A stretch of 64,000 nucleotides of DNA from Eledone cirrhosa. Taxonomy: Eukaryota. The translations under genes and the position numbers were made by a program. This document shows positions 1-64,000 of this stretch, piece after piece; position 1 is the stretch's first letter; every line of letters begins with the position of its first letter. Location of the stretch: contig OZ024747.1 in NCBI GenBank assembly GCA_964016885.1, positions 76,632,001 through 76,696,000 on the forward strand, in the 5' to 3' direction. The notes beneath the pieces are model-generated. The model was not told where the DNA came from. It saw only the letters and a list, made by a program, of their open reading frames with translations, and searched no databases.

Positions 1-223
1 AAATGGTAGAATCTTTAAGGAATTGAATAAAATGTCTTACGGTGTTCTTTATGGTTCTCTGTGCTCTGGGTTCATTTCCCACCGAGGTCAAATTTACCTT
101 TTATCCTTTCTTCGTCTTCGTCCTCATCATAATCATCACCGTCCTCATCATTATTATAATCATCAGCATCATCATCATCATCAACCTCGTCATTATCATC
201 ATCATTATTAACATCATCATCAT

Positions 224-668
224 TACTGGTACTTTATTTTATTGACCCCATAAGGATGAAAGGCAAAGTTAACCTCGGCGGGATTTGAACTTAGAATGGC
301 AAGGGCCGTAACTCTATGCTTTGACGTTACGGCCCTTGCCATTCTGAGTTCAAATCCCGCCGAGGTTAACTTTGCCTTTCATCCTTACGGGGTCGATAAA
401 ATAAAGTACCAGTAATACACTGGGATAATTGCTGGCCTTGTGCCAAAAAGTACAAACAATTACTAACATCATCATTGTTTGCAGTTCAGGATTGGCAGTA
501 CGGTAGAGGCTCTGACACCATGATTTGCAGCAAAGAGTTACGTCCCTTTATTGTCTGAGTTCAAATCCCGACGAGGTTAACTTTGCCTTTCAATCTTACG
601 GGGTCGATGAAATAAAGTACCAGTAATGTACTACGATAATTACTGGCCTTGTGCCAAAAATAGAAACA
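224..668 (+). mobile_element. Two stacked tRNA-derived SINEs, the first with an inverted duplicated 5' part
   Basis: 224-311 is the reverse complement of 325-412. B-box gagttcaaatccc, core ctttgcctttcatccttacggggtcgataaaataaagtaccag, and tail ggccttgtgccaaaaa..gaaacaattatt. The flank attattaacatcatc occurs three times (one copy with a mismatch). Confidence 0.85.
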
Positions 669-1764
669 ATTATTAACATCATCACCATCGTCATCATTTT
701 CATCATCATTATCATCATCATTATTAACATCATCATCATCATTATTCTCATCATCATCATTATCATCATGATCACCATCCTCATCACTATCTCACCATCC
801 TCACCAGCATCCTCACTATTATCATCATCACCATCGTTGATCTGACGTGCTTTATCCCAACCCCCATCAGCAATATATCTCAACACGTAAGGACTATTAG
901 TATCAGATGAATATCGACGACCTTAAAAACTGTTGAGAGACGACGACTGAACTAATGGAATGGGCCTTAGTCGGTTGCGATGATGAGTGTTCTAGTTGTT
1001 CGGTCAATGGAACACCCTGCTGGCTCATGAAATTGACGTGCAAGTGTCTGAGCATTCCACAGGCGATTGCACCCTTAATGTCATTATCAGGGAGATTTAA
1101 ATTGAGGGGTAGCTGAAACGTTCCTAGGCTGAGCAAGATACTCTCATGGAATGACCAAATGAGGTTTAGTTTTCAACATAGTCCCTAACTGGAAAGAAAC
1201 AATGCAGTTATTGATGAGAAGAGTTTAAATTAATGTATGCAAGATTTCACAGCTCTAACATCACCCCTTCGTAGTCAGCCTATGAATGTTTCAGCCTATT
1301 CTCGAGTGTGTGTAACAAGGCTCGTCCTTTGAATTAAAGATACAATCTATCCGACGGACTTTCACATATTTTCCGTCCACAAAATTTCACTCACAATCAT
1401 GGGTTTACTTGAGGCATTGATAAATGAATTTTATGCAAGATACTGAGTGGGATCGAACACGGGACTTATTGATTGCGAAGCGAATTTATCGATCTATGTG
1501 TCCATGATGCTTTATCTTGTTGTTTAGCCTTAGATCAATTATAATTGAGCAGTTTTATTGTTAAAAGCATTCCAGCTCTGATCGTTCCGTCAATTTTCTT
1601 GGATGGTGGGCTGCAATGTCTTATCTAGAACTACATTATCTAGAGTCTTTTATTCTAAGGCGGTTTCTAATTGGGGGAAGATTAGCCAGTTATCTTAGAG
1701 GGTCGAAAGATCGAGTATCGGTTCCCTCGCTGTCCAATGTATTCGGTATCGATACTCAATGGCA

Positions 1765-1819
1765 ATGGTAGTGATAATGATGGTAATCGTAGTAATGATG
1801 GTGATGTTGATGGTGATGT

Positions 1820-1851
<32 letters not shown>

Positions 1852-1947
1852 ATGATGGTGATAGTGATGATGATGATAGTGACAACAACGACGACGACCA
1901 TGATGATGACGACGATGATAACCACGACGACAACGACCATAATGGTA

Positions 1948-2045
<98 letters not shown>

Positions 2046-2046
2046 A
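1765..2046. repeat. (GAT)n microsatellite
   Basis: Direct inspection. Confidence 0.95.
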
Positions 2047-3494
2047 AAGAGAGTGGTTGGGATTATTACGAAAAGGAAAAAAAGGACTTTGAAGTGAAGT
2101 ATAATAAAACAAAGGACGATCGGAAAGACATGAGTGATTTCAGAAATAACACATAACTAACTCTTACACACACATATTAACATGCACACATATATATATA
2201 TGTAGCACACCTACACCAATGTACACACACATATATTAACATACACACATATATACATATATATATTTACATATACTTAGCACACCTACACCAATATACA
2301 TACACATATTAACATACACACATATGTACATATACTTAGCACACCTACAGCAATATACACATACATACAGGTACTCAAACACATGTACACATTTACGCAC
2401 ACAAGTAGTGTATAGTAAATGAAATTAGGGAGCCAGCACGACAAATGGCTGAGCTATAGTGCCTAAATAATCCTTAGAATTAATTCTCTTTGACAGAATT
2501 TGAGACAACAACGGACTGGCAGCAAGGAACGGAAGAAACCAGAGTAAAAGAAGAACACTTCTAAGAAAGATAACAGCAAATATAAACACACACTGTCATG
2601 TATACATACACACATATATACATATACACATCCGCAAAGGCACACACGCATATGTATACATACACACACATATATATATATACATATCCACAAACGGACA
2701 CACACGCACGCAGAGACACACGTACACAAACACATAAAAACACACAACACTCGCATACATATACACATATGTATACGCATGTGCTCCCATGTATACACAC
2801 TCTCATATATATATATATACGCACACACTCATGCATATACACATACATGCAAACGCACACATGCTAAGACACCCAAACAAGCCTATACATATACATAAAC
2901 ACACACACAAACGCACACACACATATATATACATACAAGCCCATATACACACACACACAAACACACACACAAACACACACAAACACACACAAACACACAC
3001 GTACACACATAAAATGACACACGTACACGTACACACGTACATACACACACATAAACGCACTAGAATAAATAAGAACGGAGTATAATACAACCACAAAAAT
3101 GATTCTAAAATAAACCCAACAAATAAACATATTTTAGAAACAAAATGTCTAACATAGCTTTTAATGTTGGCCATACGAAACACGAGAGAATGGCGGTTTG
3201 GAGTTCCATTGCTCTTTGCCGATGTCTTCCATTTTGGATTTCTATATTTGATTTTGTTTGTGTTTTGTTTATTTATACATCGTTCATAACATTCTTGTAG
3301 GTTTTGTTTTGATGTTTGTATTAGTACTGGATTTTTTTTATTTGTTTCATTTTTTTTTAAATATGAAATACGACCTTTTATTTATACGAAGTTTATCTTT
3401 TGTTTGTGCGTGCTTAATTGTATGTGTGTACCTTTGTTGCGTGTGTGTGCCTGTTATACCACAGTTTTTTTTTTAGAGTTTGCGTATCGCTCTT

Positions 3495-3529
<35 letters not shown>

Positions 3530-3618
3530 CTATCTCTCTCTCTCCCTCTCTCCCTCTCTCCCTCTCTCTCCCTCTCTCTCTCTCTCTCTCCCTCTCTCTC
3601 TCTATATATATATATATA

Positions 3619-3815
3619 GGAACGAGTAGGACCCGACGGCTGAGCTCAAGCCGTTTCGACGGCTAATTCTGGACTGAGTCCAGAATTAGCCGTCGAAACG
3701 GCTTGAGCTCAGCCGTCGGGGTCCTACTCGTTCCTATTACCCACTCTACTACCCTAAGTATTGAGTACTTTGGTACGTTATGGTCCACCTGGTTCCTTAC
3801 CACATTTCCTTCGTT
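3619..3815 (+). mobile_element. Fold-back (TA)n-inserted element, Penelope-pLTR-like (also 17186-17378, 19368-19497, 34112-34303, 56897-56955)
   Basis: A ~115-bp near-perfect palindrome plus a unique 3' tail. It contains the hammerhead 3' half GAAACGGCT(tgagctc)AGCCGTC and has (TA)n on both sides. Confidence 0.7.
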
Positions 3816-4078
3816 ATATATATATATATATATATATGGTCCTGTAAATCATGATCGAGTCGTAGGGGGAGCCATATTGACTTACGGCATTTTTAGGGCA
3901 TTTTAAAACCTGGCGGAGCTCATCTCCTCTTCAGGTCTGAATACAATAGACCTTTTTTCTAGAAAAGGATAAGCTGTGAGAGAATGGAATTAAGGAAGAG
4001 ATGTATAGAAAGAATCGAGTACTTCACTGTTACTTTATTTATCGACGTCGAATGGATGAAAGTCAAAATTGAGCTCGG

Positions 4079-4167
<89 letters not shown>

Positions 4168-4370
4168 GTTTAATATAGACATGGCTTCTATAGGACTAGA
4201 ACTGTTTCATTCAAAAGAAATCTTCAGGAAAACCTTTCCTGGTGATTTCTTTTGAATGAAACAGTTCTAGTCCTGTAGAAGCCATTTCTATATTAAACTT
4301 GATGTATACACTCTACTAATGTATTGAGTACCTTACTAATTGCGGTTACCCCCAATTGAACCCGGGTCTC
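4168..4370 (+). mobile_element. Fold-back (TA)n-inserted element; related copy at 34332-34497 on the minus strand
   Basis: Palindrome at 4168-4298. The tail atgtattgagtaccttact...aacccggg is shared between the copies. HHR-like remnants CTGAAGA/GAAACAG..GTC are present. Confidence 0.62.
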
Positions 4371-5497
4371 ATATATGTTTGTGTGTGTATATATATTTAT
4401 TTATATACGTATATATTTGTATGCTTATGTGTTGCATGAATGTTTGTGTGAGTGCGTGTGTGTGTGTATATGTGCGTGTGTGCGAGTGTGTGTGTCCCGT
4501 GTTAGTCTGTATAACTGTAAAGTGAGTCAGTGTACATGTGTGCATACGTATATATATGTTTATGTCTGTCTATGTGTGTGTTATGGATATTTAAGTGAAT
4601 CTTCTGGTTTCAAATATACCACTCAACATTTCCATTTCCACAACCACTCTTAAACTAGTTGAGTTCATTTTCTTCCCAACACACCCTAAATTGATGTGAC
4701 ATCTACAGATAGAATTTCGTCCCAAAGAGGTTTTAGTGACTTTTGTGAAAAAGGGACATAAAAAACCATGTAATTCAATCCATTAGTTAGAACAACAAAC
4801 GTTATTTACTGTCGAAATTTCAACATATGGTGTGTTAAGAACTAATACTGTTGTGTGAGGCTCGATGTCTCAACAGAATATATACTTTATCGTCTTCGTA
4901 AATAACATTATTAAAACAATACCACTAATGGGAGAAAATGGTCTCGCAGCCATATAAGATATTTCACCGATATAATATTTGTTGACGTGCTATATAAAAC
5001 GATCTTCCTTTAAACAGCACCTAGCCCTCCCATTCCACACACACACACACACATACACACACACACATTCATACACACACACACAGACATGCATACACAC
5101 GCACACACAGACACATACATACACACACACGCATACATACACACATACACTCACATACACACACACATACATACACACACACACACGTACATACACATAC
5201 ACGCATACACACACACACACATACATATACACACGCGCGCACATACATACACACACACAAACACACACGTTCACACACGCACACATCCGACCCGACAGAA
5301 AAACATGGGTTGTGGGGAGGTTATGAAGACTTAATGCATTCTTCATTAGAAATCAACATCTGTCATCTTTTTACTGACTTCAAACGTCGAACACCCCCCC
5401 CCTCCTCTACGCAGGAGCACAACTTGCAGGAAATAGGATCCAAATCTCGTCAACCTCATTAACATCATCTCTTTCAGCAACACCATCATCATCATCA

Positions 5498-5684
5498 TAA
5501 TAATTGTTTCTACTTTTGGCACAATGCCAGCAAATACCCAGTGCATTACTGGTACTTTGTTTTATCGACCCCGTAAGGATGAAAGGCAAAGTTAACCTCG
5601 CCGGGATTTGAATTCAGAACGTGAAGGGCCATAACTCTATACTGCAAAGCATGGCGTCCGACCCTCTACCGATACAGCCAATAC
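5498..5684 (-). mobile_element. tRNA-derived SINE
   Basis: Same head, core and tail as 489-668. Confidence 0.85.
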
Positions 5685-6184
5685 ATTAATATATTGTATG
5701 GTTCTGTAACTCCTAAGGGAGTCGTAAGGGCGCAGTACTGACACGCGGCGTTTCTGTGGCATCTTAAGCCTGGTACAACCCATCTCCTCTCTAGATCTTA
5801 GAGACCTCTCTCACATGCAGTGAAGATTTCTTCCAGAGAAGGATAGAGAGGGGAAATGAGAGAGATACATAGAGGAAGAATCGGTGAAGCAGCACGCATA
5901 CTTCCACATTTTATATTCGGCGGACAAGTCGACTCCTGGTTTGGGAGAGATATTTTTAGGCTCCAAATGTCGATTTGTACGCCGGCATATACGATATATA
6001 TATTATCTTAAATAAACTGATCTCTTTAATGTTGTAATGGAGGACTAAACACATAAGTGTTGCTACCTACAATACCAATATTTAAACTAATATATATCAT
6101 CATTGTACTGTATTGTTTTACTGTAGATATTTCCTTGTTGACGTTTCTCACCACACAGATATACATATATATATATATACATAA

Positions 6185-6255
<71 letters not shown>

Positions 6256-6420
6256 TTATTTATTTATGTTTATGCACGGGACAAGAGAGCTACCTACAGC
6301 AGCGCGTATGAACATAAATATATAATATAATATATCAACTCTTTTCCCGATTGAGCAGTTTTCCTTTTCCTTTTTCACACCTACGGATATTTCTACCTGC
6401 ATATATATATATATATGTGT

Positions 6421-6489
<69 letters not shown>

Positions 6490-6768
6490 TGTGCATGTAG
6501 CTCTTTAAGCTATAAATTCATATCTGCACACTAGCAGTAGAGGAAGCTGCGAGAAGTGTGTATGTAAACATGTAAACATGCTTTATTCATGTATTTCTGC
6601 TGCTGCTGTTGCTGCTGTCACTGCTGCTACTACTGCTGCTGTTGCTGCTGCTGCTGCTGCTGGTGTTTTTCAGCTGTATTGACTGGAGTAACTTGAAAAA
6701 ACAACTTGCTGCCCGGTCCGGGATTAGAACCCCCGATGTTATGATTGTAAACCTTTTTTTTTTTCCTT

Positions 6769-7058
6769 TGGTCCCGTAACTCCTGATAGAGTGGTAGGTG
6801 CACCGTATTGACATACGGTGTTTCTTAGGCATTTTAAACCTTGCAGAGCCCATCCCCCTCCAGGACTGAGTACAGCAGATTTCTTCCAGAGGGAGGAAGA
6901 ATCGACCTCAGTACTAGACTGCTACTATGTTTATCGACCTCGAAAGGATGAAAGATAAATTTGACCTCGGCGGGATTTGAACTCCGAGAGCAAAGAGCTG
7001 AAAGGAATGTCATAAACCATTCTATCCGACCTTCTAACGACTCTACCAATTCGTCGCC
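6769..7058 (-). mobile_element. Long-tailed SINE variant (also 3838-4080, 5699-5940, 55938-56245)
   Basis: The same SINE core (tttatcgacctcgaaaggatgaaag..ttgacctcggcgggatttgaactc) is joined to a different ~150-170-bp 3' segment shared by four loci. Confidence 0.62.
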
Positions 7059-7760
7059 GAGAGTAAACACAACATGATAAATAACCATTATGCCACCCGT
7101 ATTTTCACCACCTACAAAGATACTGTTGTATTGGCACGACGAATAAATATCAAAAAGAAATGGAGCCAGATTGAAGTGAATGAGTTTGAATAAGAAATGT
7201 CAGCGATGCTGGTTACTTCCAACAGATGCTGTCTGTTAATTTATTGGTGAATTTGGATTGTTAGTGAGAAGATCTACTCTAAAATTAGACACAACGTTCA
7301 GAACACGATGGTGTAGTACTGTTTCTATTTATAAAATTATTGTATATTTTATTTAATTTATCTTTATTCTATATATATATGTGTAAGTATATATACATAT
7401 ATATATACATATAAATATGTGTATGCACAAATAGATAGATATGTTTCTTTTATTTGCCACAAGGGCATCAAAAGTGGGACAAGTACAATGGGGGGAGTTT
7501 ACAAAACAAGGCGTCCTCAATAGGGAGGAGGCAATAACAATATATAAAAATAAAATAAAATATAACAAAAAATAGAATTATAACAAAATCCTCAATAGAG
7601 GATTTTGTTATAAAATATAACAAAAAATAAAATTCATAACAATATCCTCAATAGAGAGGAGGCGCCTTGGGGGGTCGCACACACCCCCGAAAAAAGTGTG
7701 CAACCCTTTTCCTCAGGAGCACAGAGACGGGGTGCTCCCTCGTTCCTTCCTCTTTTCCAC

Positions 7761-10700
7761 CTACAGGCTCATGTAAAGAGAAGGCCCATTCACATGGGCC
7801 ATTCTCGCCACTTTCACCCACCTTTCATAAAAACGACTGGGGTGCAGCACCTCTCTCTCCATCCTGATCCTTCTTCCGAAATGATATCGGAAGAAACGGA
7901 CCAGTTGTTGGCCAGAGAGAAAGGTGCCTGACCTCAGTCCTTTCAGACGCGTCCACCATACAACCTCTTTCGCCATGGCTATTACGCACAGAAACACCGC
8001 CTCTGCTTCATCTTTGAAGGGGGGAGGCGGCTTGATCATTACAATAGACTCGGTGGTCAACCGGATCGGTCCCACCCTTGACAACAGTTGTTCGACATAG
8101 CCCCACAGATCGGCTACGCCCGAGCAGTGTACCAATGCGTGTGCAACGGTTTCCTCGTCGCACACGCATCTGGGACAGATCTTTTTGGCGGGGTCCCTAC
8201 CCGGGCGCCCGTGTCTGTAGAGCCTTTCTCGAACGGGTAAAGCTCCTCGGTAGCACTGCCAGGCCAGGGACTTCTGGAAGTTGTCCATAGGTCCCGGGCT
8301 GAATGTCCTACCGAACAGGCTGGCCAGTTCGTCCTCCTCCATGTCTAGGGCTTCTCCGAGGGCGTCGTCGCACCTGCTGCGTACCAGCCCTCTATAGAAT
8401 GTTGCGATGGAGTCTCCACTGATAACCGGGTCCGCCTGCCAGAGGTCGGTGAGCGCCTGGGCACACTCAGTGTGCCAGGCGCCCAGTTTTCTCGGTCTTT
8501 GCTTGACCCAGGATTGCAGCTTGGTGAGTGAGACGAGTCTGGGAAAGGTTCGTCTCACAAACGAGGCCCACACCGGTTGTCCGGTGAGGAATACGTAGAG
8601 GTGCCGTAGCCTTAATGCGTGTTTACGCATCATTAGCCACGGCATCCCCAGCCCTCCTTTCGAAGGGTGTTGACAGCAGATGGATCTCCTCACCATAGGA
8701 GCCCACCTCTTCCAAAGGAATTGGAAGAGCGCGCGCTCCATCTTGGTGAGGGTTTCCCTTGGGCAGGGCACTACGGTCAGGCGGTAGTAGATGACGGACG
8801 CTATGTAGGTGTTCGCCACCTCCGCCCGACCTTTCAGGGATAGTTTGCAACTGGCCCACTTCTGGGTCAGTGCAAACACCCTGTTCGTAACCTCCGCCCA
8901 GTTTTTCTCCACCTGGAGGTCCGGTCCGAACCAGACCCCGAGCAACTTCACCGGGCCCTCCGTCCAGCGTCCGACGACGCCATCGGAGGGCATCGGTCTG
9001 CCCCTCCACGTGCGGAGTTGCAAACCGATCGACTTGTCCCGGTTCAGCTTAGCCCCTGTGAACTTTTCGTACTCCTCCAGTAAGGTGCCGACCGCCTCGA
9101 TTTCGGAGGCCGTCGACACCATTACTGTCACGTCATCGGCGTAGGCCGACACCGCTTTCCGCAATCCCGGTTCCAAAGGGATGCCCTGCAACAACTCCAA
9201 CTTCCGCAGTAGTGGCTCGAGAGTCAACACATACAGAAGGGAGGAGAGAGGGCACCCTTGTCGGATGGACCGCGCAATTTTGAACGGCTCCGAGAGGTAG
9301 CCGTTCACCTTGACCCTAGAGCAGATGCGGCTGCTGTGCATAGCAGTGATCCAGCCCCTGAAAACGGGTCCGAAGCCTGCCGCCGCTAGCACCGCATCCA
9401 GGTAACCATGGTCGACCCTATCGAACGCCTTAGATTGATCCAAGTTGATCAGAGCCCCACCAAAGCCGGGTTCGTTCCCAACCCTCTCTATGATGTATCG
9501 CATGAGGTGGAGGTTGTCATGGATGGACCTGGACGGGATAGCGCATGTCTGCGCATCTCCCACCAGGTTGCCCACGACAAGCGCCAACCTCTTTGCTAGC
9601 ACCTTGGCCAAAATCTGTAACTCTGTATTTAGCAGAGTTATGGGCCTGAAGTTACTTATTTCGTCCCCCTTGTTCTCGTCCTTCCTCACTAGCGTGACTA
9701 CGCCCTTGGTCACAGTACAGGGAATTCTCCCGTTCTGTTGCCAGTTGCAGTAGACCGCCTCGAGAAGATCGGGGAACAAGTCCGGCATAGCTAGATATAA
9801 TTCGTAAGGAAGACCATCGAGACCCGGGGATTTGCGTTTGCCGCATTGGCTCAGCACGTCCTCTATCTCAGCGGCCGAAATCGGCTCCTCGCAGGACTTC
9901 GCCTCCCTGTCCGAGAGGCGCGGCAGGCCGTCGAGGTATGGACCGAAGTCCACGTTCCCAACCGGCTCCCCGCCCCTCCCGAACAGTCGGGCAAAGTGCC
10001 TTTGAAAGGCCTCACACATCTGCTTAGGCTCAAGAATCGCCCGTCCCTCCAGGTCTCGCAAAGACCGGATGGTGGATTTAGTTCCACTGTTGGCCTCTGT
10101 CACGCGGGCCCAGCTAACAGCGTTGGTCCCCTCGTTCCCTAGAGCACGTATTTTACTTCGGACAACGCAGCCTTCGTGCTTCGCGTCGAAAAACTGGCTC
10201 AAAGCCGTTCTCGACGCTAGCACTCTGGCCACGTCGCCGCTTCTAATTGCCTCTTCTACTCTATCTATTAGCTCCCTTTCCTTCCTATTCCTATCCGCAG
10301 CTAGAACCTTACTAAACTCTATCGAGACTACTCTAATCTCTCTCTTTAGAGATACCCACCACCTGCTGTTGACGATCGCTCCAGTCAACCGTTCCTTAAC
10401 TAACGTACTAATCCGATTCCTGTAGGCTCTACTTGCCGGCAAGGACAAGTTGAGCTTCCAGTAACCGGGGCCCTGTCTATGAGATCTGTCAAGGTTGACC
10501 ATGCAGGTCACTAATTTGTGGTCTGAATAGCCAACCATGCGCATTTTTGGACAACTTAAAAAGTCCTTCTCCTTAATTCTAACTAAGAACCTATCTAGGT
10601 ACGACCTAGATGATCCGCTACGATTTGCCCAAGTCCAGGTTGGCGCAGTCGGAAAATCTAGTCGATATCTATCGGCCAGGTCAAATCGACCGATTAACCC

Positions 10701-11198
10701 TTTGAGGCTATTACACCCCTCTCTATCGGGGCAGGCCCCTACGTAGTCCCAGCGTGCATCTAGGATACCATTCCAGTCCCCCACTAATAGCAAGGAGCGG
10801 GACGTCCCTAGAAAAGTCTCCAGACGATGGAAGAAGTCCGGCCGCATTGACCCGAAAGGGCCGTAGGCGGCTACCAACCTAAACGCTCCGCCTTTACCAC
10901 TGCCAAGGTCCAGAACCACTAGTCGACCCTCCGGGTCCAAATGTACCATCTGTGTTGCGAGACCCAGATGTTTTTGCAGCAGAACGACAACTCCACCCCC
11001 ACCTCCGGGCTGACAGAGAGATACGTGCATCTCAAAGTCATCAAAGGTGGGGGCCAGCTGTCGCACGTTGCTGATCCGGGCCTCGCAAATAACCATCACA
11101 TCTATACGTTGTGACCTGAGGTCATTTAGAAGCATTGCTTGCTTCCAAGTTGAGCCCAGGCCACGCGCATTTAAACAGCCTACTCTTAGCATAGCCAT
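7761..11198 (-). CDS. LINE ORF2p (endonuclease, RT, zinc finger), open reading frame intact
   Basis: Motifs LNARG, GDWN, SDH, QGCPLS, YADD, CPRC..ETVAHALVHC. Clearly homologous to 42046-45465. The first ATG is at 11198; the ORF track starts upstream at a GTG. Confidence 0.96.
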   Translation of the reverse strand: MAMLRVGCLNARGLGSTWKQAMLLNDLRSQRIDVMVICEARISNVRQLAPTFDDFEMHVSLCQPGGGGGVVVLLQKHLGLATQMVHLDPEGRLVVLDLGSGKGGAFRLVAAYGPFGSMRPDFFHRLETFLGTSRSLLLVGDWNGILDARWDYVGACPDREGCNSLKGLIGRFDLADRYRLDFPTAPTWTWANRSGSSRSYLDRFLVRIKEKDFLSCPKMRMVGYSDHKLVTCMVNLDRSHRQGPGYWKLNLSLPASRAYRNRISTLVKERLTGAIVNSRWWVSLKREIRVVSIEFSKVLAADRNRKERELIDRVEEAIRSGDVARVLASRTALSQFFDAKHEGCVVRSKIRALGNEGTNAVSWARVTEANSGTKSTIRSLRDLEGRAILEPKQMCEAFQRHFARLFGRGGEPVGNVDFGPYLDGLPRLSDREAKSCEEPISAAEIEDVLSQCGKRKSPGLDGLPYELYLAMPDLFPDLLEAVYCNWQQNGRIPCTVTKGVVTLVRKDENKGDEISNFRPITLLNTELQILAKVLAKRLALVVGNLVGDAQTCAIPSRSIHDNLHLMRYIIERVGNEPGFGGALINLDQSKAFDRVDHGYLDAVLAAAGFGPVFRGWITAMHSSRICSRVKVNGYLSEPFKIARSIRQGCPLSSLLYVLTLEPLLRKLELLQGIPLEPGLRKAVSAYADDVTVMVSTASEIEAVGTLLEEYEKFTGAKLNRDKSIGLQLRTWRGRPMPSDGVVGRWTEGPVKLLGVWFGPDLQVEKNWAEVTNRVFALTQKWASCKLSLKGRAEVANTYIASVIYYRLTVVPCPRETLTKMERALFQFLWKRWAPMVRRSICCQHPSKGGLGMPWLMMRKHALRLRHLYVFLTGQPVWASFVRRTFPRLVSLTKLQSWVKQRPRKLGAWHTECAQALTDLWQADPVISGDSIATFYRGLVRSRCDDALGEALDMEEDELASLFGRTFSPGPMDNFQKSLAWQCYRGALPVRERLYRHGRPGRDPAKKICPRCVCDEETVAHALVHCSGVADLWGYVEQLLSRVGPIRLTTESIVMIKPPPPFKDEAEAVFLCVIAMAKEVVWWTRLKGLRSGTFLSGQQLVRFFRYHFGRRIRMEREVLHPSRFYERWVKVARMAHVNGPSLYMSL

Positions 11199-11222
11199 GT
11201 TGGTGGTGAAGAGAAAAGGCAC

Positions 11223-11872
11223 TTACCTCTCTGCGTCCCGGGTATCGGGCTGCACAATTTCCATTAGGGTGGGGGATGGGTTGTTGGGTGGGGTGGTGGT
11301 TTGTGGAAGTGTGGGGGCATCAGTGTGTCGTGTGGTTCGGGAGCTTGGAGTTGTGTGGGTGTTTGGGGAGGGGGTGGGATAGTTTTTTAGGAGGACGCGG
11401 TTAATGGGCCCGACGCAGGGGGGACCCACGTCCTCTTTAAAATTGTTTTTTAAAGTTTTATAGGTGTCCTGTGGGGCCTTAATCATTTTGAGGTGGGGAA
11501 AATCCCCTGCCTGGGTGAAGTTAGGCCCTTGTGTTTTTATTAGATTGTTGTTGTACACAATGTTTAACAGTTTTTTGTTTCTTGTGTTTATGTATGTGTA
11601 TGCATGTTTTTGTTTTTGTGTGGTGTTTTTTGTTTGCTGTTGTTGTGAGCTCTTTTGTGTTGGTGTCAGTGTTATGTTTTGGGGAGGGTTTTTTTTCATT
11701 TGTGTGTCTGAGGTGTGTTTTCTTTTTTTTCTTTTGATTGTGTGGAAGTGCTCCTCCTCGTCTGACGACGAACTAGGGTCATCTTCCGCGTTGGAGGGGA
11801 GGGGGTATATTTTCGGGTTGTATTTGCGGTACGGGTGTTTTGGAAATTGTTTTTGTTTGCACAAATTGTTTT
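11223..11872 (-). pseudogene. C-terminal fragment of LINE ORF1, cut by the 5' truncation
   Basis: INTRNKKLL...YKTLKNNFKEDVG...GPINR aligns by eye with INTHNKKLM...YTNIKTKFPNAVG...GTINR in the other copy's ORF1. Confidence 0.8.
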
Positions 11873-11975
11873 TGTATGCACAAATAGATAGCTAGCTAGA
11901 TAGTTATATGTAGGTTTGTAGGTGTGTATATATATATATAAGAAGAAATTAAAAGATGGTTAAAAAAGTTCCATG

Positions 11976-12046
11976 TATTTTATTATGCGTATTTCAAAAA
12001 CAAATATCATCTTGGGACGATATTTGCGTTGTCATCAGATAAAATA
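11976..12046 (-). ncRNA. Type I hammerhead ribozyme in a short (TA)n-flanked element (11941-12110)
   Basis: Reverse complement: tattttat-CTGATGA-caacgcaaatatcgtc..gatgatatttgttttt-GAAA-tacgca-TA-ataaaata. Sister copy at 61655-61725. Confidence 0.75.
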
Positions 12047-12106
12047 GGGAGACATGATATGATGCTTAAAAAAAACACTTGTGAGGTGAACAAGGTAGTG
12101 TCTAAT

Positions 12107-12172
<66 letters not shown>

Positions 12173-12326
12173 AGTGAGTGTAACTTGGAGTTACTGTAGG
12201 TTCACCCGGGTGAGCACTCGATGTTTAGGTTCACTTCAGTGTCGAGGTGTAGAGCAAAGCAAAGTGTATTATAGTGAAATAAAATAACAAGGACGATTGG
12301 TTACTCCTTCATTACGTTTATTGGTT

Positions 12327-12413
12327 GGTGACGCGCATTTCGCCACTGATCAGCTCAAGGTTCGATCTGTATCGATCTGACCCGACTCTGTAATCCGCGG
12401 CTCGTCAGACCCC
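12327..12413 (-). ncRNA. Type I hammerhead ribozyme with long stem II in element 12171-12430
   Basis: Reverse complement: ggggt-CTGACGA-gcc...ggc-GAAAtgcgcGTC-acc, followed by AATAAA. Confidence 0.7.
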
Positions 12414-12432
12414 TTGTAATGGTAATGGAAAA

Positions 12433-12520
<88 letters not shown>

Positions 12521-13163
12521 TCTAGCGAGATATAGGAAATCTATTTTCTATAATCTCGGTTGCTCACAATCACTCAGTCAATAAGATAGTTTGAACGTCT
12601 CAGTACAGACATCGGTCCATGCAAGAACAGACTGCATTGACAGTGGCGGAATAAGTGCATCTATGCATGCTATATCTACAATGATTCGTCAGCAGATATT
12701 TATAAATGGTAGTATGTTAGGATGTTTATTGTCACAGTGATGTATTACTGAATAGGGCGGTGTAATTTATTCTTTTACGTACAGAATGGGAACATGTCAC
12801 GTCCCAATTAAAGGAGATTGATTAGGTTCGGTTCAACAAAGGATCATCAATTCTACACATGGTCATTCGAGCTGAAAGATAGGTTTGTGTGTTACAGTTT
12901 TCTTTAATTATCCCTTCTTAAAATATTAGATAAATACAGATATATTTATATACAAAGACATACACATACATTACCAAAGGTACATACACATACAAACAGA
13001 CACATACATATATATATACACACATACAAACAGACACATACATATACACATACATACAAACAGACAGATACACATACAAACAGACACATACACATATACA
13101 CAAAGGTTTCAGACGATCAAACACAAGATCACATACATCCACATGAACATACAAACAACCAAG

Positions 13164-13289
13164 CATACATACATACATACATACATACATACATACATAC
13201 ATACATACATACATACACACACACATACATACATACATACATACATACATACATACATACATACATACATACACACATACATACATACA

Positions 13290-13322
<33 letters not shown>

Positions 13323-13610
13323 GTACATACATACAGACAGACAGACAGACATACATACATACATACATACATACAGACAGACAGACAGACAGACAGACAT
13401 ACATACATACATACATACATACATACAGACAGACAGACATACATGCATACATACAGACAGACAGACATATACATGCATATATATACATACATACATATAT
13501 ATATACATACATACATATGCATACAAACATTCATACATACATATATATATACATACATATATACATACTTATATACATATATACATACATACATATATAC
13601 ATATATACAT
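13164..13610. repeat. (ATAC)n/(AGAC)n microsatellite
   Basis: Direct inspection. Confidence 0.95.
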
Positions 13611-13815
13611 AAATGAGGCTATTATATAGTTTAAATTTCGTTAATGTGCTAACAACAGCGAAAAATCAATTAGAAGGAGGTATAGAAATCTAATATACAG
13701 CAACATATTGTGGATGTATTTCATTGATATATATATAATGATTAATATGTAGCTTGACTAAACACACACACACATACACAGACAGACACAGACACACACA
13801 CATACATACACACAT

Positions 13816-13867
<52 letters not shown>

Positions 13868-13925
13868 TTAATAAATTAATATATATATATAGTGGAAAAT
13901 GAAGGAAATTCCATTGATATATATA

Positions 13926-13967
<42 letters not shown>

Positions 13968-14770
13968 TATATTTATATACATATTTGTGTGCGTGTGAGT
14001 GTGAACAGGCGTGTGTACTTGTATGTATGTGCGTGTGTGCGCGAGTGTGTGTATCTGTGAGAGCGTGTAATACAAAATTGATTGTAATTTCCAGGTGGTT
14101 TTCACAAGACAAGCGAAGTAGGCAATAAAGTCGAAAGTTCTATTTATTAAAACAAAAGCCATGGAAATATTCTTTATGAAAACGTTATAGAGAATGTTAA
14201 ATGAAACTTCCTTCTCTTTGTATTATGACTTCTATTCAGTATTTTAAATTATTAACAGAGCGTAGAGTTCAAATTCCATATAAATTCGTTATTTTTTTCT
14301 TCAGGTCTTTAATTAACTCTGTCTTCAGCATAATCAACGTTATGTTGGAGGTTTGCAATGATTTATTGAGGAGTATTGTACTTGATATCGGCGAAGAGGT
14401 TCTGTGACTAGGCAGCAAATATGCTGATTAGTTAGAATTTTTGTCAAAATATGTTGCAGTATTTGTGTCGGGCCTCTGTATTTTGAGTTCACATCTCACT
14501 AAAGACGACTGTGCCCATCACTTGAGAGTGGGGGGTCCCACGAAGAAATAACTTACGAATCAATGGTGGTGGATTGGTAGAATTAGTATAGCGTCGGACT
14601 TGATACGAGGTGGTATCTGTTCTGGAAGGCCATTACTAGAAATCCCATATGTTATTAAATAGTATGGGTTGTCGTCCCAATATGTAAAGTAAACAACTAA
14701 TTTGGGTTTTGTAAAAAATCAACGGAAACAACCTAGAAAATTTACTGATTTTCCATACACATCCACCCGA

Positions 14771-15100
14771 TCCCGCGTATTCCAACCCACTCCACCCCAC
14801 GTATTCCACACCCACCTCAGCCCCGCGTATTCCAACCCACTCCACCCCACGTATTCCGCACCCACCTCAGCCCCGCGTATTCCAACCCACTCTCCCCCAC
14901 GTATTCCACACCCACCTCAGCCCCGCGTATTCCAACCCACTCCACCCCACGTATTCCACACCCACGTCAGCCCCGCGTATTCCAACCCACTCCACCCCAC
15001 GTATTCCACACCCACCTCAGCCCCGCGTTTTCCACCCCACTTCACCCCACGTATTCCACACCCACCTCAGCCCCGCGTTTTCCACCCCACTTCACCACAC
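14771..15100. repeat. 50-bp C-rich minisatellite, about 6.5 copies
   Basis: Unit ccccgcgtattccaacccactccaccccacgtattccacacccacctcag. Confidence 0.93.
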
Positions 15101-15574
15101 CCCTTATTATTTGTGATCCGAGAATATTAGGAAATGAATTTATGGTCTGTTCGCAGTTTGAAAGCCTTTGATCTTAGGTTAGATGACAATAATATGTATC
15201 TGTAAACAAGCTATAAAATTATCTATCATTGAAATTAGCTAAATTATCTCATTATGTATCACATGAATTATCTTAAATTATATTGGAAATATGATAATGG
15301 AAATATATGACGTTCATAGATTCCCCATAAGGTTTATCACATTAGAAATGATTGGAGTCAGTTTTGAACTTGCAGGAAGTGAAATCTCGTAAAGCTTACG
15401 ACAGTTTCTAGTGCAGTGTGTTTAACCTTGGTCCAGATGTAGTATATATTTCCGCGATACCATCTTTTATCCAGATGTACTTTAGAATGCAGTGAGTTTA
15501 ATTCTTTTTTATAATTAATTAATATTGTAGTGAACTTCAATGTTATCCAGGTGTAGGTTATAAAGTAGTCAGTT

Positions 15575-15897
15575 ATGACTTGTCCACCAGATGTTGTCTA
15601 AAATACCGTAAGTTTATGTCTTGTCCACCAGATGTGGTCTATAACGCAGTGTGTTTATGTCTTGCCCACCAGATGTGGTCTATAACGCAGTGTTTGTCTT
15701 ATCCACCAGATGTAGTCTATAACGCATTGTTTGTCTTGTCCACCAGATGTGGTCTATAACGCAGTGTGTTTATGTCTTGTCCACCAGATGTGGTCTATAA
15801 TGCAGTGTTTGTCTTGTCCACCAGATGTGGTCTATAACGCAGTGTTTGTCTTGTCCGCTAGATGTAGTCTATAACGCAGTGTGCTTATGTCTATAAT
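15575..15897. repeat. ~36-41-bp minisatellite, about 8 copies
   Basis: Unit gtcttgtccaccagatgtggtctataacgcagtgt(gt)tt(at). Confidence 0.9.
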
Positions 15898-15954
15898 GCA
15901 ATGAGGATAAAAAATGAGAAAATGGAAGTGAAAAAGAAATAAAGAGGAAGAATA

Positions 15955-16103
15955 GACCCCAGTATTAAACTGGTACTTTTTTATCGACATCGAAAGGATG
16001 AAAGGCAAAGTTGACCTCGGGTAGATTTGGTCTCAGAAAGCAGATAGCGGAAATAAATACCACAAACCTTCTATCCGACGCTCTAACGACTCTATTTTCC
16101 GCC
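15955..16103 (-). mobile_element. Diverged SINE
   Basis: Core ctggtacttttttatcgacatcgaaaggatgaaaggcaaagttgacctcgg. Confidence 0.7.
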
Positions 16104-16603
16104 TTATATGTCTTAACATCATATATAGTCATTTGTAATGTAGGCACAATGTCTCTGTCTTTCTTTTTCTCTTTTGTAGTGATGTGATGAGTAAATGCCC
16201 TGCCCCCCCCCCTCCCCAGTACTTCGCTGCTAGTTAGTTTATAGACACCACTAATGGATAAAAGACAAAGTTAACATCCGTGTGATTCTAACTCTCAAGG
16301 TATAAGGCTATAAATACATATTATACTGCAGTTTACTCTATTATTCGAGCAAATACTTATATAAACACAATAGTTAATTCCCTTGGTCTCAATTTATGAG
16401 TTGCTTCCCTTGCATTAAGGTGATGTCTCTAAGTGAAATTGATATTTCAGATATGTATTTTCCCTTTGCATTCTTTATAACGAGATCGACCGAAACAAAT
16501 CGAGCGTTTGTTAGTTATTACCGCAGGGATTGAAACATATTTCGTTATACTGAAAACAGCCTTATAATGATATTTTTTATAACGGAATTGTACCTGTATA
16601 TAC

Positions 16604-16760
16604 AGGTTAAATTCCAGTAAAACGAAGTTTTCAATATAACAAATTTTTTTTCAATCCCCGGCCACACGCTCAATGTGTTAGGTCGATTTCGTTATATAGA
16701 ATTTTTCGTTACAACGAATTTTTTATACCCCGTGAATTTCGTTATAACGGAATTTTACTG
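16604..16760. mobile_element. pogo/Tigger-like MITE remnant
   Basis: Ends caggttaaattccagtaaaacgaa / ttcgttataacggaattttactg, with internal ttcgttat(a) repeats in a TA context. Confidence 0.45.
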
Positions 16761-17148
16761 CATATATATATATATTTATATATATATATATATATATATG
16801 GGTAGATTCTCTGAACATAGTGTATTAAAGTGTATATTATCGTTTATATAATAACAAGAGGTGAACCCAGCGCAGTGCATTATGGGACAATACTAATGGG
16901 TTTTGCATGTCTTCAGTTCACTCCGTTGATCACAATATATTTAATACTCTACATCAACATTCAAAGACCATAATATTTTATTAGGCGGAACATGAGAAGG
17001 TTATAAGTATCAACACCGAAAAGCAGGCAATGAAAGAGTAATTTCCCTTGATAATGATTTAGAAACCTCACAGGGAGACAATAATTTCTAGATAGATGCA
17101 AGTTTAATGAAATGTTTGACCTTTCGTTTCGGTTTGGCACATCACGAA

Positions 17149-17186
<38 letters not shown>

Positions 17187-17376
17187 GAACGAGTAGGACC
17201 CCGACGGCTGAGCTCAAGTCGTTTCGACGGCTAATTCTGGACGCAGAATTAGCCGTCGAAACGGCTTGAGCTCAGCCGTCGGGGTCCTACTCGTTCCTAT
17301 TACCCACTCTACTACCCTAAGTATTGAGTACTTTGGTGCGTTATGGTCCACTTGGTTCCTTACCACATTTCCTTCG

Positions 17377-17418
<42 letters not shown>

Positions 17419-17557
17419 TAAATATATATACATATCGTCAGTCAATCATAAACATTGAGTGCCAAATAAATTAACTCTGGAGATATAAAAGATATAGACG
17501 CGAAAACCAACCCAAACGAAACAGTAAGTGTGTTCTGTTATTATTTCTGGCAATATT

Positions 17558-18189
<632 letters not shown>

Positions 18190-18191
18190 TA

Positions 18192-18306
18192 TCTCTGATG
18201 ATATGGGATCGATTGTGCATTGGATATCGAATGCTCTACTAAATATATAATATTATAGATGTAGCGAGATCTAGGCAAATGGATGTCTATTGAAACGTAC
18301 GTAAGA
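18192..18306 (+). ncRNA. Degenerate type I hammerhead ribozyme
   Basis: tct-CTGATGA-long stem II-GAAAC(gtac)GTA-aga, then AATAAA. The element runs to (TA)n at about 18500. Confidence 0.6.
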
Positions 18307-18511
18307 ACCGAATAAATCTCTTTTACTGCATCTTTCTGTTCTTTTTAATTCTTTATACACGCCCCGGAATATAGCCAAACTGGATTATACACCTTTTTTC
18401 TGCATTTCGTTGAGCACCACTCTGTTGTAAGCTGACATTCCACTACACGGTACATAACACTGTGTCCTGGAAAACATTAATGCACTCGTGCATAACCAAT
18501 TATATATATAT

Positions 18512-18562
<51 letters not shown>

Positions 18563-18865
18563 AAGGAAAGCACAAACAATGGACAGTCCCCTCTTCAGTT
18601 GTCTCCTCGAGGTCACCGACATTTCAACGCATTAAACACAATAAAGCTAACTCCAGTGCGTCAATAACTTTTGAAAGGAAGAAAAAGGAGAGAAAAAAAT
18701 ACTTTATGAAAGAGTACAACTGTGACAAATAAAGAGAAAAACTTTTGCATGTTTTTTTACAATTGTTATCTCCCTTACATGTATCTTTCCTGACTCCTCA
18801 AATGTCTTTCACTAAGGGATGCAACCATTGTTGGCTTCATTTCCTATATGTCTTCCATGTAGTCC

Positions 18866-18866
18866 A

Positions 18867-18916
<50 letters not shown>

Positions 18917-18922
18917 TTGTTG

Positions 18923-18955
<33 letters not shown>

Positions 18956-18971
18956 AAACTACTACTAATAT

Positions 18972-19004
<33 letters not shown>

Positions 19005-19029
19005 CACAACTAATACTACTACTACTAAA

Positions 19030-19069
<40 letters not shown>

Positions 19070-19071
19070 AA

Positions 19072-19128
<57 letters not shown>
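18866..19128. repeat. (ACT)n/(GCT)n microsatellite
   Basis: Direct inspection. Confidence 0.95.
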
Positions 19129-19130
<2 letters not shown>

Positions 19131-19555
19131 GCAATAGCAATAGTAGTAGTAGTAAAATTATGCTAGAATCAGTGTACTGGTCTGTTTTATAAGTAACAAT
19201 TTATTTTCTGTTAAATACAAAACATATTGCTATCCTGTTGCTATATATTGTCTCTTCCAACCTCCCTCTATATGTGTACATACACACAGATACACACATA
19301 TACACATACAGATATATACATACATACATAAATATGTGTGTGTATACATTCATACATATATATATATCCAGAAATAGCCGTCGAAACGGCTTGAGCTCTG
19401 CCGTTGGGGTCTTGAACATTTTCCTATTACCCACTCAAAGTATTCAGTACTCTGGTGCGTTATGGTCCACCTGGTTCCTTACCAAACTTCTTTCGTTATA
19501 TATATATATATTTTTCGGACCCATGGTTTTTTACATATTCCTTTGATATATTCCA

Positions 19556-19613
19556 ATACCTGATGATATCACCGGATTCATATGGAACCCGGTCATTGAA
19601 ATGATCATAGTAT
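19556..19613 (+). ncRNA. Type I hammerhead ribozyme in (TA)n-flanked element 19512-19812
   Basis: atac-CTGATGA-..accgg..ccggt..-GAAA-tgatca-TA-gtat-AATAAA. Stem III is palindromic; the base of stem II is mismatched. Confidence 0.72.
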
Positions 19614-19810
19614 AATAAACCTTTCAAGGATTTACGCCAGTCCAGCCTCCTGTTAGTTTATTTTATTTATAATTAACTCCGTATTCGCACCACCAACTAC
19701 ACAAACGAAGATGGGTGAACTGCACTAGGTTGAGTACTCTCCATATTATTACACCAAGATTGACCATACGGAATGACCAGTTCTATCCAGTGGTGAACCA
19801 ACAAACCTAA

Positions 19811-19862
<52 letters not shown>

Positions 19863-19928
19863 TATATATACATGTATATATATATATATATATGTATGTA
19901 TATATATATATATATACATGTATATATA

Positions 19929-19965
<37 letters not shown>

Positions 19966-20434
19966 TATATAGATGATATATATATGTGTGTTGTGTGTGT
20001 GTGTGTGTGTGTGTGTGAGTGTGTATGTGTGTCTGTGTGTGTGTGTGTGTGTGTGTGAGTATGTGTGTGTGTGTGTGTGTGAATGTGTGTGTGTGTCTGT
20101 GTGTGTGTGTGTGTGTGTGTCTGTGTGTCTGTGTGTGTGTGTGTGAGTGTGTATGTGTGTATGTGTGTGTGTGTATGTGTGTATGTGTGTGTGTCTATGT
20201 GTGTGTGTCTGTGTGTCTGTCTGAAAAATCCAATATTTAATAGGCGTTGAGTGAATTATAAACGTCAGAATCACATAATTGTGAAGGAATTATTCGGAAA
20301 GTGTTTCTTGATTGATGACCAATGATACTATAAAAATAGTGTAGCTAAATATAAGGTGATCGTTGAAAGGTTAGTGCTGTCATCAATTAAGATATCAGAC
20401 GGAGCCGAGCTCCTCCGTGAAATCGGAACGTCAC

Positions 20435-20574
20435 CAGCCCCTCTGATGAAGGAGCACTGCGAGGTGTAGTAGCTGTGGCAGAGAGTGTCACTGGCCATTT
20501 TCCACTGGAATGCCTTTGTAATTTTGTCCGCGAGGCGTTGCCGAAACCCCACCCCGACCTAGGTGTAGAATCTG
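20435..20574 (+). ncRNA. Degenerate hammerhead with an ~90-nt stem II in a dispersed repeat
   Basis: CTGATGA at 20443, GAAAC at 20543, ggtGTA at about 20562-20567. A homologous copy lies on the minus strand at 23635-23774. Confidence 0.5.
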
Positions 20575-21237
20575 TCAACTTCTCCTCCTTCCCTCTTTCT
20601 TTCTTCCGTTGCCTAATAGTCCTTGCTTTTTCCCGTCAATTCTTGCTGTTTCTCTCCTTTTCCTCTCATTGATGGCATTTATAGTCTTTTCCTTTACTTT
20701 CCTATACAGCCAGATCTGCCCTTCTTTACCCCTTCCTCAAGATCTTCATTACTTAATTTCGTTTCTATCCTTTTTTAATATTTCCCTCATTCTATAAACA
20801 CAAGATTATTTTGAAAAAAAAAATGAATGAAAGAATACTGTAAGAATGTTCTTGTCACAATTTCTGTAAAATATAATCACATTTGTTATACCCAATAAAT
20901 GCAGGTATCGGTTGTACGTATTAGCGAATTGAGAATATTTGTTGACAATGTTGACCATTAAGGCCCTGTGTACCGGATCCATTAGATAATGATGATTGAA
21001 GTATTTTGAGGAGTGAATCTATGTTAATTAGTTGAACAACATTCGTTTAATATCAACACAACTCTATAAACGTCGCAGTTGTGATGAAGTGTTAATTTGT
21101 ATTATGGAAAAGTAGCCTGGTATTTGTAATGAAGATTTGGCTAGGATTTTATAATGCGTGTGTGTGAGTGTGTCTATGCTATGCTTATACACATACGCAC
21201 ACACGCACACACGCACACACGCACACACACACACACA

Positions 21238-21452
21238 CAGGTTGGATTGGCTGTATCGGTAGAACATCGGACATGTTTTGCATCATATAGTTACGTCCCT
21301 TTATGTTCTGAGTTCAACTCCCACCGAGGTTACCTGTGTCATTCGTCCTTACGATATTGAGAAAATAAAATACCAGTAACGCACTAGGGTCATTTTTATC
21401 GACATTCCCCTCCTCCAAATCGTTGGACTTGTGCCTAAATCAGAAACCATTA
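21238..21452 (+). mobile_element. tRNA-derived SINE, diverged
   Basis: A-box-like tggctgtatcgg, B-box gagttcaactccc, core, and tail cttgtgcctaaatcagaaaccattatt. Confidence 0.75.
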
Positions 21453-23634
21453 TTTGCTACATGTTCTCGCTACTCTTAATACAGCGGTGACTTGCAATGT
21501 TTCAGAGCATCGTATTAAATGCCTTAGTATTTGTTCTAGTGCACTGTGGTCTGAGTTCAAATCCCATCGAGGGCGACTTTAACATACTTTTGGGGTCGAT
21601 GAATATAGTAACAGTCTAGGGAATTGTTTAAAAAATCGGATGGAATATGCAAAATCCTGCCTCCTTCTGACAAGAATTACGACCAGCAGAAATTATCAGC
21701 AATAAAAATAACAATGGAAACATTGTTTCCTTGGTCCGATCTTTCAATCTGCTTCTTTCTTTTTTCCCTTTTTTAAATGCAGCTACTCCACATTGCTTTG
21801 TGTTGTATTAAACCTTTATATATGATCAGCCGCAGAATAATATATTGTAATTTGTTTAAGGTTTATGATTAAAAATAAAACTAGGCATCAATTTCAGAAC
21901 AAAAGAATCAAAAATTGCGTCAATAATATAAGTTTGTTTACGAATTTCAAATTGGAGATGGTCATAGAAGTAGAGCAAAAAAGTGTAGAGAGATAATACT
22001 TATGTAAATGTCCAGGCAATATTTGTGATCGCTTGTATTTCGTAGTTATTTTAGGTTGCGTGCGTAGAATTAATGATGTACACTGTTCCTGCTAGATAAT
22101 TCTAGTGCAAACACACACCACCTGGTAGTGCAATTGTTAATAATCATTTTGAAGACAATCTAATTAACTACAGGTATTCATTTCCATGGCATCCCAAAGT
22201 GATTAAAAACACCCTATTTTCCGCGCTCCCTTCCTCGGGCATAACGAAGAAAGACGATATTTCAAGGGAAATTAAAATCTTATTGATTTATTGCAATTTG
22301 TGATTTCGTTTATTCTCTGCAATAAACATGTTACCGCAGGCAGATGTTCTATCATCGTATTCTGTCCATTTAGAAATCTGCCCCAAATAGCAAAATAATA
22401 ATAATATAAAAAAAAGTAAGAAGATATCCCAGTACATTCTATTGATGGAAATAGATTTTTCAAAAATATCTTATTTCCTTTTGACTCGCTGCCATATCAC
22501 ATACTTCAATTTTATTGAATGTCAAAATGAATTATTTTCTTTATTCTTTGTTCATACTGTGTTAGCAGAAACAGCGATACAAAGTTCAGCTCGGCTAACA
22601 GTTAACTAGTTTTTCATCTCTGATTTTCAGGAATTATATTAACGTTCTTACTTTCTTTCTTTATTCATTTATTTATCTATTTTGTTTGTTTGGTTGGTTG
22701 GTTGGTTGGTTGGCTGGTTGGTTGGTTGGCTGGTTGGTTGGATAGATGGTTAGTTAGTTGAATCAGAGAAATATTTTCCTGGAAGAAATAGAAGGGGGAA
22801 AAACGCTAGGGAAATGATAGCAGAATTAGCATCAGTTCAGCATTGATTAAATCTCTTTTCTATAGTGATAGGACACAGACTTTAACATAACGTGTTGATG
22901 TTAGCTGTACTAGAGAAATGAAGACAACTATTGATCACATACAACTTTGATAATCAGCAATTCCCTTGAGGAATCCGTCACATTCTCACTCTCCGTTTTC
23001 CTCAATTACCATTTGTAAGAAATAGCAATACGATGAGAGATAAAGATTCCATGCCAAAGCTTCTTCTGTTAACTGTAATACAAGGCAATGTCATTTGCAC
23101 CATTCTTCATTGATATCTCTGTAGACATTAGATATAGCTGTACTTGGAAGTAATAATAGCAGGTCTTCGTACACCGTTGAAACAAATAATACCGGGCAGA
23201 ATAATCACAGTGTATTGGGAATATCTTTGAATGCTCTTACTTCTAAGTCGGAATATTATTACATTATCCAAGCAAAGAATGAATGAGTTAACGAAGAATA
23301 ATTTGACAGCATATGTTTGTGTTCCACACGTTCGTGATCATTATGTTGTTGTTTGGGATTTTTCATCTATAGTCTATATGAGAGCTGGAGAAATTGAGTA
23401 ATGTCCGTTGTCTTTTCAGGAATGTTTTACATTGGAAATACAAAAATAACTGTTTATAGGTTTCTCTCACACACACATGTGAGATAAATATCTCACTTTT
23501 TACTAAGGTTAAACATACAGAAAAAGAATGCAGTATTGGAAAGGACTATAAATGTCATCAATGAAAGGGAAAGGAGGGAAAGAGAAAGGACTACTAGTCA
23601 AAGGAAGAAAGGAAGGCGAGAAGGGAGAGGGTGA

Positions 23635-23774
23635 CAGACTCTACACCTAGGTCAGAGCGGTGTTTCAGCTGTGCCTCACGGACAAAATGGCAAAGACATT
23701 TCAGTGGACAATGGCCAGCGACACACGTTGAAACAGCCACCCAACCTCACGAGGCTCCTTCCTCAGGCAGGCTG
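23635..23774 (-). ncRNA. Degenerate hammerhead, same family as 20435
   Basis: Reverse complement: cagcctgc-CTGAGGA-...-GAAACACC(gctctgaccta)GGTGTA-gagtctg, with a perfect 5-bp stem III. Confidence 0.55.
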
Positions 23775-24416
23775 TTATTAGTATCAAAAAAAGAAAAATA
23801 ATTCCATCACTATTACCACCACCACAACAACAGCACCCTACGACACAGGAAAAACAACAGCCAAGGATTCTCTATGTGGTCGCACGACTTGCTAAAAATA
23901 GCAACAAAATGTCCTTCATATCCAACTTTTCCGTTTGGATGTGTTGGTCCTCTATCCACTTCATACAATATATATAGTATGAGCACAGCTAGAATACCTT
24001 TGACTATGGCGATAGGTTATTTTACTTGGTAATCTCTGTTCCGTGTTCTAATACATATCCCTGCACCCATGGTCGGTTTCAATTGCATAATATTTCGGGG
24101 TGGGGGTAGTTATAAGAAGTTTTCAGCCCTTCTGTATTTCTAGGGAAAGGGACACTTAGTGTGATCCCACACGAAGCTTCTCACAGTGCAACGTAGCTGA
24201 TTCTGAGAGAAAGACAGAGGAGTTGAATGTGTGTGAGAGAGAGAAAGGGAGATAGAGAGGGAGAGAGGGAGAGGGGGAGAGAGAGAAAGTGCGAGAGAGA
24301 GAAAGAGAGAAAGGGAACAAAGTGAGAATACGAAAGAATGAATAAGAAAGCGTGGTAAATCGAGAGAGCGGGAAAGAAAGAGGGGAGGGAGGGGAAGAAA
24401 GAGAGAGAGTGAGAGA

Positions 24417-24492
<76 letters not shown>

Positions 24493-24555
24493 AACACCAT
24501 ACTTCAATGGTACTTTATTTATCGATATCGTAAAGCTGAAAGAAAGCTGAAGTTG

Positions 24556-25295
24556 ACCTGGGAGTATTTAACCTCGGAGTATTTGATCTGGGAGTATTTG
24601 ATCTGGGAGTATTTGACATGGGAGTATTTGACCTGGGAGTATTTGACATGGGAGTATTTAACCTGGGAGTATTTAACCTGGGAGTATTTGATCTGGGAGT
24701 ATTTGATCTGGGAGTATTTAACCTGGAAGTATTTGACATGGGAGTATTTGATCTGGGAGTATTTAACCTGGGTGTATTTAACCTGGGAGTATTTGATCTG
24801 GGAGTATTTGATCTGGGAGTATTTGACATGGGAGTATTTGTCCTGGGAGTATTTGACATGGGAGTATTAGTCCTGGGAGTATTTGATCTGGGAGTATTTG
24901 ATCTGGGAGTATTTGTCCTGGGAGTATTTGACATGGGAGTATTTGTCCTGGGAGTATTTGATCTGGGAGTATTTGATCTGGGAGTATTTAACCTGGGAGT
25001 ATTTGATCTGGGAGTATTTAACCTGGGAGTATTTGTCCTGGGAGTATTTGATCTGGGAGTATTTGATCTGGGAGTATTTAACCTGGGAGTATTTAACCTG
25101 GGAGTATTTGTCCTGGGAGTATTTGATCTGGGAGTATTTGATCTGGGAGTATTTAACCTGGAAGTATTTAACCTGGGAGTATTTGTCCTGGGAGTATTTG
25201 ATCTGGGAGTATTTGATCTGGGAGTATTTGATCTGGCAGTATTTAACCTGGGAGTATTTAACCTGGGAGTATTTGTCCTGGGAGTATTTGTCCTG
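24556..25295. repeat. 15-bp minisatellite, about 49 copies
   Basis: Unit tgggagtattt followed by gatc, aacc, gtcc or gaca. Confidence 0.95.
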
Positions 25296-25800
25296 TCTTC
25301 CTGTGCTGAGACCAGAGGGGGACGGGACAAAAACTCCAGGCTTTCTTGCCAACCTTCTAGCACATCTGATAACTTAACACCTGTGATCAGGTCTCCGGTG
25401 GTAAATATCTACTAATTGACATGAAAAGATATCTAAAGATAAGTGTTTATCTGTTTATTAGGAACACCTTTAATCACTTTGATCAAAGTGGAAGGCTGAC
25501 CTAGGGCTAAACAGTATTAACACCAACAACGTTATTTTATATGACACACAGGTGTTGGATATATAAAATAGCAATAAAATGCATAAATCTGTGTGGCTGG
25601 AGGGACTGGGTGCGTTTATTTGTACGTTCTGGGGAAATCCATTTTAAGTTCCATGTCGTATTAACAATATTTTTTCTATGAAGAAAATTGTTGTCTTTAA
25701 AACGGGTCTCCCTACGAAGGGCAGAAGCCCGATACGTTGAACTCTCTTTGAACATTGAACATACGTTGAATATACACTAAATGAACTGCAAATGCGTAAG

Positions 25801-25992
25801 TACGAATGTCGGCTGAAAATTTCAAAGAATGAAATGTTAATAGTCTGACCAAGATACTCTCATGAAATGACCAAATGTGGAAAGAAACAATGCAGTTTTA
25901 TTAATAAGAGTTAAAGGTAATACATGCAAGATTTCACAGCTCTGGCATCATTCCTTCATAGTAAGCCAATGAATAATTTAGCCGACCGTCAT
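25801..25992. mobile_element. Mariner-like MITE; second copy at 1103-1304
   Basis: Degenerate terminal inverted repeats (TIRs) tacgaatgtcggctgaaaatttca / tgaataatttagccgaccgtcata. Internal sequence (aagatactctcatg..gaccaaatg..ggaaagaaacaatgcagtt) is shared with the 1.1-kb copy. Confidence 0.62.
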
Positions 25993-26192
25993 AAACAAAA
26001 CACTGAACAATAAATTAACCAAACAGACCGTACACTAACACATAAATGACCACTTAATCTTGGCATAGCTTTGTTGCATGGAAATACAATTCCATCTTGT
26101 ATCGTCCTATTTAGTTCTCACTAAGTGGAAATCTATACCAACATTAGCAGTAGAGTAGTATACTTCGTTTTTTTGTTTTGTATTTTGTGGGG

Positions 26193-26269
<77 letters not shown>

Positions 26270-26366
26270 GTGTGTGTGTATAAAAGGTAAACAGAAATAA
26301 CAACACAATCGGTACAGTATATGAAAGGAATGTATTAGGTTAACGCTTGAAATAGCAGGAAGAAGG

Positions 26367-26402
26367 TCTTAACGTTTCGGACGCTTCTCTTTCATCAGAA
26401 GA
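26367..26402 (-). ncRNA. Minimal Penelope-type hammerhead
   Basis: Reverse complement: tctt-CTGATGA-aagagaagcgtcc-GAAAC-GTT-aaga. Stem II is decayed. Confidence 0.55.
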
Positions 26403-26687
26403 AAGGATGAAAAATTAGATAGATTGAAGGGACGGGCGGGTTGGAATTGGAAAAAATGTCTTTAGATATATATATACATATATATAATAAATGGAAACTA
26501 TATTTATAAAACCATATTTATTTTATTATATATATTTCAAGGGCAACCAAAGCAAATTATGGTGCGCTTTCATCACATAAAATACAGATTTGTTTTATAA
26601 ACCCGGAAAAAAAACATCCAGGAAGCTCAAACCGTTAAGGTTGTCTTTTTTCCGGGTATGTCAATATTTATTTATAAAACAAATCTG

Positions 26688-26753
26688 TATTTTATCTGAT
26701 GAAAGCTCACCATATTTTGCTTTGGTTGCCCTTGAAATATATATAATAAAATA
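26688..26753 (+). ncRNA. Type I hammerhead in fold-back element 26485-26888
   Basis: tattttat-CTGATGA-aag..ctt-GAAA-tatata-TA-ataaaata. An inverted copy at about 26518-26585 has the core mutated to GTGATGA. Confidence 0.78.
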
Positions 26754-26883
26754 AATACGGTTTTATAAATATAGTTTCCATTTATTAATATATTGTGTAT
26801 TTACTCCACTAACTTGTTGAGTGCTTTATATCAGTTATAAAGATGTTTAAGCTCGTTGAATCCCAACAAATTAAATATAACCT

Positions 26884-26941
<58 letters not shown>

Positions 26942-27099
26942 GGAAGAGACGGCGCTCGACGGTTCAGCAATTGTCGCTTCATAGTTAGTTCCACACTGGG
27001 AATGGCAAGATCTCAGCCGTTGGGCCCCCATCTGTTTCTAATATAGCCATTTCAAGCATCGAGTACTGTGATGAACCATGGTCAACCTAGTTTAATACT

Positions 27100-27145
<46 letters not shown>

Positions 27146-27435
27146 CAAATAACGAAACGAAATTAAATTTCGTTTCGTTTGTAACTCACTTTTGTATGAC
27201 TGACGCTTAAACAATTAAGTTAAAGATGTACATCCATATATGTATACTGAAATACTAGTATGTATATGAATACACACACGTATACATATGTAGATGTACC
27301 AAGTTTTTTTCACTGGTCACTTTACTGTGAGTGGCCAGCTATTCCGTATGTAAACACACAGACAAACCGGTTTTTAGAGTCATACTGGTTTTTGAGGAAA
27401 CACCTTTCCTCTATTCTCCAGAAAGCCAGACAAGG

Positions 27436-27480
27436 AATATTGAACTAGTTTCGTTGTTGTTACAACTCATCAGCAATATT
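27436..27480 (-). ncRNA. Type I hammerhead ribozyme; first of 7 left-arm copies (others start at 27904, 28373, 28841, 29309, 29777, 30245)
   Basis: Exact reverse complement of the motif at 30817-30861. Confidence 0.9.
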
Positions 27481-30400
27481 TACCTATCTTCCGGCCTCTC
27501 TAGAGAATCGTAAAAGCACATAGCGTTATATGCTTTTTCTATGAAAATTAGTAGTGGGCAGACTAATTTGCATAGAGTGTGAGTAAGTACCGGTTCAACG
27601 GAGACGATAAAAACAAATAACGAAACGAAATTAAATTTCGTTTCGTTTGTAACTCACTTTTGTATGACTGACGCTTAAACAATTAAGTTAAAGATGTACA
27701 TCCATATATGTATACTGAAATACTAGTATGTATATGAATACACACACGTATACATATGTAGATGTACCAAGTTTTTTTCACTGGTCACTTTACTGTGAGT
27801 GGCCAGCTATTCCGTATGTAAACACACAGACAAACCGGTTTTTAGAGTCATACTGGTTTTTGAGGAAACACCTTTCCTCTATTCTCCAGAAAGCCAGACA
27901 AGGAATATTGAACTAGTTTCGTTGTTGTTACAACTCATCAGCAATATTTACCTATCTTCCGGCCTCTCTAGAGAATCGTAAAAGCACATAGCGTTATATG
28001 CTTTTTCTATGAAAATTAGTAGTGGGCAGACTAATTTGCATAGAGTGTGAGTAAGTACCGGTTCAACGGAGACGATAAAAACAAATAACGAAACGAAATT
28101 AAATTTCGTTTCGTTTGTAACTCACTTTTGTATGACTGACGCTTAAACAATTAAGTTAAAGATGTACATCCATATATGTATACTGAAATACTAGTATGTA
28201 TATGAATACACACACGTATACATATGTAGATGTACCAAGTTTTTTTTCACTGGTCACTTTACTGTGAGTGGCCAGCTATTCCGTATGTAAACACACAGAC
28301 AAACCGGTTTTTAGAGTCATACTGGTTTTTGAGGAAACACCTTTCCTCTATTCTCCAGAAAGCCAGACAAGGAATATTGAACTAGTTTCGTTGTTGTTAC
28401 AACTCATCAGCAATATTTACCTATCTTCCGGCCTCTCTAGAGAATCGTAAAAGCACATAGCGTTATATGCTTTTTCTATGAAAATTAGTAGTGGGCAGAC
28501 TAATTTGCATAGAGTGTGAGTAAGTACCGGTTCAACGGAGACGATAAAAACAAATAACGAAACGAAATTAAATTTCGTTTCGTTTGTAACTCACTTTTGT
28601 ATGACTGACGCTTAAACAATTAAGTTAAAGATGTACATCCATATATGTATACTGAAATACTAGTATGTATATGAATACACACACGTATACATATGTAGAT
28701 GTACCAAGTTTTTTTCACTGGTCACTTTACTGTGAGTGGCCAGCTATTCCGTATGTAAACACACAGACAAACCGGTTTTTAGAGTCATACTGGTTTTTGA
28801 GGAAACACCTTTCCTCTATTCTCCAGAAAGCCAGACAAGGAATATTGAACTAGTTTCGTTGTTGTTACAACTCATCAGCAATATTTACCTATCTTCCGGC
28901 CTCTCTAGAGAATCGTAAAAGCACATAGCGTTATATGCTTTTTCTATGAAAATTAGTAGTGGGCAGACTAATTTGCATAGAGTGTGAGTAAGTACCGGTT
29001 CAACGGAGACGATAAAAACAAATAACGAAACGAAATTAAATTTCGTTTCGTTTGTAACTCACTTTTGTATGACTGACGCTTAAACAATTAAGTTAAAGAT
29101 GTACATCCATATATGTATACTGAAATACTAGTATGTATATGAATACACACACGTATACATATGTAGATGTACCAAGTTTTTTTCACTGGTCACTTTACTG
29201 TGAGTGGCCAGCTATTCCGTATGTAAACACACAGACAAACCGGTTTTTAGAGTCATACTGGTTTTTGAGGAAACACCTTTCCTCTATTCTCCAGAAAGCC
29301 AGACAAGGAATATTGAACTAGTTTCGTTGTTGTTACAACTCATCAGCAATATTTACCTATCTTCCGGCCTCTCTAGAGAATCGTAAAAGCACATAGCGTT
29401 ATATGCTTTTTCTATGAAAATTAGTAGTGGGCAGACTAATTTGCATAGAGTGTGAGTAAGTACCGGTTCAACGGAGACGATAAAAACAAATAACGAAACG
29501 AAATTAAATTTCGTTTCGTTTGTAACTCACTTTTGTATGACTGACGCTTAAACAATTAAGTTAAAGATGTACATCCATATATGTATACTGAAATACTAGT
29601 ATGTATATGAATACACACACGTATACATATGTAGATGTACCAAGTTTTTTTCACTGGTCACTTTACTGTGAGTGGCCAGCTATTCCGTATGTAAACACAC
29701 AGACAAACCGGTTTTTAGAGTCATACTGGTTTTTGAGGAAACACCTTTCCTCTATTCTCCAGAAAGCCAGACAAGGAATATTGAACTAGTTTCGTTGTTG
29801 TTACAACTCATCAGCAATATTTACCTATCTTCCGGCCTCTCTAGAGAATCGTAAAAGCACATAGCGTTATATGCTTTTTCTATGAAAATTAGTAGTGGGC
29901 AGACTAATTTGCATAGAGTGTGAGTAAGTACCGGTTCAACGGAGACGATAAAAACAAATAACGAAACGAAATTAAATTTCGTTTCGTTTGTAACTCACTT
30001 TTGTATGACTGACGCTTAAACAATTAAGTTAAAGATGTACATCCATATATGTATACTGAAATACTAGTATGTATATGAATACACACACGTATACATATGT
30101 AGATGTACCAAGTTTTTTTCACTGGTCACTTTACTGTGAGTGGCCAGCTATTCCGTATGTAAACACACAGACAAACCGGTTTTTAGAGTCATACTGGTTT
30201 TTGAGGAAACACCTTTCCTCTATTCTCCAGAAAGCCAGACAAGGAATATTGAACTAGTTTCGTTGTTGTTACAACTCATCAGCAATATTTACCTATCTTC
30301 CGGCCTCTCTAGAGAATCGTAAAAGCACATAGCGTTATATGCTTTTTCTATGAAAATTAGTAGTGGGCAGACTAATTAGTAGTGGGCAGACTAATTTGTC

Positions 30401-30816
30401 TGGCTTTCTGGAGAATAGAGGAAAGGTGTTTCCTCAAAAACCAGTATGACTCTAAAAACCGGTTTGTCTGTGTGTTTACATACGGAATAGCTGGCCACTC
30501 ACAGTAAAGTGACCAGTGAAAAAAACTTGGTACATCTACATATGTATACGTGTGTGTATTCATATACATACTAGTATTTCAGTATACATATATGGATGTA
30601 CATCTTTAACTTAATTGTTTAAGCGTCAGTCATACAAAAGTGAGTTACAAACGAAACGAAATTTAATTTCGTTTCGTTATTTGTTTTTATCGTCTCCGTT
30701 GAACCGGTACTTACTCACACTCTATGCAAATTAGTCTGCCCACTACTAATTTTCATAGAAAAAGCATATAACGCTATGTGCTTTTACGATTCTCTAGAGA
30801 GGCCGGAAGATAGGTA

Positions 30817-30861
30817 AATATTGCTGATGAGTTGTAACAACAACGAAACTAGTTCAATATT
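30817..30861 (+). ncRNA. Type I hammerhead ribozyme; first of 7 right-arm copies (others start at 31285, 31753, 32221, 32689, 33157, 33625)
   Basis: aatattg-CTGATGA-gttgt(aaca)acaac-GAAAC(ta)GTT-caatatt: 7-bp stem I, intact core, 5-bp stem II, minimal palindromic stem III (actagt), GUU cleavage triplet. Confidence 0.9.
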
Positions 30862-33800
30862 CCTTGTCTGGCTTTCTGGAGAATAGAGGAAAGGTGTTTC
30901 CTCAAAAACCAGTATGACTCTAAAAACCGGTTTGTCTGTGTGTTTACATACGGAATAGCTGGCCACTCACAGTAAAGTGACCAGTGAAAAAAACTTGGTA
31001 CATCTACATATGTATACGTGTGTGTATTCATATACATACTAGTATTTCAGTATACATATATGGATGTACATCTTTAACTTAATTGTTTAAGCGTCAGTCA
31101 TACAAAAGTGAGTTACAAACGAAACGAAATTTAATTTCGTTTCGTTATTTGTTTTTATCGTCTCCGTTGAACCGGTACTTACTCACACTCTATGCAAATT
31201 AGTCTGCCCACTACTAATTTTCATAGAAAAAGCATATAACGCTATGTGCTTTTACGATTCTCTAGAGAGGCCGGAAGATAGGTAAATATTGCTGATGAGT
31301 TGTAACAACAACGAAACTAGTTCAATATTCCTTGTCTGGCTTTCTGGAGAATAGAGGAAAGGTGTTTCCTCAAAAACCAGTATGACTCTAAAAACCGGTT
31401 TGTCTGTGTGTTTACATACGGAATAGCTGGCCACTCACAGTAAAGTGACCAGTGAAAAAAACTTGGTACATCTACATATGTATACGTGTGTGTATTCATA
31501 TACATACTAGTATTTCAGTATACATATATGGATGTACATCTTTAACTTAATTGTTTAAGCGTCAGTCATACAAAAGTGAGTTACAAACGAAACGAAATTT
31601 AATTTCGTTTCGTTATTTGTTTTTATCGTCTCCGTTGAACCGGTACTTACTCACACTCTATGCAAATTAGTCTGCCCACTACTAATTTTCATAGAAAAAG
31701 CATATAACGCTATGTGCTTTTACGATTCTCTAGAGAGGCCGGAAGATAGGTAAATATTGCTGATGAGTTGTAACAACAACGAAACTAGTTCAATATTCCT
31801 TGTCTGGCTTTCTGGAGAATAGAGGAAAGGTGTTTCCTCAAAAACCAGTATGACTCTAAAAACCGGTTTGTCTGTGTGTTTACATACGGAATAGCTGGCC
31901 ACTCACAGTAAAGTGACCAGTGAAAAAAACTTGGTACATCTACATATGTATACGTGTGTGTATTCATATACATACTAGTATTTCAGTATACATATATGGA
32001 TGTACATCTTTAACTTAATTGTTTAAGCGTCAGTCATACAAAAGTGAGTTACAAACGAAACGAAATTTAATTTCGTTTCGTTATTTGTTTTTATCGTCTC
32101 CGTTGAACCGGTACTTACTCACACTCTATGCAAATTAGTCTGCCCACTACTAATTTTCATAGAAAAAGCATATAACGCTATGTGCTTTTACGATTCTCTA
32201 GAGAGGCCGGAAGATAGGTAAATATTGCTGATGAGTTGTAACAACAACGAAACTAGTTCAATATTCCTTGTCTGGCTTTCTGGAGAATAGAGGAAAGGTG
32301 TTTCCTCAAAAACCAGTATGACTCTAAAAACCGGTTTGTCTGTGTGTTTACATACGGAATAGCTGGCCACTCACAGTAAAGTGACCAGTGAAAAAAACTT
32401 GGTACATCTACATATGTATACGTGTGTGTATTCATATACATACTAGTATTTCAGTATACATATATGGATGTACATCTTTAACTTAATTGTTTAAGCGTCA
32501 GTCATACAAAAGTGAGTTACAAACGAAACGAAATTTAATTTCGTTTCGTTATTTGTTTTTATCGTCTCCGTTGAACCGGTACTTACTCACACTCTATGCA
32601 AATTAGTCTGCCCACTACTAATTTTCATAGAAAAAGCATATAACGCTATGTGCTTTTACGATTCTCTAGAGAGGCCGGAAGATAGGTAAATATTGCTGAT
32701 GAGTTGTAACAACAACGAAACTAGTTCAATATTCCTTGTCTGGCTTTCTGGAGAATAGAGGAAAGGTGTTTCCTCAAAAACCAGTATGACTCTAAAAACC
32801 GGTTTGTCTGTGTGTTTACATACGGAATAGCTGGCCACTCACAGTAAAGTGACCAGTGAAAAAAACTTGGTACATCTACATATGTATACGTGTGTGTATT
32901 CATATACATACTAGTATTTCAGTATACATATATGGATGTACATCTTTAACTTAATTGTTTAAGCGTCAGTCATACAAAAGTGAGTTACAAACGAAACGAA
33001 ATTTAATTTCGTTTCGTTATTTGTTTTTATCGTCTCCGTTGAACCGGTACTTACTCACACTCTATGCAAATTAGTCTGCCCACTACTAATTTTCATAGAA
33101 AAAGCATATAACGCTATGTGCTTTTACGATTCTCTAGAGAGGCCGGAAGATAGGTAAATATTGCTGATGAGTTGTAACAACAACGAAACTAGTTCAATAT
33201 TCCTTGTCTGGCTTTCTGGAGAATAGAGGAAAGGTGTTTCCTCAAAAACCAGTATGACTCTAAAAACCGGTTTGTCTGTGTGTTTACATACGGAATAGCT
33301 GGCCACTCACAGTAAAGTGACCAGTGAAAAAAACTTGGTACATCTACATATGTATACGTGTGTGTATTCATATACATACTAGTATTTCAGTATACATATA
33401 TGGATGTACATCTTTAACTTAATTGTTTAAGCGTCAGTCATACAAAAGTGAGTTACAAACGAAACGAAATTTAATTTCGTTTCGTTATTTGTTTTTATCG
33501 TCTCCGTTGAACCGGTACTTACTCACACTCTATGCAAATTAGTCTGCCCACTACTAATTTTCATAGAAAAAGCATATAACGCTATGTGCTTTTACGATTC
33601 TCTAGAGAGGCCGGAAGATAGGTAAATATTGCTGATGAGTTGTAACAACAACGAAACTAGTTCAATATTCCTTGTCTGGCTTTCTGGAGAATAGAGGAAA
33701 GGTGTTTCCTCAAAAACCAGTATGACTCTAAAAACCGGTTTGTCTGTGTGTTTACATACGGAATAGCTGGCCACTCACAGTAAAGTGACCAGTGAAAAAA

Positions 33801-34003
33801 ACTTGGTACATCTACATATGTATACGTGTGTGTATTCATATACATACTAGTATTTCAGTATACATATATGGATGTACATCTTTAACTTAATTGTTTATAT
33901 ATATATATATTATAGTTAAAAGAGAAACAAAAAACAAAATCGAAGCGAAGAGGCAGTACAAAGTGTTAATATTAGGTTCACGCTGGAGAGTGAGGGTGGG
34001 GAA

Positions 34004-34035
34004 CGACATTTCGGGCATAAGCCCTTCATCAGGAG
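34004..34035 (-). ncRNA. Minimal Penelope-type hammerhead in element 33913-34090
   Basis: Reverse complement: ctc-CTGATGA-agggc(ttat)gccc-GAAAtGTC-g. Stem I is weak. Confidence 0.62.
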
Positions 34036-35033
34036 AAAAGTGGCCAGGAAAAGAGTTCCGAGGGTGTGAGGGGGAGTGGTGGAAAGACACATATATATAT
34101 ATATATATATATGGGAAAAAGTTTAACCCCGACGGCAGAGCTCAAGCCGTTTCGACGGCTATTTCTGGACTGAAATAGCCGTCGAAACGGCTTGAGCTCT
34201 GCCGTCGGGATTAAACTTTTTCCTATTACCCACTCTACTACCCTAAGTATTGAGTACTCTGGTGCGTTATGGTCCATCTGGTTCCTTACCACACCTCCTT
34301 CGTAATATATATATATATATATATATATATACGTACGTCCCGGGTTGAGTCGGGGATAACCACAGTAAGTAAGGTACTCAATACATGGCAGAGTAAATTT
34401 TTTTATTTTATAGAAGGAGCTTCTACAGGACTAGTACTGTTTCATTCAGATCTGGATGAAACAGTACTAGTCCTGTAGAAGCTCCTTCTATAAAATATAT
34501 ATATATATATAAGTGTGTGTGTGTATGTTTGTTATGTTTAATAGATTTACAGCTAACTGTAGACTAAAACATTTCTGTGCAGATACGTGACACGGAATAG
34601 ATATTGAAGTTGTTTATCTCTTTAATAATTCCGTCTCTAGTAACCAAAGTATTAAACATTATCATTGTTTCCTTATGGTTATCGTTGGTCACACATGTGT
34701 TGTTTGTTTTCGTTCGACTTTGGGATATTTTTTGCTTTACATACACACACACACACATAGATTCACACACACACACACCAACACACATACGCACACACAC
34801 ATCAACACACACACACATAAACTGACATACAAACACACATATATATATGAATGTGTATGTGTATGTGTATATGTATGTGTATGTATGTGTGTGTCTGTGC
34901 TTATATATATATATATATATGTGTGTGTGTATGTGTATGTATATATATATATAAATACATTTATGTATGTATATATATGTATGTATGTATAAATATGTAT
35001 GTATGTGTATATATATATATATATATATACATT

Positions 35034-35072
<39 letters not shown>

Positions 35073-35215
35073 CTACATATATACATATACACATATGTGT
35101 GTATATATATATATATACGTATAATATATATATATATATACATATATACATATATATATATATACACATATACATATATACATATATGTTTGTGTGTGTG
35201 AGTATGTATGTATAC

Positions 35216-35248
<33 letters not shown>

Positions 35249-35397
35249 TAAATACATGCACCTATACTATTAATCCAACTAGTTGAAAACGTGTAGGGTT
35301 GGAGTGTAAATATTGTAATTGGGATCCTTTCATCGGCATCAACTGTACACGTCATACACTGGTAATAACTGGAAAAGATACGTCTCTGTATACATAC

Positions 35398-35446
<49 letters not shown>

Positions 35447-35532
35447 GGTGTGTGAGTGGGTGGAAGCGAGTATGTATGTATATATGTATACAAATAAATA
35501 TATTATATATATGTATGTATGTATTATATATT

Positions 35533-35563
<31 letters not shown>

Positions 35564-35592
35564 ACATACACACACACACACACATATATATG

Positions 35593-35642
<50 letters not shown>

Positions 35643-36047
35643 TATACGTCAGAAACAAAGAAAAAGTAGTTTTATAGAAGAGGATGGGAGGAAAAAGAAG
35701 ATAAGATCAACATCAAATCATAGATGAAACAAAATGACTGAAAAAAACAAAACAAAATTAAGCAAAATACTCTAAAAATAAAGACAAAAAGTCTGGAACT
35801 GGCCTCTTGAGTTGCTATGGTGATAATGTGAGATTCTGCCCGTTGCTAATTACTGGAAAAATGTTGCCCATTTTCACCTTTTTCCTTCCTTTTAATTCTT
35901 TATTTTATTATTTATATTATTTTTTTTATCTTCATATTTGTTTTTTATTATATTTATATTTATCTTATATTTTATTTCGTTTTCTTATTTATTTGCTTGT
36001 ATTTCTATTTATGTTGTTTTATATGTTGTTTTTCTATTTATTTGTAG

Positions 36048-36117
36048 AGTAATGGCAGCAACAGACCAGCAAGACAACGGTAGATCGGTGGAGCAACGGA
36101 GCAACGGAACAACGAAT
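36048..36117 (+). other. Possible small host exon (MAATDQQDNGRSVEQRSNGTTN)
   Basis: A long T-rich tract ending tttgtAG, then a compositionally distinct segment with ATG at 36052, then GTAATT at 36118. No homology was recognised. Confidence 0.22.
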
Positions 36118-36264
36118 GTAATTGTAATAAGAGAGATATGAAGAATTTAACGTATCTACGTTGCTAGGACCAAATAATATTATATATTAGTATTACTAAT
36201 ACTAATATCATTATAGTAAAATAGTCAAGTTATGTCTTAGAGGTTGCTGGCATTGCTAACTAGC

Positions 36265-36600
36265 TTGTTGTTGGTGTTGGTGGTTATGGTGGTGGTGATG
36301 GTGGTGGTGATGGTGGTGGTGGTGGTGGTGGTGGTGGTGGTGGTGGTAGTTTTGGTGGTGGTGGTGGTGGTGGTGGTGGTGGTGGTGGTGGTGGTGGTGG
36401 TGGTGGTGGTGGTTGTGGTAGTTTTGGTGGTGGTGGTGGTTGTGGTGGTAGTGGTGGTGGTGGTAGTTTTGGTGGTGGTCGTGGTTGTGGTGGTGGTAAT
36501 TTTGGTGGTGGTAGTGATGGTGGTGGTGGTGGTGGTGGTGGTGGTGGAGGTGGTGGTGGAGGTGGTGGTGGTGGTGGTGGTAGTTTTGGTGGTGGTGGTG
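36265..36600. repeat. (GGT)n microsatellite
   Basis: Direct inspection. Confidence 0.95.
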
Positions 36601-37708
36601 TAGTAATGATAGCAGTCCATATTCTATTGTGGCTCTTATCTTAAGTGGTGATTGTAGCTGATTACTCTTGTTTTGTTTGTTGTTGTTGTTGTAGTAGTCG
36701 GTAGGGGTGGTGGTTGTTGTTGTTGTGGTAGTAGGTGTGGGTGGTGATTGTTGTTGTTGTTGTTTAACTCAGTCAAATTTGATAGAGCAGACCTTTGATA
36801 AAAATGCATTCCGGCCGTGCCCATCCGGTATTTTTTTTCAAACCATGTGTACCCCGGATTGCAATATCAGCTTTGTCTTCTTTTGTTACAATGTAGTGTT
36901 TTATGTGAGGGAGATTTATCTGTTATTTCTAGCAAATGATGAACTACCACGGAGAAACTCCAACGTTTGTTCCTAATTTCTGTAATCGACGCCATGATGG
37001 TTGAATTTCAGTTTTGTTTCTGTTTGTTATTATTAGATTTGTTTAACCATAGGTCAGACCTTGTCGAGCAGACCTCTAACCAAAGGATTTCCAGCTGTCA
37101 CTATCTGTATGTTCCCTTTCTCCATATGTAGTAGAGAGGTGAGGGAATGATCTCAAAGGTTTCAATCTGTGTCATTTGTAACATCTAAGACGGGAAATAC
37201 GGAAAGATCCCATTCTTGAATCTACCCTTCTTAAAATATCTGAAATTGTTCGTATTTAATATAGAATAATTATAAATTAGTTAAATTAATATTAACATAT
37301 TTGATGCAAGGATCTTTAAAATATATAAGAGATATAATTTAGCGTTAAGATAAGGAAAATAAAATATAAGTCACTGAATAACACTATTTTAGATATTTTT
37401 GCAAGTATGAGAGAGACAGACATAATAGCTCGTTTTTATATTGGTTTTACAAGATTTTTTTTTATCTAAAAACGTGTGTTAAAACAGATATTGTTATAAT
37501 TAGTGAGGGTCATGCTAATAATAAAAAACACACGCACCTGTTAGATTTCACATCAATTTATCATCATACGTTCTTTGACCTCCTCGGTGACTACTACTTG
37601 TTTTGTTATTTTGTATCTCTTCTCTGTTTTGTCTTACACCAGCTTGTGTAAAATAAAGTTTCATATATAAACACACACGTGATTGTGAGTGTTTGTGTAT
37701 ATATATAT

Positions 37709-37833
<125 letters not shown>

Positions 37834-37930
37834 ATATATATATATATACACACATACATCATACATACACGCATGAATATTGCATTATGTACGTATGTAT
37901 GTGTGTATATATATATATATACATATATAA

Positions 37931-38007
<77 letters not shown>

Positions 38008-38670
38008 AGTGTTGATACATTCGTATGTATGTGCCCACACACATCCCTCCCTACCTCTGTAGAGCCCCAAAGATATATGGAGAAGATCAACTTGTTAGGT
38101 ATTATGTAACGAGAAATCAAACATAAACAAGATTTATATATTGTATCAGATCTTTTGTCTTAGACACCGTCTGCCAAGTTGGATATATGATGTTATACTA
38201 TCTTGAACGATTTACAATCAATAGAGTCACGTGATAGTACCGTAGTAGACAATGCACCACGTCATGATATCCTGTTAGAAACCTCTCTTTTCAGGAGCTT
38301 CCGCCACTGTTGTTACATAAAGGGAGCTGGCGTCATTATTCTCTCTAAGATGAATTACTGATGCTTTATAGTAAATCAAACTTCTAGGAAAACACATTTT
38401 CTTTTCAGTCAGGGAACGAGCCTCTACCCAGTCTCGCCCTGTTAGAAATAGCAGTAACCAGCTTTTATATGAAATCTCAACCCTGCCGTATAAAAAGAAG
38501 TCAGGTTTGATAAGACCGGAAAGACTTAGATTAGATAAAGGATACTATTGACAATACAGTCTTAGATACATTCGTGATGGAAAAGAAAGAGATGATTCAT
38601 AAGCGATGACCTGTTGCTAAACAAACAATGAAGGACGGGGTGGGGGCATTCTTCTTATTATTATTATCAT

Positions 38671-38868
38671 TGGTGGATCGGCAGTATCTGTAGAGCGTCG
38701 GACAACATGCTTAGCATCATAGAGTTAGTTCAAATCACGCTAAGGTTAGCTTTACCTTTCATCCTTGCGAGATCGATAAAATAAAGTACCAGTAGTACAC
38801 TGAAATTGATTTAATCGACTTTCTCCTCCCCCAAAATTGCTGGCCTTGTGCCTATAGTAGAAATAATT
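38671..38868 (+). mobile_element. tRNA-derived SINE next to (TTA)n
   Basis: Head, core and tail ggccttgtgcctatagtagaaataatt. Confidence 0.8.
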
Positions 38869-39107
38869 CTTATTCTTATAAGAGAATCCGAAAGAGGTCA
38901 CGACCAATGCAGCCTATCACACGCAGACATTGTCAGAGAGAAGTCTGTAACACAAATATCGGTCGAAAGACATTCTTACACTTCAGAGCTTATATTTGAG
39001 AGCTGATGATGATAAAATTAATTTAATTTTACCTTTGAAGGTAAGACATACGAGACTGTGAAGACTGGTCCTGAATTTGGAGAAATGTTGATGTTTTTAT
39101 ATAATTT

Positions 39108-39244
39108 TCATATAATTTTTACATTATAATTCTTACATTATAATTCTTACATTATAATTCTTAAATTATAATTCTTACATTATAATTCTTACATTATAAT
39201 TCTTAAATTATAATTCTTACATTATAATTCTTACATTATAATTC
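39108..39244. repeat. 14-bp AT-rich minisatellite
   Basis: Unit acattataattctt. Confidence 0.88.
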
Positions 39245-39913
39245 GTTACTGGAGAGCTTAGATTAAAGGAATCATTATTATTGAAATTTTGTTGAATACT
39301 TTTAAATATACATGAAATTAGAATCTTTATAATTTTTTAAAATTATAATTACTTTTTGAAATACCAAAAGAATTTCCTCTCGGGTGTGTGTAGGGGGCTG
39401 GAGGTAGGCAGGTGTTTCATCAACTTTGACACTGTTTACCCTACAAGTAATGTCCAGATGTGTAGATCAGTCCACTCTAACACTAGGATCAGAGTTATGT
39501 CACACTAGTGAATGAGTTTAGATTGTATGTTCTATGTTTTACATGGGTTGATTCTAATGTGTTTTCTGAATTTCTCAGTCATCCCAGGATTTCTAGCTCC
39601 ACAACAAACACAAATTGGCTGACTTGCGTACTAAGGATGTCATAAATACCTTCTTCTTCTTCTTCTCCTTCTTCTTCTTCTTATTATTATTATTATTGAA
39701 TGCCATGGTTGGCGGAGGCTCGGCTCTGTAAGGTATAGTAATTTTTAACCGTTAAAACAATTGTAAATTGTTTAAAACTTGAACCAAATTGTTGATAAAG
39801 ACACCCTCCTCCTCGTGAGAGGGGTCTTTCTGTCCGTTATTTGGCCCTTCGGGGTTAAATAACCAGTTATTGGGGTTTTGTACCCAAAATTTCATTTTAA
39901 ACAAAAAAACAAC

Positions 39914-42010
39914 ATGGCTACGAAAAAGAAATTTCATACGTCACTCCCACTCATTCCGTCTTCTTCTTCCTCAATCATCACTACAGCAGAGAGAAGATTG
40001 TCTCTCTCCCTCCCTTCTTTAAATGTGTCTCTCTCCCTCCCTTCTCTTTCGCAAGTGACGAAAGAAAAGAAAAGTCTCGTGCAAAGCGTGCAAGGTTTCT
40101 CCACGACGACGACGACAGCGACGAAACAGGTGTGCGGGAAATACGAAAACCCAGTTCATTCGTCTGACGTCAGGAATAATAGCAGTAGCAGCCGTAATAA
40201 CAACAGCAACAGTGACAATGAAAACAACAGTAGCAGCCGCAACAGCATCACCAGCAGCATAAACAACAACAGCATTAGCAGCAGCAACACCAACAACAAC
40301 CACAGCAACAGCGGCGGAGGCAGTAGTCGTAGTACCTGCAGCAACAACAAAAGTACCAGCAGCTCTGACGACAACAACAACAGCAGAGAAAAACCAATCT
40401 CATTTGCAGGTATTGCGAAAAACTTGGAAACAATCCTCATAACAAATGAGGAATTAGAGGAAGCGAAGAAGATGGTGACAAAGAATGGACACCGAGCAAT
40501 CTGCAAGGCAGCGGAAAAATTTTTCGAAACCCAAGAGCACTGTACGGTCACGTACCGTACAGTAAGTACAAAATCCCGTAGGGTGGAAAGAGCCACAGAG
40601 GCCCAAATACAAAAAGCCTTGGGGTCTGTGTGGCAGCGGAAAACGCACATCACCCGAGGCAAAAAATATGCCACCGTAGACGTACTTTTTGCCACACCCC
40701 AGGAGGCAAAGGCCCAATCAGTAGTGACCCTAAGGAGCGAGGAAATGGTGTTGGTGCCCTCCTACTGCGGGCAAAAAATTGTGAGGGTCAAACTGACCCA
40801 CGTCCCCCCCGGAATGACCCCTTCTTGGCTGGCCGCGCCTGTCCTCGTCGGAATCGAGGACAAAACAACTGTACTGCAAGTACAGAAAAAAGTAAGAGAA
40901 GATTGGGTCGGCTCCTCCATTGAGATGCTAATCCAAACCAACCAGGAGTGCATCGAAGCTATCCCGGATGTGATAGACTTCGATAACGGCACTCAACTGC
41001 CCATAAGTGTTGAGGGCAAACGCCCGAAATGCTTTCGCTGTGGATCGAAGACTCACCTCAGGGCCTTCTGCAACGAGAAGACCCTGAGAAAGGAGAAAAC
41101 CCCCCTCCTTCCGAATCCGGCTCCACGGCTACCAGCAACAGGACAAGCGGCAACCAGGAACGATAGGTCCGTGGCACCCATACCCACTCCACGGAAATCA
41201 AAGACAGCAGCAGCAGTGGAAATATTAACAACAACAACAGCAATACCAAATGCAGCTGCAACAGAGACTCCAGTGCAAACATCACCAACAACAACAAGTG
41301 AAAGAGTGGAGCTGGTACCCCTCCCCGACCTTACAGAATCAGACATGGAGTGTGAGGTGGGAGAGGGATGGCAAAAGGTCGCAAGAAGGCACAAACGCAG
41401 AAGCAGCGCATCGTCGCCTTTGAAAAGGGAGGAAAGAAATGAGAAAAGGGTAAAGTCTACTGCAAAGAGACCCACAGCAGCAACACCACCAACACCATCA
41501 CCACCCACACCAGCACCACCATCACCACCGGCGACAACCCCACCGCCAACAACACCTTCAACACCACCACCACAAGCACCAACATCGCAAACACAACAAC
41601 AAAACACACACACCCAGCAACAACGACAAGAAAATAGCAGAACCACACCCCACCCCCAGAAAAACAAATGCACGGCAATAAACACACACAACAAGAAACT
41701 AATGACTTACATAATTGAACACACAGACATTTCACAACAGGACTACATAATACCAGCACCAATCAAAACGCCAACTAACATAAGACTGCTAAAAATAGCA
41801 CAGAAACAATACACAAACATTAAAACGAAATTCCCCAACGCAGTTGGTGATTTCAGGGACCTAGGAGGAACCATCAATCGAAGAGTATATTCAGACATTC
41901 TCTTAGAAGAGCCGACGACCAGCCGAAGGGACGATTCAACGGTCCCTTCACCAGACGATCAAGTGAAAAGGGATGTAAAAACCATCCCTCCTCTACCAAA
42001 AGTACGGTAA
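39914..42010 (+). CDS. LINE ORF1p, nucleic-acid-binding protein with a CCHC zinc knuckle
   Basis: Open frame of about 698 aa from the first ATG. It contains CFRCGSKTHLRAFC (CX2CX4HX4C) and S/N-rich and P/T-rich linkers, and lies directly upstream of ORF2. Confidence 0.88.
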   Translation: MATKKKFHTSLPLIPSSSSSIITTAERRLSLSLPSLNVSLSLPSLSQVTKEKKSLVQSVQGFSTTTTTATKQVCGKYENPVHSSDVRNNSSSSRNNNSNSDNENNSSSRNSITSSINNNSISSSNTNNNHSNSGGGSSRSTCSNNKSTSSSDDNNNSREKPISFAGIAKNLETILITNEELEEAKKMVTKNGHRAICKAAEKFFETQEHCTVTYRTVSTKSRRVERATEAQIQKALGSVWQRKTHITRGKKYATVDVLFATPQEAKAQSVVTLRSEEMVLVPSYCGQKIVRVKLTHVPPGMTPSWLAAPVLVGIEDKTTVLQVQKKVREDWVGSSIEMLIQTNQECIEAIPDVIDFDNGTQLPISVEGKRPKCFRCGSKTHLRAFCNEKTLRKEKTPLLPNPAPRLPATGQAATRNDRSVAPIPTPRKSKTAAAVEILTTTTAIPNAAATETPVQTSPTTTSERVELVPLPDLTESDMECEVGEGWQKVARRHKRRSSASSPLKREERNEKRVKSTAKRPTAATPPTPSPPTPAPPSPPATTPPPTTPSTPPPQAPTSQTQQQNTHTQQQRQENSRTTPHPQKNKCTAINTHNKKLMTYIIEHTDISQQDYIIPAPIKTPTNIRLLKIAQKQYTNIKTKFPNAVGDFRDLGGTINRRVYSDILLEEPTTSRRDDSTVPSPDDQVKRDVKTIPPLPKVR

Positions 42011-42045
42011 GTGGTCTTTCCCATCTTTTCCACTCTATTTTAAAC

Positions 42046-45000
42046 ATGACCTCACTCAGAATAGGCAGCATAAATGCGCGTGGCTTGGGGTCGTCATGGA
42101 AGCAGGGTCACCTGCTCAACGACCTCAGGTCACTAAACATAGATGTAGTGGCCATCAGCGAGACCAGAATCTCCGAAGCACGGGCCTTCGCACCGATCTT
42201 CGGCGGCTACGATGTGTACGCATCTCCCAGCCGTCCTGGATCGGGTGGAGGAGTTGCTGTGCTTTTTCGGAGAGGTTTGGATCTCGCCATACGGGCCATC
42301 TTCCTGGACCCAGAGGGTAAGCTGGTGGTGCTGGACGTGACCAGCGGAGACGGGCAAGCTTTCAGGCTAGTGGCCGTCTATGCCCCGACAGGAGCAGGGC
42401 GGCCTGATTTCTTCCGGCGTCTGGAGACCTTTCTTGGAACGTCCCGCTCTTTAGTGTTAGTGGGCGACTGGAACGGGATCTTAGATGCACGCTGGGACTG
42501 TGTGGGATTAGCGGATAGGGGTGGAGGGTGCAAGAGCCTCACCAACCTGCTCAGGCGTTTTGAACTGTCTGACAGGTACCGATTGGATTTCCCGAATGTG
42601 CCAATGTGGACTTGGACAAACCGCATAGGGTCATCCAGATCATATCTAGATAGAGTATTTTGTAGGGAAATAGATAGGTCTAGCATAGGCTGTCCACAAT
42701 TCAAGATAGTCAGCTACACGGACCACAAATTCGTGACCTGTGTGCTTGACTTAGATAGGCTTCATAGACGAGGACCCGGCTACTGGAAGCTAAACGCGTC
42801 CTTACCAGCGCGCAAGGCCTACAGAGACCGGATTAGCGAACTAGTTAAGCGGGCGTTGACGGGGGCCATCGTCAACAACAAGTGGTGGTTTGCTCTGAAA
42901 AGAGCGATTAGAATAGAATCGATTAGGTTTAGTAAGGCTTTAGCAATAGAGAAAAATAGAGCAGAGGGAGAACTAGTTAGAAAATTAGACGAGGCGCTTA
43001 GCAAAGGCATTGCGACCGACGTGCTTGCGGCGAAATTGGCCCTTGACCAATTCTTCAATGCAAAGCACGAAGGCTGCGTTGTCAGAGCTAGGGTGCGTGC
43101 TCTCAGACACGAGGGGACGAAAGCCGTTCAATGGGCCCGAGTGGCGGAGGCGCGTCGTGGCAACAAAGCCACGATCCGGTCTTTGGTGGACCACGACGGG
43201 CGCATGCTACTCGATCCCGGGCAAATGTGTGAAGCTTTTCAGCGACACTTCGCTCAGCTGTTCGGGGGCAGCGGGGGGCCGGGTAGAGGGATGGACTTTA
43301 GTGTCTACCTCGACGGACTGCCGCGGCTCTCGGCCACTGAGGCGAGGTGTTGCGAAAAGCCGATAACAGCCGCTGAAGTACGGGAGGCAATGACTGGCTG
43401 CACAAGGGGTAAATCGCCTGGTTTGGATGGTCTGCCCTATGAACTTTACGTACAGATGCCAGACTTGTTCGGAGGCCTCTTGGCGGACGTCTACTGCAAC
43501 TGGCAACAGAACGGGAGAATTCCCAGTTCTGTGAGCCGAGGAGCGGTGGCACTGCTGAGAAAGGATCCGAACAAGGGGGATAACATAGACAATTTCCGGC
43601 CCATAACTCTGCTAAACACAGAGTTTAAGATTTTGGCCAAGGTGCTAGCAAAGAGGTTGGCGCTTGTCGTTGGTGGTCTGGTGGGAGAGGCGCAGACATG
43701 CGCCATTCCCGACAGATCCATCCACGACAACCTCCACCTCATGCGATACATCGTAGAGAGGGTAGCTAGGGAACCTGGCACGGGTGGGTCCTTGATCAAT
43801 TTAGATCAGTCGAAAGCTTTCGATAGGGTCGACCATCGTTACCTAGCGGCAGTCCTGAGGGCGGCTGGCTTTGGGCCCGTCTTCAGAGGCTGGATCGCTG
43901 CCATGCACAGCGACATCTGCTCTGTGGTGAGAGTGAACGGTCACCTGTCGGAACCGTTCAACATCATGCGCTCGGTCCGCCAAGGATGTCCCCTCTCGTC
44001 CCTCTTGTACGTATTGACTCTCGAGCCATTACTGCACAAACTGGAGACGTTGAGGGGAGTCCCGCGCGAACTAGGATGCGGAAGATCCGTGTCAGCATAT
44101 GCGGACGATGTCACCGTAGTGGTGTCGAACGCCAAACACATCGAGGCGATCGGCACTACACTAAGAGAATACGAAGCGGTGACAGGAGCAATGATCAACC
44201 AGGAAAAGTCAGTGGGCCTGCAGCTCGGCACCTGGAGAGGCAGGTCCATGCCGTCCAACAGCGTCGTCGGGCGCTGGACGGACGGACCGGTTAAATTGCT
44301 AGGGGTCTGGTTCGGTCCGGACCTCCAGACGGACAAAAACTGGGACGAGGTGACGAGCAGGGTGGCTTCTCTCACCCAGAAATGGGCGGAGAGGAAGCTA
44401 TCCCTGAAAGGTCGAGCGGAGGTGGCTAACGCGTACATCGCGTCTGTCATCTGCTACCGCCTAACCGTCGTACCTTGTCCTAAGCCTCGCCTGACTGCGC
44501 TGGAGCGTTTGCTCTTTCGCTTTTTGTGGAAGGGACGTGCTCCGATGGTCAGGCGGTCCATCTGTTGTCAACACCCGCTACGTGGAGGGCTGGGCATGCC
44601 GTGGCTGATGATGCGCAGGCACGCGCTCAGGCTACGACATCTCCACCTCTTCCTCGACGGTGATCAGGTGTGGTCGCCGTTTGCTAGACGCGTTTTTCCC
44701 CAGCTCGTTTCCTTGACGGAGCTGCAGTCCTGGGTCAAGCGAAGACCGAGAGGGAGCGCCTGGAGACTGGAATGTCTTCAGGCGCTCACAGCCCTCGACC
44801 AATCGGGCAATGTGATCGGTGGAAACTCCACCTCGGCGTTCTATAGAGGATTAGTGGAGGGGAAGAGCGACGACGTACTTGGGGAAACTCTAGGCGTCGA
44901 CGAAAATCAACTAGCCAATCTCTTCGGAAGAACTTTCGGGCCAGGGCCTATGGACAACTTCCAGAAATCTCTGGCCTGGCAGTGCTACCGAGGAGCCTTG

Positions 45001-45465
45001 CCAGTTCGGGATAAACTCTACAGGCATGGAGGTGCCGTCAGCCGGGCATGTCCGAGATGCGCGCAGGGCGACGAAACCGTCCTGCACGCACTCGTCCAGT
45101 GTCCGAAAATTGCTGACTTGTGGGTTTATGTCGAACACCTGCTGTCGCGTTTAGGACGGATCCAGCTATCATCTGAGTCTATCGTGAGGATTGCCCCGCC
45201 CTCCTCCTTTAGCCGGGAAGGGCAGGCAGTTTTTATCTGTCTGGTGGCCATGGCGAAAGAGATAGTATGGTGGACACGTTTGAAAGGGCTGAAGACAAGC
45301 ACTTACCTCTTCGGTGATGCTCTGATTGACTTTTTCAAATTTCATTTGAAAAGGAAAATCAGAGTAGAGAAGGAAGTGCTCTCTTCCCAGCATTTTGTTG
45401 AAAGATGGGTGAGAGAAGCAAGAATGGCCCGAGTGAATGGGCCGACTCTGAGTATATATCTGTAA
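42046..45465 (+). CDS. LINE ORF2p: apurinic-like endonuclease, reverse transcriptase and C-terminal zinc finger
   Basis: 1139 aa. Endonuclease motifs INARG, SETR, GDWN, LDR, TDH. RT motifs KSPGLDG, FRPITLLN, DQSKAFDRV, QGCPLS, YADD. C-terminal CPRC..ETVLHALVQC. Confidence 0.97.
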   Translation: MTSLRIGSINARGLGSSWKQGHLLNDLRSLNIDVVAISETRISEARAFAPIFGGYDVYASPSRPGSGGGVAVLFRRGLDLAIRAIFLDPEGKLVVLDVTSGDGQAFRLVAVYAPTGAGRPDFFRRLETFLGTSRSLVLVGDWNGILDARWDCVGLADRGGGCKSLTNLLRRFELSDRYRLDFPNVPMWTWTNRIGSSRSYLDRVFCREIDRSSIGCPQFKIVSYTDHKFVTCVLDLDRLHRRGPGYWKLNASLPARKAYRDRISELVKRALTGAIVNNKWWFALKRAIRIESIRFSKALAIEKNRAEGELVRKLDEALSKGIATDVLAAKLALDQFFNAKHEGCVVRARVRALRHEGTKAVQWARVAEARRGNKATIRSLVDHDGRMLLDPGQMCEAFQRHFAQLFGGSGGPGRGMDFSVYLDGLPRLSATEARCCEKPITAAEVREAMTGCTRGKSPGLDGLPYELYVQMPDLFGGLLADVYCNWQQNGRIPSSVSRGAVALLRKDPNKGDNIDNFRPITLLNTEFKILAKVLAKRLALVVGGLVGEAQTCAIPDRSIHDNLHLMRYIVERVAREPGTGGSLINLDQSKAFDRVDHRYLAAVLRAAGFGPVFRGWIAAMHSDICSVVRVNGHLSEPFNIMRSVRQGCPLSSLLYVLTLEPLLHKLETLRGVPRELGCGRSVSAYADDVTVVVSNAKHIEAIGTTLREYEAVTGAMINQEKSVGLQLGTWRGRSMPSNSVVGRWTDGPVKLLGVWFGPDLQTDKNWDEVTSRVASLTQKWAERKLSLKGRAEVANAYIASVICYRLTVVPCPKPRLTALERLLFRFLWKGRAPMVRRSICCQHPLRGGLGMPWLMMRRHALRLRHLHLFLDGDQVWSPFARRVFPQLVSLTELQSWVKRRPRGSAWRLECLQALTALDQSGNVIGGNSTSAFYRGLVEGKSDDVLGETLGVDENQLANLFGRTFGPGPMDNFQKSLAWQCYRGALPVRDKLYRHGGAVSRACPRCAQGDETVLHALVQCPKIADLWVYVEHLLSRLGRIQLSSESIVRIAPPSSFSREGQAVFICLVAMAKEIVWWTRLKGLKTSTYLFGDALIDFFKFHLKRKIRVEKEVLSSQHFVERWVREARMARVNGPTLSIYL

Positions 45466-45725
45466 ACTAAAGGTGGAAAACTGGGAGAGGGCACTTGCCT
45501 TGGTGGTCAGGGTCATTGTGGCTTTTTACTGGGCTTTCTCCACAAATGTCCCTCCGAAGTCTCCCCCCTATTGGGGAATTTTTCATTGTTATTTTCATTG
45601 TTATTTTTGTTACATCCTCTGTTTTTGTTTTTTTACACGCAGAAATGCCCATTTGTACCGTCCTGCATTGTCCTGCACTGTCCTTAATGTCTACTTTATG
45701 TAAACCCTTGTGGTTAATAAAGAAA

Positions 45726-45765
<40 letters not shown>

Positions 45766-45826
45766 ATACAAACCCACACTATCTCTCTCTCTATCTCTCT
45801 CACACACACACTCACGCACACACTCA

Positions 45827-45873
<47 letters not shown>

Positions 45874-45884
45874 ACACACTCACG

Positions 45885-45927
<43 letters not shown>

Positions 45928-46308
45928 CTATGACATGTATACAAAACAGTTCTAAACAACTTCCTTTACCCTTTACCAACTAAAGACGTGATATTTATGC
46001 TATCCTTACTAGAAACCTGCTTCGCTATCGAAATATACTTAGTCAGCCTATTTCTATAGATAATTTAATTTATACACACGTACACACACACACACACACA
46101 CACACGTACACACACACACACGTACACATATATTCACACGTACATACACACATACACACACGTACACACAATTTAATAGGAACTTTTAAAGAAATGTTTT
46201 AAATAATTGGGTTCACTCCTTGGTGCCAGGTAGATATCCTTACCACACCCCCTAATTAGAGTAACAAGCTCTTAGACGCTCCCAGGTATATATATGTATA
46301 TATGTATA

Positions 46309-46359
<51 letters not shown>

Positions 46360-47820
46360 ATGAAAATATATAAAACTATGAAAAATATATATCATTTACT
46401 TACATATATATATTTACATACTTACACAAGAACAGCTGAAAATATCTTGTATGTATAATATATGTATGTATATATGCGTGTTTATGTGTGTGCGTGCGTG
46501 TGTGTGTGCGTGTGTGTGCGTGCGTGTGCGTGTGCGTGCGTGTGCGTGTGTGTGCGTGTGTGTGTGTGTGCGTGCGTGTGCGTGTATGTGTGTGTGCGTG
46601 TGCGTGTGCGTGTGCGTGTGTGTGCGTGTATGTGTGTGTGTGTGTGCGTGCGTGTGTGTGCGTGTGCGTGTGCGTGTGCGTGTGCGTGTGCGTGTGTGTT
46701 TCTACTGGCTGTCGTCACAGAGCCAACAATATGGACAAATATTAAAACATTCCTCAGTAGTTAAGTAGAATTAAATATGTAATGTTATTAACACATCGGA
46801 AGAGGGTCGGATATATTCTTTAAAGACTCCAGTTGCATTTTCAATTTCTTTTCCCTATATATATATATATATATATATATAGTTTAATGATAGACAAGAC
46901 AAACACAGAGATGTAAAAACACAAAGTCTTATTAGTTTCACGCTTGGGAAGAAGTAAATGATATAAATAGTAAGATAGATAGATATTGATATTGATACAT
47001 TAGGAGTGTGCTAGCAGCCGGATTGTATGATAAATTTATACTTGTATAAATACCGAGTGTACCCTCAGACAAAAAAAAAAGATTAAGCTTACTACAATAA
47101 GCTTATTGACAATAAAGATAAATATAAGTTAAAGATGTGTAGTTCGATTATTCTCGATATAGATGATTTTCGATATTAAAAGTGATTTAAAATTTGTTAA
47201 ACGTAAGTTAGTTGCTTAAAATTTGTGCCTACGTCTTTATACAGAAATTAAGAAGCATCTACATACACTACAGAGAGTGAGAGAAAGGTATAAAGAGTGA
47301 GAGAGAGAGAAAGAAAATGAGAGAGAGGAGGTCGAAAGAGAGAGAGAATGGGAGTGAGAAAGAGAAGAACACAGAAATTAACCAAGAACTTTTATATCTG
47401 CTCCATTATCACCTTTTAAATCACCAACTCGGCCGTCCTTTAAAATTTCTCATTTTAATTTATTGACTTCCACCCACCAAACAGCAACACCTCACACCGT
47501 ACAACCTAAACCCATTATACAGAAACCCACATACACACATACACCAAGACACACACACTCACTCTCTCACACTTACACCAACACACACACACACACACAC
47601 ACACTCACTCACACACATTAGATCACCTCCTCTTTCACAATATTTCCAGTGCTCTACCCTCCGGCTTATACCTTAATAGTTAGATATTCTAACAAGCACA
47701 CCCACACACACACCTCTAATTCTTTCATTTATTTTCAGCACTCACACATACACCCACAAGCACTTGCTCATTACACATACACACACACACACACACATAT
47801 CACACGCACACACACATACT

Positions 47821-47852
<32 letters not shown>

Positions 47853-47854
47853 TA

Positions 47855-47904
<50 letters not shown>

Positions 47905-48427
47905 TAAAGGGCATTAGTTCCTGCTTTATAAACTAGTTTCTTTCTGCAGGCTGCAGGCTAACACTAACAAACTGTAATCATGATCAGATGCACAATATTA
48001 GGGGATGTTTTGGCCTCAAGCTGCTCTACCACTAGCACCAAAACAACAATAAAATAATAACAAAAACAAAAACACCACTAACAACAACAACAACAATAAC
48101 AGCAGTAATAACGAAACTTATAAAAAGAAAAGAGAATAAAAAAAAAGCCAGCAATCGCAACAACAAGAACAGACACGACCCCTACAGTATTCCTCCAGGG
48201 GAAATGACTCACATAGATATGTGGAGTGAATCAAAATACAAAAAGAGTCGCCCTCATCCTTCCCTACTACCAAAAAACAATAGATTTAGCCCATGGCTAT
48301 GTTTGCCGGCATCAAAATGATATTTTGAAATCTCTTGCTGGCAAATTTCATTTTGCACTCATCACAATTCTATCAATCTATTTTTATCTATATATATCTC
48401 GCAATATATTTCAGTTAACATTCACGC

Positions 48428-48539
<112 letters not shown>

Positions 48540-48605
48540 TTGTGTGTATGTGTGTGTAAATAAACCGTTTTTGTACAGCCGACCATGTTATTCTTCATTC
48601 TTTTA

Positions 48606-48693
<88 letters not shown>

Positions 48694-49469
48694 TGCATAT
48701 ACATATTGCAAAAAATTCCTCCAAGAAATCCCGGATAAACCTCTATACTAGAAATAATTCTTTACATTGTTAAATTATAAAGACATTGCTGTAATATTCC
48801 TATAGAAAATACCATTCAGCATATCCGTATAATATAAGTATTAAAAGAGAATGTTTCAAAATATATTTCAAGATCGGATATTTTTTCAATAGAATCACCA
48901 AAACATTTAAGAGAATCTCTAATCATTTAAATATAAAACGGCAATAAAATTACTCTGTTAGTATATAATTGCTATATTTCAAAGATAAAGATAGGCTTTA
49001 TGAATCTAAGGTCGTAATAAGGATAGTAAATAAGTAATAAGATATATGTAAAACTAAAAGTCTTCTATCTGGTCAGCCATCTTGTGTGTATTTATCTGCA
49101 GGATTACGTCTCGATTAGTTGAGTCTCTTGTCCAGTTTTCAATCGTTTCCAATGCCATTATATTTACATACATATATATATTCTACATATAAGTCATTTG
49201 ATTAACACTAGTCTCTGTTTATAATTGAAACAATTTCTTCCTTTCTTCTTCTTTCCAATTGCTAATCAATCTATCGGTCGCAACTCCCCTCAGAAGCAAC
49301 ATGAAATAAAGCGGCTAGCACAAATATACAATGTATCATCCGGTACGACAATAGAACTCACAACTTCATGACTACGAATACAACTCTTTAACTACTGAAC
49401 CACATGCCTTCTTTGTTAAAAAAGAAATATATATACATATATATTTTTTTTTTCGATCGACTTTCGTCA

Positions 49470-49669
49470 AATCGGACCAAGGAAACAATGTTTCCATTGG
49501 TCTTTCCAATTGCTGATACTATCTATCGGTCGCAACTCCAGGTAGAAGGAGCAATGTGAAATAAAGTGTCTTGCTCAAGGACATAACGCATCACCCGATC
49601 CGGGAATCGAACTCATAACCTCACGATTGTGAACCCAATTCGCTAACCAACTCAGCCATACGCCTTCAC
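49470..49669 (-). mobile_element. tRNA-derived SINE of a second family; 3' part also at 21645-21741 (+)
   Basis: The reverse complement has a tRNA-like head (tggctgagttggttagcg..gagttcgattcccg) and gtccttgagcaagacacttt. The sequence tcggaccaaggaaacaatgtttccattg is shared with the 21.7-kb locus. Confidence 0.7.
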
Positions 49670-50302
49670 ATATATATAAAGAGAAAATAAAGAAGTAAAA
49701 ATATAGAAAAACAATCGCATAAACCGAAATAACCAGAACAGCATCAAAATCTAAAATGTTACAATTATATTGTCATATAAATTTAATATAAAAAATAGAC
49801 ATTTATGAATAATATCCTAAAGACTGTTCTTTCCTACAGTTAAATGTATTACAGTGAAAAAGTTGGCATTTAGTTTTTATTTTGTCTTTATTTTAGTTTC
49901 TTGTTGCTGTTTTTTTCACACGACTTTCCTGTCGATTGCGGATAAGACAGGACAGTGGATGGATGAGTTGGAGAAAACATGAAAACTCCTTTCATCGGTT
50001 GAATATAAATGAAAAGAGGAAAATAAAACAAATATTGCTAACAACAAGTAGAACAGAAGTTTAGTAATGTGCATTATATATTCTAATGAAATGTTTAGTC
50101 AAAACACCGCCATCCATAAATTGGTTTTGTCTCTGGAAATTTATGTGCAAGTATATGTTTCCATGTTTCTGATTTCTTCTTTTTCTTCTTCTTCTTCTTC
50201 TTCTTCTTCTTCTTCTTCTTCTTCTTCTTCTTCTTCTTCTTCTTCTTCTCCTACCTTCTGACCTCTTCTTTCCTTCATCTTGTTGCCTTCTTCTTCTTCT
50301 TC

Positions 50303-50334
<32 letters not shown>

Positions 50335-50377
50335 TTATATTCCATATTGGTGTATGATTTTCACAATTTGTTTATGC

Positions 50378-50465
<88 letters not shown>

Positions 50466-51437
50466 CATTATTATTTATGAAAATATCTATTTATTTATTT
50501 ATTTGTTTGTTTGTTTCTATTGTTATATTTTTATTATATGATATAATTCATTTTCCTGAAAATCTTTTCACCAAACTTTTATATATCGCCACCATCCCTA
50601 CCCCTTCCCCCCAACCACCACCACCACCACCACCATCACCACCACCGTCCGCCGTCCATCCATCCATCCATCCATCTATCCATCCATCCTCACCTGACTA
50701 AATAAATTATGAGGTGTGTGTGTGTGTTGTTATGGTGTTGTTGTGTTATGTTATGTTATGTTATGAAGGTATGATAGGAAGAGAGAGCGAGGAAGGAGGA
50801 GAAGGTAGAGAAGAGAAAGAAGGCGGAGAATGGTAAGGAGTAGGAGAAGGAGGAGTGGATTTAGTCTACATTGACGTTTGAGTGGTTACTGTATTAAGTC
50901 ATGCAATTCACTGTTCAAACTAATCTTAACTACCGTCTTGCGTGATTCTTGCTAGATACATCGCATTTCTCAATCGCGTGATACATAAATTACGTGGCCT
51001 GTCATGTCTTCTGCTCACGCCATCCATATATGGACGCCATGACAGCTCTGCTGGCTGCTACAGTAAATGGCGGCAAAACACGTGAAGGGCAGTGTGCAAT
51101 AGGAGAGTTAATTACATGCTTACATCAAAATATAATTGAATCGAGAAACATAACCTTCTGCATACTTTTTCCCTCTCTCACACAGTCATATATTTAATCA
51201 TGCTCTATAACAACATATAGAGTTTCTTTAAAGTTACAAAATAATAATGATAATAATAACAACAACAACAATGATAATAATAATGATAATGATAATAAGT
51301 AATAATAAAAATAATAATAATATAAGAGGAAGGAAATAAAATAAAACGCGATAAAAAAATTCAGTAAATAAATATAGAATATCACGTGATAAAACCAAAC
51401 TCATAAAATACAGACTTTAATATATATATATACATAA

Positions 51438-51522
<85 letters not shown>

Positions 51523-51845
51523 TATATATATTTATATTTATGTATATATATATATGTATATATATGTATATATAAATATGTATATATGTATGTATATATG
51601 TATATGTCTGTGTGTGTGTATATATATGTATCTATGTGTGTGTATGTTTGTATATATGTTCGTATATATTTATGTATGTGTGTGTGTGTATATATATATA
51701 TATATGTATGTATGCATTTATGTATGTAAGTATGTATGCATGCATGTATATATTTATGTATGAATAGATGGATTCTTGCGTGCGTGAAAATAATTTTATG
51801 AATTAAAAGTATGTGTTGTTGTGTGGTGTGTGTGCGTGCTTCTGT

Positions 51846-51931
<86 letters not shown>

Positions 51932-52155
51932 TGTGGTGTGTGTGCTTGTGGTGTGTGTGTGCTTGTGTGGTGTGTGTGTTTGTGTGGTGTATGTGTGTGT
52001 GTGCTTGTGGTGTGTGTGTGTGCTTGTGGTGTGTGTGTGAAAGAGAACGAGAGATAAGGGAAATAATAATGTCCACACGCAAAACTCGAACTAAAACACC
52101 CACACATAGACGCACATAAACATCGATACACACACACACACATATATATATATAA

Positions 52156-52221
<66 letters not shown>

Positions 52222-52253
52222 ATGTATATACATATGTATATATGTATATATAT

Positions 52254-52323
<70 letters not shown>

Positions 52324-52353
52324 ATATATATGTATGTATATATGTATATATAT

Positions 52354-52389
<36 letters not shown>

Positions 52390-52711
52390 GAGTGTGTTTT
52401 TGTGTGTATTTACACACGCACATCTTCAACTAAAACTCCTAAAAGTTTCAGAACTGTGCACGCAAACTATATAACACTGTGCCGTGTATTCATGATCAAT
52501 AATTGGGCACGCACACACCCACACACACAGTCATACAGTCATACACACACGTAATCATACACACACACACACAGCCATACACACACACAATCATACACAT
52601 GCACTCGTACAGACACACACATATGCACACACGCTTACACATATTCATACACACACTCGTACACATAAACACCACACACACGCATATATATAATGTATGT
52701 GTAAATATATA

Positions 52712-52772
<61 letters not shown>

Positions 52773-52776
<4 letters not shown>

Positions 52777-52833
52777 GCGGTGCCCCAGCATGGCCTCAGC
52801 CCGATGGCTGGAACAGGTAAAAGAGTAAAAGAG

Positions 52834-52835
<2 letters not shown>
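52773..52835 (+). mobile_element. Retroposon 3'-tail fragment in (TA)n
   Basis: ggtgccccagcatggcc...gtaaaagagtaaaagagta, with a short tandem-repeat tail typical of LINE/SINE ends. Confidence 0.5.
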
Positions 52836-52876
<41 letters not shown>

Positions 52877-53523
52877 TAAACGGAAAAGAAAATGCTGACA
52901 AATTGTTCACAGTGAAAAATAGTTTAATTAGGAATAAGTGAAAATTAGTAATAGTATTGGTTAGTATTTATATATGTACATATATTTGTATATATATATG
53001 ACTCACCTTCTGCCTATTTTCAAATGGATTTTTATATTACTTGTTTCCTCATCGTCTGTGGATTTTATCACTCGCCATCAACAACATTTCGACTTGTAAG
53101 CTTTGCTTTACGTATTGAGTGAAAGGCGAGTTAGAAATAAGAAAACAACAACAAAACAAAACAGTCATTCTAATCTATTATAAAACTCTACTTTCACTTT
53201 CGTTATAGGAACACATAACTTGACAGTTTAGACATGTCATCGAGAGAACATGGGGATGATTGGCCTGCTAGAAATACCAATGAAATCTACCCACAATAAA
53301 ACACGGCCATTGCAAAAGATCGAATATATTGAATGATTTTGTCGCAAATTTACTTGAACAGGAATTCTGCTATGATTTAACGTACTCTGGTTAATATGTT
53401 TGTAATTTGCTCTTTTTATTTGTGTAATAGTTTGTGAGAGTGTAAGAGTTTGACATACGATGGTCTTATCCCCTGTGTGTTTTGTTTCTGTTGGCTTTGT
53501 TTTCAGAGTGTATTATTTACAAA

Positions 53524-53791
53524 CGAACTTGGGTCGATTTAATCGACTTTCCCCTCTCCCAAATTGCTGGCTTTCTGTCTAAATCTGAAACCATTATTTA
53601 CAAAGGCGGTGTATTGGCAGTATCGGTAGAGGGTCGGACACCATGCTTTGCAGCAAAGAGTTACGGCCCTTTATGGTCTGAGTTCAAATCCCGCCGAGGT
53701 TAACTTTGCCTTTCATCCTTACGGGGTCGATAAAATAAAGTACCAGTAATGTACTGGTTAATTGCTGGCATTGTGCCAAAAAGTGGAAACA
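53524..53791 (+). mobile_element. Truncated and full-length SINEs stacked at one target
   Basis: The target attatttaca is repeated at 53512, 53593 and 53792. A-box tggcagtatcgg and B-box gagttcaaatccc are present. Confidence 0.85.
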
Positions 53792-53905
53792 ATTATTTAC
53801 ATATAAGGACAGTCAGTAGTTGCTTTGCGTTAATTCTAGGTGTATTTACGTTCTGATTTAGGCGTTTAGTGGTCCTATTTGCTTCTTTACACTCACACAT
53901 ACACT

Positions 53906-53937
<32 letters not shown>

Positions 53938-53984
53938 ATGTGTATGTGCGTGTATGTGTGTGCATGTTTGCTTGCATGCATGGA

Positions 53985-54030
<46 letters not shown>

Positions 54031-54191
54031 GAGAATTAGTATATTTACCAAGATATGCGTACAGATGTACACTAATGCTAGCAAATACATAATTTTAGTA
54101 AGTAAGTTAATTTTTAATTTTTTAAATTTTCTTATTTTACGTCTTTCATATATTTATATATATATGTGTGTATGTATATATATATATATAT

Positions 54192-54294
<103 letters not shown>

Positions 54295-56391
54295 ATATAT
54301 ACATACATATATATATATATAAGCAAGTATTGCTCCAAGAAAAATAAAACGTCGGCATGAATAGATTATGTTCAGTTGCTCACCGCCTTCCCATCAGTTC
54401 AAATCACCCACAAGTGGGTGATATTACACAAGTTGGAAAAGCCTGCTCTTTAGCATAAATTGTTGATATTATTGTTCTCTTGCACAGTATTCTGCATGTG
54501 ATTTACTTTGAGGTATATTTAAAAACTATTTCTAGTAGCTTGAGCAGCTACGTAGAGTTTCAGTAATTGTTTAGTCTAGAGGGAGTTATGGGTGAAGATT
54601 GCATATCACAACATCTACTAGCTCTTCAGGCCTCATTCATTAGAATTTCACAATCAGACGGTGACAATTAAATGCGTGATTAATTAGTAAAGGAAGTATA
54701 AAGACATCAACAATTGGAAAAAATTTAGGCAAAAGGATCTCAGTATAAAAGAAAGTCGATATTGAAGACATCTGTGACGAAAGAGTTGAAAAACAAAAGC
54801 CATAAAAGAACGCCAACGAAGCTCTAAAAGGAATAATAGAAAAACATGCAATAAATGCCACAAATCTAAACTATTTGCTCTGTGATATAATTAAATCAGT
54901 GTTGAGATTGAAGAATGGCACTGAGAGAAATAGCAACAACAACAACGAACGAAACAAAAAATTGCAAAAACAGAATCACAATGAAAAGCCCAAGATTTAA
55001 AAAAAATCTTACATTCATAGAAATTCTAGACAAAAAGCAGATGGGAAGGAAAGGAGGGGGTAGAAGATAACCAAACAACATTCCAATAAGGAAGTGGAGA
55101 TTCTATAACAAAATGTTCAAGAAAGCAAACAAACATAAAATACATTGGTCTAATAAAGGCTTTAAATTCCTTAGTGCTGATAAATATTGCAAAACAACTG
55201 AACACAAACGATTTGAAATATTTAGGAAAAACATCTTCGAAAATAAGGAATCAGAAAAAATAGAAAATAGATGACCATAATCAAAACATGGAATCAGAGA
55301 AACAAAACCAGAGGAATAACAAGACAGGTGAGGCCATGAAATATTAATGTTTGAAATATGTGTGAGAAAGATATTCATCTCTCGAAATATTGGGATCGTA
55401 AAGACGAAAGTTCGGAAAAAGAGGATATGGATTTATGCATCAGATACTAATATACTGGCTATCTTTAACTGAGTGTACTCCGGTACAAGCACCCGAATAC
55501 GTTTCCGATTTAAGGATTCCTTTCGCTTTCCGACCAGCTTTGAAATCACCAGAAAACGGTCATGGACCCTGCCCTTCATCTAGATTAAGCGATAAAAATA
55601 TATCAGGGGTACCCTCACAGAGTAGATATAAAGGACGTGGGCTTTCATAGATCTTTCAACTGCTGCTACTCTCTGCTCGTCAGCTGGGAGACGGTGGCGG
55701 GAATTAAAATGAAAATATACAGAGTTTAAAGAGATGCGCAAAACATTCCATCCGACTATTTAACATTTCCACCAATTTACCACTCCTGAAATTGCAGTTC
55801 ATTCATCGATCCCGAATGGATAAAAGACAAAGTTTACCTCAGTGGGATTTGAACTCGGAGCACAGTGATCCACAACAAATACTGATACATTTAAACCATT
55901 GCTCTAACAACTCACTCTAATAATTTGCCGCCTGTGTATGGATCTGTAACTCCTGGGCGAGTCGTATTGATCTACGGCGTTTCTATGCCATTCTTTTGAA
56001 ATCTGAGAGAGCATATCTCCTCTCCGGGTCTGATTAAAGCAGATTTTTTCCAGAGAATGATAAACGGTGAGAGAAAGAAGGTGAGAAATAAATATAGAGG
56101 ATGAATCGACTCCAGAACTTCATGTTGATTTTTTATCGACCTCGAAAGGATAAAATGCAGAGTTGATCTCGGAACACAAGCAGCCGCAACAAATACTGTG
56201 ACGTTTAAGCTGTCGCTCTAACAACTTGCCCAGACAATTCGCCGTGACCCCTATTACACGCCGAATATTTAATATCATTTTGTTTGACTTTTATCAGCTA
56301 ATACCAACTAATATATATATATATATATATATAAAATGACGTAGACATTACAATACAATACATTAGAATAGGAGGGAACATAATAATAGTA

Positions 56392-56430
56392 CCACTGATG
56401 ATGTTGCAGATGTGCAACGAAAGAACTTAT
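56392..56430 (+). ncRNA. Hammerhead motif of the GAAAgaacTT family, decayed stem I
   Basis: cca-CTGATGA-tgttgca(gatg)tgcaac-GAAAgaacTT. The same element occurs on the minus strand at 62611-62900. Confidence 0.55.
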
Positions 56431-56607
56431 ATTTATATCTGTATTTTTAACCGTTGGTCAATCAATGATAAGCGTTTATTGCCAAATAAATTAACTATGG
56501 AAATATAAAAGTTACAGAAGCGAAAACCAACCAAATAGTTAGTGTGTTCTGTTATTATTTCTGGCATATATATATAGATATAGATATAGATATATATAAG
56601 AAGCTGT

Positions 56608-56672
56608 CTGATGATGTCATGGCACTGGGTACACGAAATGGTGTGGCCACTGTCATCATTGAAATATGTATC
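56608..56672 (+). ncRNA. Degenerate hammerhead motif
   Basis: CTGATGA...GAAA-tatgta-TC, then AATAAA. Stem I is decayed. Confidence 0.45.
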
Positions 56673-56697
56673 AAAGTATTATCAATAAAGGACTTTA

Positions 56698-56804
56698 TCA
56701 AATCCCGCCAAGGTTAACTTTGCCTTTCATCCTTATGGGGTCGATAAAATGAAGTACCAGTAGTGTACTAGGTAATTGCTGGCCTTGTGCCAAAAGTAGA
56801 AACA
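56698..56804 (+). mobile_element. 5'-truncated SINE with a 20-bp TSD
   Basis: attatcaataaaggacttta at 56678-56697 and 56805-56824. Confidence 0.88.
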
Positions 56805-57181
56805 ATTATCAATAAAGGACTTTAACATCTGAAACTACTTCGCATTTTCTCATTCTGTATATATATAAATACATTTTTTTTTTAATATATATATATAGGA
56901 AAATGTTTAACCCCGACGGCAGAGCTCAAGCCGTTTCAACGGCTATTTCTGGACTAAATTAGAATTTTTAGCGTGTTAAATAAATAGCCAAACTTTTCAG
57001 GGTGTAATTCCATATATGGGAAGATTGTAGTTGTCAAAAGAATTGGTCAAAATTTCTTGTAAACACCATTAAATCTTTCATGGCAGAAACCATTACAAAT
57101 AGATTAATCTCTGTTTGTTTTGCAACGTTTTCTTCAAATCAACATTATTCTTAATTTAGAATATATTTTCTATTTTATTTG

Positions 57182-57317
57182 ATTTCAAATCCCGCCGAAG
57201 TTAACTTTCCTCGTTACGGGGTCGGTAAAATATAGTACCAGTAACACACTTGGGTCGATTTAATCGACGTCACTCCTCCCCAAAAATTGTTGGCCTTGTA
57301 CCTAAATCAGAAACCAT
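57182..57317 (+). mobile_element. 5'-truncated SINE
   Basis: ttcaaatcccgccgaagttaac, core, and tail ggccttgtacctaaatcagaaaccatt. Confidence 0.75.
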
Positions 57318-57637
57318 TGTTGTTAATATTATCGTGTTATCATACAATATAATTGATATAAAGATAAATGTGAGGAAAAGTGTACATTTATTACACATAA
57401 CAACCGATATTTACCAAACAATACATTATTTAATAATCCAGGTAAGATAGGAGTAATGAGGAATAGATTTATTGGTTTGTATGTGTGTACAATATAGTCA
57501 AACTGATTATCATATTGATGTTGACGACGGTGATGATGGTAATGATGATGATGATGAGAAGGAGGAGGGGGAGGGGGTGACGACAAGGATGAGGATAACG
57601 AATACTAATGTAATATTGAGTCGTTTAATAACAACAC

Positions 57638-58044
<407 letters not shown>

Positions 58045-58283
58045 ATACAGGGAGGAAGTGAGGTGGAATTTATATGGATATTAGATGTAGCGATGATGGT
58101 GATGATGATGATGATGATGATGATGGCGACGAAAAGGCGGTGGATGAGGAGGATTACAATAATAAAATTCTGAAAGTGATAGGGAACGATCAATAACTTA
58201 TATATATAAATATATACTATATATACACACGCATATATATATATACACATACATATATATATATATACATATATGTTTACACA

Positions 58284-58320
<37 letters not shown>

Positions 58321-58326
58321 CCACAC

Positions 58327-58370
<44 letters not shown>

Positions 58371-58457
58371 TTAATCGCAAAAAAGGGAAATATACACATA
58401 AAGATACAAATGTGTTTTATATATATATGTATGTGTGTGTATCGTTATACATATATG

Positions 58458-58493
<36 letters not shown>

Positions 58494-58619
58494 GGACTAT
58501 GTTGTCTTTCTTTTTCTGCGAATGAATAAATAATTCGCTGTCTTTCCGGGTGCCATGTTTCATCCGCCTCTCATCTTTGCATTTCGTGTGATTGCATTCT
58601 AACACGCAACGAGGAAGAC

Positions 58620-58926
58620 ACAACCACCACTACCACCACAGCCACTACAACCACAACAACCACTACCACCACAACCACCACAGCCACCACAACCACTACC
58701 ACCACAACCACAACAACCACTACCACCACAACCACCACAGCCACCACAACCACTACCACCACAACCACCACAACCACCACAACCACCACAGCCACCACAA
58801 CCACCACAGCCACTACCACCACAACCACTACCACAACAACCACCACAACCACCACAGTCACTACAGCCACTACCACCACAACATCAACAACCATAACAGC
58901 AACAACAACCACAACTACAACAACAA
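58620..58926. repeat. (CAC/CAA)n degenerate microsatellite
   Basis: Direct inspection. Confidence 0.9.
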
Positions 58927-59544
58927 TGTGAAGAAATAATAGAAAAGAACAAACACACAAAATTTTTTAAAAAATAGCACAACAAAAAAGACAAAACGAT
59001 CCAAAATGAACGACAATGAATATGTATCTAAGCGACTGTTCTTACACGCATGCGTGCTGGTACGGCTCTGTTGCTATTGCGCCTGCGTGTCTTCCGTGCG
59101 CCAAGGCCTACCGGCCGATCTTGCCCTGGCACGCATGCGTGTATTGTATGCATTATGGCTATTCGTGCGAGTTTATTTCTATTGTATTTTGATCTATTTT
59201 ATTTGTTTTGTCAATGTATTTTATGTTTATACGAGTGTGGTTATTGCGTGCTCGATGTCATGTATTTCGGATAGTGTTTGTGCTGAGCGAAGTGATGAGT
59301 GTGTCAGTGTGTGTGTATGGGTGTCAGTGTGTGCGTGTGTGTGCGTCAGTGTGAGTATGTATGGGGCGTGTCAGTGTGTGTCTGTGTGTGTGTGTATGTC
59401 AGTGTGTGTGTGTCAGTGTTTCTTCTGTGTGCTTGCGCGGTTGATCGAGAGTGTGTGTAATGTAAAGTTAAACGCTTATTTGTATATGGGTTTCTGTGCG
59501 TGAATGTGTACGTGCCTGTATATGTATATGTATAAGTATATATG

Positions 59545-59579
<35 letters not shown>

Positions 59580-60323
59580 GTATATACATGTGTGTGTATA
59601 TTTATATATATATACATTACACACATACATATATATATATATACATTACATATATATATATATATATATATATATACATTACATATATCTATCTTTCTCT
59701 CTCTCTATAAACATATATATATATATGTATATGTATGTATATGTATGTATGTATGTGTATATATATATATGTTTGTTAGCGTGCGGTTATGTGAATGAAT
59801 GTCTACGCTGGTGAATGTCGTGCACCTGTGTGATCGTCAGCGTGCATGCATGTGGGAGGAAGAGCGAGCTGGTGGGGTGTGTGTGTATGTTCGTGTTTGT
59901 AGCGTAGGTTTGGATGAATCAGGTGAACTTTTCGATGTAAAGAGCAAGTAAGAAGCAGCTTAACTTGCGGTTATTTAAGCATTTTATTACGTGTCCTGCT
60001 CTCACAAAATTATTGTTCCCAATGTGCTATGTTCTTCTCTATCACTATACCTCACCCTTCTACCTCTCTTCACCCCCCCTCTTTCTGTCACCTTATTCTC
60101 CTTCATTCGTTTGCTTTTTCTCCACCCTCTCTCTCTCTCTCTCTCCACCCTCTCTCTCTCTCTCTTCCACACTATCTATCTATCGATGTGTCTCTCTATC
60201 ACTCTATCAATCTATCCATCTATCTATGTTTCTTTCTATTCATCTATATATATAAATATATATATATTTCGTTTCTGAATTTGTTTAGCAAGATTCTTTA
60301 TCTGAAAACGTGTGTTGAAACCG

Positions 60324-60829
60324 ATATTGTTATACTTTGGGAGGGTCATGTTGCCAATAAGAAACACACGCACCAGTTGCTTTCACTCCAATTTATTATA
60401 AATTAAATTTATATATTTACGAATTTATAAATTTCCGGTTGGTTGGTTCCATCACCGGACCGTTGTTCATATATTGTCAAAGTTCTTTCGTCACACATTC
60501 TATGACCTCTTCAGTGACTGGGGATTCTTCTCTTTGTTTTGTGCCTCTCCTTCGTTCTGTCCTACGCCGTCTTGAAAAACAAGATGACATAGGACAGAAC
60601 AAAGGAGAGGCACAAAACAGAGAAGAATCCCCAGTCACGAAAGAGGTCACAGAATGTGTGACGAAAGAATTTTGCCAATATATGAACAACCGGTTGTGGA
60701 ACCAACCAACCAACCGGAAATTTATAAATTCTTAAATTTATAAATTTAACTTATAATATATTGGAGTGAAAGCAACTTTGTGCGTGTGTTTCTTATTGGC
60801 AACATGACCCTCCCAAAGTATAACAATAT
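60324..60829. repeat. ~505-bp imperfect palindrome (inverted HHR-bearing element)
   Basis: Arms atattgttatactttgggagggtcatg... and ...catgaccctcccaaagtataacaatat, centred near 60576. Confidence 0.9.
60476..60518 (-). ncRNA. Type I hammerhead in a 505-bp palindromic element
   Basis: Reverse complement: gtca-CTGAAGA-ggtcat(agaatgt)gtgac-GAAAgaacTT-tgac. The mirror copy at 60634-60676 has the core mutated to CGAAAGA. Confidence 0.72.
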
Positions 60830-60865
60830 ATGCACACACACACACACACACACACACACCACACA

Positions 60866-60906
<41 letters not shown>

Positions 60907-61099
60907 ATATATATATATATATATAGTTGTTAGATGTGTAATATTAGTTACAGGTGGTACAGCAGTTTTAACACTCAATGCTATTACAAGGTTCTAGTTA
61001 TCATGTTTGGGGTTTACACCTGTATTACCAACGGAGTGTTAATAATAAGCAAACTAGAACAAAGTATTAAGATTTCATCTTATACAAATTTTATTCACA

Positions 61100-61165
61100 C
61101 ATGACACGTGTTTCGTTATCGATCACGATCAGGTCTGACTCTGTAATCGATAACTCATCAGCATG
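61100..61165 (-). ncRNA. Hammerhead motif related to 12327-12413
   Basis: Reverse complement: CTGATGA-gttatcgat...atcgataac-GAAAC(acgt)GTC, then AATAAA. It shares gattacagagtc in the stem II region with the 12.3-kb copy. Confidence 0.65.
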
Positions 61166-61574
61166 GCCAACCCTTAATCATCCATACAACATTATTTATG
61201 CATGTGGTATAGACCAGTTAATCTAGTATTTCCCTAACTCTCTCTACCAAGACAGACCGAATCACACTGTATTAGTGTTAGAACTAATTAGTACCAGAAC
61301 GTGAAAGTCACACATTTTGAAAATAGACTTTGTAAATTTCTGCATATAAGGAACTTTAATTTCCCTGCTTCAATACCGAGTGAATAAGCAAGATTGTTAA
61401 TGGCTTAATGGTGCTGAAATACTGACATATTTAGTGTTCTCAAACGGGACTGAGGTTGCTGTTACATGAACACAGTATAGAATATTAACAGCTTTACTTA
61501 AAAGTGTTTATTATATATTAACATATTGTATATACTTCCATATACTGAATCAGATTTTGTTGTCCCTTCTGTAT

Positions 61575-61621
<47 letters not shown>

Positions 61622-61654
61622 AAGAAATTAAAAGATGGTTAAAAAAAATCCATG

Positions 61655-61725
61655 TATTTTATTATGCGCATTTCAAAAACGAATATCATCCAGGTACGAT
61701 ATTTGCGTTCTCATCAGATAAAATA
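61655..61725 (-). ncRNA. Type I hammerhead, same family as 11976
   Basis: Reverse complement: tattttat-CTGATGA-gaacgcaaatatcgt..atgatattcgttttt-GAAA-tgcgca-TA-ataaaata. Confidence 0.78.
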
Positions 61726-61779
61726 GGGAGACATGATATGAAGCTTAAAAAAAAACACTTGTGAGCAAGGTAGTGTCTA

Positions 61780-61835
<56 letters not shown>

Positions 61836-61995
61836 ATAATAATAAATTTGAAGACTAAAATCCAAAGAGGGTTCGATAAGGATAAATATATATCAAATAT
61901 ATAAGAACCCGTTAAGGGTGAAAGCACCGATTCTTTGCTTAAAAACTTTAATCTGTTATTTTAATAAATATATATATACATATATATACATATAT

Positions 61996-62044
<49 letters not shown>

Positions 62045-62308
62045 GTGAGTAATATTGTAGAACAATAAAACTATGCATATATCAGATTAGTACCACTCAA
62101 CAGTTGGTAGAACTGGAGTATATATGATAAAGAAAAAATTTAAAGATGGTTAAAAGAGTTCAATATATTTTGTTATGCGCATTTCGAATACAAAATCATC
62201 CTGGGACAAAATAACTTAACGGTTCAAGTTTTTCCTGGATAGGAAAAAAAACTTGAACCATTAAGTTAATTTTTCCTGGTTATGTCAATATTTATAAAAC
62301 AAACTTTG

Positions 62309-62369
62309 TATTTTATCTGATGAGAGCGTACCAAAGTTTTGGTACCCTTGAAATATATATAATAGAATA
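62309..62369 (+). ncRNA. Type I hammerhead, same family as 26688
   Basis: tattttat-CTGATGA-gagcgtaccaaa(gt)tttggtaccctt-GAAA-tatata-TA-atagaata. Confidence 0.78.
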
Positions 62370-62505
62370 AATATGGTTTTATAAATATAGTTTCCATTTA
62401 TTTAATATCATTGAATATTATACTCCAGAAAACTTGTCGAGTGCTTTGAATCAGTTATAAACATCTATATTTGTTGAATTACCAACAAATTGAATATCCA
62501 TTTTG

Positions 62506-62563
<58 letters not shown>

Positions 62564-62831
62564 TAATTATATATATAAAAATATATATATATATTCATAT
62601 AAATATATATATAAATGAAATCGTGTGTCGAAACAAATATTGTTATACTTTGGGAGGGTCATATTGTTGTAATAATATTGCCAGAAATAATAACAGAACA
62701 CACTCACTGTTTGGTTGGTTTTCGCTTCTGTATCTTTTATATTTCCACAGTTAATTCATTTTGTCCTCAATGTTTATCATTGACTGACCAACGATCAAAA
62801 ATATAGATATAAATACATATATATATAGTCT

Positions 62832-62872
62832 AACAAAGTTCTTTCGTTGCACATCTGCAGCATCATCAGTGG
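62832..62872 (-). ncRNA. Hammerhead motif of the GAAAgaacTT family
   Basis: Reverse complement: acca-CTGATGA-tgctgca(gatg)tgcaac-GAAAgaacTT-tgtt. Confidence 0.55.
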
Positions 62873-62895
62873 TACTATTATGTTCCTCCTGTTGT

Positions 62896-62978
<83 letters not shown>

Positions 62979-63578
62979 CTACTTGTGTCTGTGTACATGA
63001 ATGCTTGCATATATATAAATGTAAGTACAGTGCAGATTTGTGGCAGAATGTATGTGTGCATTAACATGTTTGTTTGTATATGTTTGTGTATATATATATA
63101 TATATATATGTGTGAGTGTGTGTGAGTATTTTTATACAGGCGTATGTATGTACGTTACATATCTACGAATGTATGTGTACATTAACATGTTTGTTTGTAT
63201 GTTTATGTATGTATGTTTATGTATGTATATATATATATATGTGTGTGTGCGTGTTAGTACATACCCAAGTGTACGTTATGAGTATTTCTATACAGACTTA
63301 TGTACGTTACATACCTACATCCCACATAGTCAAGTCAGCAATCTTCAACAATACGAATATTATTGCGACTCTCTGCAGTCAACACTATAATTACACAAAC
63401 CGTAATGAAACACTCGATACACGATTCTTCCTTGTTACAATTGTTGCTGATAGCTATGGCAATCATATCTATAGTTCACTTTTCTCAAGTGAATAGGAAT
63501 ACGGTTTATCATCTCAAATACTTACTACACTCCTATTATCATTTTTTTTTTCACATTCAGGAAAAACATTCACACAAA

Positions 63579-63665
<87 letters not shown>

Positions 63666-63669
63666 GTAT

Positions 63670-63719
<50 letters not shown>

Positions 63720-63727
63720 ATATACAT

Positions 63728-63769
<42 letters not shown>

Positions 63770-63819
63770 CATTTATTTATATATATATTTATGTATATAT
63801 ATATACATATATATATATT

Positions 63820-63850
<31 letters not shown>

Positions 63851-63873
63851 TTATACATATATATCTAGTTAGG

Positions 63874-63946
<73 letters not shown>

Positions 63947-64000
63947 ACCCTTCCCCTTTCCTCTTTCTTTCCTTCTGTATGTGTAAAGTGTGTGCAAGTG

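What the first reader, a model, noticed from the sequence alone, without database searches (positions are those of the whole stretch)
30340..30420. The inversion junction and permuted ends suggest rolling-circle reverse transcription with two priming events
Seen: the ribozyme-sense strands of the two arms point outward. Their 3' ends fuse to (TA)n at different points of the monomer, ...gttatttgttttta|t on the left and ...cttaattgttta|t on the right, each via AT microhomology. The centre has a 19-bp tandem duplication (aattagtagtgggcagact at 30355-30373 and 30374-30392), a 3-bp overlap (ttg) and a micro-hairpin cagac/gtctg. The right arm starts only 9 nt downstream of the predicted cleavage site. 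The arms are of similar length (about 3.26 and 3.50 kb). Inference: both ends of a cut (TA)n primed cDNA synthesis on a circular or multimeric template, or the cDNA folded back, giving a 6.7-kb palindrome in one event.
Basis: partly seen in the sequence, partly recalled or inferred. Interest (0 to 1): 0.8.

Follow-up and report, generated by a model that had tools for sequence, protein, structure and literature searches.

The report
Twin-primed ribozyme retroelement, two fixed starts
This 6.7-kb mirror-image array is one of thousands of copies of a small ribozyme-bearing jumping RNA whose two arms almost always end at two different fixed points 69 bases apart, which likely means that both ends of a cut in the chromosome each primed copying from their own start site on one RNA, probably a circle, a step that would explain the long-puzzling inverted shape of Penelope-type insertions.

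Summary
The junction is as described and is no one-off: the 468-nt hammerhead monomer has 5,142 exact core matches in the genome. The 3' ends are not permuted. They fall at two fixed sites, A (monomer 229-235) and B (301-305). Of 65 two-armed arrays scored, 60 have one A and one B end; none is A+A or B+B. Either arm can be longer, and dozens of 20-60-bp mini insertions join A and B arms sharing no sequence (B+B: 1). That argues against fold-back and for priming from both DNA ends. Both arms share the locus haplotype in 15 of 15 long arrays and 5' ends show no sharp pile-up, which favours one circular template. Nearness to the cleavage site is chance (p 0.24). It is a non-autonomous Penelope-type retrozyme. 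Inverted copies, one-sided tails and two start sites are published; I did not find the one-site-per-end rule in print. The scan earlier noted similar Penelope palindromes in other genomes. No reads confirm this junction; no partner element or RNA was found.

The parts
27102..27141 (.). Left (TA)n target tract
   Evidence: TRF
27139..30377 (-). Left arm, 6.92 tandem 468-nt units, 3' end at site B (monomer 304), 5' end at monomer 343
27139..27207 (-). 69-nt 'tail' (monomer 236-304) present at this outer end only; contains a 13-bp hairpin
   Evidence: equivalence to the PLE tail is inferred from PMC8557442 and PMC11167929
30355..30392 (-). 19-bp tandem duplication at the inner end of the left arm; the unit is bounded by a 4-nt direct repeat (AATT)
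   Evidence: slippage origin is inferred
30396..30398 (.). 3-bp microhomology (TTG) joining the two arms head to head
30396..33897 (+). Right arm, 7.48 identical units, 5' end at monomer 10, 3' end at site A (monomer 235)
30806..30877 (+). Type I hammerhead of one unit (7 per arm), 2-bp palindromic helix III, predicted cut after 30854 (GUU triplet)
   Evidence: Rfam HH9 37.7 bits, E 6.7e-08, below the gathering score of 52 (no hit at gathering level); fold; 7+7 cores
33896..33910 (.). Right (TA)n target tract

Best explanation
The array is a head-to-head insertion of a non-coding hammerhead repeat whose two arms end at two different fixed sites, and it was likely made in one event by the reverse transcriptase-endonuclease of a Penelope-like element acting in trans, which would cut both strands of a (TA)n tract and extend each DNA end from its own start site on the same, probably circular, RNA. 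Shown: the geometry, the fixed sites A and B 69 nt apart, their one-of-each use, the shared haplotype of both arms, free 5' ends, and short overlaps or templated duplications at the centre. Inferred: a two-active-site (dimeric) complex binds the tail region once, so one DNA end is primed at A and the other at B. Both enzymes then run round a 468-nt circle, displacing each other's cDNA, and stop independently. The two cDNA 3' ends anneal through a few bases (here TTG, after a 19-nt slip) and prime each other's second strand.
For: One-of-each rule: 60 of 65 two-armed arrays among 94 loci are A+B, 0 A+A, 0 B+B; the 5 others are 3 A+B with later damage and 2 unclassifiable. In the 27 loci chosen only by the ribozyme core, 15 of 17 two-armed arrays are A+B and none is homotypic. 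Pairing of junction hits on C1 0-82 Mb: 42 of 43 outward pairs are A+B; the exception is a four-arm locus A/B/B/A. Of the 29 loci not scored as two-armed, 12 carry a short opposite arm, each of the complementary type. Mini insertions with disjoint arms: 39 forward-strand matches for B+A (plus 75 partly redundant reverse matches, control 0) against 1 locus for B+B; 3 of 3 opened A+A candidates are A+B. A arm longer in 25, B arm longer in 35 of 60. One template: in 15 long arrays 46 substitutions are fixed in both arms and 0 in one arm only, with 12 different haplotypes. Circle: 98 of 120 arms extend past the predicted cleavage site; 36 unit-specific changes are not shared in register; densest 14-nt window of 5' ends 11 of 120, p 0.14. 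By contrast, short copies of an autonomous PLE family in this genome pile up at one 5' point about 30 nt after a TATA box (15 of 25 arms). That family (RT plus C-terminal GIY-YIG) also has two ends 64-68 nt apart, one per arm. Literature: a purified PLE protein cleaves and extends both strands, starts at two internal sites that bound the tail, and is predicted to be a dimer (PMC11167929).
Against: No RNA, circle or self-cleavage was observed here. No autonomous element with sequence like the monomer was found in 30 of at least 150 GIY-YIG loci. One substitution is shared in register by both arms (L048), as a linear or multi-unit template predicts; three further in-register calls in L117 look like near-fixed variants. 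In vitro, uncleaved RNA was the dominant PLE substrate. Some long arms carry period-2 or period-3 variants confined to one arm (L037/38, L109/110, L113), so arrays also grow after insertion. 5' ends are not fully uniform (12-bin chi-square p 0.01; 6 ends within -4..+5 of the cut against 2.3 expected, p 0.03, post hoc). 17 of 94 loci show one arm only. One B+B mini locus exists and 6 of 9 A+A candidates were not opened. This junction is absent from the contigs of another sample.
Confidence: 0.66

Rival explanations
1. Twin priming at A and B as above, but on a long uncleaved linear transcript of a tandem source array rather than on a monomer circle.
For: Unprocessed RNA was the main PLE substrate in vitro. 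L048 shares one unit-specific change in register in both arms. PLE-type hammerheads cleave poorly in vitro (PMC4209133 passages).
Against: 36 unit-specific changes are not shared in register; 12 haplotypes among 15 arrays, each fixed across up to 38 units, point to a single-unit bottleneck at most insertions. No shared 5' boundary, unlike the linear-template PLE family. Linear copying cannot regenerate array length.
Confidence: 0.16
2. Dual priming: the two DNA ends are extended on two separate RNA molecules held by an asymmetric protein dimer.
For: It gives the same geometry (dual priming was postulated for L1, PMC2837659 passages). Arm lengths are only weakly correlated.
Against: Both arms share the haplotype in 15 of 15 arrays although 12 haplotypes exist, so one source would have to dominate each cell. 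Strict A+B use is simplest on one molecule.
Confidence: 0.08
3. Self-priming or fold-back: one cDNA folds back and copies itself, and the endonuclease trims the second end at the other site (close to the self-priming idea of Arkhipova et al. 2013 and the EN-mediated resolution of Craig et al. 2021).
For: 6 of 60 junctions lie with both 5' ends in one self-complementary stretch (L045, L066, L070, L115, L138, L157). Junction palindromes were the published argument (PMC3846280).
Against: 15 of 60 arrays fit neither copying direction. In 12 of 24 young arrays (at least 98.5% identity) the A arm is too long to be a copy of the B arm. Mini insertions have disjoint arms. In this window the bases after the hairpin are not a fold-back copy. 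Later central deletions could blur these tests but are unlikely in the young copies.
Confidence: 0.04
4. The insertion was short and the arms were lengthened and homogenised afterwards by unequal exchange, as in satellite DNA, so array length says nothing about the template.
For: One-arm periodic variants in L037/38, L109/110, L113.
Against: This window's 14 units differ by one homopolymer base only. Conversion tracts stay within one arm, yet fixed variants span both arms. It does not explain the A+B rule.
Confidence: 0.04
5. Assembly or read fold-back artefact.
For: No read or contig available to me spans this junction.
Against: The flanks are not mirrored, the arms end at different sites and the same rule holds at 60 of 65 loci. 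Contigs of public runs of another sample show other inversion joints and (TA)n loose ends at A and B.
Confidence: 0.02

Closest known systems
Metazoan non-LTR retrozymes (Cervera and de la Pena 2020, PMC7229834; Li, Clavereau and Pollet 2026, bioRxiv 10.64898/2026.07.22.740005)
   Same: Non-coding, AT-rich tandem repeats with one type I hammerhead per unit; circular RNA intermediate and PLE mobilisation are proposed there.
   Different: In the passages I saw, neither paper describes head-to-head arms, fixed 3' start sites or a tail ('inverted' 0 and 'head-to-head' 0 occurrences in the first; 'tail' 0 and 'inverted' only in a reference in the second). The unit here is 468 nt.
Endonuclease-bearing Penelope-like elements with inverted pLTR and one-sided tail (Arkhipova et al. 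2013, PMC3846280; Craig et al. 2021, PMC8557442)
   Same: Head-to-head inverted 5'-truncated copy, an extension at one end only, (TA)n targets, junction overlap.
   Different: No ORF; the tail is 69 nt rather than 30-40; arms are multi-unit concatemers (up to 27 units in one arm); the tail is near-obligate rather than optional. Those papers attribute the structure to self-priming or EN-mediated resolution.
Poseidon from Anolis carolinensis in vitro (Frangieh et al. 2024, PMC11167929)
   Same: Two internal reverse-transcription start sites bounding the tail, AT-rich target, both strands cut and extended, predicted dimer.
   Different: That work reports no strand difference in start site and, in the two of four parts I read, does not pair the two ends of single products or use a circular template.
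LINE-1 twin priming and postulated dual priming (as described in PMC2837659)
   Same: Two inverted fragments with 3' ends outward, joined with little microhomology.
   Different: In L1 it is a variant pathway with a poly(A) first primer and a variable second site, leaving an internal deletion. Here both sites are fixed, there is no poly(A), it is the usual outcome, and the arms overlap many times over.

Membership tests
Non-LTR retrozyme | Tandem repeat with a type I hammerhead in each unit | tested here: met
   468-nt period; 7+7 cores; HH9 model E 6.7e-08 but below gathering score; palindromic 2-bp helix III as in PMC4209133
Non-LTR retrozyme | No protein-coding capacity, low GC | tested here: met
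   No ORF of 150 aa or more in 27139-33897; GC 0.35
Non-LTR retrozyme | Dispersed, mobile family | tested here: met
   5,142 exact core matches; 1,009 and 1,147 forward-strand matches to the A and B junction patterns
Non-LTR retrozyme | Transcribed, self-cleaves and accumulates as circular RNA | not testable with these tools
   No RNA holder listed; contigs cannot show ends or circles
Non-LTR retrozyme | Absence of PBS and PPT motifs | not tested
   Not searched; no LTR-flanked body is seen
Penelope-like element insertion | Head-to-head inverted, 5'-truncated copy | tested here: met
   65 of 94 loci two-armed by script, 12 more with a short second arm
Penelope-like element insertion | Tail at one end only | tested here: met
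   69 nt here against 30-40 published; 60 of 65
Penelope-like element insertion | AT-rich or (TA)n target | tested here: met
Autonomous Penelope-like element | RT plus GIY-YIG ORF in cis | tested here: not met
   such ORFs exist elsewhere in the genome
Derivative of a specific PLE family | Sequence homology to an autonomous element's pLTR | tested here: inconclusive
   None above background in 30 of at least 150 GIY-YIG loci; family I matches in tail length only
Penelope-like element insertion | Target-site duplication | not testable with these tools
   Hidden in (TA)n; no empty site found
LINE-1 twin priming | Poly(A)-primed first arm, variable second site, internal deletion | tested here: not met
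   Both sites fixed, no poly(A), arms overlap; it works alike but is not this pathway

The most novel reading that the evidence does not exclude
Penelope-type integration is obligate twin priming. One enzyme pair grips one RNA at the tail and primes each end of a double-strand cut from a different fixed site, which explains the head-to-head repeats and the one-sided tail of all endonuclease-bearing PLEs. On a ribozyme-made RNA circle the two enzymes chase each other in a double rolling circle and write multi-kilobase palindromes in one step. This genome holds thousands of such records, down to 21-bp insertions made only of the two start sites.
Probability: 0.5. Interest if true: 0.82.

Novelty: new variant of a known kind. 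Interest (0 to 1): 0.64.

Why it matters
How PLEs make their tandem and inverted structures is called undefined in PMC8557442, and the steps after priming are called unvalidated in PMC11167929. The one-site-per-end rule turns this into a precise prediction for an existing in vitro system and argues against the published self-priming model. It also ties a retrozyme to PLE enzymes by mechanism rather than by co-occurrence. It gives genomic evidence for rolling-circle reverse transcription of an animal circular RNA, so far a hypothesis (PMC7229834 discussion). A reverse transcriptase that builds both strands of an insert from both ends of a cut is also of interest for genome writing.

Tried and rejected
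Reads: no RNA holder listed. Contigs of X1, X2, X3 and X13 (at most 2 samples of one study, with a fixed difference at 30332) do not cover 30381-30387 and show no joint for this junction; a hole proves nothing, and these are probably other individuals. X21 gave 0 of 12.8 million reads and X5 10 contigs at low depth, so the many other organism labels are no evidence of horizontal transfer. Empty site: the left flank is an old repeat with no close paralogue (next best 70-78% identity). Partner element: not found (in one search many 3' regions were cut short at internal TA tracts). Most's output for PLE families II-IV was swamped by microsatellite hits and not used. Pile-up of 5' ends at the cleavage site: not significant. 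The cluster near monomer 115-122 as a shared transcript start: rejected, because in most such arrays the other arm runs further upstream (lengths); a pause at a hairpin is likelier. The CAGAC/GTCTG hairpin as primer: rejected. Rows left out of the count: L001-L030 (overlapping pieces of loci refetched whole), L071-L100 (PLE loci), L101 (four arms, read separately), L130 (no array) and L131 (duplicate of L120). Microhomology (overlap of 3 or more in 27 of 60 against 6.7% in the null) rests on BLAST end points and is inflated by overrun. The family I pile-up (15 of 25) uses arms I picked by hand with 5' ends above 2390 and a window chosen after seeing the data. Earlier-finding look-ups by first words, by genome and by sequence returned nothing.

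Full report
What is there. Window 27139-33897 is two arrays of a 468-nt unit placed head to head between (TA)n tracts. I number the unit from the predicted hammerhead cut (after 30854). The left arm runs on the minus strand from 343 through 6.92 units to 304; the right arm runs on the plus strand from 10 through 7.48 units to 235. The centre holds an exact 19-bp duplication and a 3-bp overlap. The 14 units differ by one homopolymer base, so the insertion is young. Each unit has a type I hammerhead core with a 2-bp palindromic helix III; it aligns to Rfam HH9 at E 6.7e-08, below the gathering score. There is no long ORF.

It is a family. The window lies in a 3.0-Gb genome. The 31-nt ribozyme core has 5,142 exact matches. 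I fetched loci three ways: best matches to the monomer, the first listed core matches on contig C1, and junction-pattern hits on C1. The second set is unbiased as to ends; the third is biased towards A or B at one end.

The 3' ends are two fixed sites, used one per arm. Arms join (TA)n at site A (229-235) or site B (301-305). Among 94 loci the script found 65 two-armed: 60 A+B, none A+A or B+B, and 5 other. Three of the five are A+B with a junction duplication, an internal deletion or a later LINE insertion (L040, L111, L051). One joins a sister family (L050) and one abuts another minisatellite (L057). Of the 29 remaining loci, 12 have a short second arm of the complementary type and 17 show one arm only. 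In the core-selected set, 15 of 17 two-armed arrays are A+B. Pairing pattern hits over the first 82 Mb of C1 gave 42 A+B of 43 outward pairs, with both orientations about equal (23 and 19); the exception is a four-arm locus. A genome-wide search for minimal insertions gave 39 forward and 75 partly redundant reverse matches for B+A, control 0, against one B+B locus. A looser A+A pattern gave 9 loci, about control level; 3 of 3 opened were A+B. The smallest insertion seen is about 21 bp and consists only of the two ends (L152).

This is priming from both ends, not fold-back. A fold-back arm must be a copy of part of the other arm. The A arm is longer in 25 and the B arm in 35 of 60 arrays. 15 of 60, including this window, fit neither direction, and in 12 of 24 young arrays the A arm is too long to be a trimmed copy of the B arm. 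Mini insertions have disjoint arms. Here the bases after the CAGAC/GTCTG hairpin continue the right arm rather than copy the left. The centres show short overlaps, or short duplications of adjacent sequence as in this window. That is what annealing of two cDNA 3' ends would leave (inference).

One template, probably a circle. In 15 arrays with long arms on both sides, 46 substitutions are fixed in both arms and none in one arm only, across 12 haplotypes. 36 unit-specific changes are not shared in register; one clearly is (L048), which counts against a monomer circle. 98 of 120 arms extend past the predicted cleavage site, and the variant lists show no recurrent scar there. 5' ends are spread round the unit: 10 of 120 within 15 nt of the cut (7.7 expected), densest 14-nt window 11 of 120, p 0.14, though mildly non-uniform (p 0.01). 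As an internal control, short copies of an autonomous PLE family stop at one point about 30 nt after a TATA box in 15 of 25 hand-picked arms, as expected of a linear RNA. Some long arms carry one-arm periodic variants, so later unequal exchange adds length at some loci.

The enzyme. The genome has at least 150 GIY-YIG matches. Of 10 ORFs scanned, 5 hit both RT and GIY-YIG, 2 RT only and 3 GIY-YIG only. Family I (938-aa ORF) inserts in (TA)n, forms head-to-head arms and has two ends 64-68 nt apart. They are paired one per arm in L086, L090, L092, L093 and in L193, L195, L198, L199, L200, L202, L203, L204, L207 of 16 further loci. One of the 16 (L196) has an unclear second end and the rest show one arm; L192 has two B ends 3.3 kb apart that look like separate insertions. 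No sequence link between any sampled PLE and the monomer was found, so the partner is unidentified.

Literature, and what I saw of it. PMC11167929: parts 1-2 of 4 (abstract, main text, start of methods); its supplementary figures, not seen, may bear on end pairing. PMC8557442, PMC3846280, PMC4209133, PMC2837659: passages. PMC7229834: passages and the Discussion; its Supplementary Figure S9 was not seen. bioRxiv 10.64898/2026.07.22.740005: part 1 of 5 and passages; supplements closed. Inverted copies, one-sided tails, (TA)n targeting, two start sites, two-strand extension and the circle hypothesis are therefore known. I did not find the one-site-per-end rule, or two-armed rolling-circle arrays, in searches. 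The library lacks most subscription papers, including earlier PLE reviews that those papers cite.

Earlier findings of this scan. Notes e1-7858806 and e1-9982989 describe head-to-head PLE palindromes in other genomes; they are unchecked AI notes. The first pointed me to PMC3846280.

Limits. No read spans this junction in the runs I could lay; no RNA data; no empty site; the samples are weighted to one contig and to copies with exact motifs.

Verdict. It is a new variant of a known kind: a PLE-type retrozyme whose copies record obligate two-site twin priming (my estimate about 0.85), most likely on one RNA circle (joint 0.66). Interest 0.64.

Noticed in passing
L086:7330-7420 region (family I PLE; also L090, L092, L093, L195, L199, L200, L203, L207): Short copies of an autonomous PLE family start about 30 nt after a TATA box, a likely pLTR transcription start. 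A hammerhead-like core downstream reads UUGAAAA instead of CUGANGA, a possible compensatory variant (not validated).
   Followed up: partly
Whole genome: Family I has 6,564 exact matches to its B-end junction pattern but 1,038 to its A-end pattern; subfamily variation at A or many one-armed copies could explain this.
   Followed up: partly
window 31192-31199 (monomer 338-345): An ATGCAAAT octamer in each unit, also present in a diverged sister repeat. From recall, such motifs drive snRNA-type promoters and newt satellite 2; a search did not return a paper I read to confirm it.
   Followed up: no
L092:1890-2460 (minus strand); L050:4817-6386: A sister tandem hammerhead repeat, about 68% like the monomer over 145-384, ends in (TA)n at the position equivalent to site B. 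In L050 it appears fused to an arm of this family.
   Followed up: partly
L037+L038, L109+L110, L113: Long arms carry variants repeating every 2 or 3 units in one arm only; one arm reaches 27 units. Early satellite-like higher-order repeats.
   Followed up: partly
L101:2144-4883: Four-arm locus A/B/B/A whose two B ends are fused in the tail hairpin.
   Followed up: partly
window 17555-18192, 26485-26787, about 34112-34222, about 34398-34500, 60375-60777: Other fold-back elements near (TA)n; the last has hammerhead-like cores in both arms that match a PLE 3' region seen in L080, L083 and L094.
   Followed up: no
window 7761-11222 (minus) and 39863-45465 (plus): Two long endonuclease-RT ORFs (1,153 and 1,204 aa; Exo_endo_phos, RVT_1, zf-RVT), the second with an upstream ORF: apparently intact L1/Tx1-like elements.
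   Followed up: partly
window 26940-27101: The left flank is itself the end of an older repeat family (about 75% identity at 40 listed places) that also ends at (TA)n.
   Followed up: partly
L120 and L131 (C1, 17.7 kb apart): The same two-armed insertion occurs twice, a local duplication or assembly duplicate.
   Followed up: no
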